Below the pieces are notes generated by a model. The model was not told the DNA's origin, did not search any database, and was given only the letters and a program-made list of their open reading frames with translations. Shown in pieces: positions 1 to 64,000 of a DNA stretch of 64,000 bases (its first letter is position 1; each line of letters starts with the position of its first letter). The DNA is from Ginglymostoma cirratum. Its lineage: Eukaryota. The position numbers were made by a program, and so were the translations under genes. The stretch spans positions 3,868,183 through 3,932,182 of the forward strand of contig JAHRHZ010000074.1 of the NCBI GenBank assembly GCA_024137785.1, read 5' to 3'.

Positions 1-198
1 TATGATTATACTAGTTTGTTACATACTTTTCCAGAAAGAACTTTTCTTAATTGCATATGCTATTATTTTCTTTCAGAATGCTAATTTGCCTTTTATTTGT
101 AAATCTAGAAAAACAGGTCTACAAAATATAAATAATTATGTTGCTAATGCTGAATGCTTGCACTGGATCAGCCTCATGTTCTTTCATATCTCCCTCAG

Positions 199-356
199 AT
201 TTATGACACACAAGATTTTCAGAAAAGACTGAGAGAGGACAGCTTGCTTCGCTTGCCCGAGTTTATAATCAAGCCAAGGTCCCACACTGTCTGGGAGAAA
301 CAGAATGTGAAGTTGCACTGCACCGTCTCAGGCTGGCCTGTGCCTCGAGTTACATG
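199..356 (+). CDS. MYOM1: MYOM1 exon: end of My1 / start of Ig My2
   Basis: ctcag|ATT...ACA TG|gtaaat; IYDTQDFQKRLREDSLLRLPEFIIKPRSHTVWEKQNVKLHCTVSGWPVPRVT(W). Confidence 0.92.
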
Positions 357-535
357 GTAAATAAAGACCTCTATTATGTTCGTACAATATATTAACGCCT
401 TCCCCAGCAGTCTTGCTTGTTTACCAAAACAAGATAAAATGCTATTTATGGAAAGTAAAACAGTGAACTCTACCTTTTCTTTTCAAATACATTCTTAAGG
501 TAATGTGTACTTAAAAGAAGACCTTCAGACTAAGC

Positions 536-558
536 GGAGATAAAAGGTACTGCAGATG
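536..558 (-). mobile_element. 23-bp 3' stub of Penelope-like terminus with 13-bp TSD
   Basis: Reverse complement CATCTGCAGTACCTTTTATCTCC matches 19495-19516; flanked by CTTCAGACTAAGC at 523-535 and 559-571. Confidence 0.7.
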
Positions 559-579
559 CTTCAGACTAAGCATTGTAAA

Positions 580-1178
580 GTGCCACACAAATGCCAAGCA
601 ATGACCGTCTCCAATCAGATACACTCTGACCACAGTCCCTTGACATTCAACGTTGTTACCACCACTGAATACCATACTAATCTATGTCCTTGGAATTACT
701 ATTAATCAGAAACTGAACCAGACACACCGTATAAATACGGTGACTACAAGAGGAGGTCAGAGTATGGAAACACTGCAGCGAGTAACTCACCTCCTGAATC
801 GTAAAGCCTGCCCACCATTGACAAGGCACAAGTCAGGAATGTGATGGAATACTCGCTACTTGCCAGTATTATTGCACCTTTAACAACACTCATCAAGCTT
901 GATAGCATCCAGGAAAAAGCGGCATGCTTGATTGTCACCATATCCACAAATATTCAGTCATTCTACCATTGATATTCAGTAGCAGCACTGTGTACTAGCT
1001 ATAGGATGCACTGAAGAAATTCACCAAATATCCTCAGACAGCAACTTCCAAACCACAATCAATTCCATCTAAAAGGACAAGGGCAGCAGATACATGGGAA
1101 CACCACCCTACCACCACATAACATCACCATTGCAAGGTCCTCCCCAAACCATTCACCATCCTGACTAGAAAATATGTG
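580..1178 (+). mobile_element. Decayed non-LTR retrotransposon (CR1/L2-group) ORF2 3' part
   Basis: Frameshifted RT C-terminal-like peptides (VLGITINQKLN...HINTV, KAQVRNVMEYSLLA, KLDSIQEKAACLI); shares GCAGATACATGGGAACA with copies at ~13250 (-) and ~63430 (+). Confidence 0.75.
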
Positions 1179-1844
1179 TAACACTGTGGATCACCAAATC
1201 TCATTAACACTCTGTATTCTTTGCAAGGGATTTTAATTCTTAAAGTAGAGCTTTGGAACTCCAAAACCACTCAATCATAGATTGCCTTAATGAATGCTCA
1301 CATAATAGTAATTCAATATCTTCCATGGGATAGCATTGCAGTGGTTTCCCAATGCCACATTCCAGCACCTACTCACGTGCACAGTTCCAGTTCATTTGCA
1401 GAACGCTAGCTTCACTAAGCTGATGCCTTTAGGATTTCTCTGAGCTTCAATATTTCTTTGTTGTACCAAGAAAATACCGCTCATGGTTTTCCTTCTCCTA
1501 CACTCTCAGTCTCACTGAACAGTGGCTTTCAGAGACTTCTTCTACCCTAACTGCCTGGAATTTGTTGACAGCAGCATATGTGCTGTCTGAAATGTCTTTG
1601 CTTTAGCACTCCTGTAGCTTCAAACTGTAAGTAACCTCACCCAGCTCAAAATTTTTCCTATCATCCCTACACACAGATGAATTGAAACCACAGAACCTTC
1701 TTAAGATCTATCCAAATCCAAGATGACACAACCTCCTCTGAGCTATCATTATCACTCCCTTTGTCTTTTGCTCTGGCAGCCTTACAATTTGTTTCAATTG
1801 CTTCTCCTTCCCCTCTCACAGCAGCCTAAAAAACAAAATTTTCC

Positions 1845-1960
1845 AGCTCATTTCAGTTCTGAATAATCGTTCTTCTGGACTCAAAACAGTAACTTTTCTC
1901 TTTCTCCAAAAACAATGCCAGACCCACTCAGTTTCTCCAGCACTTTCTGTTTTTATTTTG
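1845..1960 (+). mobile_element. Degenerate Penelope-like terminus
   Basis: cagttctgaat...aact...tgccagacccactcagtttctccagcactttctgtttt, homologous to 52620-52730. Confidence 0.6.
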
Positions 1961-2572
1961 AAAGTCTATTTGTTTTAAATGTTCTGGCAAACACTAAATT
2001 CCAACTTTCAAAACAGCATCACTTTCCTAGCTGTTAGCCTCTTTAAGCGACATAGCACGAATTGTATAAATGAACTACAAGGTGTTCTAGTTGCATCTAT
2101 CTTACCTTCTACTGTTAAACTTTAATTCCTAAAACTAAAAAAAAGTCTGAAACACATGAACCACAAATTAGATATTTGCAACAATGGCAAGAATACGCGT
2201 TTGCACCTGTTAAATTCTGAGTGACTAAATCATTTTATCTACTTTGTAAAAGTTTTCCAACCTTCAACTCAGGTTCTTATCAAATTACAGTAATAAACTA
2301 TTTAGTATATCTATAGTACCAGTTACAATCTTGCCCATAACTCGCTTCTCCACTTTTAATGGAAGTTTTACATCATCTGTTTAATTTATGAAACAGAGGG
2401 AAGGTACTCGTTTTCTAATTTAAAAAGGTCCTCTGCTATTAATTGAAAATTTCCATTTAGATCATTAATAGGCCAAAATTTTCATCAGCAAAGCACTTAA
2501 AAATTAAATTTTAACAAAATGTTTCAAATTTAGTTTATTGATGCATGCTAACCTTTTCCTGTAACCTCTCTT

Positions 2573-2893
2573 AGAATTCCTACAGTGTGGAATCAGGCCA
2601 TTTGGCCCATTGAGTCCACACTGCCCCTCTGAACTGCATCCCTAGTCCATCCCTGTAACTCATTTCCCATGGCTAATCCACCTAGTCTGCACATCCCAGG
2701 ACACTGTGGGCAATTTAGCATGGCCAACCTACCTAACCTGTTCACCTTTGGACTGAGGCAGGAAATTGGAGCACCCAGAGGAAACCCACACAGACATGGG
2801 GAGAATATGCAGACTTCGCACAGGCAGCTGGCTGAGACTGAAACCGAACCTAGGCCCCTGGTGCTGTTACACAGCAGTGCTAACCACTGACCC
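2573..2893 (-). mobile_element. tRNA-derived V-SINE (HE1-like)
   Basis: Reverse-complement homolog of 3093-3367 and 26851-27208 (gaggaaacccacacagacatggggagaatatgcagact). Confidence 0.8.
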
Positions 2894-3092
2894 ACTGGCC
2901 ATCCACTTTGGCCTGGATTTAATGCAGCTCACCAATTTAGAAACCTTGGCTGCCAAGCCCACTTATTTATGGGAGAAGCCCAGTTTCAGTTTCCAAGTAG
3001 CAGAAAATTCATCCACCCCGCATAGCATCCCTGATTTGGGGGTGCTAGAGGGACTGATGTGCTGTTCCTGAACTAGGTCTAGGAGCTAGGCA

Positions 3093-3367
3093 ACTGAGCA
3101 GCATGGTGGTTCAGTGATCAGCACTGCTGCCTCACAGTGCCAGGGACCGAGTTTCACCCCAGCCTTCGTTGACTGTCTGTGTGGAGTTTGCACATTCTCC
3201 CTGTGTCGGTGTGGGTTTCCTTCTACAGTGCAAAGATCTGCAGGTTGGGTGGTTTGGCTATGGGAAATACAGGAATGGGTAGGGGGTGAGTCTGGGTGGG
3301 ATGCTCTTGGGAGAGTTGGTGTGGACTTGTTGGGCCAAATGGCCTGTTTCCACACTGTAGGAATTCT
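3093..3367 (+). mobile_element. tRNA-derived V-SINE (HE1-like), internally deleted
   Basis: gcatggtggttcagtgatcagcactgctgcctcacagtgccagggacc head; gactgtctgtgtggagtttgcacattctccc core; tail ccacactgtaggaattct. Confidence 0.8.
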
Positions 3368-3780
3368 GTAAAAGGAAAACATGACTGCAAATAATGGAAT
3401 GCATAACACACCTTCTGGAAAAGGTTTGGTTGTTTCCCATTTTCATATGCAACCTGAGCTATCCCTTATTATCTGTCAGATTAAATTATGCACCAGTGTT
3501 GACTAAAATCTGTTTCGATGTGACTTCAGAATATTGCAGATAGGATTTAATAGAAAGCCAGGAGGAAACATTTCTTGATGAAACCATGCTGCTGAACAGT
3601 ACTGGCGAACGTCTTAGTTTGACCTGTTTTGAGCAATTAGTGTTGATGTGCCTTTTAGTTTTGAATTCATTATGTATTACCTGCATACATGATGCTCATG
3701 ACTGGAAAAAAAATCAGATTTTCTCCTGTTTTACACAACTATATTTACATTTGTAATGCCCATTTTATTTTAATACTTAG

Positions 3781-3873
3781 GTACAAGAACAACGTGACCA
3801 TCAATGTCCACACTGATCCTGGGAAATACATCATCGACAGTAAATACGGTGTTCATTCCTTGGAAATTAACAA
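3781..3873 (+). CDS. MYOM1: MYOM1 exon: Ig My2
   Basis: cttag|G TAC...AAC AA|gtgaga; YKNNVTINVHTDPGKYIIDSKYGVHSLEIN. Confidence 0.94.
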
Positions 3874-3957
3874 GTGAGAAGCTATTTCCTTTCTTCAGTC
3901 TTAAATTAATTAGTTTGAGTAATCAGTTTCTGTTAAAAGAAGGAATAATATTCGCGA

Positions 3958-4050
3958 CCCTGAGGAAGGGTTATACCCAAAACGTATACCCAAAACTTTC
4001 ACTCAGATGCTGCCTGGCTTGTTGTGTTCTTCCAGCCACCTGTTTGTTTA
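3958..4050 (+). mobile_element. Penelope-like terminus with mutated hammerhead core
   Basis: CTGAGGA-A-GGGT-TAT-ACCC-AAAACGT then gatgctgcctggcttgttgtgttcttccagc. Confidence 0.55.
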
Positions 4051-7000
4051 CCAAGAAATAATATTGGCAGTGTGAATTGTGATTCAATTATGCCTGCAGA
4101 GTGACTCAGACATTAATAATTGTGGAAAATTAAGGAAACACGCGTACATTATCAGTCAGTTATTTTGTTTGCAGAGTCCTAACACTTATACGTGTTAAAA
4201 ATTTCATGATATTGCACAATTTGTCATGGACGTTATTAGCTGGGATTGATGGCTTGAGACAGTCATTCTTTTTTCTCTATCTTCCTGTCTTTCTCAATTA
4301 CACATACCAAAGAATGGACTAGAATCTGCTGTAGCAAAGTATTTAACATTGACTGTCATGAGTTAAATTTGCCCCAGACAATTGCCAAATGATATCTCAT
4401 CACTACCTCATGAGAATTTCGCCACGCCACTTGTGAAAAGCAAAAATAGGTTGAGTGAGGTGATCTCGATGTCAAGATGTACCATGCCACATTTGTCTCC
4501 CAATTCTGCTACACATCTCACCATGGCCCATGTCACTCAGATCCCTATAAGATTGTGCAATAAATTTTAAAGTAAAGTCAGGCTAAAAGTTATTGTCAAT
4601 TATAATATGGACCAAATAATTATAACTATACTGCTTTATTATTAACTTTTGAATAAGAATTTGAATGCACATAGTATGTTGCAGTATTGCACATTGAAAG
4701 CAAAGAGAGAAATGGTAAATTTATGGCGCAGAAGAATGCCCTTCAGTCCATCACGTCCATGCAAAGTGTAAAAGAGCTATCCAGCCAAGTTTACATTCTA
4801 GTTCGTGGGCAGTAGCCCTAGTATATTTCCAATTTTTCATTTTTTTAAAATGCTATGATAGTTTTTTTTGTCTCTACAAATGTTCCAGGCAGTGTGTTCC
4901 AAACCCTAATCAACCTCTGGGGTGAAAATAAAACTCTTCGATTACCTCTGATCCTTCTATAAATCTACGCTGGCTAGTTATTGACCTCTGTTCATGATAG
5001 CCCAAATACTCCCCTTCAAAAATAAGTCAATTATGAATATTTGTGTGACTCCATGGAAAGGATCCGTAGAAAGTGAACAAATTTGATGCTAACTATTATA
5101 CAGAAAGAAGCATATTCAATTCTTTAGTATTGGTGTAAAATAACTAAACATAATTGTATCTTGCTAGAATAGGATAATATTATCTGTACCATGACTCCAA
5201 TCTTCCAGTTGCTGTGCTTAACAGCTGGTAGAATATGGGCTCTTGGTATATTTATAATTGATGAAAGACCTGTTAAGCTTCTTTATGTTTCAAAACTAAT
5301 GTAGATCTTCAACCCTGTGTGCTCCCAGACTCCAAACTTTGACAGCAGTTGAAAGGAAATGTTTGAAAGTCCTACCCATTCCGTCTTTTGAGCAAGTACT
5401 GTGTGAAAGTACATCACACTGAATAGCCAAACCATTTCTGACATTATAAAAATGCAGTCCATTAGTTGAAAAATGAAATATTTCTGAACTGGATACCTCA
5501 GTGAATACAAAAGCACAAGATATATCATCATATATATATAATGTATCATTAGATGACTTAAATTAAAAATCATGAGATTTCTTCACTCTGTGTTCATTGT
5601 CTGGTGGCTGGAAAATCATGGAAATGGCAACCATTGTGAAAATTTGACAGGCAGACAAATCCTGATGAATGCTTGGTGCTCTAGAAGTAAATCTATTCAC
5701 TGTGTAGCATTGCCCAATATTGTAATTTGTTCATTCATACTGGCACATTCCAAGCGGAACTTAATTAGAACTACTAAGCTACTGTTTTACAGTCAGTTGG
5801 AGCAGGAATCCATTATCACCAGTTTATAAATAGCTGAATGTTACCATTGAAACTACAAAACAGTGTGATTGATCATAGTGCTGCCTTCTGATTAAGTCAA
5901 TGCCTATTCAGCTGTAAAGTTCCTACATTTAAATATGTTCACTGATTTCCTTTAGTTCTTTTTATATTGTTCCTTATTGCATCTTTGTTGATACTATTGT
6001 TTGTTTTACTCCTGTTCAATTAACCTGTATTTATACAACCCCAAATTACCTTTGAAACATTGATACGATTATAAGGAAACATAATAGCCAATTTGTACAG
6101 AGAGGACCCTCAAACAGGAGTGTGGTAAATAAGTAAATAATCTATTTTAGCAATGTTGGTTGAAGAATAACTTGGTTCAGACACTAGATCAACTTTGTTC
6201 ATGCTCTTTACAGAGTGATATAATTCTTTATTTAAATGTGAAAGGATAAGAGGGAGCCATTTCATTGGAAAGGTAGCACGTCTGATATTACATCACTCCC
6301 TCAGCACTGCACTGAAATGTTGGCTTAGATTATGTGCTGATGTCTTAGAACTGGAAAGTTGAGAATGCTTCTGGAATCCAATGCTGACCCAAGAAAAGTT
6401 ATGCTACTGCAGTTACATTTCTTAAGTTTATTGCCTCTGATTTTTTTCTCCCTATCTCTTGCATGCTGCCGACAATAATTCACCTACAATGGCTTTCTGG
6501 TTTCTTTGTTAATGCAACACCAATTTCTACAACAAGCCCACAGAAAATTTTCAATGGGAAAATGCAGATTTTATCCAGCCATCAGGGTCATGAAGGAACA
6601 AGGACTCTGTATACATGCTTTCAAATAAGAAATATTAGAAACAATAGTGCAGGTAACAGAAATTCACATAAAGTATCCAGCAGCAAGTATCCATGGGAAT
6701 ATATTCAGGGATTCTTTGCAAATGACAAATAATCAATTCAGCAGATAACACATATTAAGTGGAAGCTGAACACAGAGTTCCATTCATAGAGTCTATTCAG
6801 TTCAATTATAATGCCCTGACACTGACAACTAACTCAACAGAGCAAAAGTTCAACTTTAAAAATAGGCAGTGCATTAGCTGGGCTAAGTGAACCAGATTTT
6901 TTTCTAGAAATTAAATATAATCAAAGTTTTAGAATTTACTTTTCTTAGACGTAGCAAATAGACTGATTAGAAGCCAGCCAGGCACCACCAGTTAAGCAAT

Positions 7001-7153
7001 CGTATCTCTACATGGAGTTGGTATCATCTGAAGAGGAGAAAAGGGAAGAAATGAGCAAATTTTAAAAAGTTTAATGTAGTTTAATCTTTGCAAAATTATC
7101 TATTTAGCATTGTTTTCCTTTTTGTCTAATTCTGGCATCTGGTTTCATTTCAG

Positions 7154-7242
7154 TTGCGACTTTGATGACACTGCTCAGTATCGTGCCTCAGCCATGAATG
7201 CAAAAGGAGAAATTTCAGCTTTTGCATCAATTGTTGTGAAAA
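7154..7242 (+). CDS. MYOM1: MYOM1 exon: end of Ig My2
   Basis: ttcag|T TGC...AAA A|gtatgt; CDFDDTAQYRASAMNAKGEISAFASIVVK (not in ORF track). Confidence 0.94.
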
Positions 7243-7346
7243 GTATGTTCACAAAATAAAATTTTCATGTGAATCTGTTTTAGTTGCTTGAAAAGTTTTG
7301 TAGCGAATTGGACAGGTACATCCCATCTGTTTCTCATTTATTCCAG

Positions 7347-7406
7347 GATTCAAGGCAGAGCATGGTGATCTCTCATTCCACCATGGAAGAATTGCACCTC
7401 CTTCAT
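7347..7406 (+). CDS. MYOM1: MYOM1 exon: My2-My3 linker
   Basis: tccag|GA TTC AAG...TCA T|gtaggt; (R)FKAEHGDLSFHHGRIAPPS; phase 1-1 fits both neighbours; follows a 104-nt intron. Confidence 0.82.
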
Positions 7407-7702
7407 GTAGGTATCATGGTCATTTGGATGACCAACTTTATTAAAGATTTCTACCCTTGGTTGAAAAAGACTTAGACTTTGGTAATGATTCCAAGATTAT
7501 TTCTCCTCTGTATTGACATGCACAAAATTTCTTCCGTGACCTGTAGATTTTAAAACGTAAAACTTTGTATTAACTGATATAGTTTTAAATGGTCTTCTGC
7601 TGTCTTCAAGTTTCTCGATACTTCTTTACCTAGCTTTCTCAACTAAATCTAACACTGCAATCTGTTTGTAATGAATTTTCTGGATGCTGACACAGGGCAA
7701 TT

Positions 7703-8227
7703 TCTGAAACAAAAACAGAAGTTATTGGAGAAGTTCAGCAGGTCTGGCAGCATTTGTGGAGAGTGAAACAGAGTTAGTATTTCAATTCCAGTGACCCTTA
7801 TTCAGAACCGATAGTGTCTAAGAAAAAGTGGTATTTTTGCTGATGACAGGGTTGGGAGGGAGAATGAGTGAGCAGATAGGCGGAGATGAGGCCTAGAGAG
7901 AGAGAGAGAGAGAGAGAATGGAAATAAATTAGTCAAAAATAGGGGACTGTTGACAGTAAATCAGGGAAGAAGAAAAGTTAGATAGATGACAAAAGGGTCT
8001 CTGAGAAGGGGAAAATGGGTGGGCTGTACTGAAAGCAACCCATGTTGTGACAGGTCCTTGGGTGTGGGGATAGATAAAAGACATGGAAAGAGGTGTTCAG
8101 GCTCTAAAAATATTGAATTTGACATTGAGTCCTGACAGCTGTAAGGTCCAAAGCAGAAAATGAAACGCAGTTCTTCCAGCTTGCACTAAGCCTCACTGGA
8201 GCAGTGCAGCAGGCCAAAGACAGGCCT
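7703..8227 (-). mobile_element. 5'-truncated Penelope-like element (GIY-YIG C-terminus plus terminus)
   Basis: Minus-strand VFGLLHCSSEA*CKLEELRFIF resembles the C-terminus encoded at 54550-54660; terminus at 7703-7810; GGGCAATT direct repeat at 7695-7702 and 8228-8235; internal (GA)n at ~7895-7917. Confidence 0.72.
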
Positions 8228-10787
8228 GGGCAATTCTGGATTGATTAGGTAGCTAGGTAGAATATGTAGAATACAATCAACATAACTAACTAAAGGACTT
8301 GAACAGAAAAATAGAAAGCATTACAGGCTGCAGATTATGAAATTAGAAATTGACTGTGAATTTCACGTAATTGAAACAAAAGCTTAGTCTAAAATAAATC
8401 TTTAAAGCACATTAGACAATTACACAAGACAACTTTGAAAGAAAGCTAGCAGGAAAGAATTAGCAATACCAAGGCAGAGTTTCCTCGAATAAGGATTAAG
8501 GAAAATAAATTAATGATGCGTACCTGAATCGCAAACATGTTTTGATAGTAAAGCACTGCCAGACAATTAGATTTTTAAAGAGGACTGTGTTTAGATGTTT
8601 TGGAAAGTTGGCTTTGTAGAACTGTTGAACTTGAAATAGACAAAGTAAGTCAATATTACAGAATTGAATGTTTGGGCTGAGGTTTTACCATTTTCAAGGC
8701 CAGTGTGGGAGTGGATATGTTAGATATTGACTTAATCATCACCCACTCAGAAAGCTCACCAGGTCACCAACTTATTAAGAACTGACAGATGAATTTTGGT
8801 GAGATTTCTGGCCTTTCACAGGCTTCGACACTGCTATCATATCTCACCAGAAGCTAATGAAAAATCAAGGGTGGGTAGCCTCTAGGTCCTAAAGACCATT
8901 TTTTTTTTAGGACATACTCTTCAGGGCATCCAAAAGCAAAACGGTAGATCTTTTTCTTCTGTTCCTCATGGATAGGGTGGAAGGTGATCACAGGAATAAG
9001 GGAGTCATGGAAATTGAAGGCAAGGGCAGGGATTTGGATCAAAGGCTGTTCCCTTCAACTTCATCTGTGCATGTGCTTGGCCCCAGATTATTGGCAATTG
9101 GAAGCCCTCCCTGAACCCAGCCCCAGTTCAGTTACCAGATAGGAAGCTGCTACTTTTCCTACTTGTCTGAAGGGTTGGTCATTGGAGAGGAGATGAACTG
9201 AGACTCTTAATTACCTATTACTTGACTATTTAAGGGTCTTAATCATTAACAAATTGAGAAAGTACCCAATGGACCTTCTTATGTAGCAATTAACTGGTAA
9301 GGTGGTAGCAGAAGGTTAGTAACTCTCTGGGGTGCTACTCACCCAATCATTTCCTCTTCTCACCACCTCTAGTTCCACCTTTACCTTCTATTTTTGAAAA
9401 TATATAGACGTTCCTGAGGCCAATATAAAGGGTTTCCTTAGCCTTACTTTGCCAGTTCTAAATAATAAACAGATTGAAAATCTAAGTCTTTGGCTAGGAT
9501 TTTCTTCTCCCTCAATGTCGCAGGGAAGGTGGCAGGAAGGTCAAATAATTGGGTGGTACCTTCCCATGTCAGAAATTAAGTTTGAAGCAAGAAGGTCCAT
9601 GGTCAACCTTCCCAACCACTTGATGCCTCATGCCACTTAGATTACAATCCCTTCAATACCAGGCTAGATGAGATCAAGTCACCTCCCTGACTGGTATAAC
9701 ACTCCAGGTAGTTTGGGTGGCTGGGATTCCTTTGATCTGAACTCAATTATACAAGATTGAGGGACTCAACATACAGTGGGGTCGGGGAGCCGTGGCCTAC
9801 TGAGAACCAACCCATGCCCTTAGTTCTGTCAATCCTACCCTCTGTCCCAGATACCCTATAGCCCAGAAACCACCAAGGCTGCCCTTCACCAAACAATATT
9901 GACCTGTCTCACTGCTGGTCCTCCATCTGGGACTCTGGCCAGCGTTGTTTTTCCAGTAGTCATAGCCATCATACTGCTGGTTTCTGATTGGCTGACGACT
10001 CCAGGTAGGTAGGACCTCCCCAGCCAAATTCTTCAACAGTTTCTGTTTTTATTTTGGAGATTGTTTTAACTCAGTACATTCACAGCTGAATTTTTAACAT
10101 GATGAAAATATTATCATTATAGTTTAATTTATTATAGAGTCTAATGGTGTTATATTATATTTTATTTACTTTTATTATATCAGCATTTACTGTACAATGT
10201 TATACTGTATTACATTTACAGCTGGGATTAATGTGGGTCTCTTTTCTGTTCAATGACATATTATCAAAATTCAGATATCTTGCATGCATGGATTTGTATT
10301 TAGCTAAATCAACTAAAATAGAAAAGTGACAAATTTATAAATAATACCTCACGCCAAAATTAATTTGGGCACTTTCTGTTAATGAGTGCATAACTCCCCA
10401 TAATAAATAAGTGATCAATCTGACTCATTACTAATAGAACTAGTGGTTTACTTGATAGTTCTTAAATGTGCTCATGCCACATTGCTGCAATTGGTTCTAA
10501 CCTCAGCCTTGCTAACTCACTGCAGTAACTGCCAAAGACTGTGAGAATGGAAAATAAACCTAAAAATATATCCCACATTGGATAGATCTGGCAAACCCTG
10601 TACCCAATCGCAAACCTTCCAAAGTCAATAATCATAGCTGAAGAATGCTAATCACTAGCTCTTTGCCAAATATCCTAGTTCCAAGTAATTAACAGCTACT
10701 CTCAAGAATTACTTGCGAGAGAAAGAAACACAACAGTGAAAGAAAAACGTCAAAAAAAACTAAGAAGACTTTTTTCTTTCCAAACAG

Positions 10788-10952
10788 ATGACTATTTCCC
10801 TGGTGACCCTCATATGAAGTTTGAAGTGCACTTTGTTGATAAGTTCGATGTATCATTTGGGAAGGAAGGTGACACAATGAGTTTGGGTTGCACTGTCATC
10901 GTTCACCCTAACCTAAAGCGATTCCAACCTGAGATCCAGTGGTGGCGCAATG
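10788..10952 (+). CDS. MYOM1: MYOM1 exon: Ig My3, first half
   Basis: aacag|AT GAC...AAT G|gtaagt; KFEVHFVDKFDVSFGKEGDTMSLGCTVIVHPNLKRFQPEIQWWRN. Confidence 0.93.
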
Positions 10953-11789
10953 GTAAGTGCTTGCTGTGCCTTGGAGAAACCATGATCAGTCGTAGTTGGC
11001 AAGAAACTAAAGACCTAGAGGCTGAAAAAAGGTCCTTAATGATTGTTCCTCCTTCCTAACAGCAGAGAAACTGATTGTATACTATTCCACATGTAATGTT
11101 CTGCTCTGGCTCCATCACCCCATTACCCATTTCAGTATCACACACGTGGGCATCCTTCATGTGTGAGCTTAGATATGAGTGAAATCAAACTTTTAACCTG
11201 TGTGGGATCATGTGATTAAATTAAACACTCTCCTTATCAGAGGATGAATTCCTTGACAGTGCCAAAATTTGATTTTAGTGGACATTATCAATAGAACCTT
11301 CAGGAAATGTGCCAGTTCTGGGAAATTTCTTGCAGCAGGATAGGGGGTAGCCCATCAAACTAATTAAGAGGCAACTCAGCGTCAACTGAAGGAGGCAAAT
11401 TGGGATTGAGTAGTTCCCCAGATTCCTGCGGGCATTGAAGGTCAGTTTAGTTACTTAGAAGTGGCCTCAGTCTAGCAGATTGAGGGTTGGCACTCTAGCC
11501 TGGCTTATAGGCCCTCCCTGCTGCTCTGGGCCCAGCATCATGTGGAGCCCACTGTGGTAAAAGTTCTCTACCAAATGGTAGCCTGGCAATAAAGACTGTT
11601 TTTTAATTTGAGTTTTGAAAAGGTCGGAGAGAGAATACTTCTGTTTTAAAGTACCTTCTCACTTCCCTAAAAGAATATCCTGCCATTGCTTTTTGGAGGG
11701 TGTATGATTGGTCCTTCAGTTTTGACAGCCTGCTCGCTGTTCTTAATTGGACTGAACGGTGATACACTGTGGTATTCCCTAGGGAACCA

Positions 11790-12720
11790 CTCCATCTTAT
11801 GTTATACATAAATAACTTGGATCTTGGAATATACAGTAGAATTTCAAAGTTTGCTGATGATACCAAATTTGGAGGAGTGCAAACAGTGATGTATATGTGA
11901 ACTGCCTGCAAAATATCACTGCAGCATGGGCAGGCGAGAGGCAGGAATGGGATCTAATATAAAGTATTTTGATAGAAGGGATAAGGAAAAGCAATGATCA
12001 ACAGTGGCACATTTCTAAAGAGTGTGCAGGAACAGGAAGACTTAGAAGTGCATGTGCATAAATCTTTGAGCTATTGTTTTTGAAGGTGGTCGGACATATT
12101 GAGAAAGTGATTAGCAAAGTGTATAGAAAACTGGAATTCATAAGTGGAGGCTTGAATAAAAAGCAAGCAGGATATGCTGAACCTTTATAAAGTGCTGGTT
12201 CAGCCTCAAATGGAGTATTGAGTTGAGTGCTGACCAGCCTATTTTAAGAGGGATGTGAGGGTTGTTAAGAGGGTGCAGAATAAATTTATCAGAATGTTTC
12301 GGGTATGGGAGAATTTATTTACAGAATTAGGTAGACGAAGCTGGGATTGTTCACTTTTATGTCACTAAGAAGACTGACGAGCAAATTGATTGAAATGTTC
12401 AAGAATAATACAGGTTTGAATAAGATAGACAAGGAAAAACTGTTTCCATTGGCTGACTCCACAAGGACTGAGGGACACAGATTTAAGATTCTGGGCAGGC
12501 CATGCAGGGGGAATTCACGAAGAGAATGGTGAAGACCTGGAATTCGTTGTTCATAAGTGTGATAGTAGTGAAAATAATCAATGTTAAAAAAAAATGGTTG
12601 ATGACTCAAGGAAAACAAACTTTCAGGATTACAGTATAGAATGGAGGAGTGGGACTGTCTGGATTTCTGTGATGGGGAGCCACCATGGACAGATAATCCA
12701 AATGTGTTATATATGACTCT
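11790..12720 (+). mobile_element. CR1 LINE, decayed RT and 3' end
   Basis: YINNLDLGIYSRISKFADDTKFGG (FADD RT motif) at ~11806-11877, then LYKVLVQPQMEY and TRTEGHRFKI. Confidence 0.85.
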
Positions 12721-12995
12721 GTGAGATATTCATCAGGTCTGACAGCAACCACAGAATGAGAAATAGTTAACATTTTAGGGTCTAGAACTTTCCACAGAAC
12801 TGGAAAAAGTTATTAATAAATTTTGATCAAACGATTAGAGCACTCTTATCGTTTCCTTTCTCTCACTTGCTCTGTTATACAACATAGTGGTTCTCAAAGG
12901 GTTAATATTTGTGTTACATTGGCTCAAACCATTTTAGTGAGATGGCACACTGTCTATGGGTGGCTATTTGATTTCTGTATCCTTGGACTTCCATG

Positions 12996-13470
12996 TCATT
13001 TTTTAAAAAATTATTCACACATGGCACAGGTGTTGTTGGCTGGGCCAGCATTTGTTGCACTTCTCTACTTGTCTTTGTGAAGGTAGTGGTGAGCTACCTT
13101 CTTGAACCACTGCAGTCAATGTGCTGTAGTTTGACCCACAATACTGTTAGGGATGAATTCCAGGACTTTGACCCAGTGCTAATAAAGGAACTGTGATATA
13201 TTTCCAAGCCAGGATGGTCAGTGACTTGGAAGGGAACTTGCAGGGGGTGGTGTTCCCATGTATCTGCTGCCTTTGTCCTTCTAGATGGTATTGGCTATAA
13301 GATTGGAAGGTGTTGTCCAAGGATATTATGTAAATTTATGCAGTGTATCTTGTGGACAGTACACGCTGCTGTTACTGAGTGTCGATGGAAGAGAGAGTGG
13401 ATGATTGTGGATTCAGTGCCAATCAAGTGGGCTGCTTTATCCTGGATGGTTGAGTGTTGTTTAAGTCTCT
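12996..13470 (-). mobile_element. Non-LTR retrotransposon 3' end (same family as 580-1178)
   Basis: tgttcccatgtatctgctgcc is the reverse complement of 1082-1102; tail gggccagcatttgttgc. Confidence 0.75.
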
Positions 13471-13842
13471 ACTGCTTGTAGTTTTTCACAATTTACTCTG
13501 TTCTTTCCTTTTAATGTCTGAAATAGATGGCCTCATATTTGTTGATATTGCCACAGTTTTGCACAATTCCTAAGCCCTGAACGTTATATTTTGATGCAGG
13601 CTGCTTAAAATACCCTGTATTTTTTTCAGGGAGTTTGTTGCTTTAACTGTTCTTAATCACGTCAACCTAAGTAATTATGTTTAGCCGTCATAAGTTGTAA
13701 CAAAAAATGACATTTACAAAGAATGCCAAATATGCATATAAGTACAATAATTTTAAAACCTCTAGTGATTATATTCTCTTTGTATTAATCTCAATACCTG
13801 CCCCACACTTACATTTCTACTCTTCTCCATTTTCCTTACCAG

Positions 13843-14004
13843 GAGTTCAGCTACAGCCATCCAAGTGGGTTGAGATGCACTGGAGTGGTGAAACAGCTAC
13901 GCTGACTTTTACTCACCTAAATAAGGAGGATGAGGGATTGTACACTATTCGTGTGTTGACAAAATCTGGCTATGAACTTCATAGCGCATACTTGTTTGTC
14001 AGAG
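13843..14004 (+). CDS. MYOM1: MYOM1 exon: Ig My3, second half
   Basis: accag|GA GTT...AGA G|gtatgt; VQLQPSKWVEMHWSGETATLTFTHLNKEDEGLYTIRV...SAYLFVR. Confidence 0.95.
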
Positions 14005-14601
14005 GTATGTGCACAACTGAACACAACAGACCACATGTCATTTGAGAACCTGAACAGTATCGCCAAGTCAGCTTCCCTGCTGTAGGTATCGCATTTAGCG
14101 ATAAGAATTACTGAATAATGAGAACCTGTTTTCTGTCAAGTGACCTTACTATTTAAGTAGGAGCACTGCGAGTAATTGTTACACCTCTGACACCACCAAT
14201 GTTGCAACAAACAAACCAAGGTCAGGGAAGTGGCCCTAGCTGATGTCCTTCTAGTAAGAAAGTGTGTGTTTAAACATTGAACAGGCTTCCATTATCTGAT
14301 AAACACATTCTCCTGTTAGAGCTATTGTCTTTGCAAGAGAAATGCCTTGCTGTCAGATAAAACTGGTTATCAACTCCTTGCACTATGATATGCCAGCTGT
14401 GATACTGCCTTGAGTTAGGCAGAGTGTGTTATGTCCTCCATTTTATTTTGCTGATCTGTTAAGTCTATTTTGTTTGACAGTAGCGTAAGTTTTCTTGCTA
14501 CATTGCCGCTGAATCTGTCAGGAGCCAGAGAAACCATTGTTTGGTGGGAAGTGACCAACTAATGTAGCCAGTGTAATCAGAAAGCTGTGTCTCATTTTCA
14601 G

Positions 14602-14743
14602 ACGCTGATGCAGAGGTTGCAGGTGCCCCGGGAGCTCCGTTGGATGTTTATTGTTTAGATGCCAATAAAGATTATGTCATTGTAACCTGGAAACAACCAG
14701 CAATTGATGGTGGAAGCTCCATCCTTGGTTATTTTATTGACAG
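14602..14743 (+). CDS. MYOM1: MYOM1 exon: FN3 My4, first half
   Basis: ttcag|AC GCT...GAC AG|gtaagt; DADAEVAGAPGAPLDVYCLDANKDYVIVTWKQPAIDGGSSILGYFID (not in ORF track). Confidence 0.95.
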
Positions 14744-15199
14744 GTAAGTGGTCACTCATTGTTTTTCACTGCATTCATTTGAGGTTCTAATTGAATTACA
14801 CTAATTGTGCAAAGGCAGAATTTTTTTTGTTAGCTTCTTTCCTCCTCTTCTGAAGTCTTTGATTCATATCAGAGTAAAGTTGCCTGAATAATGAATATCA
14901 GCATCCCCCCCAATATCCTAATAGAAGAACTTTCTTCCCTACATTTGAACATTGGTGGGCTCCAGGAGAGTACCGATCACATCAAATGGAGTGTGTAAAG
15001 TATAACAGCATGTTGTTATGTATAAAGTTACTTAATCCAATGATGAACAGAGAAACACAGTAAATATTTAACTTTATTCATATTTTAGTTGTTTTCTCAT
15101 GCCATTGATCATGGCAAATCGGAGAACTTAGCCATTTTGTCATTGTGCTTTGTTATTTCTCCCTCTGTCTCTTCTCTGCTGTTGCTCTCTTTTAAGAGC

Positions 15200-16060
15200 A
15201 TAGATTACAAGAAATAAAATCAGGAATTGGCCAGTTGGTTCTTCAGCCTGTGATGCCAGTCAATGCAACTAAAGCTGATCTGCCCCCTCAATTCACCGTT
15301 TTGCGCAATCTCCATATTCTTTAATTCCCTCAGGATCAAAAAATATACAGATTGCTAAATTGAATTCATTCAATAATTGGGTATTCACTGTCCTCTGGGT
15401 TAGAGAGCACTTTGAGCAAAGAAATGTCTTCTTGTCTCAATCCAAAATGTCACTCTGTAACTTCTAGACTAGATTCCCAAGCCTCGGAGACAACCTCTCA
15501 GCATTTACTCCATTAAGCCTCTTCAGAATTTAATAGTTTTTATTAAGATCACCTCTCATTCTTCTAATTTTAAGGAGTTCCGGCTTAGTCTCTTCTCAAA
15601 CGATAACCTTATCTTCACATGAATCCACCTAGTGAATCTTTGTTGCTACATCCATTTAAGTCTTATATATTCTTCCTTTGGTAAAGAGATCATAACTGTG
15701 CACAATACTCTAGGTATGGTCGCACCAAAACTCTGTATAATTGTATCAAGACTATAATTCTTATTCTCAAGTTCCTTACTGATAACGTCAAACTTACCAT
15801 TTGCTTTTCTAATCATGCGCTGTACTTGCTTGTTAACTTTCTGTGATTCATGCACAAGGACATCCAGGTCCCATTGAATGCCAAAATTCTCAGTCTCTCA
15901 CTATTTAAAAAATATTCTGTTTTCACCTCAAAAGTGAAGGAAACTTTTCCATCTGCCATGTTCTTGCTCATTCATTTAATGTGTTTATATTTCTTTCTAG
16001 CCTTCCAACTCAAAACTTACTAGCCCAACTAATTTTGTACTATCAGCAAACTTACAAGTT
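15200..16060 (-). mobile_element. CR1 LINE 3' fragment
   Basis: Minus ORF 15646..15855 (VNKQVQRMIRKANGK) and a CR1-type 3' UTR. Confidence 0.7.
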
Positions 16061-17337
16061 GCACTCATTTGTCACATGTGTCTGGGCTTTATGACAATGA
16101 TGTCACAGCGCTGTTTTCTACTTTGAATAAATAGCACAGATGGTCTATTTAAGCCATATAGAAAGAAGCTAAATCAACAATGGAAAATTGTTAGGATGTG
16201 GATAACAAGCTTTTAATAATGTAACCAAAAGTTCTGAAACTGGTATCTCTTGGAATTGTTGTATATAGCATTCATATGCAATAAATAAGATTCTACAGAG
16301 CCTAAGCTTGAAGACAGTTCTTGACCTCGCCTTCTCCTCAACCAGTCTGCACTGAACATAAATTCTCAGGTGTGGCCCTAAAATCACATGGCAAAAGGTT
16401 CCATGCCTTCATTTCTGTTCTCCCTCGTAATTCTTTGATTATCTTCTGCCATTTCCTGTTGTTGTCTGTCTTAACTTACTGTCCTTTTTATGTGGATCAT
16501 GGGAGGTGTCTTGGCCATATACTAGAGAAAGGAATTACTAATGGTTACAGGCTGTTTTCAGGATAGGAGTTTTGTAAAAAATAAAATATGTAGAAATTTT
16601 GTTTATTAGGGAAAAACAACATTAAAATAATTCAGAAAACATTTTAGCAGCTTAACGGAGTTGTTGGCTGGACTATTTCACCATTGGGTGAAATACTCTC
16701 ACCAAAAAATCCCCCATTAACATTGAAAACACACATCACATCACCACCTGCAGGAGTTACAGCAAGAGCTCTCCATATCCCAAAATTAATATAAGCCAAC
16801 TTTGTGACTAATACAAAATTTCATTTCTGAGTTTTTTGGTTGCAAGCTTATAGTGAGTGTAAAATCTCACTCGTGCAAGATTACGTTGTAAATGAACTGA
16901 TTAATAATACACCTTTTGCTCCATCCTTGTTATAATGTACCATCTTGAATCTTCCAATCAGTGATACACCTGTGTCACTACAGTCCCAATTTCCAATTCT
17001 CACTAGCACTAAACACACTTTGCCCAACAGTAGACCCTTGTAGAATTGCTCTTTATTTTCTACTGTTCCAAATGAAAATGTACTCTTGGGTAAAAGACCA
17101 AAGACTTAGGTAAAAGGAAAGAAAAACAAATAGGTGGAAATCTCCAAGCAGCACTAAAAAAAAAATTTAGACTGAACTTAAGTACACTACATGTAATGCA
17201 CAACATTAACTTCTAATGCTTTTGTGTAATAGTGATGGCAGTAAGCTGTAAAAATGTTTTGTAATTGTAAGAATGGTGACTAATTTGCTCCACTTTTTAT
17301 ATTTGTTTAAACAAACAACTCATCCCTTTTGCAACAG

Positions 17338-17537
17338 ATGTGAAGTAGGAACCAATCATTGGGTTCAGTGTAATGATACTCCAGTGAAGTTTGCCCGCTT
17401 TCCTGTCACTGGGTTGGTGGAAGGTCGTTCCTACATCTTCCGTGTGCGTGCTGTCAATAATGTTGGAATTAGCAGGCCATCCCGTGTATCTGAACCTGTT
17501 GCAGCCTTGGATCCTTCTGATAGAGCAAGGTTGAAGG
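17338..17537 (+). CDS. MYOM1: MYOM1 exon: FN3 My4, second half
   Basis: aacag|A TGT...AAG G|gtatgc; CEVGTNHWVQCNDTPVKFARFPVTGLVEGRSYIFRVRAVN...ARLK. Confidence 0.96.
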
Positions 17538-18668
17538 GTATGCCTTTTTCTTCTGTTAATGCTTACTCTTAGGGAGGAAGTCTTTAAAGAGTGACTCCTT
17601 AAATACCACATGTTTGACAAACTCTTAACATTCAACACAACGGATCAAAATAGTAAATCCAATGTTTGCTACTCAAAATTGACCTGGGTCGCATGCAATG
17701 TGATAGAAAGGGAAAGTAAAGCACACCAGAATTGAGGTACTCCTCTGTGATTTAGTAGCTTAATATATTGGAGTGACAAGATCTGGTGCCCAACAGTGGC
17801 ATGTAGATTTGATCTCCAATGCAAATAAGATCCCAAATCTGATGAATTCGGCTGAGGGTAAATCTCCCTTAATGATAGAAGAAGAAGAAGCAAAGAAGGA
17901 TGCATCATGCATTCTGGTGTCTGGTGCAGAATGATGATGGTAATATATCTGGCATCTTGTCTAAAATCTCAAAACAATTGTAAAGAAGGTGCCTATCAGT
18001 GCTGTTTGATCTATCATTAAGTTGCACAAGGACAGTCAAGGTACAGAAATGGGTAAGGTGGCTTTGACTAGGGTTGATTTTATTCTTGGTAGGAAAGAAT
18101 GCAATGCATCAAGGCCCATTTTCTCCACAGTGTGAAACTTCCCAGTGTAAGGAAAGTTTCACTGAGTTGGGCTAATTTCTACTTTATGGAGGAGGAAGTG
18201 AATCCATTGATCTGCTCTGCAACAGAATTTGATATCCAAGTCACCATCTCCACTAATGCCTACTCGGATAAATTAAAATAAACCCTAAGTAAACTGTTGT
18301 AAACTCATTATTTCTTTCCTTCTGAACAGTTTTTAATCTACTGTCCTTATTTTTCTTGAATTCCTCCTTCTTTAACTTTCTCCAATAGTTAACAGTGGAT
18401 AACCTAGGCAAAGAATTTCTGAAAGTCTATGTACACCACATCCACCTTATTTGTCTCAGCCACCATATCAGTCACCCTCTCAAAAATACAGCCTGTTGTT
18501 GAGAAATGCATCTGATAGATTCTTTTTAAAGAATTCTGTTAACTGTGTCCATTTTTTGGGCTATGTTGAACTCCTCCCTCCTACCTTTTCTGACACAATA
18601 CAAAAAAAAATTGATCTCAAGGCTTATTGAAAACAATATTTTATCTTTTTGTATTATTTTATTATCAG

Positions 18669-18725
18669 GAATTCCATTAGCCCCATGGACAGGACAGATT
18701 ATTGTAACAGAAGAAGAACCAACAG
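18669..18725 (+). CDS. MYOM1: MYOM1 exon: My4-My5 linker
   Basis: atcag|GA ATT...ACA G|gtaaag; IPLAPWTGQIIVTEEEPT. Confidence 0.93.
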
Positions 18726-19389
18726 GTAAAGAATGCATCTTTTTCTAAGCGTATTAATCTGCTGAGATCATACTCAACCTGCAACGATTTGGAATCAATC
18801 AAAATATTTTTCTCTGTAACTGTGTATTTTCCATTTTTTTCCTGTATCAGTAAACTTGTGAGGATGGGTGTTAGTAGTTATCGTTTAGGGAGATTTTAAT
18901 TTTTGGCAGGTGACTGGTGGAGTAAGCCAAGTGCCCAATCTCATAAGAAAGAATCCAAAACAGTTGGAAGTCCTGGATTTCATTTATCTTAAACTGACAA
19001 CTTACTGGTGCCAAATGGGCACCAAGCAAACTCTTGATCAAGCTTGCTGAATTTGGGCTCGGATATGTCAACTGAGATTAAAGTCCCAGGGAAGGTTGTG
19101 ATTATCAAAGTGGATGCAATGGCCTACATTACTTTTCATTAGAACTAAAGAAGTGTTCCTGAAACTGGTAATATGAAGAATGAGTAAAGGATGTTTTGAA
19201 GGCCCACTTTGACAAAGTACTTGATTGCTCTTGATTAATAACCTTAGTGAAATTAGAAATTGTAAAAAAGTTTATATGTTCATTTAATTTTTAAAAAATC
19301 TTCATACCGTACAACACAGCAGCATTTTCCTAGTCTTCTTCATCACAGATTTCCCCAGTCTCCACTCCAACCTTGGCAGCCCAGTTACA

Positions 19390-19516
19390 CTGATGAAGGG
19401 TCTAGGCCCGAAACGTCAAGTTTTCCTGCTCCTATGATGCTGCTTGACCTGCTGTGTTCATCCAGCCCCATGCTTGTTATCTCGGATTCTCCAGCATCTG
19501 CAGTACCTCTTATCTC
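19390..19516 (+). mobile_element. Short Penelope-derived insertion starting at a minimal hammerhead ribozyme core
   Basis: CTGATGA-A-GGGT-CTAG-GCCC-GAAAC-GTC at 19390-19417; homologous to 54899-55017; flanking repeat CAGTTACACTG at 19382-19392 and 19516-19526. Confidence 0.8.
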
Positions 19517-19794
19517 AGTTACACTGTAAATGGGTCTGGCATTTGTTTTTCATATGTAAATACATTGAGCTCAGCAAATTGACAAGCATCAGGAGTACAA
19601 GCAAGCGACAGGCGGAAGACCAGTGTGGTAAAGTTCTATTGTATTTGAGCAGGTCTATTTAGGCCGTGGACGTTTGCAGGAATTTTGAGCCTAGCAGCAT
19701 CATTGACTTTCTGAAAATGATGATCAAAAAAAGAAATTCTTGAGTGTTTTCCACTTCTGAAGTAAAGACTTGCTGTCCCATTATATCCCAACAG

Positions 19795-19919
19795 AGGGTG
19801 TAGTGCCTGGACAACCTACGGAACTTGCTGTGACTGAGGCCACGAGGAATTATGTGGTCCTCAGCTGGAAGCCTCCTGGTCAACGTGGCCATGAAGGAAT
19901 CATGTATTATGTCGAAAAG
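19795..19919 (+). CDS. MYOM1: MYOM1 exon: FN3 My5, first half
   Basis: aacag|AG GGT...GAA AAG|gtgaat; GVVPGQPTELAVTEATRNYVVLSWKPPGQRGHEGIMYYVEK. Confidence 0.95.
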
Positions 19920-20731
19920 GTGAATACCTCAAGACACATGTGGAAGTACATAACATAATTCCCAAATCGCTTTCAAATGCATGTGTAAACTTATGCTGTT
20001 AAATATCAGCCTGTGCCTGGAAATAAGCCATTAAAACCAGGAATTAAGCCATTAAAGAAAATTCCAGCCAAGCTTTACAGAATGCTGAACTTAGATATAA
20101 CTATGTGGGTATTCATCAATGTTCTTCTCTGTGTACTTGATGCATTAGATTACCATCGTTTCTAAAATGGTTTTACAGTGGATTTTAACACAAAGGAAAC
20201 TAGTGTAATATCCACTCCAAGCCAACCTTCAACCCCCCGTTTTACGTAGATAGAACTAATAATAGACAAGTAAATAATCTTCCAATTTGAATATCTTACT
20301 ACAGCTTTTATTTAGCACCACAAGACGTCTCTGAAATATTGATAATGACTTCTACAGTTGTTTACAGATGAATGATTGCTGTTAAGTGTATCTAAATCAT
20401 TGTGTCACTTCTACATGATGTCATCATTATGACATATCTATTTTTGTCCTTCTTTAAGCAGAATGAACCATTGTTCCTCTTCCTACCTACCCAGCTAAAG
20501 CAACCAACCCAGTCACAGTATAACTATCACTATAAGTTTCCTAGCAACATATAAATGAGTCTGATCCCAGCAGATTCACCAGTGTCAGTGCTTGCAGGGA
20601 ACATTCAAACCTAAATGAGCCATCAACTGATACAATTGAAAGCACTCTGCCTTCCAACAGCTATTTAATGATAGCCTTATTCATTAATTTTTTTAATGCT
20701 CATTAGCCCTTTTCTTGCTTGTTTGAATTAG

Positions 20732-20915
20732 TGTGTTGCAGGTACCGAGGACTGGCAAAGGGTTAACCCAGAGATCCCTGTGAAGTCTCCACGATTTGCA
20801 TTGTTTGATCTGGCTGAGGGTAAATCGTATCGTTTCCGTGTCCGTTCTGCTAATTCTGCTGGCATTGGTGAGCCTTCTGAGCCAACAGAATTTACTGAAG
20901 TCACAGACAAACTTG
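20732..20915 (+). CDS. MYOM1: MYOM1 exon: FN3 My5, second half
   Basis: attag|TGT GTT...CTT G|gtaagt; CVAGTEDWQRVNPEIPVKSPRFALFDLAEGKSYRFRVRSANSAG...DKL. Confidence 0.95.
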
Positions 20916-21421
20916 GTAAGTATGAATTAGACATGACCATACACCCACTTGTCATGCCTGCTTTCCTATGTTACCTTATAATAATTGTTTACTGGGATGT
21001 CACCATTCCTTGCACAGATTTGTACAAAATACAGATGAGGATTGAATTAGCAGCTTGCACATTATTAATTATCAGTCCCTATGATTTATCTTCTTAAGTG
21101 TACAGCTTAAATCTTAGTCACTCTTCTTTTTACTGCTGCTGCTCAATATTACCCATGTGGTGTCAAACTCCTCAAGAAACAGATTACATTGGGTCTGAGA
21201 AACAAGAAAGCTTACATTTTCTCTACAAATTCTGAAGGATGAAGCTTCAAAGTTTTTAGTTTATTCTAGGGTATTCCTTTTAAACTAAATGCAAAAAAAA
21301 ACCCACAGCTCACAATTATTGTCAAACAATGGTCACTCATACAGGCTGTACATCTTCTAGAACAGTCAAAATAGCCACGTTTATTTCAATGCTTGCCAAA
21401 TTTTTGTCTTTTGTCTTTCAG

Positions 21422-21596
21422 ATGTTCCAAAAGCTCCAAGTCATGTTGTGCCTTCAAGAAACACAGACACTTCTGTAGTTGTCACTTGGGAAGAGTCAAA
21501 AGATGCAAAGGAATTAGTTGGGTACTACATTGAAGCAAGCGTCAGTGGATCTGGAAAATGGGAACCATGCAACAACAAACCAGTGAAAGGCAAAAG
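21422..21596 (+). CDS. MYOM1: MYOM1 exon: FN3 My6, first half
   Basis: ttcag|AT GTT...AAA AG|gtagtg; DVPKAPSHVVPSRNTDTSVVVTWEESKDAKELVGYYIEASVSGSGKWEPCNNKPVKGK (not in ORF track). Confidence 0.95.
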
Positions 21597-22429
21597 GTAG
21601 TGCTGAAGGCTATTAGAGAGTCTTATATAAATGAAGCAGAGGAAAGAATAAGGCAGAATCAAAATGAATGCATGAGAGAGAATGGGTGTGTATGAAGAGA
21701 CTGATCCAGAATTTGTCCATAGGCATTGAAATAGTCTTGTTGCACTTTAAACCTGGCAGCAGAACCCGAGGGATGCAGATATCACAAAAATCCACTCGGT
21801 ACGTGTATGTGAATTAAAAACAGAAAAAGCAACAAGACATATTTGAGAATGAGGTATGTTTTGTCCTTTATATATGTATTCTTTCTCTACTGCTCTTCAT
21901 ATCTGAAGACTTCAATATACAGGATATACCATGTCATAAATGGAGAAAAAGCCTGGAATAATTGCGAATGTTGTTGCTGGTTCTGCACAAGGCATCATGT
22001 TTGCTTGAGATTTTTCATTGTATTTCATTAAATTTCCTTCTATTTTGCAAGGACAGGGAATCACAAGACCTCAGATGGAAAGGTGAAATATGTTCATCTA
22101 ATCAAGAGAAAATGAAAACATATTGGCAGGGCCAAGCAGTACAACACTGATGTCTGGCTGTTCTGAAGCCTACATTAATAAGAGTGGAACAGTATATAAG
22201 TCCTTAACATAAATGACATGACCAGCGGCTTCAGGGAAAGGAAACATAATTTTTTTTCCTTTGGCAGGATTTTTCGGTTTTCTTTTAATTGCCATCTTTT
22301 TCAAGCGAAAACTGGTGGAATAATTTGAACAAAAAGTAATCTAGAAAACTTTTCCCTTTCTTTATAAACTTTCAAGAGAAAATGGTCATGAATACATTGG
22401 CATGTGTAGACCCTCGGTGTGACTGCCCA

Positions 22430-23260
22430 TTGCTCAGTTATACAGGCCTCCTCCTCCGAGGTGGAGGTGGACCTGAGGGTCTATGGGCACTGGCTTCTTA
22501 GCTGAGGTTCCCTGGGTGTCTCCATAAGAGATGAAAAGGGATTAGTTTTAGAAGTCGGATAAAATCTTATCCAGGTTAAGAATGAATTAGCGCTGGCGGC
22601 AATGGGAGTACAGCATAGCACAGAGTCAGTTGCCTTGTCTCTCCATCCACGCTTGAGCCGCTGTGCTCTTCTCCTGCCAAATCTAGTATTTTCTCCTCCT
22701 GGGGAGTGAGGAGTTTGTTGTCTGGCATCCCTCCACCAGTCTTGGCCTTCTCGTCCAGTTAAAGGCCAGGTTTTCTCACAATGTGATGAAGAGATGGATT
22801 GAGTATAATGAAGATGAGTGCAAGAATGGTTAGTGGTGACGCATCAACAGATGAGTTGGTGAGGTGTCCCCAGTGAAGGATGAGGAGATCAGAGACCATG
22901 AGTAGTTTAGAAGGATGAATTAGGTGAGAGTTAGTGATAGTGATGATGTATCTGTAGCCCTTGAGGCTTGATGAGATGCATATGCTGTGGCAGAGCTAGT
23001 AAGTGGTGGCCCTGTGAATGTGATGTAGCAGTGAGAGACCTTGGTGGCACATGTTTTTCCAGAACATGGACAAACATTGACTTTTGGCTCTGGGCTTCCT
23101 ACTTCACTCAGACTCAGCTCTGAAAATTCTGTCCAGGTCCAGGCCCAGGCTGGCTATGTCTGGTGGCCTGGCCATCTTTGGCAGTGAACAGTCAGCTTTC
23201 CATCTACCAGCACCTCTTGATCTTTGTCCTGGATGCAGGGAGCTAGCTTGCTTTTACTCT
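22430..23260 (-). mobile_element. Possible Harbinger Myb/SANT-like gene remnant
   Basis: Minus-strand fragments DQEVLVDG, PAW and EKAKTGG resemble Harbinger-associated Myb/SANT-like proteins; heavily decayed. Confidence 0.35.
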
Positions 23261-23439
23261 TAGACATTTTCAAACTTCAGGGTGAAGTGCCACAGTTTGA
23301 GAAGTATTTCCTGGCTTGCAGTATCTGAAGTAGTCTGCAGCTTGACATTAAAAAAACAATATGAGAGGTATGTAAGCTGGAATGTCCCAGAAGTGGTGAG
23401 CAATTTGCCATGTGATTTCCCTGATAAACTCACTTCCTA

Positions 23440-23880
23440 AGACTATAACATGTAGAAGCAGAAATAAGCCTTTCAGCTCATTGAGTCCACTCCGCCATTT
23501 GATCATGGCTGACGTGTTTCCCAACTCTATTCTTCTGCCTTCTCCCTGTAACGTTTGATCCCCTTACTAATCTAAAACATATCTATCTCTGCCTTGAAGA
23601 CACACAATGATTTGGCCTCCATAGGCTTCTGTGGCAATGACTTCCACAGATTTATCACCCGCTAGCTGAAGAACTTCCTCCTCATCTCAGTTCCAAAGGG
23701 TCGACCCTTCACTCTGATGCTGTACCCTTGTATCTCTCCTACTGCTGGTAACATCTTCTCCAAGTCCACTCTATCCAGGCCTCTCAGTATTCTGTACCTT
23801 TCAATGAGATCCCTCCCTCATCCTTCTAAACTCCATTGTGTACAGACCCAGTGTCCTCAACGCATCTTGTATGACATATG
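23440..23880 (-). mobile_element. CR1 LINE 3' end
   Basis: aagaacttcctcctcatctcag...aacatcttctccaagtccactctatccaggcc; reverse-complement homolog of 36650-36985. Confidence 0.7.
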
Positions 23881-24090
23881 ACACACAACAGCTATTATGA
23901 TGTATAAAGCTGAAGACTGTGTAAGAAAATTCACCATGGGGTCATGGCAGGCTGTGCACAATGTAACTCATTCACTATCACATTTTAACTGCAAATGGGA
24001 AAAAAAATTCAGCCCCATGTGTCAGGAAGGAGAACTTATGAAAATCACGAAATGGCATGGGATATTCAATGCCAGTGACATGGTGAAATA

Positions 24091-24220
24091 CACTTGATGA
24101 AGGACCAGCGCTCCAAAAGCTTGTGATTTTAAATAAACCTATTGGACTATAACCTAGTGTCTTCTGTCTTCTGACTTCTGACTTTGTCCATCCCAGTGCA
24201 ACACCGGCATCTCCACATCC
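24091..24220 (+). mobile_element. Second Penelope-like terminal family with degenerate hammerhead
   Basis: cac-TTGATGA-A-GGACC-AGC-GCTCC-AAAAGCTT-gtg, followed by aataaacctattggactataacc. Confidence 0.5.
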
Positions 24221-24606
24221 TAAGCATGCAAGGCATATCTAAATAATAAGGCATAACACAAGATGCTTACTCCAGCACAATAACATTGGTACATGAGTCA
24301 ATGTTACATGATCAGACTTTCAAGATTGCATTCCATCAGAGTTGGTAATCCCTGTTATTAAACCGTTGAGTAGTTCTATTTCACCTTAATTGTGTAATTT
24401 CAGTTCTCATTTCATTGTGGCAGAAATATGGGAAGAAGACTTAGCATTGTTGTGTAGTATAGTTTTCTGTTGAATGAAAACTTTTCCTGTACACCTGATA
24501 CTTGTAGTCAAGATAATAGATACAAAAATTTTGACTGGAGCACAAATAAAAAACTACCGTGGTATATAATTGATTGATATTGTAAATGAAGTATTTTGTT
24601 TTATAG

Positions 24607-24728
24607 ATTTATTTGTCATGGGCTACAAACTGGACAGTTATACAAGTTTCGAGTTAGGGCTGTAAATGCAGCCGGGCTTAGTCAATTCTCACATGAGTCT
24701 GAGGCTTTGGAAGTCAAAGCTGCTTTAG
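24607..24728 (+). CDS. MYOM1: MYOM1 exon: FN3 My6, second half
   Basis: tatag|A TTT...TTA G|gtaggt; FICHGLQTGQLYKFRVRAVNAAGLSQFSHESEALEVKAAL (not in ORF track). Confidence 0.95.
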
Positions 24729-25819
24729 GTAGGTAATAACATTTAAATTGTTGTCATATGAAGCTGTCATTTGTGAAAGTGCATTTATTTACCTATAAAA
24801 ATACATTTACTTAACTTTGAATATCTATTTATGTGTTTTTGAACTACATTTAATCTGAAAATTCATCTACTTAGTTTCAAAATGATATTTGTTTAATTAT
24901 GAAAAATAATCATTTATCTTTGGGAATGTATATATTGCTTTTAGAATTTTCTCAGTAATTAATGAGTCACTGTTTTCACAGTACCATCTGTTTCACTTTA
25001 CCATCCATGATGCCTTACTCGATGTTCTGATCATGCACTGTGCCTGTATCACATGGAAAGCGTTTTTTTTCTCGTTGAGACAATCCATTATCCACTGTAT
25101 CAAATCTCACATCAGCCTGCTTCACAGTCATATGTTCCAAAGCTTACCTGAATCATCGATTTCGTGCCTTGCTCCAGCATTATGTAATGTATCTCATAAA
25201 ACACCACCATCTTTTTCACACAAATAAAATCACCTAGCTCTTTTCTGTTCTGCATTTGCTACAATTTTTGCTTGTTGCCTACTTAACAATACAAAAGCAC
25301 ATTTAATGCCTGTTTCTATGACTGCTGCTACCTGCTTTTAACCGATTGTCTCCTGTCAGCAAATATACAAGTTCCTTAGATCTGTGAAATGGCCACGATG
25401 CAAAACCCTGCATTTATCAAAAACTAATCTGTGCACCGCTTACTCATTGTCATTTAGTATTTTTCCTTTGAGTTTAACTAAATCGATCAATGTTTTCAAA
25501 GTCTAAATGATATGTATTTAATTATTAATGATGATAGAAACCCTTCCACCCAATTCCAGTTCAAATCAAAAATTAGTTTACTGAATAACTTGTGAAGCCT
25601 ACGTTGGGTCCTAAAACAAAGGGATAATTGCTATGATCAGATGGAATTGTATTACTGTATAAGTACAGCTATTTAAATGGCCTAAATAAATGACTGAAAC
25701 AACTTATTTTCTTCATTGGTCGAATCGTTTTTCTCACAAATAATTTTAATGCATAGAATTCCATACCTCTTGCCTTTACAGAGCTGGTAATGTTGATATA
25801 TTTTTCATTTAGGATTTGG

Positions 25820-26025
25820 GGTGTCAGTTAGCTAGACAGCTGGTTAGCAATATAGAGCATTGCTCCCAGTGTGGGTTCAATTCCTGCTCCAATTGAGGTT
25901 ACCCTGATAGGACTTGCCTTCTCAACCTCTCCTTTTACCTGAGGTATGGTGATTCTCAAGTTGAAATCTCTGTGTAAGGAGAGAACAACCCTCTAGTTTG
26001 GCAAGGCTGTGGTGATTTTACATTT
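25820..26025 (+). mobile_element. tRNA-derived SINE, third family
   Basis: B-box-like gggttcaattcc; body ccttctcaacctctcc...cctgaggtatggtga; minus copies at 41945-42080 and 50030-50215. Confidence 0.6.
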
Positions 26026-26444
26026 AGGCGTTGCACTTATTGCTGTGGACTTTATTTGTTGGAGAAGAATCAGTTAGGGATGAGTTTCAGGGCTGACAGG
26101 CTAATGGACGGGTTTTACTGGTATTAATCTTGCAGCACTTAATACTTTTTAGCAGGAGGACTTTCTGAGGGTTTGTGAGATAATGGTTCTTCTACTTCAT
26201 CTCAAGAGCTTTAAGGCCCAGTGGAATTGTTGGTTGTCAATAAGTACTGCAGGTCTCTATTTCTTCCTCATTGTATCTCTTTGGTATGCTATCCTTTTGT
26301 TTCTCTCACTCTCTTTTAATTTTTTTTTCACTTATATCTCCCACTGTTACTTTCCCTCTTTCCCTGTGAATGAAATTGATCTTGCCCAGCACGGCAAAGC
26401 ATGCTTGCAGCAAATCAAAGTCCATGCAGTTGATTGAAAGGGAA

Positions 26445-26800
26445 GTGGGGATGGCCGAGTGGTATTATTGCTGGACTATTAATCCAGAGACCCAGATAAC
26501 TTTCTGGGGACCTGGGTTCGAATCCTGCCACAGCAGATGGTGGAATTTGAATTCAATAAATATCTGGAATTAAGAGTCAAATGATGACCGTGAATCCATT
26601 GTTGATTGTTGGAAAAATCCATCTAGTTCACTAATGTCCTTTAGGGAAGGAAACTTCCATCCTCACCTGGTCTGGCCTACATGTGACTCTAGACCCACAG
26701 CAATGTGATTGCCTCTTAACTGCCCTCTAGGCAATTAAGGATGGGCAATAAATGCTGCCTGGCCAGTGATGCCCCCATCCCGTGAATGAATAAATAAAAA
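26445..26800 (+). mobile_element. tRNA-derived SINE (SacSINE1/DeuSINE-like)
   Basis: A-box tggccgagtggt, B-box gggttcgaatcc, core gtcctttagggaaggaaac, A-rich tail; second copy at 50981-51330. Confidence 0.8.
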
Positions 26801-26850
26801 AGTCGAGCTTGATGAAAAACAGACTGCTAATTTGTTAAATGTTTTATGTT

Positions 26851-27208
26851 TGGGGTGGCATGGTGGTTGATGGTTAGCTCTTCTGCCTCACAGTGCCAGG
26901 AACCCAACTTTGATTCCAGCCTTGGGTGACTGTCTGTGTGGAGTTTGCACATTCTCTCTGTGTATGCCTTCATTTCTTCCGGGTGCTCAGGGTTCCTCCC
27001 ACTATCCAAAGACGTGCAGGTTAGGTGGATTGGCCATTGCCTCATAGACTCCAGGTCATAGACTCCTGCCTCATAGGTAGGCTAGGTGGATTAGCCATGG
27101 GAAATGCAGGGTTACGCGGTTAAGGATGGGGGTTTGGGGCTAGGTGAGATGCTCTTTGGAGGGTGGGCACAGACTCAAATGGCCTCTATCTGCACTCTAG
27201 GGATTCTA
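26851..27208 (+). mobile_element. tRNA-derived V-SINE (HE1-like)
   Basis: Same head and core as 3093-3367; small internal duplication of tcatagactcc. Confidence 0.8.
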
Positions 27209-27232
27209 TGAACTGATAAAGATCAGTTTCAG

Positions 27233-27360
27233 TTTCTGAAGAAGGGTCTCGACCCGAAACGTCAGCTTTCCTGCTCCTCTGATGCTGCTTGGCCTGCTGT
27301 GTTCATCCAGCTCCACACCGTGTTATCTCAGATTCTCCAGCATCAGCAGTTCCTACTATC
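27233..27360 (+). mobile_element. Short Penelope-derived insertion with minimal hammerhead core
   Basis: CTGAAGA-A-GGGTC-TC-GACCC-GAAAC-GTC at 27236-27263; TCAGTTTCAG at 27223-27232 and 27361-27370. Confidence 0.8.
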
Positions 27361-28822
27361 TCAGTTTCAGACTGTCTGTTTTTAGCTCCTTTTGTGTATG
27401 GTCACATTTCCATTAGACTCCATGAGTCTACAGATATGCTTCCTGTACCTTTCATGTCTCTTTTTTGTTTCTTTTCTCTTGTTACTGTCTCAGCTACTCT
27501 GATGCTTACTTCTGGGGTTCTTTATTTGTTACTTTCTTCCTGTGTCTCTAAAGAGTAATCATTTCTCTGGGTGTTTATCCCCCTGTAATTGTCTTCCTCA
27601 TACCTGGTGCTTTCTCTTGTTATTCCAGTGATCTCATTGAAATGTATTCTTTTGCTTTCACTGAGCACAATTGATGCCTTTTCCTCTGATGATCTGTCAC
27701 AGTAGGACCTGGAAGGGTGATCAAGCAAGAGATTGCAGTGCAGCTAGTGTTAGGGTTTTGTGAAGAGCAATGAGAAGGACCATGGAAAGTGTGGGATGTT
27801 GGTGGACAGGAAAGTGGGGAGGTATTATCAAAACCACTTATTGGCCTTTTGTCAGGTTGTACTCCTGTGAAGTACATTGTGATGTTTTCCTAGATTAAAG
27901 TAAGTTGCTGTTGCTACTGCATACATAATTTTCATGTCAGCCAAAGGATGTCAGAAGATGAATTACACAAGTGTAGGTGGATCAATAGCAGTTATTAACT
28001 AGAGCGGATGTATTTTTAATCCATCCAGGTTGTTAATTTTGCTTGGGAAATAGAGGGAGGTACTAGGTAGTGAATTGAATACTTTAGAGGTTAGTTTGCA
28101 GCTTATTTTTTGTCAATTTGTAATGATGTGTTGAAATTTATTTTTACAGGTTTGTAATGGGATGAGTGGGAAACTGAGTCAATGGGTGCAGAGAATTGTT
28201 TTGTTATGGTGCGTTCGGGCAGAATTCCTTTTTAAGAGAAAGTTTTTGTGCAATAGGTTTAGTGAAGCATGAAAGTAAAAAAAAAAATACTTCAGAAAGG
28301 GAAAAACTCAACCATTTGTCCAATGAGGATTAAATAAATTGACAGGCATTCAAAGAATTAAGTTGAATGCTATTCATATGAGGATTATGAACTGGAATTA
28401 TGATATTTACATAACATGACATAAACCATTTTATTTTATGGAGAAAAGACATATTATACAGGTTCTCATAATTTTAAAACAATTATTCAAAGCCTCTAAA
28501 TGTCATCAGATGTATCAAAATAAACAATACTCTGTTTAACAAGTGCAAAAATTGCCTTTGTTAAAGTTTTATACTCTTTTGCTTCTGAATGTGTTGGTAG
28601 TCAGCGCATTGTCTGTTATAGGAACAAATGCATCTTACTCATTGTTTTGGGCTTTGCTTGTTGCTATGTTAAACTTTGAGCAAAACATTCTTGTACCTTT
28701 TTCCTTGTTTTTTGTATGGCGTGTTTGTCTTCATTTCTTCATCCTTGAAAAAATGAAGTATATCTTTTTGCACAAACTGATCTATTCATGAATGCCTGAT
28801 TAATTACTTTATTTAACTCTAG

Positions 28823-29314
28823 GAGGAGGAGTGCCTCATGGTGTGTTTCCTGAACAAAGTGGTAACATTGATGGACTAACAGACAGCAGTGCACGCTGGG
28901 ATGGCAAGCATGAGACATCTCAGCTCGCACGTGACACTTTACTAAGTTGTGATGCTGTGCTTAACAGACACCTGCTACCCACTGGCTATTATAACTTGCC
29001 ACGCATAGTACCAGATACACCAAAGGAGGTAAATGCAGAACGGACAAGCAAGTCTAATCTCAGAAGCCTAAAGGTACAAGATATGTACGAGGAGGGCCCA
29101 AAGAATAAAGATAAGCATGACAAGGGCCTAAAGATGCAAGACATGCATGAAAAGGGCCCAAAAATTCAAGAAAAACATGAGGGTCCAGAGATAGAAGATA
29201 AACATGACAAGGGCCCAAAGATACAAGACATGTACAAGAAGGGTTCTAAGGTAGAAGACAAACATGAGATGGGGCCTAAAATACAAGATACGCACGAGAA
29301 GAAGGAAAAAATAG
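28823..29314 (+). CDS. MYOM1: MYOM1 EH (embryonic heart) alternative exon, 492 nt / 164 codons, with internal tandem repeats
   Basis: tctag|GA GGA GGA GTG...ATA G|gtgaga; phase 1-1, open frame, between My6 and My7. It begins GGGVPHGVFPEQSGNIDGLTDS, resembling the mammalian EH start GGGVSPDVCP...GGLTAS. Confidence 0.85.
29071..29307 (+). repeat. Coding minisatellite: eight units of 30 nt (one 27 nt), consensus K-I-Q/E-D-K/M-H-E/D-K-G-P
   Basis: KVQDMYEEGP, KNKDKHDKGL, KMQDMHEKGP, KIQEKHE-GP, EIEDKHDKGP, KIQDMYKKGS, KVEDKHEMGP, KIQDTHEKKE. Confidence 0.93.
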
Positions 29315-31029
29315 GTGAGAAATCAGGAAAACAATATTGAATTTAAACACAAAGAGGTGGAATCATATTCTGGGAAGAATTGATTTGGTCTCAATGAATG
29401 TGGTTTATATATTTGCTTAATTGTTAGGGAGATTGATGAATGATAACAAGAAGTTTATAACATAACAACTCACACATCAAAGGAAGTCCCTACACATTTT
29501 ACAAACCTGTTGAGTAGGAAGTGGAAGCAGATTGTAGGCATCTATGAAATGTATTTTAAGGAGATGTGGAGACATGTTAGTGAACTGTTTTTAGAGAGCA
29601 TTTCAAGGAGCAAGGGCCTAACAGGAGAGAGATTGTACTGTGACGACCAACTGGAATGTGAATCACAATCTGTTTTCTGACCAGTGGGGACTAAAGGGAA
29701 AGCATACAACTAGAGAAAACTACAAAAATTCTGAAAATAAGATCAGAATTTTGACAGTTGGGACTGGGAGAGGTAAGTGGTAGTTGCAATGAAGCTTGGG
29801 AAGGAAATGAGTGAAATCAGAATTATCCTTATAGCTGTTTTATTCAAAATGACACTGTGTTTATTGCTATGACACTCAGTCTCATAAGTTCGCCATTGAC
29901 CAGATAAGCCAGAAAGACAGTTGGGCAGATTATTCTTTTGCTCAATGCTATGAGGCAATTACTTCTGGGTATTTCCAGTTACAGCAAACTGCAGTTGACA
30001 TCCTCATCAACTAACTTTTTTTTACATGTCATCTCTTTCAGAATTCAGTTAAAAGCAATAAAGAAACATTTAGTATATTATCCTTTGGATAATGGGCAAC
30101 ACTAGCAAAGCAGTATTTATTGTCCATGCTGAATTGCCCTAGGAAAATAAAGTTGGTCTCAAAATGTATGAGGTAACAAATATGTAAACTGTGAGGAGGA
30201 CTGTAGAAGATTTAAGAAAAGTACAAACAGATTGACAGGTTGAATAAACAGGTGTACGTGAACAACTAATTATGAAGTATTACACTGAGATACATAAAAA
30301 GGAATAGGAACATGTACTTTAATGCTAATACACAATCAAATGTGAATGAATAGAACTTCTCACGTATTATTGCAAGTGGATAAAAACATTGGAAAAGGCG
30401 ATTGTATTTGACTTTTAAAGATCGGAGCTTGGCAGACACTAGCAAAACGACATTTGCAAAAATTAAATATTAGCTCATAATCAGAATTAAAGTAGCATGT
30501 CCAATCTTGGGAATCCCATTATAGAACGTGATAATGCATCACACTATTTTTGATTAATAAACAAATTGCTGCTTTCTAATCATTGAAAATAATTGTGCTT
30601 AAAGAGGAAATGCTAATAATTAATTGTACCTCTTTAACCTAATGACATGGATAAGTATGATTCATCTCCAGGTAAAGAGTCTGTGCAATTAGTACAGTTC
30701 AATAAGGAAATTTAAGAATTTTTTTTTTGATTATGCATCTGAATTCTGACCATAGCTGAAATTGCAAAGTGAAAGACTATATATGCTTTGGCCAAATCAG
30801 TTCAGCTGCTCATCTTAGGGACAAATCCAAATTCAGTTTGCATCATCGTCATCATCCAATTCTGGTCTATCAGCACGCCTGTGGTCACTAATAGCTCTGA
30901 ATCTATTTAATATGTTCATCCTTGTTTTCAAACCTCCCATGGCCCTGCCAATTCCTTTTTGTGTAACTTGCTCCAGCTATGTGATCTTCTAAGAACTTTG
31001 TATCCCTCTATTTAATTTTTCTAATCAAC

Positions 31030-31130
31030 CTATTCAGAGATGTTATAACACACCTCTTGAACATATGGGACTTGAACAGGGGGCCTTCCGGTCCAGGGTA
31101 GGGACACTACCACTACACCACAAGACGGCA
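31030..31130 (-). mobile_element. Short SINE-like repeat
   Basis: ttcagagatgttataacacacc...gggacttgaac is shared with 36103-36165. Confidence 0.45.
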
Positions 31131-32846
31131 TCTGAGTAGGGACTTCAATGCATTTAAGGCGTTGATTGTTCCACTACAGATGTCTGTACTCTCAACCATG
31201 CAAGTTCTAAACTCTGGAGTTCTGTCCCTCTACCTTCCACTTCTTCAATTTGCTCTTCTCCTTTTACGGTCTCTCTAAAACTGACTTCACTGAACAAATT
31301 TTTGATCACCTCTCCAAATGACACTATATTTGTCTCAGTAGCAATTTTTCAAAAACCCGATGATGTCTCTGAAAAGTGTTTTTGAATGTTTCACTACAAT
31401 AAAGGAGTTACAAAACAGCATTTGTTTTTAAAAAATTGTTCAAGCATCTGATATCAATTTTATGTGGGGATTTTGGCTGAAAGCAGTTAATTACCTAGCC
31501 AGTTGACGAACTAAATAACAGTGTAGTAGACATACCTTGCAGCTAGGAATAATTCACCATTAGCAGTGCACATAAATTCAATTCCTTCAAATATGTCAGA
31601 TTCAGTAACCTAATACTCCTAGTACTGCCATAAAACTCACAGTTTAAATAGTTTTATTAAACATAATACAAGGAAATAAAAAGATGATAATGTTTTATTT
31701 ATTTTTTATAATTGCTTCAGTTCTGTGAGTGAATGTACATGTTTTATGATGTAGTGTTAATTTCGCTTCAGTAATGTCGTAACTTGCCAATATGTTTCAC
31801 AGTTTAGTACAATTCTCAGTGGAAGATGAGAGGTATTGCGATATCAGTTCTTTCACTTGTGTGAAACACCTTTGTAATTCATAAACACGATATAGATATT
31901 TGGTACAGTGAATGATTCTAACACACGATCACCAGTGTGATAGCCTTGATCAACATGCATGTTTTCAAATCTGTAGATTTTTCTTGAATATACTTGTTTT
32001 CTTCCAACTTGAAACATATCAATTTTTCTTTATATGATATACTTTATACTTTACCACTCCCTAACTTCCCAGGAAAGGTTGTGATACAGTACTTTCCTGG
32101 TGGGAGATGAGAGGAAACAGCCCTAGTTATTTTACAGTTGATATTCTCTTTTGCTCTGTGAGATGACTCTGACACTCTGTGGAGTCTTTGAACTGGAGAA
32201 TTCACAACATTTTGAGTCATAGGTGTGAACTATCATATGGGTATTAACTTGTACTTTCAATGAGTTTGAGTTTGTGTCTTCTTTAAAAGACTGGACAGAA
32301 AAAGGCATTAAAATCTATTAGGTGCTCTGTACATAACATTATTAATTGTCATTTTAAGACTTTGTCATAACTTGTTGCATTTTTAATTTTTTAATAGAAA
32401 ATAAGTGAAGTTAGATTTTGTCAGTGACGTCTTTCTGCGTTTGCAATTATGAGTAAATGTAAGAGAAATGAATGCTCCAACAGGAAGACAGCAAGCAGGG
32501 ACACCAATTGGTTTAACGCCTAAATGAAAACAAAACGCTGTGGTTTCTCTCAAGTTACATAGTTAGTTATCCTACTCATTTAAACAATTTCACTCCCATA
32601 GAATGGTTAATTGGCAGTAACATGGAATCTGAGTTTTTGATTATGGATTCGGATAGAATAAAAGACTATTTCTTGTAGTTAAATTTTTCTTTCATTTTGT
32701 CTTCTGCTCTTTAGAAGTCAATGGTTTCCGCTCAAATTAGGGTTTCACAGGCAATCCCCTCATACTTTGTGTAGCCTTATCCCTTCATGTGTAATTAGAT
32801 ACAGTGAGTGTCAGCAAACTGCTGTGTATTAGGGAATGAAAGCCCA

Positions 32847-32895
32847 TCTCTCTCCTCTCTCTCTCTCACACGCGCGCGCTTTCTCTCTCTCTCTC
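32847..32895. repeat. Compound (CT)n/(CA)/(CG)n microsatellite
   Basis: tctctctcctctctctctctcacacgcgcgcgctttctctctctctctc. Confidence 0.85.
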
Positions 32896-33643
32896 ATAGC
32901 ACATAAACACATGCTATAGACAATGATCAAGATTCTGAACCTGATGTTCTGTGAACTAATTGGGATCACCAAGACCCATTTTAAAGCTTGAAGTGCTGCT
33001 CAAGACTGAAGAATAAACAGGAGGCTTTCTCATCTGCATAGCACAGTTACATGTTTTTAACAAATTAACCATTCCAGGCAGTTTCAGGTGGTATGTTTAA
33101 TTTTTTGGTAAGCTCCACCATAAACCAATAATTGCACCACGTATTTCATAGGTTGTTTTCTATTCCTGTCTCTCAAAATGCTGAGAAATATTTGAGTGTG
33201 CAATCAAATTTTATTCTACTTGTATGGAAATACTACCTGTATTGCCCTTTGCAGGAACTGAATTATAATGGTGTTCTGAAGTTGAAAATTCAAGAAAAAG
33301 CCACAGTCTAGTTGTCATCTCAGTTTCAGTAAAAGTTTCATGCTGAAAACAAACTCAAGGCACTTGTAGACTGAGTCTACTTTTTGCTGGCATTTCATTA
33401 TGATTCCACTATAATGTAAAATTCCATAATAAATGTAATTTAAAGTCATAATCAATACAGTATATGGAAAATGCATACTACTGGTCAAAGCCAAGCTTCC
33501 TTCAATTATTATTGGTAAAACGAACAAAGGATTTCTTTTAAGACAGAGTACAAAAAGTGATTCAGATGGTGAAATTTGAATTGGAAAGGTGAAACTGTCA
33601 AGTGGATTTGAATATTAACCTAATGTACTCTATCTACAAACAG

Positions 33644-33840
33644 CTCCTCCTGCACCACCTTATGCAATTACAGTTCTTGAAAGTGTCCATGACTCTATGG
33701 TGTTGGGATGGAAACAGCCTAAATTCCAAGGTGGTTCTGATATTACTGGCTATTTTGTGGATTATCGTGAAGTTATTGATGGTATTCCTGGAAAATGGAA
33801 AGAAGCCCATATCAAAGCTATAACTGAGCGGGCATATAGA
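33644..33840 (+). CDS. MYOM1: MYOM1 exon: FN3 My7, first half
   Basis: aacag|CT CCT...TAT AGA|gtaagt; APPAPPYAITVLESVHDSMVLGWKQPKFQGGSDITGYFVDYREVIDGIPGKWKEA. Confidence 0.95.
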
Positions 33841-34129
33841 GTAAGTGAAACAAGACCTTTTTCCCTGAACGTGTTTTTAGAAACTGCAAGGGTTCAATAG
33901 TTCAATATCCTCCTCAAGTGTTAATCTAAATATAGGAATAAATATATATGCTATGTTATATACTATGTGCACATTTACACATCACTACTATTAAAATAAG
34001 TTTTATTTTGTTCACCATCATTTCAGGTCTCCTTTCTCTCATTCCATATGCAGCATTACTATAAGGATGTTACCTACATCCTGGGACGACTCATATAAAT
34101 TTCAATAGTAATAGATTGCTATTGGAAAA

Positions 34130-34313
34130 AAACCTGAAAGAAATGTGGATGCTATTAATCAGGAGTAAAAACAGAAATTGCTGAAAAAGCTCAGCAGGTC
34201 TGGCAGCATCTGCAAAGAAAAAATCAGAGTTAAGGTTAATCTTGATTTTTTCTTCACAGATGCTGCCAGACCTGCTGAGCTTTTCCAGCAACTCCTGTTT
34301 TTACTCTAGATTA
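34130..34313. mobile_element. Fold-back (inverted) pair of Penelope-like termini
   Basis: Arms of ~75 bp in inverted orientation around ttaa-gg-ttaa at 34230-34239. Confidence 0.8.
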
Positions 34314-35577
34314 GTAAGTGACACTGACACATAATCAGCAGGCCATACATATCTGAAGAATCAAGTATCATGCTCTCGGAACATATTTGAAATCTGGCTG
34401 CAAAGAATTAAATTGATTAAACTTTACCATAACAAGTTAAGCAATGTGAAATAAAAACTGAAATCCTGGAAATACCCAGCAGGTCAGCATTGGTGGACAA
34501 ACAGAGCTATTGAGTGGACGTTAATAGCCCTGGATCTGGAGGGAGCTGTCCCTTTCCTGGGTCCCTCAGTTAAATAAGGCAGGAAGGGCAGAAATTGGTC
34601 AACTGAGGCCCCTAAGTGAACAATTGAGGGCCTCAATCTGGCACCGGGTGGCAGGAGTTGAGGAGGGTATGGAATGTGGACAGGCCCCCAGGTATACTCT
34701 GACAGGCCTGGTCCGAAGGAGAACCTTGGACATGTTGTGCTTCATGGAGGGATCTGTTGGTAGTAAGTGCCACCTCTGCAATGGAATTTTACCAAGTCCC
34801 CAAAACTGTTCCCTGTCTCACTTCCCATGCCTGCCCAACTGATGCCAACAAGGTCATCCACTTTCCTGTGTTTTGGAACGTGATGACTGCTCCTCTTCCC
34901 AGGAAATGCTGGCAGGACTGGCAGTAGCTACTATTCCAATCCTGCACTGGCACTGAAGAGCTGCCAGGCTCTGATTGAAATGGCATCCGTTGACTCAGCC
35001 TGAAAAGCTGGATGCCAAGCTGACTGGCTTTGAATTATGACGCGGCTCCCAGGAATGGTGGGGTTGCCACTGGCTCTGCAGCGATGGATGAGCTCACTAA
35101 ACCAGCCACGGAATGGAGCTCAATGTTTCAGAATGGTGCCCTTTTGTTTTAACTGAGATTTTGGAACAGGGTCAGTAAAGAGTCAGGGTTGGGAAATAAC
35201 GCAGGGGTCTGTGATGGCATTAAGGCAATGAGTAATTAAATGTCAAAATGGATGCTGGTACAAGACAATAGGTAGTGTCATCGGGACAGGCATTGCAAAA
35301 ACGGATGGGTCCAAAGGACATTGCAGCAGAATAGCAACAACCAGAGATAACATGGAAAATCTGCCAAACAAAGCAGGTTACTATGGCCAACTAGAATTTG
35401 AAACATTAACTCTTTGCTTCTCCACAGAGGTTACCTGACCTGCTAAGTCTATCCACCATTTTCTGTCCTCATTTCTCATTGACTGTAATCTCAGTATTTT
35501 TGTTATTGTTATAACAGTAATCAATATGTCTATACTGTCTTCCTCTAATTCTTAATGTGACTACTCCCTTCCTACAG

Positions 35578-35704
35578 ATCCATGACCTGAAGGAAAATAT
35601 GGTGTATCAGTTCCAAGTCCGTGCAATAAACGTGGCAGGTGTTGGTCTCCCATCTGTGCCGAGTGAGAAATTTAAGTGTGAAGAATGGACTATAGCTGTT
35701 CCAG
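35578..35704 (+). CDS. MYOM1: MYOM1 exon: FN3 My7, second half (GC donor)
   Basis: tacag|ATC...CCA G|gcaagt; IHDLKENMVYQFQVRAINVAGVGLPSVPSEKFKCEEWTIAVP. Confidence 0.92.
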
Positions 35705-36649
35705 GCAAGTCTACTTCCTCTCTGAAACACCAGACATACAATGCACAGTGATGCAAATTACTAAAGCAAGAATAAAATACGCTTATTTCATAGAAAAGGT
35801 TGTGTTTGAGATGAAGGCACCACAAGAAGCAAGAAATAGATCCCCAGATTTCCGTGGGACCCAAAGGAACTGTTTTGATTTTTCTGGCCCAAGAGAATCT
35901 TTTAAAAACCCAGAGACTTAAAACTTTTGGAGAGACCTGCAGTTCAGAAAAATGGAACTGACATGTGCCATACATGGTCTATCCATTTCCGTTCATAATA
36001 ATGGATTTACAACAAGCTTTCGATGTTATTTTCATAACTAAACAGCCTCCATTTTTTTACATCTTAATTTTTATTATTAACCTAATTTTCCTAAATAATC
36101 TGTTCAGAGTTTGTTACTACACACCTGTGGAGCAGGTGGGACTTAAACCTGGGTCTCTTGGTTCAGGGGTTTGAAAGGGGTTTGAAAGGGGTTGAAAGGA
36201 TTTGGTTCACTGTCACTGCCACTGCATCACAGGAGGGCCCCAAGGGTGATGTCTTTATGGGAATTCAAACTGCATTGTTTGCACCTCTGTACGTTACAAA
36301 CCACTCATCCAGCCAATTCAGCTAACCAGCCAGGGCAACAGCCTCCATTTAGAGACCTGCCTAGGAATTATTTCAGGTGTGCACATGGGATCACAAGATC
36401 CTCACCAAATTTTCAACCATCTAGTTGCCCATTTTTCAGCAAGTAGTCAGCAATTGAACATCTCCTTGATCTCGGGTGCACAGTACACACAAAAAAAAAA
36501 CAGCTGTTCAATATACTGCAATATCCTACATCATTTGCACATGCTAGACCTCTTAATTATCAGGACTCCTGCTGAGCAAATGGCAGATGGAGCACACTGC
36601 TAACTAATATACTCTGTCAACAACGCATAAAATAAGATCTCATTATCAC

Positions 36650-36985
36650 TTAACTGAGGCACGTGAGATGCTAAAGGGAATTAATAATGTAGATGTGGAG
36701 AGGATGTTTCCACTTGTGGGGCTATCTAGAATGAGAGGTCATAGTTTCAGGGTAAGACGTTGCAGATTTATACAGCGATGAGGAGAAATTACTTCCCTCA
36801 GAGGGTCGTTTGAATAAATTTAAGGTGGAGATAGACTGATCTTTTTTCGGTAATGGGTTGAAAGGATTTGGGGAGCGGGCAAGAAAGTGATTGACACCCA
36901 GATGAGATCAGCTGTGATCATATCAAATGGTGGAGCAGGCTTGAGGGGCTCAATTGCTGACTCCTGCTCTTAGTTCTTATGCTCT
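36650..36985 (+). mobile_element. CR1 LINE 3' end
   Basis: gtagatgtggagaggatgtttcc...atgaggagaaattacttc...ctcctgctcttagttcttatg. Confidence 0.72.
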
Positions 36986-37264
36986 AAACATTACCAACCT
37001 AGACAAGAGTTCTAGTGGTAACAATCTCTAGAAGGACTTGTTTCCAATTATTTTAGAAATATGGATCAAAAATGTACTACGGATGTTCTTACACTTCAGG
37101 ATTTCTTATTCAGATCAACTACAATTTATTAAAGAACAGGATAATAATATTTGAGGAGGACACCAATCATTAACGCTTAAAACATTGACAATAAGAATGT
37201 AATCATTACCATCATGCCTAGTCTAAATCTTATGCGAACTAATGCATTTTGCAAACTGATACAG

Positions 37265-37449
37265 GACCACCTCATGATGTCATGTACACTGAGGTCAGAA
37301 AGAACTCACTAGTACTGCTCTGGAAAGCTCCAGTCTATATTGGCCGCAGCGAGGTGACTGGGTACTATGCTGACATACGGGAGGCAGATGCAGATGATGA
37401 AAAGTGGAGAAGTGTCAATGAAAAGGAAACATCAAACAGATACATCAAG
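37265..37449 (+). CDS. MYOM1: MYOM1 exon: FN3 My8, first half
   Basis: tacag|GA CCA...ATC AAG|gtaaac; GPPHDVMYTEVRKNSLVLLWKAPVYIGRSEVTGYYAD...RYIK. Confidence 0.94.
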
Positions 37450-38079
37450 GTAAACAAATCAGATTGGGATTCCTATTCTCTCAAATTAATATGATGAATA
37501 CAGTTTTTCAGATCACACTTGTTTGATGAAATGTCCAAACATTGCATTGTATCAACACTGAAAAATTACAAAGTCAGCTACATAATAATTACTAAAGGCA
37601 AGTCCTCATCTTTTAAATTAATATTTCAATTATTTCAGCAAACTCCAATCTTGTATGATATATACTGTTGATCTGAACAGGTGCAGAATGACCTCCCTAT
37701 CCTTTGTTTTGGCAAGTAAGAAATGCATATTCATACTATGCCAATGTGTGCCATCTGCCACATTGATAAAAAGCCACAAAATTTGTGTGGTGCCCACATC
37801 TGAAACAAATGTTCAGATATTTGCAATACAAGTAAAGGCCCAATACGTATTTGGGGGCTCCAATGTAAGACTATTGGACTTCTGCATTTTGATCCATGGT
37901 TTGTTTACTGAGTGCCAGAACCTTATGTGCAGGATGGAAAAGAAGATGGGTATTTTAGTCACGTGTAGGCAAGTAGCTTGACATTATCACAACCCTTGAT
38001 GGGATATTGATATAAAGTGACTAACAACTGATGTTTAAATAATGTCAAAGTCTCGCTAATACCTTAAACTTGTCCACAG

Positions 38080-38194
38080 GTACATGGTCTGAAAGAAGGC
38101 ATGAGCTATGTTTTCCGTGTGCGGGCAGTGAACAGGGCAGGAGTTGGAAAGCCATCTGATTTAACAGAACCAGTCACTGCAGAAACACCTCCAG
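38080..38194 (+). CDS. MYOM1: MYOM1 exon: FN3 My8, second half
   Basis: cacag|GTA CAT...CCA G|gtttgt; VHGLKEGMSYVFRVRAVNRAGVGKPSDLTEPVTAETPP. Confidence 0.95.
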
Positions 38195-39249
38195 GTTTGT
38201 TTTGTTACTTTGCACAAATAAGGGACAATAAAAAAGTGACCTTATTTAAGAGAGGAGGGGCTGGGGCAATTTTGTGGAGATATTGGGGCTCTTAGGTGCA
38301 ACCCAAAAAGTTGGCAAGAGACCCATCTTGCCTCTTGTCTGGAAGGCCCACCATACCAAGTATGAATCGAGCAGTTGACAAGCCAGAAGTGGGCTTTTTC
38401 CCTGGGATCAAGGACATAAGGGCAGAAATTTTGTCCACTAACAGCTGCTGGCCTATCAGAGACTAACAGATGTATTGAATGGCAATGTAACCAAGAAAAT
38501 TGTGGCTGGTGTTTTTATAAAACCTACACAAGGCTTCTGCTCAACATTTAATTTCGAGGCCACAGTTATGTTATGGCTAAGGGGTGGGGAGAATTGTGAG
38601 GTTTGGATCACAGAGGCGGACTGGGGAAGGTAGGGTGTTCAAAGGTTAGGGCAGTGAGTTGAATTTCAGTTCTTAATATCAGGTCTTTCAATGAGTATCT
38701 TTGAACAAGGAGCTTCTTATCACGCTTCGTGAGCATACCACCAACAACTGACTTGTTACCAGTAGAAGTAGGGTGAATTTCTTAAGTGACCATTATTTGA
38801 TTAAACAAGGGCCTCAACTGGTGGTGGAAGGGAAAGGATGGGATTGAGGCCATCCATGGGCAACCACCAAGCCTAATTAAATGCCCCTGCCGCCAAATTC
38901 CCCTTATAAAAATAAGCAATGTACTTCATAGTCCCATTTCAACGAGTTTACAATCATTTGGAGCTGTCAATCAAACTGAGAAATGGCAGACTACATACAC
39001 TGATAATGGAAAGTTGGGACGTCAATCATATGCTGCATATCTCTGCTGTCCCCCATTACAGATAACCCTTGACTACTTTGTCTGTCAAAAAATCTACCTA
39101 ACATAACCTGGAAAATTACAATTACCAAGCCTCTACTCTTTCACAAGAAAGAGAATTCCACAATTAGTGACATTCAGGGAGAAAAACAATCTCCTCATTT
39201 CCTTCACACAGTTTTATTGTCCCCCAGAAGAGGAAACTTAGATATCTAG

Positions 39250-39735
39250 AATAATAGAAAACTTACAGCACAGGGAAAGGCCATTCGGCCCATGGTGACT
39301 GCACTAGCTACCCATTCTAAACACTCTTACGGGTATTTGACCTGCAGCCTTGTGGGTTACAGTGCTTCAGGGTAGTTCTAGGTTTCTTCTAAATGAGTTG
39401 GGTGTTTCTGCCACAACCACAAAGTGAATTCTGAACTCCCACCAGCCTTGGATAAAACAAATTTTCCTCCTTTGGGGAAATAGGTCTTTCTTAAGCATTG
39501 TGTCTAAGCCCCTCATTATTTTGTACAACTAGATTATATTGCGCCGTCCACCTCTTCTGTTCTAAAACAAATAATCCTAGATGGACTAATCTTCCCTCAT
39601 AGCTGCAATTTTCAAGCCCTGGCAGTTTTCTTGTCAATATTTTCTGTGCTCTCTCTGGAGCAGTCATGTCCTTCCTGTAATACAGTGACCAGAACTTCAC
39701 AGAAAAGCTACAAACTGTGGCATAACTAGTGTCTT
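39250..39735 (-). mobile_element. CR1 LINE 3' fragment
   Basis: Minus ORF 39491..39700: KFWSLYYRKDMTAPERAQKILTRKLPGLENCSYEGRL. Confidence 0.75.
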
Positions 39736-40099
39736 AAATACAGCAAACTTTGTTTTAACCCACATCTTATGAACCAGCACTCTCAATGAAGCAGTTAAAT
39801 TATATACCTGAAATACGGGAAGTTACTGTAATTTCATAATTTCTGCAATGTCCAAGTAGTCAGTTGAGGGTGTGAGTGAGAAGGCTCTGTCAGTAAGTTT
39901 TATTTAAAGCAAAGTTGCATTATTATTTAAGTTATTTATGCTGTAAATAAAGTATAAGTGATATATATACCCTTGCATTACATTTCTATGACTCAGTGTA
40001 TGTTTTTACATTGATTATGTGGACCTCTTGATCAAACGGAATATTTGATCAACTGGCACACTGTGGTCCCATTGGTGCCAGTTAGTAAAATATTTGCCA

Positions 40100-42450
40100 T
40101 AGTTTCCAGTATTACATCTCTTCTCTTGTGTTCAGCACCTCCAACTGATAAAGAAAAGCATCCAACAGAGCTTCCATACTACCTTATATATCTGTCTTGC
40201 CATTTCCCATGAATGTACACCCCAAGGTCTCTCATTTTCTCTACTCCTTTTGATATCATGCAGTTTATTGCATATTCTTTGCTTTGTCTTCCTCAAGTGC
40301 ATAAATCTCATACCCTTCCAGTGTGAATTCCTATTACAAATTTTCTACCCATTCGACCAAGCTATTGATATCTTCATGCAGTTAACAGCCACCCTCTTCA
40401 ATATCAATGACCCAGCCAATTTCCCAATCGTGACTCTCAGATGTAAGACTAAATTATTAATATATACCACATCAGCAAGGGTTGCAAAACTGAGCCCTGT
40501 GGAACACCACTGAAAGCCACTTTCCATTGGCAACAGCATGCTTTGCTGTTTTATTACCCATTGTTTCCAGTTATTGAGCCAATTTTGGATCCAACTCATC
40601 ACATTCACCTGTATTCCATAGACTTTAATGTCTCTGGCATGTGGTCTTGTCAGATTGTTACATCAAACCTATGTAAATAACATCCACTGCACAATGTTCA
40701 TCAATCTTCCTTGTTACTTCCTCAAAAAATTCAATTAAGGTTTAAGACACAACTTGCCTTAAACAAAATCTGACTATCTGACTATCCAGAATTTAGAATA
40801 TCCTTTATTGTCACGTGTATTCAATATAAAATACAATGAAAAGTGTGTACCATCACCCACACATAGGCACCATTTACATTAACTTAGAATACAATTTACA
40901 AAAAGATAACTTGAAGAGAGTCTAACTTTTCCTTCTCCACTGCTGCAGCATGCCACCACCAGAGTCCTGTTCCGGGCTTCCCAGCCCACACCAGGCTGCC
41001 GATTAATCCATGGCTTTCCAAGACATGGTTAATCTTATTTTTCAATAATGATTCCAGTAATTTTGCCCATTCATTGCACACTTTTTGAAAAATGATACAA
41101 TGTTTGCAAATCACCTGTACCTAGTGAGGATTGGAAAACTATCCTCTGAGGATCCATTATTTAACAGCCTGAGATAAAATTCTTTCTTCCCTGGTGATTT
41201 ACCCATCTTCAAGGAGGTCAATCCCTCCACTACTTCCCTCCTCATTATGATTATTTTATCTAATATTTCACACTCTTCCTCTTTAAGTAGAATGTCGGTA
41301 TCACCCTCTCAACTTTGTGAAGGCAGAAAGAAAATGCTCATTTAGAACCCTGCCCACATCTTCTGCATCCACATACTCATTATCAGGTACATCTCTAATA
41401 GGTTAAACCTTTTACTTAGCCATCCTTTTGTTCTTAATGTACTGATGAACCATCTTTGGAATATATTTAATTTTGCTGGCCAGTACTTTTTTAATATTCT
41501 CTCTTTGCTTTCTTGATTTCCTCTTTCATTCTACCCTTTGGTTTCTACATTCCTCTACATTTCCTGAAGTATTACTTTTTCGTCATAAACTTTACATTTC
41601 TACTTTATCTTACCCTGTATGCTTCTGAATAATCAAGGGACTCCAGATTTGGCAGTGCCAAATCTTTTTCTCTGTGGGGACATGTCGACAATGTGGATGT
41701 CTACATTGTACTCATAGAATCTCACTTTTCATCTCTCAGCTTTGCGAAATTTGCCTTCACCCAATTTAGAATTTTTCCTCCTATCTATCTTTGTTCCTTT
41801 CCATATGATGCTAAATCCAACTGTATTATGATCACTATCTCCAAAATGATCAACTACTGCTGCTACATCCACACATGCAAATTCATTTCCAAAGATTAAA
41901 TCTAGAAGGAAGCCCTCTCTGACAAGGCTAATCAAAAATAAAGTCATGGACCATAGGGCTGCTGTCTCAAGAGAGAGAAATGACTGATGGTGGTTTAACC
42001 TGAGGATGATCACACCTCAGACGAAGGGAGAGGTTGAGAAGGAGGGATATTCATGGTAACCTCAGTCAGTGCAGGAATGCTTGCTAGCTAAAACAAGTTG
42101 CCTTAAATGCTGTTCAAGAATTTTGTGCCTTGCACACTGTTTGTATCCCAATTGAACATTTGAGTATTTGAAGTCCCCAACAATTATCACCCCTTTGATT
42201 TTGCATTCAGAAGTTTGTCTATATATTTGCTCCTCTAACTCTCTCCCTCTATTCGTGAGCCTATAGTACACACCTAGCCGTTTGGCTGCCTTTATCTTTC
42301 TTACTGAGCTCAACCCATATTGCCTCATTGATATTTCATGAGGATGTCATCCGTCCTTGTATCTGTGATTGATATTTCAACCAATAATGCTATATCTCCA
42401 CCTTTTTATCCCCTTCTTTAATCCTATATCCAGGGATGTTGATCCGGCAT
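40100..42450 (-). mobile_element. Long decayed CR1 ORF2 (APE endonuclease plus RT), interrupted by later insertions
   Basis: LGVYYR and VIIVGDF (42062..42328), DLIFGN...FGDSDHN (41729..42013), WIQNWLNNWKQWV...YINNL (40345..40608). Confidence 0.82.
41945..42080 (-). mobile_element. SINE (family of 25820-26025) nested in CR1
   Basis: ggaccatagggctgct...gaggttgagaagg...ggtaacctca. Confidence 0.6.
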
Positions 42451-42899
42451 AGTTTCCCCTTCGAATCTGCAGGATGACCACTTGTCATATGTGCTGTCCA
42501 CATATTTCTCTGTCTGTTCGAGATATAACAGCAATTGTAGCTGTCGCCCAAGTTTTGAAAGCCAGAACTCAAGCTTGTGCAGCCAAAGACACTTCTGCAG
42601 ATATCTTTATCTGGGTGTGTCTATGATTTTAAACATACCACAGGACTCCTTGGCTGAGCTGCCCATAATCCAATGGGATTAAATCCCATATATTTAAAAA
42701 CTATTTATTTCAATTAAAACAGTTGAAAAACTTTCGAGTATTCATCAATCATCTGCTTCCCCTGTACCGAAGTAAGAGTGAATGATAGAAGATAGTTCCT
42801 AGTGCAGACTCCCTTCTTTTAGTCTATGAGACCGCTTCTCTTTTGTGCTATTTTTGAACCCTCGATCTGCTGCCCTTTCTCACATATTCTCAATAGCTA

Positions 42900-43510
42900 C
42901 CCTATTAACTCCACTCAGGATCTAATACATTTCAATAAGACAATGTCTCATTATTCTAAACTTCAATAGCTCAGACTGTCCATCCCTTCTTAACAAGGTA
43001 AGCCATTCATCGAGGAATAAGTTGAGTGAACCTTGCATGAACTGCTTCTAACACAATTATATCTTTCTGCCAATAAAGAGACAAAAATTGTACACAGTGC
43101 TCCAGATGTGATCTCACTAAAGCCCTGTACAACTGCAGTAAAACTTCACTGCATTAATTTCTTTTTCTCCTTGCAATAACCACCAACATTCTAATTATCT
43201 CCCTAATCACTTGCTATTACTGCAGACTAACATTTTGTGATTCATGTACCAGGCCACCCAGACCCAATTATGCAGCCAAGTTCTGCTATTTTTATACATT
43301 TTTACACTTTTAAATTATATACTACTTTACTCTTCCTGACAAAGTGGCCAAGTTCACATTTTACTACGCCAAGTTTTTTACCCACCATCTCAACCTATCT
43401 ATATCCTTTTCCAGATTCTCTCTCCTCTCTGCACATCTTAGCTTCCTGGCTATTTTGGTATCATTGGCAAATTTAGCTAACACACATCTTTGGTTCAAGT
43501 CATTGTAGAT
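42900..43510 (-). mobile_element. CR1 LINE RT fragment
   Basis: tgtacacagtgctccagatgtgatctcac...gattcatgtaccagg...gtatcattggcaaattt, homologous to 15700-16050. Confidence 0.65.
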
Positions 43511-43617
43511 GACTTTTGACACATTTATAATGTTTCACTTTGACAAGTCTGTTGACTGGTCCAATGAGACTTATAGTTAATATGCTTATGGAATTTTAAC
43601 AAAATTGTTCATGTTCT

Positions 43618-43945
43618 GTGTGCATTGCTGGCCATGTCAGCATTTAATCTGCATCATTACTTGCCCAAAGGACAGTTAAGAGTCAACCACAATGCTATGG
43701 TTCTGATGACACATGTAGGCCAGACCAGAAAAGGATGGCTGCCAACATACATGAGCAAATCAAATGGGTTTTTAAGTCAATCAAGATCTATTCCATTGTT
43801 GCCATCATGTTAGCTTTTTCCCCAAATTTTTACTTAATTCAAATTTCACTATCTGCTGTGACAGGATTTGAATCCATGAGCCCAGAACATTAGTCTATGG
43901 TTTTGGATTGTCAGTCCACAGCAACACTATGCCACCATCTCCCCT
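43618..43945 (-). mobile_element. SacSINE1-like SINE, degenerate
   Basis: gacagttaagagtcaaccac...cacatgtaggccagaccag...ggatttgaatcc is the reverse complement of 26445-26800. Confidence 0.7.
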
Positions 43946-46354
43946 AATTTATGTCTGCTTTTAACAATTCCAAAGACAAGTTACCCCTTCCAAAGGTGTC
44001 CCAGGACCATATCCAAAGAGTTACTTTACCTCTTCAAAATGGAACCCTGGCTATCCAAATGAATCCACAATAGGTCTCATCTGTACATACCATGTTTCAC
44101 ACTTGGGTTACCAAGATCAGATATAACTGGAAGCAGTTGCTGATTTATATGTCCAGCTGCTTCCCCAAAATGCTTGGGCAAAATGCACCCTGCCTCCATT
44201 GTTCACTCTGCAAAAATGTTTGGGGTTGGGACTTCAATTTTTGGCTTTCTCCCCCATTTTCACAACACTGAGAAGGTTAACTGTGGTTGCAAAATTCAAG
44301 CCACAATACTCACTTCAGATTACAGGGGCATACTAGCCAATGGGTTCCATTAATGTATGATTAGATACTTAGCGCTCTGTAAACATTCCTCAATATATGA
44401 TACAGACCTACAGATGCTACCAAAGCTAAGAGAATGCAAATCCAAAGATTATAACACCCTGTCTGTGTTGAGTTAACTGATTCCCAGCTGTGACAGCAAT
44501 TAACCTGAATGTCCCTGAGAGAAGAAATTTGACCAAGGTCCTTCACTGGATAGTGATCCAGCTGAAATTATTTTGTGCAGTAGCCAAGCTAGGTTCAGAT
44601 GCTCTGTGATGTTAAATAGCTTACTGAGATTACCTAGTCTCCCACATGAACAACCTATACTTAGGTAAGGTATGAGTGGAGGCTCTGGGACTTCTGGAAT
44701 TGAACCAAGTGTGAATATAATGCCTTAACAAGGAGAAACCCTGGCTAATATTTGCCTGCTTGTTCCAAAGTTATAGCGTCCTTCACAGACTTTAACTCAA
44801 ATCATCTCAGTCAGCACAGACCAAAGGCAAGATTTTTCCTGTTGGGGTGAGACACCACTATTGGCAACAAATGCTTGACCTGCACCTTGTTGAGAGCTCA
44901 GCTTGACATTGATTTTTGCTGGACAACCCAATTAGGGGCAAAGAGTAGACCTGTCTTCCAATTAATGATTGCTGGTATGCCTTTGAAGCTGGATCATTTG
45001 AAGGAACTGAAGGAGCTGTAGCCTGCCATTTAGGTGAGAGGTCGAGAGAGAGGGAACACATCTTGAGGAGCCCTCTCAGCACTTCTAAAGTATTTTAAAT
45101 TAAAAAGTAGCCAAAGCTGCCAGGCCATTATTATGAAGGGTCCCCTCCATAGGCCAGACTGCAGCCATTGCAAGGCTTAATCAGCAGGAGGAGTTTAGGG
45201 GGAGTGGTACAAGCATTTTGGAGCATGTGATGTTCTTGAAAGAAACAGCAAGATGCACTAAGAAGCATTCAGAGACAGAACTGCACGAGCTGTTAAAACA
45301 TGGACACCTTCATTTTACTTCCCTCTGCTCTTGTATGTGTGTATAGCAGCCTTAACTGGACAAAATACATAATGAAACTTTTCAGTAGATGCTAGAGCAC
45401 TTGGTCTATGGCTGGGAGCTCCAGGCATCTACTGTGCTGCTGATGCCAAGGTTGAAAGCTGTTTGGACCTGTCAGCCTTTTATCAATGGCCTTAACTAGT
45501 TGTTTCATTGCCATAATAAGCAGCAGGTAAGTCAATCATCCTCTCACACAAGATCTAGTGTATAGAACTCAGGTGGATCTCCTAACTTCAGTTAATGGGC
45601 AGGCTTTTCAACATTTTATAGCTTCATTTGCAGATTATAATTATTTTCCCACTCTTCCAACACACATAACCTGCAAGACTGTCTACAATGGACAATTCCT
45701 AAAATTCAGATTTTGTGAACCATCTCCCTAAGCCCCTTTCCACAGTAAAAAAAATGTAACTGTGGTTTACAGGGCCATGATGTGTTCAGAAGAGAGTTAG
45801 ACAATCTTTTCTTTTGTTAATCTCTTGAGAAAATCACCAGAAGAGCAATGAAATTCTGTTTCGTCATTATGTTAAACCTCTATTATTTGCCAAATTGAAT
45901 AGAAGTATCTTCTAGATGATGGAAATTTTGAACTTTTGAACTCCAAGATTTTGGTCTTATATTTATGGTAGCATAAAGTCTCAATGAAAAAGGACAACTA
46001 TAATAACTGTAATATATATTCTAGAAGTAAAATATCCCACAAATAACATTAAAACAAATAATCTAGAATGAGGCATTATTTTATATAAGACTTCTTCTCA
46101 TAAACATCCTGATAGATTAAATAGATAATATTGATAATTGTAAAGTAGATAATAAATGTTCCATTGCATAAATCTGCCTGATCAACATTATATGATCTCT
46201 TTAACATCTGTGCATAATATTACAATATTTATTGTTAGCTTCACTGGCACAATTTGTGCTATATGTAAAACCTTTCTCCAATGTTAAATCACATAAACAT
46301 CCCTGAACTCAAAGCAACAGCAATCTGGAGATCAGGAGAGAATTACAACTGAAC

Positions 46355-46452
46355 TAAAACAAAGTTGCTGGAAAAGCTCAGCAGGTCTGGCAGCATCTGT
46401 GGAGGAGAAAACAGAGTTAACATTTCATGTCCGGTGACCCTTCCTCAGAACA
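46355..46452 (-). mobile_element. Penelope-like terminus with degenerate hammerhead
   Basis: Reverse complement gtt-CTGAGGA-A-GGGTC-ACCG-GACAT-GAAAT-GTT-aac. Confidence 0.65.
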
Positions 46453-46467
46453 GTACCCAAAACATTA

Positions 46468-46680
46468 AGTGTGTGAATGGAATGAGCTGCCAGAGGAAAT
46501 AGTGGAAGTGAATACAATTACAACACTTAAAAGGCTTCTGGATGGGTATGTGAATAGAAAGGTTTTAGAGGGATATGGGCTAAATGCTGGCAAATGGGAC
46601 TACATCAGTTTAGGTTATCTGGTCAGCATGGATGAGTTGGACTGAAGAGTCTGTTTCTGTGCTGTACAACTCAATGACTA
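46468..46680 (+). mobile_element. CR1 LINE 3' UTR fragment
   Basis: tggaatgagctgccagaggaa...ttagagggatatgggc...gtctgtttctgtgctgtac. Confidence 0.7.
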
Positions 46681-47026
46681 AGATGTAACAATAACACTGG
46701 AACCCAGGCAACAGTTGGGAAGAAACTGTAGAGACTTGAATTTTCAAAGTACACCTGATCACTGTGTGTATCACTAAAGTACATTTGTCACAGAACAGAG
46801 AATCTCTACATGGTATGCTCAGTAAAACCCTGTCTATTCATCTCTACACCAGGGGGAAATTGATTCTCCTGCCAAGGAGTGTGATTGGATGAAGTGAAAT
46901 AATGCGACACTCTTCCCAAAAACAATGTTGACCTGGCAACTATTGAGCAAAGCGTTCCAGTTTGCCAGTTGTGGCATTGTCAGATTGATTAAAATTTTGC
47001 AAGCAATCCTTTCTGTCTTTTCTCAG

Positions 47027-47183
47027 GCACTAAAGAGATTGCTGTCAATGTGGATGATGATGGAGTCATTTCTCTAACCTTTGAATGTGCTGACATGGCT
47101 GAAGGTTCAAAGTTCATTTGGTCTAAAAATTATGAAGACCTCGTTGACTCATCAAGAGTCACAGTGGAGACCAAAGGTGGAAA
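47027..47183 (+). CDS. MYOM1: MYOM1 exon: Ig My9, first half
   Basis: ctcag|GC ACT...GGA AA|gtaagt; GTKEIAVNVDDDGVISLTFECADMAEGSKFIWSKNYEDLVDSSRVTVETKGG. Confidence 0.95.
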
Positions 47184-48488
47184 GTAAGTACACTTTTTTG
47201 TTGTTAAATTGCAATTGGGGCCCATACCGCCTCTCTTGTCTGCTTCTTCCAGGGAGATCCCAATCTCTTTTTTGTTACCAGGTTTACTTGTAGTGTTAAC
47301 TAAGAAGCAATTTATGTTGACATAGAGAAGAAAATTATCAACCAAGGTAAATCTTTATTGTTTGCTGGCATAACTTCAATTTTACGTGAAATCTGAGATT
47401 CCTGAACAGGCTGAACTCTGCATTAGTATATTTAATGCTCTTGTATTTGCTAATGGACAGAATTTAGTGCTCACTCATCCCCCTTTAAGGTGATTTTAGA
47501 GGCAGGAAGTCTGCATGATTGAGTGGAACAGTGGGTGGTGTGTGTGATCCTACTGTTCTTCTAACTTTCTCCCATCCGGTCTGAGGAGAGAGGGTGCCAC
47601 AGTCCTTTTTCACAGGAGCCAATGCTGTTGCCACTTAAGTATCTCTTAGGAGCCTTCTTCCACCCATTGCTGTATTTAATGGGTGGTAGGCTTGAAAATT
47701 GCCACCTGCCAGATTTACCTCAGGGTTTACTCATTCATGGGCATTTTGCACTCGGTCAAGGATCCTGGCATTCCAACCCCTCCTCTCTCCCTTTATCATT
47801 GCACTTGAATTGCCCCCCAACTCCTGCAATACCCATTACACACACATTTACTCCTTATCCTGGTGCAGATCAGTGTAATATGAGCTGTGGCCTTGTGGAG
47901 CTGCTGGTCCCAAAGTGCTGCAGACTTCTGATTGTCCGCCACCTCTTCAGATGGAGACGTTGGCCCTTGTGGAGCAGTTTTGGACATGAGGCCTGCCCAG
48001 CTATGTGTCTGATTGGAATGTAATTGTAATGTGTGTCCAGAGAAAATGACACATGGGGTCTCATTGGTGGGCAAGCGCTTCTTCACCCACTTTAAGTCCC
48101 AGCCCAAGGTATTTGTGAATTATCAGCATATTTGTAAGTAAACTGGGTAATGAAACATTTGTTAATTCATCAGTTGGCATAGTGAACATCCAACTGAAAT
48201 GTTTTGTCTAATGAATTTTTAATGCCCTTGCCAGCACATGTACTATTGTTAGTTTGATATCAAATGCTAAATACTTCAATAAGCACTGTCACATAGTATT
48301 GCATCACATAAAGTGATTTAACCATTATGAATAACAACATTTTGTGAAAACTCATATGTTAAATGGGGAGAAGGGAAACAAATTTTTTTAAAAAAGCAGA
48401 ACTAATACAAAAATTTACACAGAATATGTTGCTCAACAACATTTTTACAATGTACTCAAACATCATGAATTACTCCTCTCTCAAACAG

Positions 48489-48595
48489 GACAAAAATAAT
48501 TTTCAATGACCCAGGGAAGGATGACTTGGGTATCTATTCCTGTGTTGTCACTGAAACTGATGGAGTTTCTTCCAGCTATGCCATAGATGAAGCAG
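48489..48595 (+). CDS. MYOM1: MYOM1 exon: Ig My9, second half
   Basis: aacag|G ACA...GCA G|gtatat; TKIIFNDPGKDDLGIYSCVVTETDGVSSSYAIDEA. Confidence 0.94.
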
Positions 48596-50029
48596 GTATA
48601 TTAAATCGTATTTACTATTCTATACAGAGATGCTATAAACAGATTTTTAAAAATTGATTAAAATATATTCAGAGCTAACCACTTCACTGAATTTTTGATC
48701 ATTACTCACTCCTGCAAAGATCATTCAAAACTTATGAAGGAATGTCAATAAGAGTTATATGCAGAAGTTGAATTTCTGCAGTCAGTTTTAAACTAGAAGG
48801 AAGGACACAAGTTCAGAAAAGGCAGAATCCTTTCTTAAATATGTGGATTGTGCTCAATGACATAATCAAGGCTGACTGCAATTCCAAGCATGGTCTGAGT
48901 GACAAAAGCACTGCATATCTTTCCTGCCAGAGGGGGAAGCCAGTAAAAAGACTGTAACATTTGATAATGAACGTATTGGTCCGAACTGGGCGTCCATTTT
49001 GAAGTATATGAGGAGACTAAGACCGATCTGTGTCATTCACAAGTTTTACCGTTTTGTTTTTCTCTGAGCACCAAATGTGAGTGGGAGTCAGGGTGAGAAG
49101 GTGAATGCCTTTTTTTTAACATTTTCTTAGCATGTTAATCATGACGTCGGGAGGACCAGGAGCAATTCTTCTGGGTTCGGAAGGAACATTCAGACCTCCC
49201 CTGCGTCCCCCAATACCAACTGTGAGGCCATCCTGAAATCTGGTCTTTGAGATTTACCTACAGGCTGGAAGAATACTTTTCCTCCTTGCCAAAAGACTCC
49301 TGTCACTCAACATACCACTGCTGCTTGCCAGCAAGTTCCTGCATTCCACATTTTAGACAGCTGACAATCTGCAGTGTTGGGGTTGGGAAGGGAAAGAATT
49401 AGCACCAATGCTACCAGTAAATCTCTCCAATGCCTGCTTTTGCTAAAGTAATATTACATAATAACAGGTTTTACACTTGAAAGGGTAATGATGTCGATGT
49501 CAAAAACTTTTGAGCAGGATTAGCTGCTGTAGTCTTTCAACAAATCTACAGCTGTAGACTGCGCACTCCTGGTGAAGGTCTGGTAAATTAAATATAGCAG
49601 CAGCTACTTATAACATTGAAATCTGATCATTTGATATTTTAAATAATTTGAAGGTTAGCATGGTTGCCTTCCAGATTTGAATCGCAAAGCAAAATGTACA
49701 ATGTATCATTTTATAAATGATGATAACAATGTAGTTAGGATACATTGATATTTTATCATGTTGAGATAGTGCAATTTAAAGCAGAACTAAAAATGACAAT
49801 TTTAAATATGCAATAACGAGGATACACAGCCACCAGTGTAGGTCAGTGACCACAATAATGTACAAGATTTCATGAGAAACAAAATATAAACAGCAGATAT
49901 CTCTTTTTATGGCTAAAGTTTATGGATGGAAGGGGTTAGATCCGAAAAATATGGGGGCTAGACGAATCTGAAAGATTATAGTCATCAAGGTTTTGGTAGC
50001 AGGCAGAACAAAGACAGTCAATATTGCTT

Positions 50030-50215
50030 AAAGGTGAAGTCGCCATAGTCCCAGAGGACCATTAGGGCTGCTCGCTCATTAGAGAGAGATGATTGCTGGT
50101 GGTTTTACCTGACAAGCAAGGTTGAGAAGGCAGGACCTTCACATCAACCTCATTCAAAACCTGTGCTGTCAGCAGCACTCTATTGCAAACCAGCCAGCAA
50201 CCCAGCCAACAGAGG
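50030..50215 (-). mobile_element. SINE (family of 25820-26025)
   Basis: aagtcgccatagtcc...agggctgct...ggttgagaaggcagg. Confidence 0.6.
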
Positions 50216-50369
50216 TGCCACCCCACCCTGGTCTTCTTATTGTTTATAAATTCAAGTTGTTGTTATTATGTCCTTGAATCGACTTAATGGTTTAAATATA
50301 ATTTTTTAAAAAAGTTTTGTCAAAAATAGACAAAGCTGTTTAAATCTGTTTTTTCCTTTCTCTGCACAG

Positions 50370-50414
50370 AGCTGCTGCGTCTGCTTGAACTTAGCCATGA
50401 ACATAAATTCCCGG
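50370..50414 (+). CDS. MYOM1: MYOM1 exon: My9-My10 helical linker
   Basis: cacag|AG CTG...CCG G|gtaagc; ELLRLLELSHEHKFP. Confidence 0.93.
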
Positions 50415-50544
50415 GTAAGCATTCTAAACCTTGTTAACCCTGGAGTTATGCTTGTTGCTATACTTTGATTTAGTGTTTTAACCCTATTTAAAGTAACGTC
50501 AGATTTGACAGAGTGACACATGATCATATTACTTGTGTTGACAG

Positions 50545-50681
50545 TTGTGCCTCTGAAGTCAGAGCTAGCAGTTGAGCTGCTGGAGAAGGGACAAGTGCGT
50601 TTCTGGTTGGAGGCTGAACGTCTCTCTCCAAATGGACAATGTAAATTTGTATTTAATGACAAGGAGATTAAAAATGATGAG
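50545..50681 (+). CDS. MYOM1: MYOM1 exon: Ig My10, first half
   Basis: gacag|TT GTG...GAT GAG|gtaggt; VVPLKSELAVELLEKGQVRFWLEAERLSPNGQCKFVFNDKEIKNDE. Confidence 0.95.
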
Positions 50682-50980
50682 GTAGGTTTCTTGCTAATTA
50701 CTGAAGCTTGGAGATTATTTACCAAAACCATGCATAAAGGAGTGATCATGCTGATGATAAACTACTATGGGCAAACCTGACCAAGGAGAAAGTGCACCAG
50801 AAATTCCCATGTTTGTACCAGTGGTGGGGGTGAAAATGGGAGTTGAGAGCCTGCCAGGGCCAGAGAAGGGCTGGTTGAAAACCTGGCCCCAACACTGTGG
50901 TACTATGTTGAAGCCAAGAAAGAAAGAATAAAACATAAAAGGTCCTTCCTGCCCATCCCACACTCATACATTCTCCATTA

Positions 50981-51330
50981 GGGGAGATGATGGCCTAGTA
51001 GTATTATCACTGGGCTATTAATTCAGAGATTCAGGTAATGTTCTGGGGACACACATTCGAATCCTGCCAGGGCAGATTGTGGAAATTGAATCCCATCAAA
51101 AGAGTCCAATGATATCCGTGAATCCACTGTCAATTGTTAGAAAAACCCATCTGGTTTACTAAAGTCCTTTAGGGAAGGAAATCTGCCATCTTTTCCTGGT
51201 CTGGCCTATATGTGACCCTGGACCCACAGCAATGTGATTGACTCTTAACTGCCCTCGAGGGCAATTATGGGTGGGCAATAAATGCTGGCTTGGGCAGTGA
51301 TGCCCACATGCCATGAATGAACAAAGAAAA
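50981..51330 (+). mobile_element. SacSINE1-like SINE
   Basis: Collinear with 26445-26800. Confidence 0.8.
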
Positions 51331-52579
51331 TTCACATGTCATCTCATGCCTCTCTACTCAACTCTATGGCCTCTCATACCCTCCATGCTAATTTAATGCC
51401 CCTCTGTTCATCCTCATGGTTGTTGAAAGTCCCTGTGCTAATTTAGTGACAACTCATGCTACCCCCACCCGTCAACCCTTTTCCTTACACCCTCCATATT
51501 AACTCACACAGTATTCGCCACTACCAGACCTCAGTGATTATGTTTATTGATGACTTCACTGTTAAATAAACACTCATATGGATTAGAAAAGCTGTCACTA
51601 CATCTAAGCTATTTTACTCACATATAAAAACAAACATTTGTATTTACCTTCCAGCTTGACAGACTTTATAAGCATTTGAAACTGTCGATCAATCGGTCAA
51701 CTGAAAGGCAATCTATTCTGATAATTAAACATTGTAAATCAACCATGCAGCACTAATTCTATAACGATAACCATGATGTTTATGTCACTAAACAGGGTGA
51801 AAAAGTAAGTTTTAATTTTCTAAAATTTTGCATTTCTTAAATGCTTGAAAAGCAAAAGATTTAAATGCCTCAGCACCAGTGATGCTCCATTTGACAGTAC
51901 TTTTGAAACCTCCAATGAACCTAACATTTCTAATGGGTTTATACACTTCTTCCATACACTGATGTCTATTTTTAACAATCCTAAAGGGTACCTGACCTTT
52001 CCCAAAGGTCACCTAACCTCTCCTAACGATCTCCTGGGATCTTATCCAAATGGTTGCTTTACCTCTTCAAACCTTCTACCAGGTCTAAAGAGTGCAGGTT
52101 GTATTATAGCTGTTCACCAGTGCAAATCAGGTCTGACTGAAGCAGTTGCAATTTAATTTATGCAATTGTCTCCATGAACCATAGATATGCAAAGTACAAA
52201 CTAACCTGTACCCCCTCTGGCAAAAATGGTGAGGTTCATGACTTCCAGATTCAGGTCTCCAGTGCCATTTTCGCTAAGATAGGGAGCCTCTTTGTCTCTG
52301 TAAAAGATATTCTAATTACCCAGGAGAGGTTCACATTTCATAGCCACAAAATTGGCTTTTACTTTTAAGCAGGCCATTCAGTCACCTCATCTATTTTCTT
52401 TAAAAATGTTCACGTTATGACATAAATGAAAACTCATTCACGATATGAATGAATCAATATGTTTTAAGACTGCAGATCAAAAATTTAATTGTACATTTTA
52501 TTTCCCATTTGCTCCCTTCCTCTCTTGAAATGGAGAAAAGGGAGTATTGACAGGAATCCTCTATTACTTCATCTATTTT

Positions 52580-52730
52580 GTGTTAATGTTCCAATTCCAG
52601 TGACTCTTCATCAGTCACGAGGCACAAAATGTTAACTCTGCTTTCTTTCTTCAGATGCTGCCAGACCTGGTGAGTTTCACCAGCAATTTCTGTTTTTGTT
52701 TCAGATCTCCGGCATCTGCAGTTCTTTGTT
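52580..52730 (+). mobile_element. Penelope-like terminus with short inverted 5' piece
   Basis: Minus-strand CTGATGA-AGAGTCACTGG at 52596-52613, followed by plus-strand aaatgttaactctg...gatgctgccagacctg...catctgcagttc. Confidence 0.65.
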
Positions 52731-54101
52731 CTAATTTAGTTATTTTGTATGTTTTAGCTGAGGCAATAAGAATGGGCAGGTTATTTTATAGTGGATATAA
52801 TTGTTCAACTCTATCATCTCCTCATCTAACAAATATATTTGCAACTTTGAACATGTTTAGTATGGAGCTGGGCTCTCACATTAGCTCCTCAACAATAGAA
52901 AATACATAGAAATTTCAACAGTGAGACCGAATAATTTTCAGCTTTGGGTACCCTGTCTGATTTCTCCCAATTTTTCTGACCTGGTGTATTTAAGTGAATT
53001 ACACTGTCCCTAGCAATGTCAACCTGATAGCTCAGAACAAACCTGTAATCAAATCCATTACGCTCTGGTCTGTACAATTATCAAAATATGGAAAGTCAAT
53101 ACGACCCATCGCATGTTCATTTTTAAAGGGAATTCATTTTTTCGATTTTAGCTCATTCCACAATATATTTGAGAGTGTCTAGTTAATAAGCATTTTATTC
53201 ACAAGTAGTTCAGTGAGATCTTGCATTTACCTTATTAGTGATCTGATTATGGATCTTTACCACACTGACGCTGGGAGGTTCTTGAAGGAATGTCACAGTG
53301 AATAGAGATTCAGCGGCAACTCGGTTTAGAGGCTAAATCTTATGTTTTCTCGGCTGAGTCTGAGTTATATTGGGTTTTTTTGAAAGGTTTCTAGTTGAAG
53401 GACTCAGCAGGTTTTCTCACCGTACATTAATTACATGTGCAGTCCCTGTGACATTGCTCACATCCAATTTCCACGACATCTTACCACACATCATTCCTGA
53501 AAAACTCGCCATGCAGCAGACATCCTGGAATACACCAGCATCTCTTATGCCTATTATCATCTTTAAAACCCATTGAGCAACCAGACAAGAACTGTTAGGC
53601 TGGAAGTGCCCAGCACGGTTGTTGCGATTTGCCCCAGAAGTGGCAGATGAGAGATCACCTCCCTACCTTTGTGGCTACGTTCCCAGAGATCCTGCTTAAT
53701 GTCCTCTTCACACAGGGCCAGCAGTGGATGTCACAAGTTCAGACTTGTGGCTGGTGTCATGGAACCCAAGTACGTTGATACCAGATTTCCAACATGGAAG
53801 CTGTTTGGAGCAAGTGGTAAGCTGAATTGCCAGGTGCTCTCTCTGGTTTCATTATCGAGTGTTCCCAATGTCTGGCTTGTTTGGAGAATTTGATAAGATG
53901 AGAGACTGATTATTAATGAGGTAGGTTGTGCCATTAACAAGGCATTTAACAAATGTCAATCCCCATCAGTTAGCATCATGCTGCTGCCAAGTGAGAATCT
54001 TAGCATGCCTCTTGTGAAAAGCATAAAAGATAGATGGGCTCCTGATGTCAAGACAGGCCTCACTGGACTTGTCAGCCTGATTCTGCTAGACATTTCACCA
54101 T

Positions 54102-55020
54102 CCAATGTATCATTCTCCGCCACTTCTGCCGCCTACAATCTGACCCCACAACCAAAGATATATTTCCCTCCCCACCCCAATTTGCCTTTTGTAGGGACCG
54201 GTCTCTCTGCGACTCTCTCGTCTGCTCCACTCTCCCCACCAGCCCCACCACCCCCTGCACCTTTCCCTGCAACCGCAGGAAGTGCTACACCTGTCCCTAC
54301 ACCTCCCCCGTCACCTCCATTCAAGGCACTAATCAAACCTTTCACATCAGACAGAAGCTCACCAGCACATCCGTCAATGTGACCTATTGTATCCGCTGCT
54401 CACGATCTGGCCTCCTCTACATTGGTGAGACCAAGCAGAGGCTCGGAGACTGCTTTGTAAAGCATCTGTGCTCTGTTTGTGACAAATGACACCACCTTCC
54501 GGTCGCAAAACATTTCAACTCCCCCTCCCACTCCCTGGGCGATATGTCCATCCTGGGCCTCCACCAGTGTCTCAATGACGCCACCCGAAAACTGGAAGAG
54601 CAGCACCTCATATTCCGTCTCAGGAGCCTACAGCCTGATGGCCTAAATGTGGACTTTACCGGTTTTAAAATGTCTCCAGCCCTGGCGTCATCCCATGACT
54701 AACCCTCTCTCTCATCCCCGCCTACTTGACCTGACTCAACTCATCGATCTTCTCTCCCACCTATCTGTCCCTCCCGCCTCACTGCTCAATCCCCACCACT
54801 GCCTACCTGTACTCACCTATCACCATCCCAACTACCTTCCCCAGCTCTACCCCTCCCCTCTCTATTTATTTTTGAGCTCCCTTTACCCTCTCCCATTTCT
54901 GAAGAAGGGTCCCAACCCGAAACGTCAACTTTCCTGCTCCTCTGATGCTCCCTGGCCTGCTGTGTTCCTCGAGCTCCACACTGTGTTATCTCTGACTCCA
55001 GCATTGGCAGTTCTTACTCA
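54102..55020 (+). mobile_element. 5'-truncated Penelope-like retroelement (Cys-rich linker, GIY-YIG endonuclease, terminus with hammerhead)
   Basis: PCNRRKCYTCP...NVTYCIRCSRSGLLYIGETKQRLGDCFVKH...HFNSPSH...KLEEQHLIFRLRSLQPDGLN with one in-frame stop; core CTGAAGA-A-GGGT-CCCA-ACCC-GAAAC-GTC at 54899-54926. Confidence 0.9.
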
Positions 55021-56394
55021 CACCATAGCCCACATTTCTCAGATCCCTATTAGATTCCATCCTAAGTGTCACCTGAGATTTTCACCAGTCTTCTGGGGAC
55101 ACTATATCAGCTGTTTAGTAGGATCTCAAGAAAGTTCCCAGAATTAATCTTGCAGCTGTAAGAACAAAACGATGGACGCACACATGGTTGATTGTGATAG
55201 GCTGGCAGGAAAACCACAGGCAGTACACATACTCAAAATATCAGTTATTACCAGCTACCCCTCATCCAGTAAATACCAATCAAATTTCTTTCCAGCAATA
55301 GCTGCAGGCTGAAAAATGATTGCCAACCCTGTTATTCAAACCAGAAGACTCTGTTACAAGTCCACTTATTTTTAGAAAGTTATATCGTAGCTTCGCTACT
55401 CAGAAGTATTACAGAAGAAGAGAGTCAGTAAATAATTCTGATATGAATTAATACTGTGGCATTTTGAAAATGGATTAATGTTTTTAATTGTGATTTGTCA
55501 CATAAGATAATCAGGCTAGGATTCAGTGAAATCCATTTTAGTTGAGACTAATGGTTTAAACTCAGGTCAATTTAAAGTCATGCTATTTTGAAGATGATAA
55601 GCAGGTGGAGAATGACTGTGGTGAGCTTTTGGCATCTGCTGTGGTGTAACCTGGTCGGCAAAACAAAGCTGGCTCTTTCAAAGAGTCACCTCAGCTTGAA
55701 CAATTGTGCAATCAACTGCACAGGTCCAAGTGGATCACTAATTTGTAAAATTTCCTTTTGCTCCCTAGCAACCCCATATGGCAGGAATGTAAAAGGGGCT
55801 CTTGCATTCATTGTTCTTGATTTAAAATGAAATATGCTGAATAATATCTCAGTCAGTTGATTGCCTTTCTAAGACACTGACCATGGGTAGAGATATGTGC
55901 TTCAAAACTGGACAGAAGAGTATCATTAATCCTGATACTCCAGGAGCCAGAATTCCATTTGCAACGAATGGAAAGTGGTTTGTTCTCAAAAGCCTGCAGC
56001 ATGGTCCATATTGAAAACCATGTTGTAAAAGATGATAGCAGGAACATCTCATGTGTGTGCTGGTGGTATAGAGCGTAGGCAGATGGTGACGTCAATCATA
56101 TGGAAGTTCCTGACTTGCCACGTTTGACCTTCGCACTGTAGTTAATTCTTCTATTAGCCACACAGACCTGAATTCAAGGAACAGACACCCTCGACCCCCA
56201 CAAATCAAACAGTAAATGCTACAGAGATCACAATTTAACACCTAATTAGGTGATTTTGGCTATTTTCAGCTGCAGAATTAGTGGAAAAATTGTCTTGTTG
56301 GAGAAGATGATTGAAGCGTTTTTTAAAAATCAGATAGGGGTGGTGCTAGAATTTTGGAAGGTGCTGTGTGATATGGAAAGGCCACTGAGCACAC

Positions 56395-57490
56395 TAAAGA
56401 AGAAAGAACAGTTCAGCAGAGGAACAGGCCCTTTAGGCCACAAGCCTGAGTCAATATGTGATGCCTTTCTAAACTGAAAACCTTTTGCCTCTACGGTGTT
56501 CATATCCATCTATTCCTTGCCCATTCATATATCTGTCAAGATGCCTCTTAAACATTGGTATTGTATCTGCTTTGCCACCTACGCTGGTAGCACATTCCAG
56601 GTGCTTACCATTCTCTGTGTAAAAACCTGCCCCTCACATCTCCTTTACACTTATCCCCTTTTACTTTTAACCTATGACCCCTAGAACTGACGTTTCGACC
56701 TTGGGAAAATGTATTCTCTCACAATCCTCACCATCCACAGGTCCCCCAATCTTTGTGTCATCAGGAAACTTACTAATTAACCAACCTCCATTCTCCTCCA
56801 AATGTCCTCTTATATATCACAAACAATGGGGGTCCTAGCATTGATCTTTGCGGAGCACCACTGGTCACAGATCTCTATTCAGAACAAAAGTACCCTTCTA
56901 ACGCTACTATCTGCCTTCTATGACTATAAACCGAAAGAACTGCGGATGCTGTAAATCAGGAACAAAAAGAGAAGTTGCTGGAAAAGTTCAGCAGATCTGG
57001 CAGCATCTGTGAAGAAAAGATCAGAGTTAACATTTCAGAACGTTCTGAGGAAGGGTCGCCTGACCATAAATGTTAACTCTGACGTTTTTATCACAGATGC
57101 TGCCAGGCTTGCTGAGCCTTCTATGACTATACCAGTTCTGTGCTATCTTACCAGCTCACTGCGGCTCCCACGTGGCTTCACCTTTTGTACTCCCCTGCAA
57201 TGAGGGACCTTGTCCATATAGAGTCCATAAAGACAACATCTATTACCTTTCCCTAACCAATCACCTTTGTCACTTCTTCAAAAAAACTCAATCAAGTTTG
57301 TGAGACACAGCCTTCTCCATACAAAGTCATGCTGCCTATCATTAATAAGTTGATATTTTTCCAAATGCGAGCAAATCCTATCCCTATTCCCAATAATTTC
57401 CCTACTACTAACATAGTGTCACTGGCCTGTAATTTCCTGGATTATCCCTGTTGCCCTTCTTAATCAAAGGAACAAAGTTGGTTATTACCA
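56395..57490 (-). mobile_element. CR1 LINE fragments, interrupted by fold-back insertion
   Basis: CR1-type 3' UTR at 56400-56710; ggtcctagcattgatc...ggagcaccactgg (reverse of SGAPQRSMLGP RT motif); tcaatcaagtttgtgagaca. Confidence 0.72.
56929..57115. mobile_element. Fold-back Penelope-derived insertion with 16-bp TSD
   Basis: Inverted arms 56988-57035 and 57068-57115; GCCTTCTATGACTATA at 56913-56928 and 57116-57131. Confidence 0.82.
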
Positions 57491-57559
57491 TTAGACCTGT
57501 CATTGGGACTATAGTTACATTTCCCTTTGGTCTGCATCATCATGGTATATGAAGCAAAG

Positions 57560-58450
57560 AAGTGAAGACATTTGCAGAGGAAGTAGGAGATGAGCTTCCT
57601 TTAGGAGGCCTTGCCCACTGAGGTATTCAAGTCACACTTCTCTTAGTTCCACCTCAGCTAGGTGCTGCTGCAGAACAGTGCCACCTCCTAGAGCCAGACC
57701 TGCACGCGTTTGGTCAGGTCTGTCTCTGTGGCCATCAATATCACCACACTCAAGATTACTACACTACAAGTTCCTTCGAGGCTGGAATCAGTATCATTGG
57801 CAACAAGTCATAGTTTGCTGCCCACCACCGCATCCAAGATGGCAGCATGCAGGAAAAGGGACTTTCTTGTCTTGTTTCTAAGCAGAACAAAAACAGAGGA
57901 CATGGCTTTGTCAGGATATTGGGCTTCCCCATGGTTGGGGGATTGAAGAATATATGTGGCCTTGTGGGAGGCCCAGCTCAAAGATGTGACGAACTGCTGT
58001 CGAAAGAGGTACTGCTCACTTGGCATGTGCCCAAAATACCATACTAGTGAATGCTTGTTGGCTTCTCAGCAATCCTGATCCTTTTATCCTGCTCCTGTTG
58101 ACAGTTAAAGCCATTTTCAAACAAAGGCTAGAGAATGGCTACTGGGCAACAAGCATGCCACCTACCACCCAACCACATGTGAGCTGTGTTTCTACAATGA
58201 GGACCATGCTGCATCCAAGAATGTCAAGGAGTGGACAATCAGTAATTACAATTAATTACTCAGGTGGAGCTTTCAGTATTCGCCGGAGTGTGTCTTCTGA
58301 CCATTGTGGCCTGCTGCATCCTGCACAACCAGGACATTGTGTCGGTGCAGCCCTTGTCACCAGTGATGACATCAGGATGAAGAGGAACAGGAAGGGAGGA
58401 GGCAGTCAACATAACCAGAGTGGCTGTCCATGAGTGTTTCACCAGACTTT
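57560..58450 (+). mobile_element. Decayed PIF/Harbinger transposase
   Basis: Frameshifted motifs SVAINITT, GFVRILGFPMV, WLLGNK, YNEDHAASKNVKEWTI, QYSPECV and TIVACCILHN, typical of HARBI1-type DDE nucleases. Confidence 0.75.
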
Positions 58451-58625
58451 GCTGGCAATGAAGAAATCCCTGGATTTCCATTGTGCAGCTTTCCATCTCT
58501 CTGTTGTGGACCATCCCAGATCCTCTTGATCCCAGTCCTTACATGAAACAACTCCACCACAACAGAAAGCAATTATATCCAAAAAGACGTCTACCTGTTC
58601 TGTTCTGGACAGTCAGTGGGTTCTG

Positions 58626-58849
58626 AAGAGGCCAGTAACCCATCACCAAGTCACCCTTCATTTACACCTGGAGAGTCCTTGACATTAACCCAGCTTCCTC
58701 AGAGCCAGCTCTCAGAGTGAACAGAACCTCTGACACTCTTGTTTTTCATCTGTCAGCCAGGGCTCCCTGATTGGACCCGATTAACAGCCCCAGTCAGGGA
58801 ACTCATCTTCTATGAGGTCCAACTGGCTGATCTCGCTACAATCACTATA
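58626..58849 (-). mobile_element. Probable solo LTR
   Basis: ~220-bp island inside the Harbinger remnant; minus strand has CCAAT (ccaatcagg) and a degenerate polyA-like signal; recognised from recall only. Confidence 0.4.
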
Positions 58850-61800
58850 GGCTCCAGTTGAGCAAAAGAACATGCAAAGTCATTGTTTATTACAATGACA
58901 GGGAGGTTTACTCAATCACTGCGCACTCTGCAAAAGCATACGACAAGTAAGCACAATCTCACAATTCAGCTAGTGATCATATGACACTTCTTAAAGGGAC
59001 AGTATCCCACCATTACATGCACCAGATATAGTACATAACACTAACACTACAAAGTAACTGAACTGTTCATTCTTTTGCATTCCTTAAGTGTCTGTCTTGT
59101 GGATATCCTTGCCTGTCCCAATATTCCTTTGCTGTGCTACCTTTAACTGGGGAAGACTCCAAATGGCCTTTTAAGGAAAAATTGAGAACCTGGCTTTGTT
59201 ACTGCACCACCTTGGCAGAGGTGGCAAGATTCTGGCCTGGTTGACTCTGAAGCAGCTGCACAGCAACTGATGGAGTAGCAGTGGTAGGAGCATAAATGCT
59301 GTCACCTGGAGGAAGGGCAGCAAGTTCACACTCCACAGTGCTACTGCCACTATCTTGAGTTTTTAAATGTTGGGAAGATAGGTTGCTGGCTGTTTTGAGA
59401 CCTTCACAAGTCCCTTTTGAGTACTAATATCTATGGTAGCAGTAATGTGAACATGCATGGGACCAAGCTGGGCTTGTACATAAAGAAGCCCCAATTTCAT
59501 AGTCTCAGCCTGAATGTCTGCTGCAGCACTGAAACATTGGGATGAATGTAATGCCCTCCTTCATATTGTGTTCAGTAGCAGGAGTATCTAATCAGTTGGG
59601 ACTCCCTCTACCTTCCTACTTCTTCCCCAGTTAATACTCACACAAGGGCCTCACCCCATGGCAATTGGTATTTATCCAGAGCAAGGTGGGAAATTTGCAA
59701 AGTGGGAAGACTGAAAAGTAAAAGAAACTGCTGTTTAGATTATTTAATGCTTTCGGGGGCAATGCCTCATTCATAAAGACATTCTGACCAAGGCACACTG
59801 CAGTGAGAAAGGTGCAAGGAGCCCTTTCAGAGCCACCTTGACCTTTCTGTTGACTGTCTCTTCGCTTGCAGCCTTAACTCAATTTTTCCTTTCTCAACAT
59901 CACTCATCTGTGGCCTGGGACCCTCAGTGATCTTAGATCTTGGCTGGATGTGTTACACATAGCAGCAACCACAGAACATTGGTTGGCAGTCCTCAGTGGG
60001 CAGGAACTTTGCCCCCATGATGCTTTAACCTGAGGATAACCATTACTGCCCTGCTGTGCTTGAGTGGTACTTAACCTGCAGGCTTTCCCAAAACAAGGCA
60101 ATGCAGGACTTTCATTGGCTCTTCAGCCCATGGGCAAGACCCCTCCTTTGCCAGCATTAAATCCCATCTATTGGTGATTTCTTCCTGTATTGCAATGGAA
60201 ATTGAGATATCAACCATCAGATGCTGCATCAAGGCTGGTGAAGTGCAAGTGTTCATTTAATTGGTTACCAATTCGATATTGGAAAGAATGGACTCCAGGC
60301 TGTGTGCAAAGTCCTACACCAAGCTGGAGCTGGATTCTTCCAACACTCCTTAGCAGAGACAGTAAGTTCTTCAGCAGGTTTGCAGGTTTACCCAACAACA
60401 CCAGAATACTCCTCCTGTCTGTCACTGCTCCCATCAAAATTTTCATCTGAGTTCTCTGCAACAGAACTCATCTGCAACCTTGCCCTCCATCGAGTTGGTA
60501 CACTTGCAACTGTTTCCTCTGGTATTGCTGCAGCTCACATCCAGCCTCTATGCTATCCTCTGCACACTCTTCCAGAATCTGAGCTGATGTCTACAAGTAT
60601 CAGCTTAAGTGAAGACGCTTCTTCCTTGGAGCTTTGCTCTTCTTCTAGACAGTCTTCCTCAAGTGCCACTGGCTGGTTAGACAACAGTCTTTGGTTTTAA
60701 AAACATGGATGACCAGGGGAGGTTTAGGATGATTGATATGGGGAGGAGGGAAACCAGGAAGTATGTGGTTATGCCATCTTCTGCTTGTATTGCACACCAG
60801 ATTGCAAGATGAGAGCGATTTGGGATTTCACAGACTGAAAGAATTGCTGCAGTGCAAAAGGAAGCCATTTGGCTCATTATTCTGCATTGGTTCAATTTCC
60901 TAGTGCCAATCTCCTCCCTTTACCCCATTTCAGAAGTTCCTTAAGGAAGAAAAGTACCATCATAATGGATAACTTCAGCAATACCATTTACTACAGCCTC
61001 AGTGATGGCTGCATCAATCACGTTGAGCACTCTTTCCTCTGAGGGATACTTGAAGCCTTACCTGACCTCGACTGATTGTTTTTAACTGCCTTCTCTTTGA
61101 GAGCCACCTCGTCCTATAAGAGAAAGATTGTTAGTGACTGATATTCAATATGTTTGCGTGTATGGCTATTACAGCTGGACAGCTGAATCATATAGAAACT
61201 ATGATGTGGGTGAGAGAATTGCAGCATTAGTAAACTGTTTGAGGGTGAACTGGAGCCTTTGAATGATTGATGGGTTGGTGAAGTGTGAGGTTGGGTGGTG
61301 CAGGTATGAGCACAACCGACCTTGACCATTTGAATAAAGTCATCCTTCTGTCATTTTGTCCAGATCTCTAGGCCAGAATCCCTATTCTCTGTATGAAAAA
61401 TTTGTCTGTATTATCCATACACTGTTGTGTGATGGGCCCTCTGGGCCCAGCATATAGATTACATCTCAATTCTTTCTTTTTCCTGCACTATGGCTGTCAG
61501 TGCTGCGTAGGAACATAGAAACCCACACTGTGGTCTGCCATGCCCTTCATCAGATTTCTACCATAGTTTCCACTAGGTGGAATGAGCTGTTGAAGCCAGA
61601 ATACATCTCTCCCTTCAGAAAAGCAAGCCAGCTTTAATTGGAAGTATGTCAGTCAGTTCACAAAACCTCGTTACCAGCTTAGTTTGTAGTCATTCAGTAG
61701 CACCTTTAGTGCTAGAATGCATGCAAATAAATAAGCTAGTATAAACTTGCATGATACTCCTTTACTCTCATCAGATCTGGGTTAATCATGCGTTGCAATC

Positions 61801-62345
61801 CCCCACACTCATTGATAGGGCTGTATCATATCTTAAATCTATTATTTACGTGACAAAATCTTGCAAATTGTAAGCAAATGTAGAACTTTTCCGTAGAATT
61901 TATTTTGTTGTTTCTGCTGGAGATATGTGGAAAACCTTTCAACAAAAAACACTGTCACTTCAAAACCTGGAGATCAAAGCAGTTCCAAAATTGGCCACTA
62001 TAAAATGGTGGGGTACAGATTGATTCCAGTAGTCCCCAGGTATTGAATTTTTGTGTGTGGAACTTGAGAAATTTAAAAAACTGTAAACTCAGAAATGTAG
62101 GTACTGGTCATACTGGTTCTCCATTTTGAAATAGTCTAGTCAAGCAGGTAATCTCATTTACCAGTTTTACTTGTTTATCTTTGTGGGTCGGGAGGCAGCC
62201 AACAGAGACACAAAGCCGGCCTCGCTCTATTTTGTATACAGAGCAGTCGGGCAGAAATCCGAGTTTTTAGTTACAACATATTTCATGGGAGGAAGTGCTT
62301 AAACAAAGCTGCTTTTTAATTTTCTTTCAAATTCCCCTTTTCCAG

Positions 62346-62490
62346 AAACATAAACTAAAGGTGGATCATAAAACCGGTTTAGTGGAAATGATAATGGACA
62401 AATTGGAAGATACAAATGAAGGCACTTACACTGTACAGCTCCAGGATGGTAAAGCAAGCAATCAATCTAGTCTTGTTTTAATTGGAGATG
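62346..62490 (+). CDS. MYOM1: MYOM1 exon: Ig My10, second half
   Basis: tccag|AAA CAT...GAT G|gtgagt; KHKLKVDHKTGLVEMIMDKLEDTNEGTYTVQLQDGKASNQSSLVLIGD. Confidence 0.95.
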
Positions 62491-62959
62491 GTGAGTATTT
62501 TTACTGCTTTTGTCTTAATGAATACAAATGTCAAGCACAAACAACAGAAACAAAACATCATGTATTAATTGTGAAAATAAATTCTAAATTTTAAGTGCAG
62601 CTATTAACAGTGGCTGTCATAATCACCTCCAAGTCTTTTTTTTAAATGCAATCTTGCTTGCAATGCCCACTTTTTGGCTTATTGGTCAAATTCAGATGAT
62701 TCCGGTAGCTCATTTTTATCTGCAGTGTGTTTTTGGCATGTAGTCAGAAGAGTAGTCCTTCAATCTTAGTAAATACTACTTAGTTCAAATTGCCTTGCCT
62801 CTTTGAGGCCCGTAATCTCAGCGTTAATTCTGGGCATGGTAATGGGAGTGTAATTGCAAGTGGAAAAAGGAAGCAGAACAATGCAGCTAACGACTCCATC
62901 AATGCCTCCATTTCCACAGAACCCCAATGTTGCCATTCATTACAGCCTCCGTCCAAATT

Positions 62960-63622
62960 TGGACAAAAGAGCTGAACTCAAGAGGAGAGGTGATAGTGAC
63001 TGCACTTGACATCAAAGCAGCATTTGAGTATGACCTCAAGTATGGCATTGAGGTGTTCTAACAAGACTGAAGTCAGTGAGAAAAATGGAGGCAAACTCTG
63101 TACTGGTTGGAGTCAAATCTGGCACAAAGGAAAATGAATGTTGGATATTAAACCTGACAGTCCCAGAACATAACTGTAGGTGTCCCTTGGGTTAGTGTCC
63201 TGGGTCCAACTTTTCAGTTGCTTCACCGATGACCTCCCCTCCATCGTAAGATCAGAAATAGGGATTTTCACTTATAATTGAACAATGTTCAATACACTTC
63301 ATGATTCCTCCTCAGTTGGTGAAACAGTCCATGTCTCTATGCAATAAGACTGAGACAACATCCAGTCTTAGGCTGTTAAGTGTTCAACAGCTCCTTTCAA
63401 ACCTGCTATCCTTACAATCTGGAAGGACAGCAGATACATGGGAACACAACAACCAGGAAGTTTCTCTCCAAATCACTCACCATCCTGACTTGGAATAAAA
63501 GTTTATGAGCCAAAATCCTGGAGTTCCCTCCATAGCAGCACTGTAGGTGTAACATGCACTGTAATGGTTCAGGAGGCCAGCTCATCACCACCTTCTCAAG
63601 GGCAATGAGGGATGGGCAAGAA
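62960..63622 (+). mobile_element. Non-LTR retrotransposon fragments (family of 580-1178)
   Basis: ALDIKAAF, GVPWVSVLGP and FSCFTDDLP RT-like pieces; 3' end cagctcatcaccaccttctcaagggcaatgagggatgggcaa. Confidence 0.72.
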
Positions 63623-63963
63623 GCATTAGTGAAGACAGTGGTGCCCATGTTAAAGGGAAGAATTTGTAAAAACTGCTCATTCTTTGTGCCTTTCCACACT
63701 TCCCCATGCAGAAGAAGCCTATCTAATTTTTTTTAAGTAAACATGCCTTATTGGTGTCTAATTTTCTTCTTTCTCCTGTACCTGAGAAACAATGGCAGCA
63801 GTGCAACAGAACAATATTCTAACCATTTGTCAATGGATTTTAGTGAACAGGAAATTAATGGCAGGTCTGATTCGACTTTGGCATGACACCTATGAACCAT
63901 TTTAACTTCAGCAATGCTTCAACTGATATCATGGAAATGAAGAAACAAATATTAAAAATGCTA

Positions 63964-64000
63964 GAGATAACAGGTGTAGAGCTGGATAAACACAGCAGGC
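63964..64000 (-). mobile_element. Penelope-like terminus running off the window edge
   Basis: Reverse complement gcctgctgtgtttatccagctctacacctgttatctc matches 27292-27329. Confidence 0.7.

Follow-up and report, generated by a model that had tools for sequence, protein, structure and literature searches.

An in-frame decapeptide repeat array in the EH exon of Ginglymostoma cirratum myomesin-1, a likely extension of the My6-My7 spring

The window, the whole 64,000-nucleotide stretch of Ginglymostoma cirratum DNA analysed here, contains most of the exons of one myomesin-1 gene on the + strand, recognized by tblastn with protein P0002 and by Pfam fn3 and Ig matches. The exon for the second half of FN3 domain My6 (24605..24728, +; start approximate) ends ...GCTGCTTTAG/gt in phase 1 and matches P0002 at 100% over residues 694-735 in tblastn; that for the first half of FN3 domain My7 (33644..33843, +; end approximate) is placed by tblastn, its acceptor and a Pfam fn3 match (E=4.4e-06). 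Between the My6 exon end (24728) and the My7 exon start (33644) lies an exon of 492 nt or 164 codons that begins and ends in phase 1 (28823..29314, +; acceptor ...TCTAG/, donor ATAG/GTGAGA) and whose translation is 98% identical to that of whale shark myomesin-1 P0157, the closest named protein. Passages of PMC8900313, PMC4142248 and PMC7023976 put the EH segment of myomesin-1 between My6 and My7, which is where this exon lies. Its first ~58 codons (28823..28998, +) form a core that can be aligned across jawed vertebrates, including turtle, bird, lemur, coelacanth and gar, and that makes it homologous to the tetrapod EH; an HMMER scan also matched the bird-type fragment P0177 at E=5.6e-07. The host gene, the EH exon and its coding status are thus all as originally predicted. 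EH-myomesin itself is already known, and the proteins discussed here are already in public gene models.

The 3' half of the exon is a decapeptide array (29071..29307, +) of eight in-frame units of 30 nt, starting at 29071, 29101, 29131, 29161, 29188, 29218, 29248 and 29278, with the consensus K-[VI]-Q-D-[MK]-H-E-K-G-P. As predicted, the only length change is one whole codon (unit 4 has 27 nt) and there are no stops, the frame being open from 28804 to 29340. Tandem Repeats Finder, the suggested check, reports period 30, 8.0 copies and a score of 141; the units are 57-80% identical to one another in DNA, and the best autocorrelation of the array, 0.64, was reached in 0 of 2000 codon shuffles (shuffle maximum 0.52). 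The 79 residues include 19 Lys, 11 Glu, 9 Asp, 6 His, 7 Gly and 5 Pro, so that the predicted richness in Lys, Glu and Asp (39/79 charged, net -1) and the periodic His (position 6 of 6/8 units) and Gly-Pro (5/8 units) are all present. The proposed 60-nt higher-order duplication, with DM- and DK-type units in rough alternation, is not borne out: position 5 reads M K M K K M K T, and the lag-2 mean identity of 0.711 has p=0.10 among all 40320 unit orders. Tandem Repeats Finder scores an 87-nt period higher than a 60-nt one (219 against 166), and the lag-3 mean identity is 0.708 (p=0.15, all unit orders); by unit-order permutation neither a 60-nt nor an 87/90-nt structure is significant, and both were rejected. 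In the orthologous ray arrays the best-scoring period is 20 amino acids, a weak hint that the array may once have been a dimer.

Origins and relatives of the array were sought in several ways. A transposon or other multi-copy origin was rejected, the EH exon matching once in the species' own 4.4-Gb genome in a search that skips simple repeats. A full HMMER scan returned 18 proteins, comprising myomesin fragments and others; the eight non-myomesin matches inspected are decapeptide arrays in unrelated proteins (e.g. R3H- and LINES-domain proteins), and they were rejected as distant homologues. That unrelated proteins also carry decapeptide arrays indicates that such repeats arise readily. The Pfam family PF25296, "Decapeptide repeat region", is a similar look-alike in unrelated proteins, with a 10-residue period, Gly-Pro/Ser-Lys and acidic residues; the EH segment does not match it at E<=1, and the likeness is one of composition.

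The distal donor (TAG/GTGAGA, 29315..29320, +) closes the long form of the exon, and two in-frame donors lie upstream of the array. One follows the first 18 nt (ATG/GTGTGT, 28841..28846, +) and gives an array-free 6-residue form, present in gene models and consistent with the start of a contig from run X1; the second, a candidate after 39 nt (GTG/GTAACA, 28862..28867, +), gives a 13-residue form in the models of one species (P0125/P0126/P0128). The resulting 18-nt micro-form (28823-28840) is absent from the passages of the EH reviews consulted, and these likewise make no mention of internal donors. Transcripts reading past the distal donor would stop at 29338-29340. The residues G-E follow the array both here and in the skate-like P0171, and a truncated read-through isoform was considered and rejected: its tail is 8 residues in the window versus 27 in P0171 and is not conserved.

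Read mapping to 28650-29500 covered 4 of the 24 listed runs (X1, X19, X21 and X22). Run X1 comes from a relative and is taken as RNA by guess. One of its contigs, of 447 nt, consists of nine letters of the My6 exon end followed by 28820-29314 with a 57-nt skip, whose place, 29151-29209, is free to shift by 17 nt. The first 30 letters of this contig end at 28840, its last letter is 29314, and a contig reading into the intron overlaps it by 30 nt; we infer that k=31 branches at the donors 28840/28841 and 29314/29315 would produce such breaks. If X1 is indeed RNA, this fits splicing of the array into a transcript of the relative through the distal donor. The intron-reading contig (1738 nt, depth 18.9) runs from the EH end (29285-29457 and beyond) into the downstream intron, against depths of 31.5 for the exon and 5.1 for an upstream-intron piece; it could represent intron retention, intronic polyadenylation, or pre-mRNA or DNA, and AATAAA occurs downstream of the EH exon at 30057, 30146 and 30243. 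RNA from the species itself (X21) contributes two reads, one pair, at ~28820-29063 with one read partly off the stretch; the pair passes both internal donors and, covering the 5' half of the exon only, stops short of the array. The RNA run X22 has 0 reads for 28650-29500. Run X19, DNA of a close relative that may belong to the species of a named record and was not counted as independent, aligns over all of this stretch, ungapped and with 12 differences, and hence has the same eight units.

Among the matches listed for 23 named chondrichthyan species, the long form is found in 13, the 6-residue form in 11 (the chimaera included) and the 13-residue form in one, and 10 of the 23 have skip or short forms only; these counts rest on predicted gene models and cover 15 of the 26 members of one cluster. 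Together with the 492-nt length, the phase 1-1 boundaries and the spliced X1 contig, the gene models of relatives, which skip the exon or use its short or long form, identify an alternatively spliced in-frame cassette. Use of a donor upstream of 29071 had been named as evidence against the predicted array; such a donor does exist and does exclude the array, but the long distal form exists beside it, and the objection therefore holds by half. Since an internal donor that leaves out the array (the 18-nt one) is widespread, EH length is switched chiefly by splicing and not by copy number, and donor choice (0, 6, 13 or 164 inserted residues) is the larger lever on EH length. Bird (89/109) and teleost records contain further EH length variants that resemble internal-donor products.

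The suggested comparison of unit number across sharks, rays and chimaera gives 5.5-8 units in elasmobranchs and one in the chimaera. The array is present in each of the 12 elasmobranch species for which a long EH is recorded, following an 83-residue 5' part: whale shark has 8 units (164 codons), catshark 7 (153 codons), two bamboo/epaulette sharks 6 (145 codons), five rays 6 (143 codons) and three skates 5.5 (138 codons). It spans 54-80 residues in the long-form shark, ray and skate records. The first unit and the last three align in all long-form elasmobranchs and the middle units vary; about 57 nt of units 4-5 (29161..29217, +) are missing in the bamboo/epaulette sharks, as a 19-residue gap in P0002/P0159, and in run X1. 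Catshark has copies like units 4 and 5 of the window, so a loss in bamboo sharks would be as likely as a gain here. The EH exon of the chimaera Callorhinchus milii (P0149) has a single shark-type unit, at the exon end, and reaches 144 codons through 50 residues inserted cleanly within its core (EH residues ~19-78); the inserted piece consists of five extra tandem copies of a different decapeptide seeded by the core motif L-T-E-x-x-A-x-W-D-G. The same exon thus carries 10-residue tandem copies in both lineages, but from another seed and in another place.

Outside the cartilaginous fishes, the EH exon has 95-111 codons in gar, sturgeon, reedfish, coelacanth and most tetrapod records, and mostly 130-175 codons in teleosts (outliers 216 and 260) without the shark repeat; eel and catfish records (P0069, P0029, P0070) have their own unrelated 8- and 12-residue repeats and up to 260 codons. 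Human EH (MYOM1 exon 17a; EH-myomesin, skelemin) shares with that of the shark the gene, the My6-My7 position, the single phase-1 cassette exon, the homologous 5' core, predicted disorder and near-zero net charge, but has 96 residues versus 164, the 3' half of the shark exon being the decapeptide array. We scored 122 EH segments (the best 120 of 2041 matches plus cluster members, including isoform duplicates and one titin stretch); a set made of the best 120 of 2041 is biased toward close scores. The array is absent from all non-chondrichthyan EH segments examined, and the expectation that mammalian EH has no such repeat holds among the 34 most repetitive of the 122. Length in this set spans 74-259 and is thus not tightly held. 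The arrival of the chimaera at 144 codons with another decapeptide, next to 143 in rays, suggests that length matters. Net charge is about zero in all EH segments measured; His residues number 5-10 in chondrichthyan EH versus 1-3 in the tetrapod examples.

The first 58 residues of the exon are 83-91% identical to other elasmobranchs and 100% to whale shark, and the array is 56-72% identical to those of catshark, rays and skate, against 84-90% for the FN3 flanks. Leaving out changes beside the gap and the contig ends, there are 15 non-synonymous and 4 synonymous differences from X1, near the ~3:1 ratio of sites, and 3 of each from X19. In X1 the exon has 23 changed letters out of 438, and the intron-reading piece 13 out of 173; the exon diverges at roughly the pace of the intron beside it, and this fits neutrality too. 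Among 73 scored units, which are not independent and from which mis-split units and those outside 9-11 residues were dropped, Asp4 is present in 71, Lys/Arg1 in 68, Gly9 in 56 and His6 in 55, the other 18 having Tyr (11), Asn (6) or Gln (1) at position 6. The three length changes smaller than a unit (3, 6 and 15 nt) are all whole codons. Frameshifts or stops in orthologous arrays had been proposed as a refutation. The indels seen keep the frame, but protein records are selected for open frames, and slippage by whole units preserves the frame in any case. The substitution pattern indicates that the sequence of the array is weakly constrained while its frame and composition persist. The core (28823-28998) is as conserved between sharks and rays as the adjacent FN3 domains; on this alignment a spring that is supposed to lack features could contain a binding motif or be under constraint from splicing.

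EH is described as a disordered elastic insert in passages of PMC8900313, PMC7023976, PMC4142248 and PMC11070111, the last citing AFM, EM and CD work (Schoenauer 2005). The array has an FCR of 0.49, an NCPR of -0.01 and a kappa of 0.10. A well-mixed strong polyampholyte of this kind is expected to be an expanded coil in the Das-Pappu framework. An AlphaFold model (28 sequences) has a mean pLDDT of 53.7, a pTM of 0.10, no residue above 70 and no secondary structure, and the segment matches no Pfam family at E<=1 and no PDB entry; a folded repeat (solenoid) was rejected on these results. The predicted disordered polyampholyte fits the composition and the featureless model, but it is PEVK-like in physics only: Pro, Glu, Val and Lys make up 47% of the array and 34% of the whole EH segment, compared with ~70% for titin PEVK in the part of PMC12241362 consulted. 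Titin PEVK is likewise a disordered, charged, repeat-built and splice-adjusted sarcomeric spring, but it is spread over many small exons, whereas the array has 10-residue units in one exon and Pro at 5 of 79 positions; no sequence relationship to PEVK repeats was found with Pfam (E<=1) or PDB.

A worm-like chain with assumed values of 0.38 nm per residue and a persistence length of 0.4 nm predicts, for 164 residues, a contour length of 62 nm, a stiffness of 0.25 pN/nm and an extension of 27 nm at 10 pN, and for 96 residues (the human length) 36 nm, 0.42 pN/nm and 16 nm. On this model the array likely softens the long EH by ~40% relative to a human-length segment. The idea that copy number tunes compliance survives in part, unit number varying from 5.5 to 8 between species, but 8 versus 6 units changes the predicted stiffness by only ~13% (0.28 pN/nm at 143 residues). 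As the main tuner copy number fails: it is stable between close relatives (X19), while splicing spans 0-164 residues.

The explanation we consider likely is that an old in-frame 30-nt coding minisatellite supplies additional disordered chain, balanced in charge, by which the entropic spring between My6 and My7 becomes longer and softer. A one-unit seed would have been present in the chondrichthyan ancestor, in an EH of ~94 codons, and slippage would have multiplied it to 6-8 units ahead of the split between sharks and rays. The reading frame, the balance of charge, the hydrophilicity and an approximate length would have been kept, but not the exact sequence. Donor choice would switch the spring (skip, 6, 13 or 164 residues), unit number being merely a slow evolutionary trim. 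Use in embryonic and adult heart and in slow fibres is assumed by analogy with mammals. The main rival is that the minisatellite is selectively neutral, having expanded through slippage in a disordered exon that tolerates it, so that its length has no selected role; the near-neutral substitutions, the look-alike arrays in R3H- and LINES-domain proteins, the different repeats that eel (8 aa) and catfish (12 aa) have in EH and the wide EH length range all suit it, and we regard it as possible, if clearly the less probable account. It does not lead one to expect that the array is retained, at 54-80 residues, in each long-form shark, ray and skate record, that net charge stays near zero across the measured segments, or that the chimaera converged on a ray-like total length with another seed, though the last is one coincidence. 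The elasmobranch and chimaera expansions are two events, too few to prove selection. The best reading is of a loosely constrained disordered extension, the interesting part being the parallel expansion.

Three other roles are improbable to differing degrees. The earlier suggestion of a spring made sensitive to pH or metals by its periodic His (D-x-H-E/D) is unlikely to hold. His is indeed present in 55/73 scored units, and the excess over tetrapod EH noted above agrees with it, but a sensor would be expected to have conserved, clustered ligands, and here the His residues are 9-10 residues apart with no clustered motif, are kept in 3/6 units in bamboo sharks, and give way to Tyr, Asn or Gln elsewhere, the CAT to TAT change being one transition. 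Lowering the pH from 7.4 to 6.5 would take the predicted net charge from roughly -0.6 up to +1.3 (assumed pKa 6.3), that is ~2 of 39 charges, too little to expect a switch; free cytosolic Zn2+ is also very low. More doubtful still is that the array acts mainly in RNA, as a purine-rich enhancer and RBFOX-site block steering the choice between proximal and distal donors: competing donors are present, the array is 73% purine, and it has 3 GAAGA (0.34 expected per 250 nt) and 2 GCATG, one being TGCATG, but these counts are small and the purine richness follows from the Lys, Glu and Asp codons. Least probable is that the long form is minor or unproductive and that the skip and 6-residue forms do the work. 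Its absence from 10 of the 23 species, among the matches listed, and the depth of the X1 intron-reading contig (18.9 beside 31.5 for the exon) would accord with this, but the open frame and distal donor are conserved in sharks, rays, skates and chimaera, the EH core is preserved as FN3 domains are, and 13 species have full-length models.

A broader proposal may be made, which we put forward tentatively and think rather doubtful: that EH length has been selected in fishes, from an ancestral ~95-110 residues to ~140-165 reached independently in elasmobranchs and chimaeras by two decapeptides and otherwise in teleosts, with a conserved 6-residue micro-form in cartilaginous fishes, and that a three-step (none/short/long) switch of M-band compliance could underlie the unusual mixture that cartilaginous fishes have, of red muscle with a simple lattice and white muscle with a superlattice. 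Sharks and rays have that mixture, and myomesin isoforms were speculated to set the lattice, in the part of PMC4280514 consulted; a passage of PMC12241362 describes a parallel case, the independent lengthening of the titin I-band in cartilaginous fish. EH has been linked to eccentric contraction and dilated cardiomyopathy (passages of PMC3032906), and EH-myomesin is re-expressed in the latter, with its structural role listed as open in passages of PMC8900313 and PMC7023976. Cartilaginous fishes offer a natural series of EH lengths (6, 13 and 138-164 residues) on an identical core, and this series and the two independent expansions make testable whether only length is important; the ~58-residue core, conserved like folded domains, may do more than act as a spring. 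Among the literature matches listed, from a search with subscription journals outside its scope, none dealt with repeats in the EH of chondrichthyans or with the 6-residue form, and older primary papers may hold cross-species alignments.

Elsewhere in the window, the open reading frame translations of intronic stretches at ~53900-55150, 26830-27081, 2600-3470, 27280-27560 and 40100-40700 resemble the usual shark LINE/SINE remnants. In the gene set, LPIN2 proteins P0122 and P0127 cluster with myomesin-1 through the fused gene model P0134, a database artefact that reflects neighbouring genes.
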